Position numbers and translations under genes: made by a program. DNA of 64,000 nt from Anthoceros angustus. Its lineage: Eukaryota > Plantae > Anthocerotophyta. Positions 1-64,000 of the stretch are shown piece by piece. The DNA is taken from NCBI GenBank assembly GCA_010909165.1, contig VJWM01000103.1, positions 868,001-932,000 on the forward strand. Direction: 5' to 3'. The notes under the pieces were generated by a model. The model worked only from the letters and a program-made list of their open reading frames with translations, was not told where the DNA came from and ran no database searches. How positions within the stretch are numbered: the stretch's first letter is position 1; each line of letters starts with the position of its first letter.

Positions 1-339
1 GTGCACAGGCTTGAGGATTTTCACGGCTACCACCTCCTTGTGGCGGTGGAGAAGGTGGTTGGCATTGAGAACACGGAATTGGCGTGTGGTGGGTGAGGAG
101 AGGATGCACGCCCGAGGCGGGGACTGGCAGCGTCGCATCCGGTATAGATTACGAGTGAGATCGTCGCCATCCCGTTTTGTTGTGCTAATTCTTGGTGTTG
201 ATGTTGTGTTTGTTTTGGTGACCGACCCATAGTTTTTGGGTGAGCACGTCTCTCAATAAAGCGGCCACCTTTTCATTCGAGTTCTGAACCCTTCCTCAAA
301 CCCTATACCATATGCACATGAATGCTCACATACCTTTGA

Positions 340-782
340 TCCTCATTGTAAACCGGCGTGTTGTTGTAAGGTATGTATATACTGCGTTGTAAAAGCCCGT
401 TGTAAAACTTGACAATGCGTTGTAAACCACTTCCCATTGTAAGTAGACCATGGGCCGTTGTAAAAGAAAATCGTTGTAAGCAGGCGTGATGGTGTTTACT
501 AAATGCGTTGTTATGTGACACATTCATTGTTGTAAAGTCATTGATCGGATCTATCGTGTTGCAACCCGGAAGAGCCCTCGTAGTAAAGTAGCTTTCGTTA
601 TGCCACGTCATCGAATAGCGGTGGCTAAATACACCCGTAGTAAAACACTAGAGCTCACAGTAACACGAATGGCTATACAAGAAAATAATCCATGAACCAT
701 GAAGCCCGTTGTAAATCGACTTGAGCACGAAATCTCCCTGTTCTAAAAACAGCCTATAGTAAAGGCCGTTTTCCTAGTAGTG
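340..782. mobile_element. Terminal part of a CACTA (En/Spm)-like DNA transposon
   Basis: 764-782 reverse-complements to CACTACTAGGAAAACGGCC, a CACTA-type TIR. It is preceded by many copies of a (C)GTTGTAA(A) subterminal motif between about 345 and 720. The other end is not recognisable in the window. Confidence 0.6.
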
Positions 783-3700
783 TGGCCGAGGGGAAGCGGC
801 CATAGCATGTTGATTAGCCCCCATCCAAGGCGAAAGTGCAGGAATCTCTTACGTATACGAGTGTGGATGGCGTGTTTGTGCCATCCTCGTGAATGTGGAG
901 CAAGTTGTAATTTCATGTCAACACGGTTTGCCCGAGCTGAATTTGGACACAAGAAAGCGACTAGGGTTTGTCACTTTCGCGAATGGGGAGCGATCCTTTG
1001 CCGGGGCCAAAGTAAGTGTGTACCTCTTAGGATAGGGCGCTTTGGATTACATTCGTTGCACAATAACTCCGTTGCGATTAATTGTGATGTAATCTTGGGG
1101 ATGGAGTGGTTGGAGGAATGTAATCCTAATATTTCTGGAAGGAGAGACGGATGCGGTAGAGCGGCTGTTTAGCTGCTCATGAGTCGCTTGGGCCTGCACC
1201 ACCAACAACGGATAATGAAGTTGTGGCGTTTTCAGCTTCAGTTCGAGAAGATGTTGTAGATAAGAAAGGTCTTGTGGATAGTTCGGCAGTAGGTCAAGTT
1301 CAGACCCTGCTACAGGAGTTTCAAGATGTGGTTGTTCAAGGGTTGCCACCAAGGCTTCCCCCTCGTAGAGCTGTGGATCATAAGATAGAGTTGACTCACT
1401 CGGGCATCAAGCCCCCATACCGTTCAGTGTATCGATTATCACCCACGGAATTGGAGGAAGCTCGATGCCAGACTGAAGCCCTTTTGCAGAAAGGATTCAT
1501 CCGTCCTTCAAAGTCTCCGTATGGGGCCCCTATTCTCTTCACGGCAAAAGGCAGGGACTACGTATGTGCATGGACTATAGAGGACTCAACAATATCACCA
1601 AACGAAATTGCTACCCCTACCACGGATTGATGAGATGCTTGAGCAATTGCAAGGGGCCAAGTACTTCACGAAGTTAGATTTGGCAGCCGGGTATCACCAA
1701 ATCCGTATTGCTGATGAAGACATCGAGAAGGCGACTTTTAACACGAGGGATGGGCACTATGGTGGCTAGTCATGAGTTTTGGTTTGGTTAATGCTCCTAG
1801 CACTTTCCAAAGAATCGATGAGCGACACTATCGTGATTTAATCGGAAAGGGTGTTGGTTTATTTAGATGATATACTCATCTGACAAGATGAGAGCATATT
1901 ACTTTACTACGAGAAGTCCTGCTTAGGTTACGGAGGCGAAGCTATTCATCTGACAAGCGAAGTGTGAATTCACCTTACCGAGTACCTTGGACACATAGTT
2001 TCAGCAGATGGGATACAGTGGACCCTAAAAGGTATGTGTAGTACAAAATGGCGGTGCCTAGATCATCCGGGGCGTTCAATCTTTCCTCGGCTTAGTATCT
2101 TACTACGAAATTTATAGGCGTTTTCCCATCAGCAGCCCCTTAAGTTAACTCAAAAGGCGCAATGTGGACATGGCGGGCTCAACGGAGTCATTTGAAGACC
2201 TCAAGATGCCTTAATCTACGCCTGTGCTCATCTACCGACCCGGCATTTCCCTTTATAGTCACTACGATGCTTGATGTTGCCGCCGGTGCGTTGACAAGAT
2301 AGAGGTCATGGGCGACAACCTATAGCATATTTTAGTCGCAAGTTGAAAGGGCTGAACTTAAGCTGGACCACCCATGAAAAGGAAACCTTGGCACAGTTTT
2401 AGCTCTCAAGGAATGGAGGTGGTGTCCGGAGGCACCCCATTCATTTAGAGACGGATCACGAGCCACGAAATATCTTCAAACTCAAACACATTTGAGTAGG
2501 AAGCGAGCTCATTGGTGGAGCACTTCCAGAATACAACTTTTCGATTCAACATATTTCGGTGAGCAGAATCGTGTGGCGGATGCCTGTCTCGTTTAACAAC
2601 TATTACTACGCTATTAATGTACAAGGAAATCGGATCGATGAGTTCCTTGCGACTTACCTGCAGACCACATTGCTAAGGATGCTCTCTGCAAGTTACGGAT
2701 CTGGGCGCATGGACTCAATCGATGAGTCTTCTTCATTTCGAGGTAGGCTTTATGTTCCTCCACTACCACATGTTCGTCTTATACTATTTCGGAGGCTCAT
2801 GAGACTCCCTCTGCGGACATCAGGCATTCACCGTACACTTTACAACTTGCAGTGCAGTATTCTTGGCCGAAAATGGCGGATGATGTCACTACTTGGATCC
2901 ATCTTTGTGGCATTTGTCAACGGATCAAGGCTCCCGGACTAAGGTACCGGTCTTCTTCAGCCTATGCCCATTCCCTTACTCCGTGGAGCAAGTCACTCTT
3001 GATTTCGTAGTGGGTTTACCTTTGACCCCAGGATATGATGCGATCCTTGTGTTTACCGACAAACTTACGAGAATGATCCACTTAGCCCCACTACGAAGCA
3101 TGTTCAGCGATGGATGCGGTGAGCTATACCTTCGTTATATCTGAGCTCCATGGCTTGCCTCACAGCATAGTAAGTGATCGGGACCCCCGGTTTACTTCTC
3201 AGTTTTGGCAAGCTATGCATCGCGGACTACAAACTAAATTGTATCTTTCAACAGCAAGCCACCCAGAGACTGATGGAGCTACAAAGCGGGCTATTCAAAC
3301 CATTGAAGATCTTCTTCGAGCATATGTCAGTACTCAGCAGGAAAAATGGGAGCAATATCTACATTTAGCAGAGTTTGCTTTCAACAACTCTAAGAATGCC
3401 CACAGAACAACACCCTTTTTGCTCTTTATGGATTTCATCCCAGGACCATGTTACTTTGTCTGCTGCTGACCGCGCACTGCGGCCATGGACTTCCTCCAAC
3501 AGGCTCAGTTCTTGACAAGTTCGGCAACATGTGTTTGAGGCACAAAATCGGCGGATCCTACAAACCAACCGCCATCGACCACGACATTTTCCACAGCGAT
3601 CGGTGCTATTGTCTACTCGTTTTCTACCCCACTCCTTGGATCGGATCCGGAAATTGGCGATCGATGGATCGGACCTTTTCCGTATTACAGTCATCGGCCT

Positions 3701-3960
3701 ATCGCCTCGCCTTCCTCCTTCCTACAAGTGCCACAACGTCTTTCACACTTCCCTAAAGCCGTTCCTAGGCCCCTCCTTCCCGACCTCCACCCGTCTTGGA
3801 CTTGGAAAACCCATGTATGAAGTGGACCGCATCCTCAAACACCGCACCCTGGCCTTGAATATCTCGTACTCTGGCGGCTATCCTCTATCGAGGCCACACA
3901 GGAGCCGCGCGCAACCTTTTCCCATTGTGACGACGCCCTTGCGCCTACCATGCCTCCCGT
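783..3960 (+). mobile_element. Degenerate Ty3/Gypsy chromovirus pol (PR-RT-RNaseH-IN-chromodomain)
   Basis: Protease remnant (GASCNFMS, ~895), RT entry (LPPRRAVDHKIEL, PSKSPYGAPILF), integrase (VTLDFVVGLP, IVSDRDPRFTSQFW, TASHPETDG) and chromodomain (YEVDRILKHR...YLVLWRGYPLSEAT, ~3815-3915). Many stops and frameshifts. Confidence 0.92.
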
Positions 3961-4163
3961 CGTTTGAGGCCGAAACCACTTCATCCCACAGGTGAGTTGT
4001 TAGGCGATATACGAGTGTTAGGCAACATACGGACACATATGTATACCTTGCCCGATACGATGTCTTGTCGAGCCACCGCCATGGCTGTGGATATAAATGG
4101 AGAACTCGGCGAGCAGGCGGTATGTAAGGCAAAGTTTTTTGGTACTCTTCACCGCCTTTGAGC

Positions 4164-5363
4164 TTAACAGTCGCCTTGCCTGGTACCTATGGCCGATTCC
4201 AAGACAGAGACAGCAAATCCTGAAGAGACGTTCTTGTGCTGGTAGTGGAGGTTGGAGGACCTCCCGTATAAGCACCGGACAAAAGGTATAAGGCTTCCCA
4301 GGACGCCGCCAGCATCCCTAAGCTTCTCGAAGATGATGCTCCTAGAAATGGTATTGAAGGCGTTCTCGACATCAACCTGTAAGACCACCCACTCCGGGTG
4401 GGTATTAAGGCATGCCTTCACTCCAAGCACCACAGACTCACAGCCCCCCGGAGTGGCAATGCCAAATTGAAGGAGGTTGAGGTGCTACTGGAGAAGAGAG
4501 CGGCACTGAAGGGCAATAGTGCGGCTGAGTAGCCACATGAAAGCTTCCCAGGCAGTGGGCGCGCCTGAGCTGGGCAGCTTGTCCATAGCGACAAGCAAGC
4601 CGCGCTAAGAACATGGGAAATCGGTGGCGTCTCACCCCGAGCCACTGACGGAGAAAAGAGCTGCAGGAAGCCACTAGATGGATCTTGGGAGAAAAAGGTC
4701 CACGAGATGTTCAAACACCATTCACGACAACCCGGCAGATGAAAGACGTGGGGTCGTAGAGAGTGCCAGAGCAAAAGCTGCCCGATCCAGGGAGAAGGGA
4801 TCCTCCGGGACGTAGTTAGATATGTCCGGGGGGATGGCATCCTTGGGTGCTGGATGGAGGGCACGGAGAGCAACAATGGTCTCCTCAAAAGCGGGGGCCA
4901 GGGGGAGGGGTCGAAGAACCGTGGCAGCGCGAGCATACTCACTGCTGGCCAGCGGCTTGCAGCAGCGGGTTTGTTGCATTACCGGGACTGTTCAATTGCT
5001 CTGATTCCGCCGAGCCTTGGCATAAAGCCTCCTCTGGAGGATGCCTAGTCACCCGGCGCGAGGCGGCTAGCAACTTCCGATGCCCAAAAGCCGCACCCCT
5101 AGAACACCGAAGGCACCACCGGGGGAGAAGCAGGAAAAGGCACCAAGCTAACTCGTCCTGGGGATCGAGCGCAAGGCGATCCAAGGGAAGATGGAACGCC
5201 AAACGGGCATCATCATGAAGGTGGCGGGGAAGCTTGCGGAAGATGCGCGGGCATGGAAAGCGGGTTTCAAACATCCCAAGTATGTGATCCAGCTGACCCC
5301 GCAACCATTCACAAGAAGAGAGGCACCCCACGAGGCCATTCCCATGTCAGTTATAAACATCAT
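4164..5363 (-). mobile_element. CRE-clade non-LTR retrotransposon, N-terminal/RT part (copy A), frameshifted
   Basis: Fragments translate to GEAFMWLLSRTIALQ, QFGIATPGGCE, LQVDVENAFNTISR and GTRQGD, homologous to copy C. Confidence 0.75.
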
Positions 5364-6752
5364 GCCCTCGATGTTAATATGTTAAGGAATTATTTTAGTT
5401 ATTCCAGTTGCTAGTACTTTACAAGATTACTTTAGATCAAATTTCAGCAATATATATATATATATATCGCTTATCCGTCGCTTAAGCCTCATCATCATCA
5501 GGAAAGTAAAGCGCCTATTCACTGCACGGTATGTGTGGCTGCAAACCATGCGACTGGTCACCGGCAGGGCAACTCTCTGGCAATTGGTTTCAATTGAAAA
5601 TATGTATCAAGCCTAATCTAATTACAACAGTTCACATTGGGAAGGATTGTACGAAGTACGAGGTATTACGGGTAGGACCTCACCCGAGATCCCGTTCGAG
5701 TAAGAGTGCGACGTGAGTACCATGGCAATAAGCACCATGGCACACAGACCACACAATTTGCAGGTGCAGATTCAGGAGCCTGGTACATAGAGCAGGGAGC
5801 CTTTGTCTTGGTTGTGGTACATCGATGTAAATGGGTCTACATTCTTGTGGATCGGATTTGTGATTGTATTATAGGTGATAAAAAAATATTTACTATCGTC
5901 CATATATGGTCAAGTGGCGGCATCGCCCGTAGATCGCAGAACCAAAGAATCGAAGAGGACACAAAGAAGGAAATGAGATCATGCTCTATCACAAGGAGTA
6001 GGGGCCTGCTGACAGCTTTCATCCCATCCAATTTTTGAAGAACACATCAGTAAAGTACACGTCACTGGGTCCTGTCTCAAGCCTCACGTGGAGCAGTGAA
6101 CGAAGCTGCCATGTGAGCCTCCTCACACGGTGGGAACGAGCTTGGCCAGAACCCCACTTTCCGTGAATCAGGTTGTAGGAAATAATTCCATGAGAATAAA
6201 AAGCCCTTCATAAGGAGGGGCAATCAAACGGTAGCGAGAATCTGTGGAACCCATCATCCTGCGGACAACAAAATGAGCACAATAATGGAGAGAAACTCGT
6301 CAGGCTTTTAGGAGCGATCGTGGAAGCTCGATTCACCGAGGATGGGATCGGTAGCGACGCCTCTGCCTAGCTATTATGTGTGGGCAGCCTTGCACCCTGC
6401 CTTGTCGGCCAAGCTTGACTACTCAATTTCAACCAGCCTCGGAGGACATTCAGTGAATTTCAGTGTGCCTTGAGAGTTCTTTTATAACGGGCATGTTCTT
6501 CTCCTTCCTCTTCCGTTCTTTGTCAGACTCTACACGCGGGGGCCGTCGGCCAAGCTTGTCTACCCAATTGTAACTGGCCAACCGAACTGACGTTCAGTGT
6601 GCAACAGCAACAAAAGGTCCTCCGCAAGGACTCAGGCCAAGGAACGTGTCCTTCAAACATGGCTAGATTGCCCAAGGTTCCAACTCATCGGCCGAACGTG
6701 AAACCTGTTGAGATGGTGGGAAGATTCGGTAGTCTAGACTGTACATGCCAGG

Positions 6753-7820
6753 CTAAGGTGAACAGTAGGTTGCCGCCATTTTTAAGAGAAGCTTGTGTAG
6801 AGCAAGCGGGGCAGAGAAGAAGGGACTGTGGTCGGCCTGCAGAGAGATACGACGATGCGGTGGAAGAGCCTGGCACATGGCGTCCACAAGCTCGGAAGGC
6901 AGCAACCTGTCCTGGTTGCACTCAACGTACACCCTGGTCACGCTGCTGTATCCCTTTGCCGTCAGCGGCACCAAGTACTCCGACGGATTCAATGTCGGCA
7001 TTGCCTTCAAACACAAGCTCGCCAGCACAACGTCCTGAGGTGGAGACAATCATCCAAAACGATGTCGTTTCTTCATCCATGACAAGTTCAACGCTTTGTC
7101 CTGCAATTCACCGCAGCATGACGAAGCTAAGCTTCTTTGAATCCCTACCTCTGGCGGGGAGAGTTGGTAGAAGTTGCTGCGAATCGGCTCCGCGTCCGGG
7201 ATGAACTGGACGGACGTAGGCGGCCTGTCGGGGCCGTTGGCAAAGGCGCTGACGAATCCGCCGCTGAGTTTTCCGAATGCCTCCCGGAAGATCTGCAGCC
7301 ACGGGAAAGAAGAACTGACGTCGAGAGGATGTTTTTGGAGTTGGAGATGGACTGCTGAGGAAGGGAGTGAAAATTTGACATCACCTTGAGGACGAGCGGG
7401 AGAGCTTTCTCGTGGGAAGGGTCGGGGAACATGCAGGCGGCCACGAAGACGGCAGCTGCGATCTTGCGGGGGAAGAGCTCCATCACAACTGCGCCGCTCA
7501 GGCCACCCAGGCTGTGCAGCACCAGGATCACCTGCAAATTTTCCCCCGGCTCAGGCAAATGCGGGACTGAGACCGGAAGATGACGAAGTACAAGGCACCT
7601 GTTCCGACTCTGGCAAAGCCTTGAACAAGGAGACCAGGGGAGCAGCTATCTGGGTGAGAGACGCGATGGTGTTGACGTTGGTGTTGTCCGTTCCCCCGCC
7701 TGCCAGGTCCACTGCCGACGCCTTGTGCCCCGCCTGCTGCAGCAAATTGATGGTCCTGTACCAGCACCAGGCCCCGTGAGCGCCCCCGTGCACCAGCACG
7801 AAGTGCGTCGCCTTTCCCAT
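6753..7820 (-). CDS. Methylesterase (MES/SABP2-like alpha/beta hydrolase), 4 exons: 7599-7820, 7385-7531, 7149-7292, 6753-7034
   Basis: HFVLVHGGAHGAWCWY, nucleophile LHSLGG, NQDRLL (Asp) and ADHSPFFS (His). GT-AG introns restore the frame. An alternative start exists at 7856. Confidence 0.92.
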
Positions 7821-8225
7821 TGCTGCTCCAGGACCAGCCTCATCAGCTCGCTCCATTCGGATGGGGAAGACACACGGTTTCGGCGCCGGCAGCACAAATC
7901 CATCCCGGGATTTTTCAAGACCAGCAGTCGCCAGTGCGGAGGGATGCTGATGGCTCGCCTGACACGAGAGCCTCCACTGGCGTGGCCGGCCGCGAACCAG
8001 CCAGGCTCATCGCCATGTCTGCCTCTTCAGTCACCATTGGTCTGCTGGGGCGCGACACGCGCACGCGCAGGCCACCAACCCAAGGCGCCCGATGTTGAGA
8101 GCGAGCGGGAAAGCTTTCACGATGTGGACGACAAGCGAAAACGCACAGCACACAGTGCACGGCTGTGTTGTTGTCTGTTAGCTTCCGAATTAGGTGGACG
8201 AGTGAAAACCGCTGATTGCATGCAG

Positions 8226-8370
8226 TTCAAGGCCGAGAGCTCCTTCAGGTTCCGTGTGTTCCAGACATGGCTACGCTGCAGATGAAGGACGTGGCTGCTG
8301 CTTTTATTCGAAGCTTCAAGCTCGATGTCGCTCCTGATTTCAAGCCTGTTTATAAGCTGGCCAACAAGGT
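8226..8370 (+). pseudogene. Cytochrome P450 (CYP86-clan-like) C-terminal remnant lacking the heme-binding motif
   Basis: FKAESSFRFRVFQ is followed by (D)MATLQMKDVAAAFIRSFKL with a frameshift where AGPRxCLGK is expected. No upstream P450 body is visible. Confidence 0.55.
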
Positions 8371-8899
8371 ACCAAATTTCTGTCTAGGTTCGTGCAAATC
8401 TTCTCAGGTTCCACTGCATCAGAATGTCGCTGTGGCCACCCAGGGCTAAGCAACGTCATCGGATGGTTGTTGGCATTGAGGAAACCTCAGCTGATGACAT
8501 ATTGACATCCGAGACGTCGGGCACCGAGGCAGCCTCGCTACCTCCTAAAGGCCATAGCTCCTTGGCGCTGCAATGCCCATCCAAATTACCGCCGTTCGAA
8601 GTTCGAAGTCCAATTCCAGGCCAAAATCCAAAGCTTGTTTTAATACAATCCAAAGATTGTTATTGTTATGGTTTCTCATTGTTCCACTTGATTTTTCCAA
8701 TCTTATAACGCTGCACATAAGCACCTGGGTGCGAGTTTGCATAGTTGCATCCTTCTAATCCTAGAATTTTTAAGCAATTCAATACGATTAGGTATATGAA
8801 AAGTTGATAGTATATTGATCTTGAAGGTGTGAACAAACCTGTGGATCATGTTGGAGTGTTTACATTACTCCCATGCATATAGATTCATTATTTTTTATA

Positions 8900-9840
8900 T
8901 TGAGTTTCTTTATATTATTTGATAATATAAGAGAAAAATAACAATAATATACATACTGGTTCATAGAAAATAATTGGGTCTCAAACCATCTCGAGTATAG
9001 TTTCCAGCTCATGGTTGGGATGTGAGTGTGAACAACTATGATTGGGATGTAAGTGTGAATGGCCATACCGAGGCCTTTATAGGATGAGTAGTTGAATGAC
9101 ATCTACACATTAGGAGCTAACTTGCAGCCGATAGGTTAGCAGCTCACGGCCCTTAACAGACAGCAAGCCTCGTATAGAACTTCAGCAAAATATAATAGCA
9201 GCTTTGATCACTCAATAGTTTCACGAGAGTGAGTTTCTCACAATAATATTGCTATGGAAGGCTAGGGCTAAGCATACCAACAATGCCAGGCAACAATGAA
9301 AAGTGACCCAACTCTTTACATCAAGCATATACTATGTGAGAATTGTGAGTAGGAGTGGACAGCGGTAGTCAGCAGTCCACACACACATAGCACAAGGATA
9401 AAGTAATTAGAAAGCCAAAAGGCAAGCCTTCATCTTCAAGCAAATATTTTATAATCTCAAGCCTTGAAATTATAAAATATGGGTAGACTCTTTTAGGCAC
9501 TCCATTTCCCACCACACATTTAAGTCCCTGGCGAGTGCATGAAACTCGGAACTCTAGTGCACTAACAAGAAATACACATTCTACTACCAACTATCTAGTC
9601 ATGGGCCCATTCTACAATGGGACCAGCATTGAATACGCTCAGAAATTCAATGCTCAAAGCTTTTATATTGATTTTCTTTGTATAGTGGAAGAAAATAAAA
9701 ACAGCAGATATATACATATTGGTTCATAGAAAGTAATTGATTGGATCTTGAAACATCTTGACCAGCTCATGGTTGGATTGTAAATGTGAACGGCCATATT
9801 AAGGTTTCTATATGAGTAGTTATTACCGGATACATACTTA
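8900..9840. repeat. Two diverged direct copies of a ~200 bp AT-rich sequence (~8900-9110 and ~9660-9840)
   Basis: Shared blocks TGGTTCATAGAAA, CCAGCTCATGGTTGG, GTGAAxGGCCATA and ATGAGTAGTT. Confidence 0.65.
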
Positions 9841-10155
9841 CATAAGCAGGTCATACTTTGATTCTCCGTAAGTCAAGTCAATTTTGTTTATATAACTAAC
9901 GTCACGATTGATGAATTTATGTCAGTAAGTCTTGGGCACGCCTTCCTTCCCTGGGACGATTCTAAGACGATAGTGTACCAAGAATCCAGTCAATATGAGG
10001 TTCGCAGTGTTTCATAATTCTTAGCCTCTAAGCTGCCTGCCTAGCCTGTCTCACCTTGTAATAGACTCCCATATTTTGCGTGTGTTGCAAATTTGTACAA
10101 GACATTTTGACTGGGTTCACGTCAATAGAAAGCTGCATTGTGAGTATCGAATCAC

Positions 10156-11640
10156 CTATTGGTTCGAACCAGTAAGCAAGTTAACGACTCCAGGGAGAAG
10201 CCCTTTAACCACAGCTTGCCCTATTTTCGCAGCCATCTGCTGGTTGAGTTGACTCTGGGCTTGCTGTTGATACATGGCACCCTGGGGAAGCATGGGAACC
10301 TGGGGAGCCATGGGCATCTGGGGAGTCATCATGGGAACTTGGGGAGTCATCATGGGAACCTGGGGAGTCATGGGATTGTTCACAAGCTGCTGGGGCAGTC
10401 CTCGCACATGGGTAGCACCAGCGGGTGGGGCAGTGTAAGGCCGCGTGGCTGCTGGAGCTGCTGCCACGCCCGTTCCTTGGGCACGAGGCAATGAGCCACC
10501 CGACACCTTCAGGTTCAACTGTCGTGGTGGCTCCACTCTCGTGTACAAGTCCTGCTTCTCTGGCTTGATGTTGAGGAAGCATAGCAGGCATAAAACCTTG
10601 TTCGGCTTCCTGAGAACAAAACACCCACATCGTTAGCTGCGGTCACTTGGAAAACATTTGCAATGAAGGCAGGAGGTGGAGAAACTCACGCGTTGTTGAT
10701 GTAGGCCGGGCCACAAATGGGGGTAGCCCCACAGTGGTTACAAGAGAACACGAACACATGGATGGCAGTCCGCAGATCGGGCCGCTCCATCCTCCGAAAC
10801 TGGGAAGCGGAGATCCTCCCGTTCACAAGCAGGGTGTCGAAGCACACCAGGCAGAGGTCGTACTGGAAGTTCCTGAAACACCACAACCTGCAGTTCAGGT
10901 CTGCTCACCAGACGACCTGTTACCACAACAATCCCTACCAGCCTCTGACTTACTTACTTGATGGAGTTGTAGCGAGGCCCGCAAATGGGAGTCACTTGAC
11001 ACTCGTCACACTGCACCTCGAAATGGTAGACGGGATGACGCTTGGTGCGGTTGGAGCTTTCGAGGGTCTCCTGCCTGATCTCGAACGAATTTGCCGGCTC
11101 CGCATTGCGGTTGGTGGAGCTAGTGGCATCTTGGAAGCACGTGGCACAGAGGTCGTAGTCCGACTGCCTGGAGGCCACGCTCCTCGGTGTCAGTAACAGA
11201 AGCAGCTCCACTCCTCCATGGATCACCACTCATCACATAGTATTCGTTGCTTACTGTCTGTGGTGATAACGCGGGCCCTCGATGGGAGCTGCTCCACACC
11301 CATCGCACTCGATGTAGTGGATCTGAAAGGGCCGGCAGTCGTCCGCCCTTTCGATCTTGAGAAAGCCTTGCTGGTCCGCGGGGGGCTGCCGGTAGTAGCA
11401 CTCAGCGCAGAGATCGTGGTCTGCTCGCCTGCAACATCATACCCTGCCTGTCAGCCCGGGCAAGCTCCTGCGACAATCCGGCAGTCTCACAGACGAAACC
11501 CCAAAAACGACTGGATGGCTAGATCGTTGAACCCACCTTTGGCACTTGTACCGGTAGCCTTTCACAGGGCTTTTCCCGCAGCCATCGCAATGCACTCCGA
11601 CGTGGATGTAAGGGTGCCCAATACTCTGTGCCATCGACAT
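10156..11640 (-). CDS. Protein with four tandem ZZ-type zinc-finger-like repeats and a P/M/Q-rich C-terminus (374 aa); exons 11537-11640, 11255-11428, 10958-11167, 10690-10872, 10156-10609
   Basis: Repeats CDGC...DHDLCAEC, CDGC...DYDLCATC, CDEC...QYDLCLVC and CNHC...KVLCLLC. Four phase-2 GT-AG introns give a continuous 1125-nt frame. The 5' end could extend further upstream. Confidence 0.85.
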
Positions 11641-12498
11641 GACGCGCCCAACGCTGGCAACAAAAGCTTCCAACACTACGAGTCCACTTCGTCAGCTTCC
11701 ACTTCGTCACAGCATAAGATCTACCATGTTTCGGACCTCCGCAACCCAGGCACTCTTACGAAGAAAACCTCCTCGCACAAGCTGAATAGAACTCCTTACA
11801 GAGCGGCGCCGGCGGATCTGGGAAAGTATGGCCAGAGGACAACGCACCATCACATATGCGTAGACTGAAAGCAAGCTGTTCGGCACTTTCGCCCACGAGG
11901 GCAGAACGCGGATAGCTAGCTGATAACTTTGTGATGACTACCGTGGGTTGACTATAGTCGGCATGGATTTGCCGTAAGATTTGATTTACAATTGGTGGAT
12001 ACCAGTACCATAATAGATGTACTTATGTCCTTTGCTGGGATGCTTGTTTGGTAAGTAAGGAGTGCCCATGCAGCACCTCACCGTGCTACAGTCTTCTGCT
12101 GTGGCGTGAAGAACCCAAAAACGGCGCAGAGAGGAGGTGACAAATTTCACGTGGATATGTTGGTGTTCACAAACACCGGCAAGGAAGCGAGAGACTTCGC
12201 TTGACAACAGGGTTAGTATACTCGAGACACGCAGAAGAGAAAAGCACAACAGATCAGCATACCTTGCAATCTTTGAAGGTACTCTTGGTTACTGCTGTGG
12301 CATCTACGAGATCTGTGTGACAGTCGCGACGCAAGCGGTTAGAGTGAGCAATGCGAGAAAAAATTTCTTCCGAACATAGGGAATCGTTGCAACAGTTACC
12401 TCACAGAAAACGTTTTGGTTCGGATGATACCGACAATGCTGCTTACTGACTGCATTGTGTGGATGACACAGAAGCAACCACCTGTCTGCCTTCGTCGC

Positions 12499-14527
12499 TT
12501 ATCGAATGCAGCTGATGTTGCTGAAACTGCATTTGGACTCCTTGGGCCGTCCACTGGCAGTGGTCTTGGTTTCAGGGTTACCGAACACCCTCCAAAATCG
12601 AAGAGTCTCATCCCCAGCAGCGGTGGCCACACTGTACCCATCAGGGCTCTGCAGATGCAGAAGGTGGACTACGTTAGTTCACGTATGAGATAGAGGCTAG
12701 AGGACAAAATGCCAAAAGCGGGCAGTTGCTTACATACCTGGGCCATGTGAAGCACTCTTGAGGTGTGACCGGTCAACTCAGCCATCTTGACCATTGTCGG
12801 GTACTTCCAAAGGATGAGCTGGTTTTGGCTGAACCCATGGGAGCTCAGGATTTCACGTTCATGCTGGCTCCACTGGAGAGAACACACTTGGGAATGTGTG
12901 TCGATGCTGTTCAAGCATGCGCCGGTGTGGGTGTTCCAGAACTTGATGCACCTGTCGGCTGTTCCTCCACCTGAAGCCAGCAGGTTGCTCTGGAATGGAC
13001 ACCATGCCAAGGCCTTGACGGCAGCTTGGTGGTCGGTGAGGCGGTGAAGGTAGGTGGAAGGAGCACCAGAGGCTCCGGCAGCAGCATCCCAGATGTGCAA
13101 CAGATTGTCGTTGCCTCCACTTGCCAGCTGCTGCCCGGAGGGAGACCATTTCAGTCCACATACTTCCTGCTCATGGGCGTCCATCCTTGCAACAACGTGA
13201 TCCCGTACCCTCACTGGTAATCCAACATACATTTCGGACGTCAGGGAGCTGCAGCAGGTTATGGTAACGCAAGTTGCGGGGATTCGTCCAAGTAGCTAGC
13301 ACCTACCATCGTGATTGAAGATCATGTTGTCACGTCCACCGGTGCTCAAAATGGGTCCATTCCATGCGAGTGCTCCAACACGAGCACTGTGGCCCTTCAG
13401 GGATCGGACCTGGACAATCGCCATGGACTACTGTCAGCTTCTTGATCCCCTTGATCCAAATGCCTAATCATCACAGGCCTGGGAACCAGAGAGTCCGACT
13501 GTGGTGGTCAAACCTGCTGAAGTGAAGCAGAGTCCCAGAGTTGGACATCAGAGTTGTTTAGTCCAACAGCAATATACTTGCCATCCGGTGCCCATCCAAC
13601 GCTAGTGACAGGACCACGGTCATCTCCAACCGTCATCAGCTCCTCAATGGAGCTGGTCTTTGCATCCCACAGATACACTGTGTTGCCCAGAGCAACAGCC
13701 AGAACATTGCTTATGCTCCAGTCCAGAAGGTTCAGGTAGTAGTCGTCCAGAAGTTCCGGAGCATCTAGCACTCTTTCGGCAGTCTGCAGCGGCCATGGAG
13801 ATTAGCATGGGTGCAGGTAATGAACAGAATCTGCTGGATGAAAGAAAATGAATGGAAATATCATAACACACACCTGAGGAACGTGACGAAACATCTTCCT
13901 AGACTTTGCAGGACCGGAGACAGAGTTCTGCGTGTAGAGAAGTTTCATGGGATTCTCGAATCCCTCAGGAGGGGGTGGAGGCTTGCTCTTGAAAGCCAGA
14001 ATTCTAACTTGCTGTTCTTTCAACAAGTTATCAGCTAATTGCTTCTTATACTCTTCCTGGAGATCAAGAGGGCAACGGGAGTCTTAGGTGGGAGGTATCA
14101 TCCAGACAAGGAAGAGAGTCTTGATAGGAGAAAAGAACTACCTTCATGGGAGAGCAGTCAGCCGAGGAGTTCTCCTTGGACAGCATGTAGTTGGCCATAT
14201 TCATATCCATAGCGCTCCGCTCAGGAATAAAACGATCACTCTGCATCCAGTAGGTGGATAACATGTCAGACGTGCCCTAGAGACTGAGTCGAACACGCAA
14301 AATCAAATACCCTAAAATCCGCGCTTCTCAGAGCGCCCATCTGCAATGCCCTGAGCCACCCATCCGACAAATCTGAGAGCATTGTTTGCTTGCTGCTGCA
14401 CCTTCATGCCAGGTGTCTTGCTGGTAGGCGTCTTTCGAGCCAGAAGACTTGGAGAAGAGTGTTCCCGCAGCGGGCAGCGCCTGATAGATTTGATGGCACT
14501 TTTCGGTGTCTTGTAGGAGGTAGCCAT
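12499..14527 (-). CDS. CDC20: APC/C activator CDC20 (fizzy), multi-exon
   Basis: C-box DRFIP, RILAF Mad2-binding motif, WD40 repeats ([47 protein letters not shown]) and a C-terminal IR tail (NISCIR*). Confidence 0.97.
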
Positions 14528-14785
14528 GGCAGATGTGGCGCGCTACAAACAAACTGTTAACAACCTCTCTTCCCCCTCTTACCAGGGGAGAACAGAAGCG
14601 ATAAACAAACAACTCAACAAGCTACCAAAACCTACGAACAAAACTCGGGATTCAAGGAAGAGAAGTACATATCAAAATGCATGCACAAACAGGTCAGTCA
14701 ATCACGAACAACCGCACATCAGCTGGAATGCCAGCGAGCTTGCAACGAGGGCAGGAGCAGAATCAGCGCTGTCCCACACGCAGTG

Positions 14786-14982
14786 AACGGGAAAGCGTTT
14801 GCGTGCGGGGGGAGCGCGATTCTGCAGAAGCGGACAGTGCTATACTGTAAGCCTTATACCGCACTGTCCTCTGCGGGGACGGGGAAGGGATCTCTGGTTT
14901 CAGCTACACGATTGGGAAAGAGGTAACGGACCTCGACGAGGACGCCCATTTGAACACTCCCAACGGTAATGTGCTGCAACGG
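14786..14982. promoter_or_regulatory. Cluster of four AACGG (MSA-like, MYB3R-binding) cores upstream of CDC20
   Basis: AACGG at 14786, 14925, 14962 and 14978; the 14962 site reads CCCAACGGTA, close to the YCYAACGGYY consensus. Confidence 0.6.
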
Positions 14983-15055
14983 TCCTTTGAAATGTAAAAT
15001 GTTCGGCCATTTCTTGTAAATAGTTTCACAGTTTTGGTACAAAATGAAATGAATC

Positions 15056-16547
15056 CTATCGTTTTCCTCTTCTAGCATGGTCCCAAAACCCATGTCTTCC
15101 TGACGAATGTTTGTTTGAATCCTTTGTTGATGTAATGTGCTTGTGATAATGGTTTCTATATCTCTTCTCGGAGTCTGAATATGGAATATCTTTTCTGCTA
15201 CTCCTTCTAATATTATTGTAAGAATGTCTATCCCTCTCCGTACGGTAGGATGACTTTCTAAGTCTGTCAACATATAAGTTTTCAAAAGAAGTTGTTCTTG
15301 AAGTGTCATAGTATTTGTTGTGGTGAGAGTGAGAATAAGAGTGTGACCTTCTCCTTCCAAGCTTCTCCAATGCTCTTCGAAGTTTTCGAGTGTGTTTATT
15401 AGTAAGAATATCAGTCCAACTGGCTTTCACATCTTTGCGACATTGTCGTTGTTGCTCTTCATACTTAGGGTCAGTCTCTTTTATGTAGTGTTTGGGCTCA
15501 CACAATTCCTGGGAGTTTGTTAGTTGCTTCAGTAATAGAGATTTTATGAAATTACTTTTTCAAGAAGTTTTAAGAGTTCAAATACTCACTGGATGTTTGG
15601 AATAAAATTTTTTATAGCCTCCTCTCAAAACAAACAAGTGTGGGAAGGCTTTATCATGTCCTGTGACTTTATGACGAGCTCGATCGAGAGCTTTCATTAA
15701 CTTGAACCTGGAGTAATATGAACATGTCAAGTCGGTCCATGTTCATTATTTCCTTGTGAATCATAAAAAAATATTTTTACAGATAGAACTGAGAACAAGC
15801 AAACTGACCGTCTGTTGTAAGACACAATGGTCATCTGCTGCAAGTAAGACAAAGGTAGCTTTTCGAACTGCAATTCTTGGCCATTCAATTATCCTGATGA
15901 ACGTGGTTTCTTGGGAGCTTGAACACTTGGCTTATCTTAAGATCTCAAAAGACTATTTTTGATGGAGCTGGATAGGAAAATCTTACTACGAATTAAGACT
16001 ACTTACATTTTGGGACCTCGTATATGAGAATACTCGCAATGAAAGATAATAATTGTTCGAGAACCATGCCCAACATGGGTATTATAGACATATTGCTCCA
16101 GGAGCAGTGGGTCACTTATATTTAATGCTCCCTGAAACAAAGTTAAAGACACCAGTTACATTCACCTTATACAAATTAGTGAGAGGTAAATTTTCTTGTT
16201 CTTTCAACAAGTAAACTGAATAATGTATGTCTGACATACTTTGATATGACCTCCTGCATATTCAAAAAAATAACGACAATCCACTAGCACAAATGTGTCC
16301 GCATCATATTTTAACTCGTTGGTTACAATTCCCTTCAGCTGCAAGAAACATGATAAGAAATGAAAAGTTCATATTAGCCTTGTCTTTATTCGAAGTAAAT
16401 AATATGATGATTGTAAAGTTTTGATTGAATTTTAATTACCACATCCACAGAAATTGTGGGATACTTAGATCTGGATACAAGAGGAAGAATTGAAGCTAAA
16501 TGAATCCTATGTTTTTTCTTTGGCCTTCCTGAATTACTTTCCTCCAT
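15056..16547 (-). CDS. CDC25: Canonical CDC25 (M-phase inducer) phosphatase, 5 exons: 16440-16547, 16240-16338, 16007-16131, 15590-15707, 15056-15508 (903 nt, 300 aa)
   Basis: Spliced translation includes LPLVSRSKYPTISVDVLKGIV, FVLVDCRYFFEYAGGHIKGALNI, IIIFHCEYSHIRGPKM, LDR, FPHLFVLRGGYKKFYSKHPELCEPKHY. All four introns are GT-AG with matching phases and there is no internal stop. The start codon is the least certain part. Confidence 0.9.
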
Positions 16548-17964
16548 TTGTTCTTGATCAAAATTTTATAAATTCATTTGTTTGCAGCAAGAGTGAATTT
16601 GTTGCATTCTAGACATGGATTTAATGTTGTTTTATTTGTCTACGTAAAGATACAAAATCTGCTTGCTTATGTAGACTTGGTTCAAGTTTGTTCATATTCT
16701 ATTTTTCACATTATTTTGACATAAAAATATTTTTATCCACACCATTAACAATCAAGGAATATCTACAAAATTATTCATGGGTGACCCATCTTTAGTAAAA
16801 AGAAACACAATTTCTCTTCAAAATGCATTCAAACATCTCATCATACTCAAACTAGGTGTATAGTCTTAGGTAACATACTAACTTGTAGAAATTATAGTAT
16901 TTTCTAAGTTTTTGAAAAACATGGGTAGGACATGAACTTAACTGAAATATAATTACTTTATGAGTTAAACTTACTAGATAGGTACCAGTGCCTACACTTA
17001 GAAGATACTTTTAAGTTTATTTTGTAATCCCTCTAAAATCTCCTACATTATGTTAATGTATATTTCTTCAATGAAAACTCATGTACAATTACAAAAATAT
17101 ATATCAAATAATAATTTATATATATGCCTAGATATATTTAAATAACTTTGTTTCATGAGGTTCATTCATATTCCTTTTGATTGATTGAAGACATGTTCAG
17201 AAAACTTTAATCGAGACATTTTCAACTTAAATCTTGTGATATTGTATACTGGTAGGTAGGCCTTTCCACATTCTAATTTCAGAAATTTATAGTAGGTGTA
17301 GTAGGAGATTTTTTGTTGGACCTTTATACAATCTAGTACTTTAGGGCACCGATCACTAATCTCCTTTTCACACTGTATTGGAGTAGATAGTATAACTCAT
17401 CTTTGTTACATAAAGACTCACCATATTATCAGTATTACTTATATATAGCTCATTAATTAATTATTAAAAACCATGGAGATCTTATAAATATGTAGAGATG
17501 CGGAGTCTCATCTACACTTGGGCAGTGGGAACAAACCTCTAAGGGGTGCTAGACCAAGGGCGACTAGCCCCCCCTGCCCCCCTTTCCCCCTCATTATCTA
17601 TCCTGAACCTACCTATCGGTCTAGAGCTGTCATAGTCTTGAATAAGGAAGAGCCTACATACCAACGGAATTGGAGATGTTTCATGCCCCCGCATTGAAAT
17701 CGGGTGGGTGGATATTAATTGATAAGTAAAGACTTATATCATTCTCTATTTTTTTCTATTTTTAGGTTTTATTTTTACTTTACTTCAATTTTTATAGGCC
17801 TTAAGAGTCCCACAAACAGGGACATAATATGCCCCGTGACGGCGGGGTTCGATCCAATAGGGGGCTTCTTGTGACATGAAATATGTATAGGAAGGTAAAC
17901 ACAAGAACACTACTAAGTAGGACATATCTGATTGTATACGGGTAGAGTAGGATAAGTATTGCAT

Positions 17965-18500
17965 CGACAACTTTTTCCAACGCGATGAGATTTTGCTTGG
18001 GTTTGGTCCAACCTCTAGCCTACTCTCTGTCAACATGCAGCTGTGGGGTCCCAATCAATGACTCTAGGACCCACCTGGTTCACTGTCTCGCTGGCTGATA
18101 GCGCGCATACACCCTACTCAATGACGTTTCTCGTTGAGCATACCTTATTTTGACCTGGGAGAACCAGGTTTCTGTTGCTGATGTGGTGGTAATATAGCCT
18201 ATCCGAGACAGTGTCTGCGAGCATGTTATAATCAACCCTCCGGATTGGGCAGACGAGGGGTGCTCAAGAACAAAGGTCCACAGGTACTCTCCCATGCAGG
18301 ATGGCCACACCTTCATCCCCCTTGCCATCGAGACTCACAAGGCAATGGGCAAGGATTTCTCTAGGCTCGTCAAGGCTTGTGCCAAGGCTTACTACAATCG
18401 CAAGAATGAGGTTGGTCTCCCCCTTTCTTGTATTGTGGCTTTCTTTCATGCAACAGGTATCTATCGCCCTGTAAAGGGCGTTGGCAAACACGGTGTACAG
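17965..18500 (+). mobile_element. CRE-clade retrotransposon 3' fragment (copy B): zinc knuckle and restriction-like endonuclease
   Basis: RFCLGLVQPLAYSLSTCSCG...THLVHC and MQDGHTFIPLAIETHKAMGKDF; homologous to copies C and D. Confidence 0.8.
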
Positions 18501-18737
18501 AACGGTGGCAAGCGCTTAAATTTGAATAAGTGTTTGAATTTTCACTTCGAAAAGGGAAGGGAAAAACATGTGTAATTTGATACAAAGTTTATTTGAATCC
18601 AAAGATCTTGACATCAGGGTTTTCATCTTGATGTCCAAACTTATTGCAGCATTGATTTAGGAGGAGTCAACTCGACGTCACCTTTCCTCCAGAACTAACA
18701 AGCAGCAAGTGATGTATACACAAAGGGGTAGAGGAAG

Positions 18738-19430
18738 ATGACGAGGATGTGGCTGAGGTTCTGCATCCCAACGACCCTATATAACTCTCGGATTGGAGAG
18801 CCGTCATCGTTTGCAAGAGGTAATAAGAAGAGTGGAACAATATGTAATTGGTGTAGAAGACCCAATCATATGGAAAAGGATTGTAGAAAAAAGAAGAATG
18901 AGGAACCTAGGAAAGAGGCTCCACCTAGAACAAACGTTATTGTGAAGACAAAGCAATCTTCAACAACTCCTGGTGTACTCATTGTATGCTTGACCTCCTT
19001 CGAATTCAAGCTTGCCAACACTTATAGGTACTTGGACAGTGGAGCTACATCACCAAGTCTGTTACAATAGAGACTCATTTGTTACAGTAGAGACTCATTT
19101 GAGTCTTTCGTACTTGCCAGCCACAGGACACAAGACAATCCTCCTCAAAGATGATCACAACCTTACCATAGCGGGTATAAATTCCGTTGTACTCAGGTGT
19201 GATTCAGGTCAAGCTGTTCGTATTCATCAGGTCTCTCAGGTTCTTCTTGCCATGTGCAAAAATAAAGCTTCTCGCCAGCCACAGGACAGAAGACAGTCCT
19301 CCTCGGAGATGATTACAACCTTACCATAGCAGGTGTAGATTCTATTGTACTCATGTGTGATTCAAGTCAAACTGTTCGTATTCATCAAGTCCCTCAGGTT
19401 CCCCGCCATGTGCCAAAATAACGCTTCCTG
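18738..19430 (+). mobile_element. Ty1/Copia gag-protease fragment with an internal ~157 bp tandem duplication
   Basis: CCHC knuckle CNWCRRPNHMEKDC, protease YLDSGAT, then LKDDHNLTIAG; duplicated unit at ~19115-19270 and ~19272-19430. Confidence 0.75.
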
Positions 19431-19695
19431 AAATTTTAAGCTTAAGATATTGATGGATATGATAAAGATCAATTCTCTCGTATCTTACAGTCGATGCACT
19501 CATACAACCCTGTCAAAAATAACACTTTTTAAACTTTTAAGCTTAACATATTGATAGATATGGTATAGATAAGTCCTTTGGTGACTTAAGGTCGATGCAC
19601 ACATACGACCCAGTAAAAAATAACGGTTCTTGATTGATTCATTATGATAACATGGTTTCACGAATACCAGGTGGTCACCGGAAAGCACACATATA

Positions 19696-20225
19696 CAGTC
19701 CACCCCCCCTAATTGGGACTGGTTCGGAGTGCCTTTAGAGGTCCCATTAAGGGAGGTGTCCCGATTGTATTTTCCCTATTTAAAAATAATAAAAATGTTA
19801 TACTTTAAAACAAATCAAAAAATACCCAAAAAAAGAAAATTTAAATTTTGATTGATAGGTTTCACTAAAAATAACTTTTACCAGTTCTTTATATAGTTGT
19901 TTGAAAGCTAGCACTCTCTCTAAGCAGCATCAAAAAACCTCTACCTATCATGAAGAAAAAGCTTAGCTTAAGAGTCTTCAATCACACCTAAAAGTCTATA
20001 AAGCTCTGAAATAATGGATTCTTTTTCTTTTTTAGATTTTTAGTAAAAAATGAGAAATCCCATTTAGGGAGGTAAAACTAACATGAATGTATGCTTCAAA
20101 AGGTCCCAAGTATCATTTAGGGAAAAGTCCCATTTGTTACATTATAAACTAAAGGGAGTAGGATGGGAGGTCCCATTTAGAGAGGAATCCCATTTATAGA
20201 ATTCCCAATTAGGGGGGGCCGACTG
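19696..20225. mobile_element. Tc1/mariner-type MITE (~530 bp) with TIRs and TA target duplication
   Basis: TA|CAGTCCACCCCCCCTAATTGGGA ... TCCCAATTAGGGGGGGCCGACTG|TA; internal repeats of a TCCCATT(T)A motif; non-coding and AT-rich. Confidence 0.8.
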
Positions 20226-20644
20226 TAATGCGATAAAAAATAACGCTTCCTGATTGATTCATTATGATAACATGGTTTCACAAATACCAATGGTCACCGG
20301 GTGGTCAATCTTACGTGGCATGACCTTAGTGTATCATATTGCACCCACCCAAAAGGTTAGGTGCAAAATGACACACCCGGTCGAATGGGGAATGTCAAAC
20401 CTATTTCTAATAAGCTTATGTCATAATTATTTTATCTTTATCTTAGAAAACGTATATCTTAGACTTATGAAGTGCAAAAATTTGTTGTTTTAAGGAAAGA
20501 GGGGATGGCGTGAACCCATCTGCTAATGGACACCAAAGAGAGACCTCAAGCATCAGAGTAAAGACGGACGAAGCAACTAAACTCTACATCTAAAATCACC
20601 CACCGCGCCGACAATGTGGTAATTAGGGCAATTGAATGTCGTAT

Positions 20645-23030
20645 TATAAAGCACTGCCCCGGGCCTCTCTTCGGGTGGCCTGTTTGGAACAGTCTATGAC
20701 CACCTTCGGGACCATTTTACTCCTAAGGATCCTTCTAGCAGTTTTTCCGAGCTGTTTCTTCTGGCTGCCGCTGTGGCGAGGGGGGAGACTCCTTCTCGGA
20801 TCTCTCAAGTGTTGGGTGCGAGCAGGTTGTTGGGGATGGAGAAGCCCACCCCAGGGGTGCGTCCTATCGCTGTCGGGGAGGCGTTCCTGTGGATTATTAG
20901 CCGTAGTATTGCCATCCAGCTCCGGGAGCAGTTCCAGGCCCATCTTAGTCCTCATTAGTTTGGGATTGCTCTTCAGTCGGCGTGGAGATGCAGCTTTTGG
21001 GGTGGAGGCGGTTCTCGAGACCCACCCTGATTGCTCTTCAGGTCGACGTGGAGAATGCCTTCAACTCTGTCTCACGATCAGCCATCTTCGACGAGCTCAA
21101 GAACGGAAGTGGGCAGTTGGCCAACCTTAGTCCCTTTGTCCGCTCCTTTTATGGATCTCCTTCCAACCTCTATTATCAGCATGGCCCCTCGGTGGAAGGG
21201 ATTTCTATGATGAGCTCGGCGACGGGCACTATGCAAGGTGACCCTCTGGGAGGTGCTCTCTTTGCGATGGCGCATTTCAGGGCTTTATCTTCTACTGCCT
21301 CTTCGGTGTGGGAATGTTTGTATTCGTCTATGGCCGACGATATCCATATCCTCGGGCCTGGAGACAAGGTTCAAGTAGCGCTTCAGAGCTCTCCTGCCTC
21401 GGTTTGAAGGTCAAAATCATCAAGTGCAAGGTTTGGTCTCCCTCTAGCGTTGTACCTTTTCTCCGGTATCCGGAGGGGGATATTGCTTCTACGCCGGGGC
21501 TTCGAGTTCTTGGTGTCCCGATTGGGCCTCCTGCCTTCACCCAAGATTATGTGGACGCGGCTTTGGCTGAAGATTTGGCGCACATTGACGACTTTTCTCA
21601 ACTGGGAGACTCGCAAGTGGCGTTTGGGATCCTCTCCTTTTGTTTTGCGCGCTGGCCAGGGTACCTTCTTCGAACGGTTGCCCCCTCCCCGGTTTTCTTA
21701 ACTAGCCTAAGGAATTTTGACAAGCGGCTTATGCAGGTTTTAGGCGACATCATCGACCCAGGCACCTTCGAGTGTGCGGCCGGGGATCTTGCAAAGCGGC
21801 AGGCGTTCCTTCCCATCGCTTTCGGGGGCACTAGTTTGCTGGCCACGGAGGCCTCCGCACTAGCGGCTTTCTTAGGGAGTTGGGCTCTCTCTGCCCTCAT
21901 CTTGTCTTCCCGTTTCTTAATTCGGCATTCACATATCTTGAAGGCTTTTGTCGCGGGCGTTGAAGAGGGGACTTTTCCCATGCGGGCCTCACTAAGATTA
22001 GCCAGGGACTCTTTATCCTCCGAGGCGAGGGCTGCCGTGCCGTCTTTTTCCTCGCTTTCTGAGGTTGGCCTCCGAGGGCTTCAGGCGTCCCTCCTGGAGA
22101 GACAGTACGGGCATGCGCAATTGGCCCTCCTCCGGGATTCCTCCATTCCTTAGCCCACTTGGGCTCGTCTCCGCTCTTGCTCAGGAAAGGGGGCAGGCTC
22201 ATGGCTTCTGGCTTGACCCAGTATTCAGGCGTTCCGCATCGCACTAGCAACTTTTTCCACCGCGATGCGTTTTCGCCTTGGCTTGGTCCATCCTCTAGCT
22301 TGCTCTCTTTCAACTTGGAGCTACGGGCCCCTCTCGATGACTTTGGAACGCACTTGGCTCGCTATCCCGCGGGTGGGCAGCGTATCGCTACACATGACGC
22401 CGTCCGGGATGTCATGTTCTCTATTGTCGAGGGAAGGTGGGTTCCTTCCATTTAGGGAGCGCCCTTACACCTTGCTCAACGAGGTTTCGCTTAGGGCATA
22501 CCTATTTTTGACCGGGGGGATCAGGTTTCGGTTGCTGATGCGGTGGTAACCGATCCCACCCGGGGGAGTGTCTGCGAACATGTTATTCTTAACCCTTCAG
22601 TTTGGGCGGCGGAGGGATGTGCGACGGCTAAGGTCCACAAGTACTCTCCTATGCAGGACGGCCACGCCTTCTCTAGGATTTCTCTAGGTACGTCAAGGCC
22701 TGCGCCAAGGCTTATCATAGCCGCAGGCATGGGGTTGGCCTCCCCCTGTCTTGTATTGTTGCTTTCTTCGGTGGGGTTTCCATCGCCTGCGAGGCGTTGG
22801 CTATGATGTATAGAACAACAGCGGAGATGCGACTTCTTGACACCGGTGGTAGTAGGCCTTTTCACATCCCTGACCACGAAGTTCTTCGGGCGGTTGGTAG
22901 TTTTGAAATGCGTGATCGTGGGGGCTAGTCCCCCGGCATGGTGCCCTTCGTCGGATTTTTTCCCTTTTTGTTTTTAGGGTGGATGGATTTTTCCCATCTT
23001 TTTTTTATAATAAAGTCTTCTTTCCAACCA
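20645..23030 (+). mobile_element. CRE-clade non-LTR retrotransposon, 5'-truncated (copy C): RT, zinc knuckle, RLE, 3' UTR
   Basis: SRLLGMEKPTPGVRPIAVGE, LQVDVENAFNSVSR, QGDPLGGALF, SMADDIHILG, GLRVLGVPIG, RFRLGL..THLAR..GGQRIATHDAVRD, ADAVVTDP..AAEGCATAKVHKY; T-rich 3' UTR with ATAAAG. Contains frameshifts and a stop. Confidence 0.85.
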
Positions 23031-23207
23031 ATTATAAAGCTGGTTTCTTGGGTTTGAATGTGTGACTACATTTATGAAGCTGGTTCTTTTTAAGGGTTGG
23101 ATTTGTGAAACGTCAGGTCAGTCGCGTTTTTGACCACCCGGAAGACAACAAACCTGACATGAGGCCATGACCGAATCGACTCGTTTAGATATAGATCGCC
23201 TTGTGCG

Positions 23208-24905
23208 AATCACCTTGTGCTGTTTGTTGCAAGCTTTCTCCTAAGCCTTAGCAGGCTCATGTGGTAAAGTAGAGCAGCCTCCTCCAACGGGAAGAAGCTA
23301 CTGGGAGATGAAGGTAGTCTTGTACCAGCTTGAAAATCTTGCCATTGCATTGTATGACACCCATGAAGGAAAGCCCAACTTTCCAAGAAGCACGTCTCTG
23401 CAAGGTCGTGATGGCCCCGAGCTAAATACGGCTTCCCTGCAGCGCAAAACGCCGGTTTTTAATTTCAAGATCCTTACAAGAAAGACTGAACTTCTTGATT
23501 GTGAATGACAAACCTTTCTGAGTGAATGCCTTTGCCAGCAAGCGCCTCCCCGATTGTTCCCACTTGAAAGCTGTCCACTCTTGCATGGATGTTATCCGTG
23601 ATGGTGCTCTCTTACCACTTCCACAAGAGCAGTCGCAATGTGTTTCAGGCCTGGTGCTCCTGTATCGACCCCCAATGAAACTTGCTCCAATTTCTCACAC
23701 AGAAGTTCCTGCAAGTGTGACTCTGACTTCTGAGAGGATCGGCAACTAGCATTTCTTGTTGATCTCCTGGGCCTGCTGTCAACCTTGTTTATCGAGATCA
23801 TTGTTTGCAGATGCTCCCCTGGAAATCTTCCAGACTCTTGGCTGCTTGAAGCAATAACAGATTTGTCGATGACACAGCGGCAAAGTTTTTCATTGCTGGT
23901 GCCACTCCCAATGACTGAAAGCAGGTCCTGTTTTGCACGGGTGTAACTCATATAACAGCATCATCCAGGTTCTCAGGGCAAGGATCAGCGGGGAAAGGTG
24001 GCCTTGCCAGAAGTTCCTTGAGACAGGTTGAAACGAGCTGTTGCTCATCGCAACGTCGTACCAGGTCACCTACTCGGATCCGTAACAAGGCCCTTCCAGA
24101 CTAAATACAGGATTTGCAAGCCAAGGCCATGTCACTTTGATAATATATCCTGTTGGCTTCTGCGAAGCTTTCCACAGCCAACTTCCATAGATGTCGTTTT
24201 CGATGAAGTTCACCTGAAGACAGAAACCCCGTTAACAGAAATCCACAGGTTACATGAATGACGGCATTCATAAACTAAACGCATTATACATTCACCTATT
24301 GCTGATGCAAACGTAGCTTGTGCCAAGCGCAATGACAGAGCAGTTGCTATACGCAGTCCCTCACGAAGGTTCTTCTCTACATCATCGACAGCTCCTGCTT
24401 TCTCATCAATCAACCCGACCTGTAATGGTTCATAGCCACGATGATGTCATCGAGATATGTCTGTTGGAAGTTAGAGGTAATCAGTCAGGGAGCACAAACC
24501 TACTGGCTGAAATAAAGCGATTTACAAAATCGCAATGAGGGGAGGAGCGCTTACTTCAAAGCTGGGATCAATTTCAAACTCTCACACATCGTGTTATTCC
24601 AGATTGATGTAAATCTTTTTCAGCTTCATGCTCTTTGAATCGGTTGTCCTTTCTTGGCCCAAGGCATTGTCCCGGTGAAATAGGCCAACAGGGCATTAGA
24701 CACACATAACCAGTGCAGACGTTGTACTGTACTTCATCTGACCCCATCAAACTCTAAACCTTACCAGCAATGATACTGCCTCCGACAGATGAACTGCACA
24801 GTTGCTCAACTGTTGTGGTCCTTCTAACCGGGATCTTCGAGTTATTTCAAGCAGAAATCTTGATCTCTCATAAGAAAATTTACTTGCCGTATACATTTGC
24901 TCAAA
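23208..24905 (-). pseudogene. Partial, internally deleted genomic duplicate of separase
   Basis: Near-identical to 31800-32235, 32700-33470 and 34770-35250, with introns retained. Two large segments are missing and there is no start or catalytic domain. Confidence 0.9.
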
Positions 24906-25488
24906 TCAGTATACGATGCACTGTAGAGAATGCGTGGCCGGGCGAAAGAAAGAGAGTGTGTGAGATTTACACTAAGATACTAGAGAGTGATGGCGTCCCG
25001 GCGCCGCGGCCGGCAGCTACAGGGTCTGCGCGGAGGCGCCGCGCCCGTCGGCAGGTTTATCCCGCCCTTGCGTCTGACGACAAGTTTATCCAGCAGTTTG
25101 TCCTGCCTGGAGAGCCAAAGAGGCAAAGCGTAGTGCTGTAGACAGAGACTCTGTAGATGCGGCCTTTGAGGGAAGGCTTGGCAAAAGCAGCCATGGCCTG
25201 GCAGCGGCGACCCGTAAGCCTCATCGCCAGGTCCAGTGCCTACATACCGCAACCTTGCGCCCCGCTCCTGCATTCCGAGTCTGGCCACGCTTCAGGTGTG
25301 AACGGGGATCTTGTCTTCGCCTCCGTGATCTGGATCCGCTGCACTGCCAGTGAGAGTCGGGCGCTGCCTCGCGAGTTGCGAGTCTGTGCGTGGTGTTATG
25401 GAATGCAGGGAATTTGACAGAGGCTTGTGTGCAGGCGGGGTTTGAGCTTGGGCCCGATCGAAGCTTGCCGGAGGCGCGCTCTGAAAAA

Positions 25489-28453
25489 ATGGCAGTTGAA
25501 GGAGAGGAGGTGGTGGTGGACGTGATCCCGACCAGCTCCGTAGGAGGCGATGGCGAGTTGCGCGAGCCGCTGTTAGGCGTGAGTGTGGCGAACTCCAAAG
25601 ATGTAGAGCCGCGGCCGGTAGCGGGGCCGCGGGGCGACTCGGTGGAGAGCCTGGACTACGAGGTCATCGAGAACAGCCTCTTCACGTCCGACTGGAGATC
25701 GTTGCCGGGAAGCGAGGTTTTGCAGTACTTGGTGGCCAAGTGGGGACTGGCTTTCATCCTTGGCCTGCTCACTGCTTTGGTAGGATATGGCCTGAATATG
25801 GCCATTGAAAACGTGTGCGGACTGAAGTTCCTGGTGACGCTGCATTTCATGAACTCGGACCGGTGGGTGTGGATCGTAGTCCGAGGTCTTGTGGAGTCCT
25901 GTGCCTTTTTATCCAAGAGAGAGCGCTGTGATACAATGGCTGACATGTTCTTGATTGAACTACTGTTGCGCCTGCAGAGAATTTCTGGCTTTCTTTATGT
26001 ATTTGGGATTCAATTTGGTGATGGTGTTCCTGGCTGCAACCATGGTGGTGTACTTCGCGCCCGCTGCAGCCGGCTCGGGAATTGCTGAGGTGAAGTCCTA
26101 CCTGAACGGCATCGATGCTCCTGACATTTTCTCCGGCCGGACTCTCATCGTCAAGGTGAGACGATAAGAGTAGTTAACCACTTCAATTATTGAGGAAGCC
26201 TCTGCCTTTGGTGTGAGATTGAATCTTGAAGAATCAAGATTTGAATACCTAGCAAATGTTGTTGCGGACGGTGCAGATTGTCGGCGCAGTGTTCTCCAAT
26301 TCCGCGGGCATGGCGCTGGGGAGGGAAGGCCCGCTGATGCACATCGGCTCCATTATCGCTTACATGCTTGGGCAAGGCGGATCTGAGAAATACGGCCTCA
26401 AGTGGAAGTGGCTTCGGTTCTTCAAGAATGACCGGGACCGGCGCGACCTTGTGACTTGCGGAATCGCTGCTGGAGTGACAGCAGCCTTCCGAGCCCCAAT
26501 CGGAGGCGTCATTTTTGCCTTGGAGGAAGCAACCTCCTGGTATGTACTAAATATGATGGCACTTGACGCTCCGACTTGTCCTCTTCCTCTCTCTCTCTTC
26601 AAATTCAGCATCTGAGACATGGCAGCACTCGATTGCCGCGCCGTGACAGTGACTTATCAAATGGCAATATTGCAGGTGGCGAAACCCGCTGCTGTGGCGA
26701 GCCTTCTTCTCCACCGCCACGGTGGCCGTCACTCTCCGCACCTGCATCCGCTGGTGCTCCAATGGCGCGTGCGGCCTCTTCGGCGATGGCGGCCTCATCC
26801 TGTTCGACATCAGCGAGCTGGACGACCGGTACGGGCTGCTGGAGCTGGTCCCGGTGGTCGCCTTGGGAGTGGCGGGGGGCTTGCTGGGAAGCCTCTTCAA
26901 CAAGCTCAACTTGGATCTGGTGGCATTCACCAAGAAGTTCTTCCACAAAATGTATGTTCTTCGCTGATCTTGATCGGCGATTCGTTGCCGAAATGTGCGA
27001 TCTTCACACTTCGGTCGGAAGGCGGAGAGGAAATTTGACGTGTTGGCTTGCATTTTGATCTTTGGTGCAGGAACCGGCCGAGCTTGCAGGTGGTCCAGGC
27101 GCTGCTAGTCGGGACGGTGACGGCGGTGTGCAGCTTCTGCCTGCCGTGGCTGGCGACCTGCAAGGCGTGCCCCGAGGGGGCTGCGGGGTGCCCGACCTAC
27201 GGGCGGGTGGGGAACTACAAGGCGTTCGCGTGCCCCCGGGGCGAGTACAACGATCTGGCGGGCCTCTTCTTCAACACCAACGATGATGCCATCCGCAACC
27301 TCTTCAGCATCCGGACGCGGGGGGAGTACAGCTACTCTTCGCTGGCGCTCTACGGCGTGAGCATGTACGTGCTGGGGGTGATCACGTACGGGGTGGCGGT
27401 GCCGTCGGGGCTGTACATCCCGGAGATCCTTTCGGGCGCCAGCTATGGCAGGATGGTGGGCAAGCTGGTGAACGAGCGGTGGTACGAGGGGGACTCGGTG
27501 CCCAGGCTGGATGAGGGGATGTACGCGGTGCTGGGCGCGGCGGCGTTTCTGGGGGGCTCCATGCGGATGACGGCGGCGCTGGTGGTCATCCTGCTGGAGC
27601 TCACCAACAACCTGCACGCGCTGCCGCTCATCATGCTGGTGCTGCTCATCTCCAAGACGGTCGGGGACTACTTCAACCAGGGCATCTTCGTGTCGCACGT
27701 CCTGCTCAAGGGGCTGCACTTCATGCCGGCCTCGCCGCACCCCTTCATGCGGCATCTCACGGCGCGCGACGCTATGGTGAAGGGTCCGCTGGTGACGCTA
27801 TCCCGGGTGGAGCGCGTCGGGGCGGTGTACGACGCGCTCTGGGAGACGCAGCACAACGCCTTCCCTGTGCTGGAGGCGCGCTCGGGCGGGTCTACCCTCT
27901 TCACCGGCCTGGTTCTCCGGCAGCAGCTCCTGCTCCTCCTGCGCCGCCAACGCTTCCTGCCCAGGTGCGACAGCTCGTCGGGGACGGCTCCGGACTCCTG
28001 GCTCTGCAGCGCGGTCTTGGACAAACCCGCCACGTCCAAGGGGCCCCGGATCGAAGACGTCCACCTGACTCCTGAGCAGCGTGACATGTTTGTGGACCTC
28101 TACCCCGTCTGCAACAGCTCGCCCTACACCGTCGTTGAAACCATGTCCCTTGCGAAGACCTACACACTCTTCCGCCAGCTGGGGCTCCGCCATCTCTGCA
28201 TCCTCCCCAAGTCCCCTGAGGTAATCTTCACACTTCCTCGCCATTTCCTTACTCTTTCATTTATCTCCTTGCAAGCTTGACTTAGCTCGCTGTCTTGTGG
28301 AATGCGCAGCCTGGGCAGATCCCCATCGTCGGAATTTTGACGAGGAAGGATTTCGCGCCCGACCGCCTTCTCAGCTCCTATCCGCATCTGCGAGACAAGT
28401 ATTCCCGGGGAGCCTTCTGCTTCCCTTTCCCATTCGGCAGCACTTCAGGTTAG
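25489..28453 (+). CDS. CLC: CLC chloride/nitrate channel-transporter (CLC-a/b/c/g-like) with CBS domains, multi-exon
   Basis: ESLDYE, GSGIAEVKSYLNG, GREGP, RDRRDLVTCG, FRAPIGGVIFALEE, PSGLYIP, FLGGSMRMT and C-terminal CBS (LGLRHL, VGILTRKDF). Stop at 28451-28453. Confidence 0.95.
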
Positions 28454-28935
28454 TTAGTTAGTTCGTTACACTTATTCATTTGGCGACAAAGTCGGCCATA
28501 GATATCTCCCCTCCTCTGTGCCTTGCCATGTGTACCGTATGTATTATACATATGCCATAGACTCTTTATAGTTACCTACCTACCGCGGTAGTTCCTGTAG
28601 TTAAATAGTCAGTTAGCTAGTGAGCTTCCTTTAGCCTGCGATTCAACCATTCATCATGAGCCGTGTACCATTTATTACAAACTATTTATTCAAGTCCATG
28701 GAAAGAAAAAGAAATGAAGAATTTCTACGCTCAGTGGATGAACATCGATTGTGTTTCAGCATTTGGCTGGAGCCAGACTGGCACATCACGTCACCAGACG
28801 GACGCATCGTCTTGGAGCACGTAAAGCATAAGGTGCTACGGCACGTAAAGCCAATTCGTTGAGCAACTCTCGCTTGCGTTCTTCACAAGCACGTGCAATC
28901 CATATGTACAGAGGCTGCGCAGGAGCTTTACAGAT

Positions 28936-31900
28936 TCACTCCCTTGTGTAAATGGGTGTGGGCACGCCGTAGCTCACGGGAGCAGCTCCAATGAGGAAAG
29001 GCAATTTACATGAATTTCTGCCGTCGCTAACTTGCCCCATGTGAACCACGGACCTGGGTTGTGGTGCCTTGCTGTTGCGGCTGGATTCCCGGCCAGCATC
29101 TTCCGGGGATGGGAAAGCAGCGGGCCCGTCGTCGGAGGCTGCCAGCCAGGAGTGGAGGAGAACGCGGCTGAAGCGGTCGATATCGCCGTCCGTCACGTCC
29201 CACAGGTTGGCGATGGCGGTGGGGCAGCCAGCCATGAGATAGGATAGCGGTATCCCCACGGGCTCGTAGTCGCCGCGGTCGGCGAGGCGCCCGCTACCGC
29301 ATCCCATGAGGAGCGCAGCCGCGCATTTCCCCAGCCGCCTGATTCGTCGTTCGGGTACGTACTGCTCGCCTGGGCACATCAAGTGAAGTCAGCAGACATC
29401 AACACGGAGAGATTGAAACTGACAGAAATAACTAAGCCTAAGCATCTGATTGCTCACCGCTGCCGTGACCGAAATAGACGAACAAATCATGCTCGGTGAG
29501 GCCTTCCAAGCAGTCGTCGACACTCGGCACTTCACCGGCTTTTCCCTGCGCGTAATTTCAGTGCTGATGCCTGGTCAGCGCTCATGTCGGGAGTTGAACT
29601 GCAACCACTGTACCTTTTACAAACTCTTACCTTCCAGCCTTCTTGCTGAGAGAACCAATCCTCAAATGCTGCCTGAGTGCTTGCTAGGTCTCCACTTGGG
29701 TTGAGGAGGTAGTAAGCATCGGAAGCATTCACCCAATTGGTCGGCAACTCATTTAACACAGAGCTCCGATGTATGAGGAGTGCCCGTAAGCTGCCCACCG
29801 ATGGCATACGATACGTCTCGTAGTCCCTGAGGCATGGGAGGCTTTCCCAAGGCAGTTTCTGCAAAAGCAACGAGAAAGGCAAGTATGTAAGTCCGACACC
29901 AACGGCGACACGGGTGAAGTCGCTTGCTTGACCCATGTTTCCGTCCTCCTACCTGGAGGTTGCTGTCTAGCACAAGCTCCACAGCTTGTCTATCCAGAGG
30001 CTGAGAATCTGGAGAGTCCTTCCCGTGCGGCACAGATCGTTTGGACTGGGCAATATCTCGTTGCGTTTGCCGCCTTATCCTGGATCTTCCGCGGGTGCGA
30101 CCATCACTTTGATCTTCTGAAGCAGATCTATGACCTCTCACTGAAGTTCTGTATGCTGCCGCGAAACCCTCCGCAGCTTGACGGATCCATTGTTGACGGT
30201 GATTAGGAACTGAGCTGTCGGCCTCACCAGGTAAGGAGAAGCCGGACCTGTTCCACCCAATCAGCCAGGCTAGCCCTGCCTCCAGCTGGCCTCTGCTCAG
30301 ACAGCCCAAGCCTTGTAGGAGAAGATGAACGAGATTTTCATCGACTTCCATCATTTGCTTCTCCGGTGCGCCCTGCTTCGAAATCTCTTTCAGCTCCTTG
30401 GAAAGAGCCTTTGCCGACATCTTCAGAGCTTGAGTAACACCTGAGTCCGACGGTCTTCCCAACAAGAAGCATTTCCACGGTCCCAGCCACAGGTCCTCCA
30501 GGGTGCTGCACAGTGAGATAACAACGTACGTGAGGCTACATCCTGAAGTTTTGAGGATACGACACAAGTAGAGAGCCAGGCTGTTGCGAGGACCTCAGCA
30601 ACGAAGAAAGTCTGAAATCGAGTTCGGTCCTCCATTTCCACCACGCAGTCTTTTGCTCAGTGGTTGTCACCGGCCCGGTTTCAGCTGTAGACTGACGACT
30701 CTCTTCCATGATGGAAGTAAACTCTGGGATGGCTTTCTGCAGCACATCCAGCACATGCTTGCCGTCATTCTCAGACGAAGTACTCGATTGGACACCTGCA
30801 TCTCCCACATAGTATGGGGAAGCCACCCCTACGCACAAGACGTAACTTATCAGTCTTTCAGTTTGGACATCTATCATATCGAGCATAGCATAACTTGACC
30901 TTACTCACCTTTCGTAAGAGGGGCAGCAGGCAACAGTATCACCGAGGGCTCAGCTCCAATATGCGTCACAAAGAGCCAAGCACAGCTGGTTGGATGTTCC
31001 CGTTGAATAAGGGAAACATGGTCTGTATCCACAAAACCTATACAACAAACCGTTGATTGCTCCAGACCACTGTGGAATCCATCTGCCCAAGCCTCAACGG
31101 CGTTGAGCCCCTCTGGCACTATCCTATACATGCCAGCCGAGAGCAAAGGTTATGGTTTGCAGGGTACAGTTGTCCAGAGGAGAGCCTTTCCAAGGAAGTG
31201 ACAAAACGCCAACCTGAGAGCTTGCTGCATTTCCTCGAGGCTCTTCTTACTTGAAAGTGAAACGAGACCCTACTCACCAAATACACATTGAACATTCATA
31301 ATGGATCTGACAGAACCAAGCTGCATACCACAACTAGCTTGGAGGCAAGGTGCTTACCTTTTCAGTCTCGGAGGTCATCTTGGAATTCACAACTGTGAGG
31401 TGCTGCTGGCGTGCTGTGGATCCTAGAGAGGTCTGCTGGAAATACGCCGCTAGAGAATGCAAGTCCCCAGAACCCCTTCCTGAATGGTGACAAACGCCTC
31501 CTGCGGAGATAGGTACATGCAGAAGGGCCAGAAGTTGTGCAACCTGAAACAGAATTCTTGTTAGATGCAGAGGAGTAAGGAACCTGCGACCAAATGAGGG
31601 ACAACCACAGCAACTAGTTCTTAGTAGCGGCATACCTTACGCAGAAGGGGTGGAGTCTGCTGACAAAGTAGGAATGATCTATGTAACCACGTAAGTGGCT
31701 GCTGAAGTCCTGTCCCATCAATTCTGCAGAAGAAACCAAACTTAGACCAAAGCTACGATACCACAACTGTACCTAGCTCGTTATTAAACACCGTCCCACG
31801 AATCACCTTGTGCTGTTTGTTGCAAGCTCTCTCCTAAGCCTTAGCAGGCTCATGTGGTAAAGTAGAGCAGCCTCCTCCAACGGGAAGAAGCTACTGGGAG

Positions 31901-34900
31901 ATGAAGGTAGTCTTGTACCAGCTTGAAAATCTTGCCATTGCATTGTATGACACCCATGAAGAAAAGCCCAACTTTCCAAGAAGCACGTCTCTGCAAGGTC
32001 GTGATGGCCCCGAGCTAAATACGCCTTCCCTGCAGCGCAAAACGCAGGTTTTTAATTTCAAGATCCTTACAAGAAAGACTAAACTTCTTGATTATGAATG
32101 ACAAACCTTTCTGAGTGAATGCGTTTGCCAGCAAACGCCTCCCCGATTGTTCCCACTTGAAAGCTGTCCACTCTTGCATGGATGTTATCCGTGATGGTGC
32201 TCTCTTACCACTTCCGCAAGAGCAGTCGCAACGTGTTTCAGATGTACTTGCGGTTTCATGGCTAGTATTTCGCAGCCACTCTGCATCTGTTTCTTCAGTG
32301 TGTGCTGATGGCAAAGATTCGCTGCCCTTTGCAGGAGCGTGACAGCCAGCGTCTTTATCTGGTGGCAGCCCGAAACCAGGGCGCGGTTCAACAGAAGCAG
32401 CTTTCTGCCTGGAAGGTCGTCTCCTGCCCTCTGCAGTTCCTATACCTTCCAGTCCTGTGAGGCTCAGAGATGATACTGGTCCAGGTTCTGTTTCACACAA
32501 GACAGCCTTCCGGGATCTCGGTCTCCTTTGAGGATTCCTTAGGGTATCGCTCAGCGACGAGCTGGTGCCTTCATCAATGCGTCCACTATCAATCTCAGAG
32601 GCAGCACCAGAAGCTAGAAGCCTTAGCTTCAAGCGAGCACTTCGCTTCACTGGAAGTCCAGTCCGGGTAGTTGCCACCTCCTTCTGTCGAGTCACCACTG
32701 GTGCTCCTGTGTCGACCCCCAATGAAACTTGCACCAATTTCTCACACAGAAGGTCCTGCAAGTGTGACTCTGGCTCCTGAGAGGATCGGCAACTAGCATT
32801 TCTTGCTGATCTCCTGGGCCTGCTGTCAACCTTGTTTATCGAGATCATTGTTTGCAGATGCTCCCCTGGAAATCTTCCAGACTCTTGGCTGCTTGAAGCA
32901 ATAACAGATTTGTCGATGACACAGCGGCAAATTTTTTCATTGCTGGTGCCACTCCCAATGACTGAAAGCAGGTCCTCTTTTGCACGGGTGTAACTCCATA
33001 TAACAGCATCATCCAGGTTCTCAGGGCAAGGATCAGCGGGGAAAGGTGGCCTTGCCAGAAGTTCCTTGAGACAGGTTGAAACGAGCTGTTGCTCATCGCA
33101 ACGCCGTACCAGGTCACCTATTCGGATCCGTAACAAGGCCCTTCCAGACTGAATACAGGATTTGCAAGCCAAGGTCATGTCACTTTGATAATATATCCTG
33201 TTGGCTTCTGCGAAGCTTTCCACAGCCAACTTCCATAGATGTCGTTTTCGATGAAGTTCGCCTGAAGACAGAAACCCCGTTAACAGAAATCCACAGGTTA
33301 CATGAATGACGGCATTCATAAACTAAACGCGTTATACATTCACCTATTGCTGATGCAAACGTAGCTTGTGCCAAGGGCAATGACAGAGCAGTCGCTATAC
33401 GCAGTCCCTCACGAAGGTTCTTCTCTGCATCATCGACAGCTCCTGCTTTCTCATGAATCAACCCGACCTGCAAAGATGACCGTTAGCAATCATCGGCACA
33501 TCCCATACTACACATCCTACACTATACATCTTATATTTTTTCAACATGACACCGAATTACCTGGAAGAGACTCTCTAGGTACTTTCCCAATACATGCCAT
33601 TGGCTACGAACTACGTCCGAGTCCCCCATGACATGCATGGCAGGCCATGCATTAGCTGCTACATGTCCGATAGCTGCCAGGTTGCTGCTGCTACTGCTAA
33701 TACCTGCTGTCGAGCTTGGCTCAGCCACTGGAACTGGCCCTGTGCTGCTGGCCATAAACGTCCGACTAAAGCACCTGTATCTCAGCTGAAGAGCTTCCTT
33801 TGCATACGCTTGTGCCTGCAACACAACGATAGAACATCAAACACAGTACGACTAGTGTATCTGATTGACTTACAGCTTAAAGAAGAGAGAGATTTCTAGA
33901 CAACGCATGTCACCCATTCACGAAAGCCTATTTCTAGGGCCCAGACCTTACCTGTACGAGGTTCCCCTCTCCAAGGGCCTGCTGAGCGAGACTGTGATGG
34001 ACTTGAGAAAGTCCCAGATTTGAGTGACAAGATTTTCGAGTCTGCTGTATAAGATCCAAGATAAGCACACATCCTCCGCTCAGTCACACTTTCAACGCAG
34101 CTCAGGACATTGTACACACAAATTTACTGATCCAACGTAGCCTCTCTCTCACCTTCAATTCTATGAATGCATCCGGTACCACTGTTTTGGCGGAATCTGG
34201 AGAAACATCTATAGCAACTAGTCTCATAAGGGCGCCCAGTTCAGATGTTGAGGCATTGTCTGCATTTCTTTGCCAGGTTTCAATAGAATCTACTGCCAGC
34301 CCAAAATTCTTGGACAAGGAAGCAGACAATCTGCCTGAATGAGGTACAAGACAGAGAGCATGACCAACTTGTCTCTCTACCAACAATGACGTGAATATTT
34401 CTTCCTTTGAGAAGCTTTCACCTGCAACTATATCAAATATCAGGTCATGCAAGTCATCTTGTAACACCGAATACCCCTGCGAAAACAAAACCCATCATCA
34501 CCACATTGTCTTGGCATGTATGCAAATTCTTATTATCCATTTCCTACCATGACCACCTTCACGAATTAGTTCCTCGGTACGCAAACTACAACGTTATAGG
34601 TTGCCAAGGTCCTGATGGTGACTCACCTTTAGTGAGGCGAAGTCAGCAACATTACACAGTAAACATACGGCTTCCTTTCCAAAGGATAAGGACCAAGCAT
34701 TGTCGTCCTTCTCAGGAACCAGCTTGTTTGTGCTTGCATTGCTGAACTTGAGAGCTTCCCGCCAATGATTGATAGCCACGATGATGTCATCGAGATATAT
34801 CTGTTGGAAGTTAGAGGTAATCAGTCAGGAAGCACAATCCTGCTGGCTGAAATAAAGCAATTTACAAAATGGCAATGAGGGGAGGAGCGCTTACTTCAGA

Positions 34901-37900
34901 GCTGGGATCAATTTCAAACATGCATAGTGCTCTCACACATCGTGTTATTCCAGATTGATGTAATATCTTTTTCAGCTTCATGCTCTTTGAATGTGTTGTG
35001 CTTTCTTGGCCCAAGGCATTGTCCTGGTGAAATAGGCCAACAGGACATTAGACACACATAACCAGTGCAGACGTTGTACTAGACTTCATATGACCCCATC
35101 AAACTGTAAACCTTACCAGCAATGATACTGCCTCCGACAGATAAACTGCACAGTTGCTCAACTGTTCTGGTCCTTCTAACCGGGATCTTCGACTTATTTC
35201 AAGCAGAACTCTTGATCTCTCATAAGAAAATTTACTTGCCGTATACACTTGCTCAAGCAACAAATCAAGAATTTTTCCTCTCATGACTTTTGACAATTCA
35301 TTCTCCATGCCATCGTACACTGACAGCTCCTGTTCAAAGACCACTGTTAAGCTTCACACAGGAACTTCACGTTCCAAGGGTTTCAAATATTGAGCAAAAG
35401 GCAGTACCTCTTCCATAATTGAACCCAAGATGTCAGCCGGCAGAGGTGGCTGCAGCTCGCACAACAAGTTGGGCAACGAAAGATGAGATGCTCCACTCCG
35501 TGTGCACACCCCCTAAGCAGCGACAGAAATGGTCATGGAGGCCCAGACGATCTGCATGCAACAGAGACGGTAACACGGGAAGCCAGACACATCCAAGCCC
35601 AGATTGCACATACCTTGACCCAGAGACGAATCAGTTGACGAGGTCTCGGCACGTGCACCATCAGTGCTTGTGCTCTGCCCCAACGATACAAACCATCTAC
35701 AAGCACCTGGGACGAACCCTCGTAGTCCTCACATCGTGTGAGAGCGTCAACAAGAGCCACACACTTGCCCAAACATTCTGACACTGCACTTGACAGTTCT
35801 ACAGACTCCAGGTCTAAGAGTGCTGCACTCTTGTGGAAGGACCTCAAGTCCATAGTGGCACAGGCAGATTCATAAGCCAACCGCAAGGGGCCACCTGCCT
35901 GCACACCTTGAGTCTGTCAGTTGTGCCCACTCAGTTGTATAAGTATCCACATTTCGACAAATTCTTCCACTCACCAGCCCATACTTTGTGGCATTGAACA
36001 TCTGGACACCGACATTGTAAGTTGATGACATCAACCAACGAAGCTCCTCTTCGTCTGTTTCAGTCTTTCGCAGAATATCCCTCAAAATTAGCAGATGTCT
36101 CTGAGATACATACCGCAGATGCAGATTAGGGAGGAGGGAAAACGCAAGTTAGACAGAGCAGCACTTCATTCCTACGTACAAATGTTGGGTACCTCAGTTT
36201 TCTCTTCTGTCAGAACCGAAAGTTTCAATGCTGCAACTGCTGCAGCTGAAACACATTTATGACCCCTTTCAAGAACTTCTCTTTCGGCGTCTTTTGAGTC
36301 TGTGGCCCTGTAGCGAGCACACATATACATCTCAAAAATATAGCTTTCCAAAGCTCTAAGTCATCGGTCACGATTCCAAACGAAAAATTCAGAGAGGAAC
36401 ACTTAGTTACCTTAATCCACTCTGTACAACCAAACACAGCAGATGCAAGATCTGCTCCAACAACTCCATCAATCTTCTGAAGGGTTCCTCAATCTTTGCT
36501 GAACAGGAACTTGAGATATACGCATTCCACTGTGCCTGGACAAACTTGGCTGACAACCTTCGCACAAAGTCCAGCGGTTTGAAGACGGATGCCAATATCT
36601 TCACTGAGCAGTCACCTACAACCACCTTGGAATGCACCTCCTTGGCAATTTTCCTGTTCGTGACTTCCGTCGACTCTTGATTGAGCAAGAGCTGAACTCC
36701 TTCCGACGCATTGTCGAGAGCTCTTAACAGTTGACAAATCTTCTTCCCTTCTCCAAACTGTTCAGTCTCCGCAAATGACAGCCCCACTGCATAGAGTCCA
36801 GCAACTCCAGCTAAAATGGAAGCCTAGCACAAAAGAAAAAAGGCACAGGAGAAGAAGTTTAATCTGCTGCCATGTGCAACTGGCAGACGAAGAGGGACCT
36901 CTTCGTCCACTTTGAAACAAGATCAAGCTGAACTTCGGTGTAAGCCGAAGTTACATTCGTGCCGAAGATCAAGCTGAACTTACATTCGTGCCGAATCTGT
37001 GCGAAAGGCCTTGGATGTCTTCAGCACCAACCAGATTGCAATTTGCAGCTTGGCACAACCGAGCAAAGGAATCCAGCAAGTCTACGACTTCGGGGTTGTC
37101 CCACAGGATAGACAGCTGCAGATATTTGAAGACTCACATGAGCCATCGAGTCCTCACAGGGCAGAGAGGGAAATAAAAGCAGCTCGCTCAGCAGCAAAGC
37201 ATCAAGGCCCATCTCGGAGATCCTAACCTGATTCATTTGACAAATTTCAGATAGACATGCTCGACAGACGCTAACCGCTACCATGGGCGCGTGGCTGGAC
37301 AAAGATGAACACAGCCTTCGGGCAACCTGCAGGGCCATAAATCTGCCAAAATCAGTCATAAAATGGTCAAGCACGACTACACACGCCACAGTGTAGCAGT
37401 CACTGACGTATCCACAAAAAAGGTGTTGTCTTCGACAGGAGTAACTGGCTGCGTACTCTTGCATACTGTCCGCATTGAGAAGAGAGAGCACAACAATGAA
37501 GTGCAAGGACACAAAACTTGTGTACAACTTCTGCTTCATGGCTCTCAATTCCCTCTGCCAACTTGGAAGCCATTTTGTACGCTCCCTTGAACAAGCTGTC
37601 TCGCTGCTTCTCAGCACTCGAGGGAGGCAGAATTCTGTGTGCAAACAAAGTCGAGTGAGACAGTGCCAAAATTTAGCCTTCGTCCATGAAGGCCAATTCC
37701 CTGGATGCATCACATCATGTCGGAGTTCGAGTTTCACCAACATTTACAAAATTCCGTGAGAATTTACAGAAGTATCCAATTCCCACCTGAACCACGGATC
37801 CAAACGCTCCGGCAACGACAACAGCACTCGCACAACGTCGGACGAGCAGTCCCCATTTTCAGCCATGCAAAAAAACAGGTCCACTGCCACCCCCGTCACC

Positions 37901-63900: not shown

Positions 63901-64000
63901 TCAGCTAGGAAAACCGGGATCTGGTGGCACTTGCTCATCGCGATACTTGTACCGGCCAACCACATCATACTCTACAGCAAGAGGTCCTGGAACGTGCCTC
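60987..64000 (+). CDS. SAS6: Centriole cartwheel protein SAS-6, multi-exon, 3' end outside the window
   Basis: PISA-region DPFFLYSMEVNEDDFQCLKVDQCILVDFSTFPHKFIELLEHC...PPR|F, ETNQFKHLSHLSL, YLAGRL, followed by coiled-coil exons. Confidence 0.92.

Follow-up and report, generated by a model that had tools for sequence, protein, structure and literature searches.

To our knowledge, the textbook view of the past twenty years has been that land plants are without a true CDC25. That premise, from which the initial annotation of the locus described here set out, is out of date: two CDC25 clades have been reported in streptophytes, and bryophytes as well as streptophyte algae have the canonical one (Plant Cell, April 2026; PMC13237563). 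MpCDC25;1 of Marchantia polymorpha is expressed and is G2/M-specific; the authors conclude that vascular plants have lost the canonical clade, and they sampled no gymnosperm (PMC13237563). Another canonical CDC25 of the green lineage, that of Ostreococcus tauri, was shown to be functional (Khadaroo et al. 2004, as cited in PMC13237563).

The locus compared here with these systems lies in a window of 64,000 nucleotides from the hornwort Anthoceros angustus (contig VJWM01000103.1, positions 868,001 to 932,000), to which all coordinates below refer. Our analysis upholds in substance the proposal that this land plant keeps a real CDC25; as a novelty the proposal does not stand, a bryophyte clade having already been published (PMC13237563). 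The A. angustus gene is not the first CDC25 in land plants and mainly confirms that report; what is new here is an apparently unannotated copy, the evidence from its introns, and a tie to Ginkgo. It resembles MpCDC25;1 in being canonical-type and in coming from a bryophyte-grade plant, and both differ from the Arabidopsis-type CDC25/ACR2 proteins; the biochemical function of both is putative. It is likewise, with the O. tauri protein, a canonical CDC25 of the green lineage, the activity of the hornwort enzyme being a prediction from its residues.

The gene is on the minus strand and comprises the following features, in the order of transcription:

16440..16547, minus strand: exon 1, with the ATG at 16547 (residues 1-36)
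16339..16439, minus strand: intron 1 (101 nt, GT..AG, phase 0)
16240..16338, minus strand: exon 2 (residues 37-69), with the DCRYFFEYAGGHIK motif
16132..16239, minus strand: intron 2 (108 nt, phase 0)
16007..16131, minus strand: exon 3 (residues 70 to 111, ending with the first two bases of the last codon)
16041-16018, minus strand: active-site loop HCEYSHIR in exon 3 (Cys101 at 16038-16036, Arg107 at 16020-16018)
15708..16006, minus strand: intron 3 (299 nt, phase 2, within the Met codon that follows RGPK)
15590..15707, minus strand: exon 4 (residues 111-150), with the DR motif and FPHLFVLRGGYKKFYSKHP
15509..15589, minus strand: intron 4 (81 nt, phase 0, 8 residues past GGY)
15056..15508, minus strand: exon 5, with the end of the catalytic domain (ELCEPKHY...KASW, residues 151-181), the tail, and the stop codon at 15058-15056

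A script rebuilt exactly the five-exon model first proposed, in which exons of 108, 99, 125, 118, and 453 nt (the last including the stop codon) end in phases 0, 0, 2, and 0, all four introns are bounded by GT..AG, and the joined frame of 903 nt encodes 300 amino acids with no internal stop. Exon 5 is the sole exon to give a long plain open reading frame (149 aa), which agrees with the earlier remark that only the last exon appears in the ORF track; an exact look-up of this reading frame returned no record. The start codon aligns with the starts of the homologues described below, and an in-frame TGA is located four codons 5' of it. The short N-terminus includes a basic RPKKKHR stretch (exon 1). 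At the other end, exon 5 adds a lineage-specific, basic C-terminal tail of 119 aa that is rich in R, S, H, K, and Y; the openness of its frame is well beyond chance, only 6 of 20,000 shuffles keeping it open, but the +1 frame is open as well, so the tail frame is predicted only. The exon/intron model, with the motifs in place, is well beyond chance.

The motifs of a canonical CDC25 were all located where the initial annotation had placed them, and in the same order. The stretch DCRYFFEYAGGHIKGALNI forms residues 56-74, and within it DCRYFFEYAGGHIKGA (residues 56-71) corresponds to the upstream motif D-C-R-x-x-x-E-Y-x-G-G-H-I-x-G-A. It is followed by HCEYSHIRGP at residues 100-109, which aligns with the loop of CDC25A/B and conforms to the pattern H-C-E-[FY]-S-x-x-R-G-P, with a Glu directly after the catalytic Cys101 and with Arg107 as the closing residue of the loop. 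The DR motif (residues 119-120) and FPHLFVLRGGYKKFYSKHPELCEPKHY (residues 132-158) complete the series, so that the C-terminal combination of DR, GGYK.F, and an LCEP..Y helix is also present. Exon 2 gives a weak Pfam match to Rhodanese.

ACR2-type proteins consist of a single domain of about 130-150 aa, without the DCR..EY..GGHI motif and without a Glu after the Cys. When exons 2, 3, and 4 were searched singly against the PDB, human CDC25A/B/C were the only matches, in collinear order (chain positions 34-63, 90-107, and 125-145) and with a best E of 3.1e-6 for exon 2; Arabidopsis CDC25, ACR2, and Ych1 did not appear among the single-exon matches at E values up to 10. A clade profile built from the closest relatives and the exon pieces of the hornwort gene scored CDC25A/B/C at 136-149 bits, as against 38 for LmACR2 of Leishmania, 24 for yeast Ych1, and 15 for Arabidopsis CDC25 (1T3K), although all of these have the rhodanese fold and a C-x5-R loop in common with the hornwort protein; the rhodanese domains of MKPs scored 27-32. 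The predicted fold of the Ginkgo relative, modelled confidently at a pLDDT of 92.5, placed 25 reviewed CDC25s, from yeasts to humans, at the top ranks (E 1e-13 to 1e-18), with Ych1/Ibp1 next (E about 1e-7), and an ESM Atlas search confirmed the CDC25 family. The reading as ACR2 or as the small Arabidopsis-type CDC25 was rejected because of these exon matches, profile scores, and fold ranks. Judged by its motifs and matches the hornwort gene is a canonical-type CDC25, not an ACR2-type one, as had been claimed for it.

The human proteins CDC25A/B/C (1C25, 1QB0, and 3OP3) likewise combine the rhodanese fold with DCR..EY.GGHI, HCE[FY]S..RGP, DR, GGYK.F, and the LCEP helix in collinear order. They differ from the hornwort protein in having a regulatory N-terminus of 300-400 aa (PF06617), and their loop residue Glu478 is replaced in it by Ile. 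A Pfam search found no match for exon 1, and PF06617 is absent, only 36 residues preceding the catalytic domain. The long N-terminal regulatory domain is typical of animal CDC25 and is not universal; since short CDC25 forms occur in molluscs and in Ginkgo, its absence is not disqualifying. At the positions of Arg488, Arg492, and Tyr497 of human CDC25B, which we take to be its CDK-docking hot spots, the hornwort protein has Lys, Arg, and Gly in a hand alignment anchored on the matched stretches, whereas the gymnosperm relatives, also aligned by hand, have Arg, Arg, and Tyr.

A phmmer search of the whole library with exon 2 gave four matches, including a 190-aa protein of Ginkgo biloba (Gb_10573). 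Searches with that protein added its tandem neighbour Gb_10572 and a family of 187-aa proteins (P0006/P0007), known solely from contigs about 1 kb long whose open reading frames are uninterrupted, and represented in dozens of SRA runs as well as in three JGI samples; such contigs in RNA data indicate that the 187-aa family represents expressed mRNAs. The spliced hornwort protein aligns with Gb_10573 over 181 residues (E 6e-55) with two gaps, neither of them at an exon junction, which supports the splice sites independently. Identity to the Ginkgo pair (EukProt) and the 187-aa family is 44-45% over the whole catalytic domain, and these proteins share with the hornwort CDC25 a short N-terminus, a spacing longer by two residues after DR, and the end ...KASW. 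They stop after the catalytic domain, at 187-192 aa, where the hornwort protein goes on into its basic tail, and they retain Tyr at the Tyr497 position, where the hornwort protein has Gly. By sequence comparison, the closest relatives are short, catalytic-domain-only CDC25s in Ginkgo and in the 187-aa family.

Phylogenetic analysis, one of the checks proposed for the locus, favours the same placement. In a maximum-likelihood tree of 59 sequences, six (the hornwort CDC25, the Ginkgo pair, and the 187-aa family) form one plant clade with support 100/96, set apart from the animal and fungal clades; the hornwort branch is long (about 1.0), much longer than those of Ginkgo and the 187-aa family. 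A search with the clade profile scored the four known members at 354-373 bits and the next protein at 173. Within the 120-381 aa range it returned no further named plant protein and none from the A. angustus genome, so the gene seems to be unannotated, or else absent from the protein database searched; the description of the gene as hidden is in keeping with this lack of a full-length model in the database. Among named proteins in the 105-381 aa range, none from a moss, liverwort, lycophyte, or fern fell within the clade, which gives it a patchy distribution. A profile search led by an animal-like sequence was dominated by mollusc and arthropod CDC25s, with no plants among the matches listed.

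In the published account the canonical clade is lost in vascular plants (PMC13237563), whereas the closest relatives of the hornwort gene are in Ginkgo; the tie to Ginkgo and to the well-expressed 187-aa family conflicts with that loss. The hornwort gene, the Ginkgo pair, and the 187-aa family may together represent a plant-wide lineage of minimal, catalytic-domain-only canonical CDC25s extending from bryophytes to seed plants, a view that we put forward tentatively, as having not quite an even chance of being right. Were it true, CDC25 would have been lost later, toward the angiosperms, and not in the vascular-plant ancestor, and gymnosperms would still have a CDK switch of the WEE1/CDC25 type. 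Should the tie to Ginkgo stand, the point at which plants lost the CDK Tyr15 switch would have to be revised, and the short plant CDC25 would offer a tractable test of whether plant mitosis depends on Tyr15 control.

The introns bear on the origin of the gene. Exact exon structures were solved for the CDC25 genes of a mollusc (Mya arenaria) and a chytrid (Rhizoclosmatium). Intron 1, immediately before LKGIV, has an identical position and phase in both, and the same is true of intron 4; intron 3 shares its position and phase with the chytrid gene, and intron 2 is the sole intron common to neither. Three of the four introns thus coincide with those of the chytrid CDC25 and two of the four with those of the mollusc gene, a gene structure that indicates an old, vertically inherited eukaryotic gene. 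These coincident introns provide direct evidence for equating the plant gene with the ancestral CDC25 of eukaryotes, of which, by this comparison of gene structures, the hornwort CDC25 is a vertical descendant. The ancestral positions and phases also exclude a retrocopy or a bacterial source.

The best explanation is probably that the locus is a real, intact, and conserved gene of the canonical CDC25 type, of ancient vertical descent. Its product would be a short dual-specificity phosphatase with a rhodanese-fold domain, a Cys101-x5-Arg107 active site, and a basic C-terminal tail, belonging to a plant clade with the two tandem Ginkgo genes and the 187-aa family, and purifying selection would keep it in at least two sister species. 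The thiolate of Cys101 is predicted to attack the phosphate that inhibits a CDK (CDKA or CDKB) at Thr14/Tyr15, passing through a phospho-cysteine intermediate that Arg107 and the amides of the loop would stabilise, so that the phosphorylation of the CDK by WEE1 would be reversed. The lack of a regulatory N-terminus makes it probable that the enzyme is controlled at transcription, by restriction to certain tissues, or via the tail. While the analysis shows the integrity of the gene, its family, its ancestral introns, its plant clade, and its conservation, the substrate (pThr14/pTyr15 of a CDK), the activity on it, and the timing and place of expression are predictions.

The gene differs from its surroundings in base composition, and the following features are relevant here:

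14990..17500, strand not assigned: AT-rich block (33% GC) made up of CDC25 and its upstream region, with flanks of about 50% GC
16548..17500, minus strand: upstream region of CDC25 (28% GC, CpG o/e 0.16, no AACGG)
12499..14527, minus strand: CDC20 (7 exons, 468 aa, GC3 0.59), spliced in RNA of the same species

The block extends for about 2.5 kb and has a sharp boundary at about 14990. GC content is 36-39% in the exons of CDC25 and 25-37% in its introns; the computed value for exon 3 (39.2%) matches the earlier hand count of about 39%. That the gene is more AT-rich than its neighbours was correctly noted, as GC3 is 0.32 in CDC25 and 0.59 in CDC20, which is located 530 bp away and has introns of 85-161 nt. 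Short introns in both genes (81-299 nt in CDC25), a set of close sister species, and plant-typical neighbours agree with a hornwort source. Methylation decay (CpG depletion) was considered as a source of the AT-richness and rejected, the CpG o/e of CDC25 (0.50) being like that of the expressed CDC20 (0.55). The MSA core AACGG does not occur in the 950 nt upstream of CDC25; the CDC20 promoter has four copies.

The initial annotation would have counted a lack of spliced transcripts against the gene; with thin sampling, consisting of one same-species RNA run, no spliced CDC25 transcript was found, and the depth over CDC25 was zero where the six junctions of CDC20 were covered at depth 5-8. MpCDC25;1, by comparison, is expressed at G2/M, while no mRNA of the hornwort gene was seen in that run. 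A sister species yielded, in runs labelled 'RNA?', contigs that follow the A. angustus locus collinearly and keep its introns, and that are thus DNA-like or unspliced. They are about 90% identical across exon 1, intron 1, exon 2, intron 2, exon 3, and intron 3. In exons 2 and 3 all seven of the listed differences are synonymous third-position changes, and intron 2 (108 nt) has 16 listed differences, or about 15% divergence, these being a sample in which differences near contig ends were not listed. The synonymous-only changes listed for the exons, set against the divergence of the intron, point clearly to purifying selection, which on this sequence comparison would have acted since the two species split.

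This pattern weighs against the strongest of the alternatives, that the locus is a silent CDC25 duplicate which is becoming a pseudogene beside transposon debris, untranscribed and drifting to AT. Such a duplicate would explain the zero RNA depth and the position of the AT-rich gene beside remnants of retroelements and MITE-like elements (17500-23000); it would also suit the long branch, the Gly at the Tyr497 hot spot (a hand alignment), and a half-depth variant contig over 15245-15508 that carries clustered non-synonymous changes. Nonetheless we consider decay of this kind unlikely: the frame is fully open and the motifs are all intact, the seven listed exon differences are synonymous beside an intron 2 that has diverged by about 15%, and the CpG ratio is close to that of an expressed neighbour.

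A second alternative, which we rate as distinctly improbable, is that CDC25 was acquired horizontally, from another eukaryote or via a large DNA virus or transposon, and brought its donor's AT-richness with it. Four spliceosomal introns, three of them at ancestral CDC25 positions, are hard to reconcile with such a transfer, as are nearest relatives that are plant (100/96) and not animal, fungal, or protist, and a locus common to the sister species; the sharply delimited 2.5-kb island of composition, coincident with the gene, and the patchiness of the clade among plants, would be expected from it. No terminal repeats framing the AT-rich block were found. A viral origin in particular is without support, given the ancestral introns and the negative searches of viral sequences and folds: an IMG/VR scan with the Ginkgo protein returned nothing, one with an open reading frame of the window matched only a GC-rich phage contig, spuriously and over 16 residues, and no CDC25-like viral protein emerged from a fold search of BFVD, in which the best match was a generic rhodanese (E 0.036, 14% identity).

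It is very improbable that the gene encodes a re-purposed member of the fold, acting on a phosphoprotein substrate other than a CDK or as an ACR2-like arsenate reductase, and not a mitotic inducer. The missing N-terminal regulatory domain, the change at one docking hot spot, the lack of an upstream MSA element, and the unusual RS/H-rich tail could all be read in that way, yet the protein keeps every motif that separates CDC25 from the ACR2-type, matches CDC25A/B/C with a score some 100 bits above that for ACR2-type chains, and has, in the hand alignment, Lys at hot-spot Arg488 and Arg at Arg492. A contaminant or an assembly mis-join, to which the composition break at about 14990 and the fragmentation of the Logan contigs of the same-species DNA run over 15600-16340 might point, is scarcely credible, because a DNA contig of that run (14661-15169) runs across the change in composition and past the stop codon with the depth of the CDC20 contig (about 16.7), although the run is possibly the assembly's own sample and its support therefore not fully independent, and because the locus is present in the sister species at about 90% identity. 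The same contig joins the gene to the promoter of CDC20, a linkage whose absence the initial annotation would have counted against the gene.

Rfam gave no matches within the window. The window also holds neighbours typical of plants, namely an O-FucT family gene, CDC20, and a CLC channel.

Canonical CDC25 has been stated to be lost from vascular plants (Plant Cell 2026, PMC13237563), a statement that conflicts with the genes and transcripts found here. Ginkgo biloba encodes two canonical CDC25 genes (Gb_10573 and Gb_10572), adjacently numbered and 88% identical, whose products (190 and 192 aa, respectively) consist of the catalytic domain only. A related 187-aa protein was recovered in mRNA assemblies from three JGI samples and from SRA runs that number in the dozens.

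In the window's CDC25 gene, the stretch encoding the tail (15059-15415, minus strand) is open in two of its three frames; the +1 frame of the tail region forms a 168-aa ORF (14854-15360) that runs into the promoter of the adjoining CDC20 gene. Because the region is open in two frames, one indel would yield another long CDC25 tail. A contig assembled from a DNA sequencing run of the same species covers 15245-15508 at about half depth (9.6 versus 16.6) and carries five substitutions relative to the window, mostly non-synonymous and clustered at 15387-15421 within the tail; this contig may represent a second copy or a different allele. Contigs from the DNA run also show many single-base deletions relative to the window across 14572-17175, in the non-coding flanks (for example, at 14572, 14585, 14749, 16723, and 16797), which may be residual homopolymer errors of the assembly or strain differences.

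The neighboring gene is complete, and all six of its introns were confirmed by spliced RNA contigs from the same species:

12499-14527, minus strand: CDC20, seven exons, 468 aa

AACGG is the core of the mitosis-specific activator (MSA) element. Four such cores are clustered at 14786-14982, within the 460 bp separating the CDC20 start codon from the CDC25 stop codon, and one of these sites (CCCAACGGTAA, 14959-14969) is near the full MSA consensus. This cluster fits G2/M control of CDC20. The 950-nt region upstream of CDC25 contains no AACGG core.

Transposon debris occupies 17500-23000, upstream of CDC25, where ORFs at 20636-22153 have no match in Pfam; recognizable elements are:

17968-18445, copied at 22248-22768: duplicated fragments, 76-84% identity
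18738-19070: zinc-knuckle (gag-like) ORF
19694-19718 and 20203-20227: MITE-like pair, 25-nt inverted repeats

A second AT-rich stretch of the window (50000-57000, 30-43% GC) contains ORFs with no Pfam match. Further genes in the window were identified via Pfam matches of single exons:

27048-28280: CLC chloride channel
29749-30567: separase-like Peptidase_C50 fragment (match below cut-off)
39259-41345: O-FucT family glycosyltransferase, three exons
44395-44868: aldehyde dehydrogenase
45601-46969: MFS transporter
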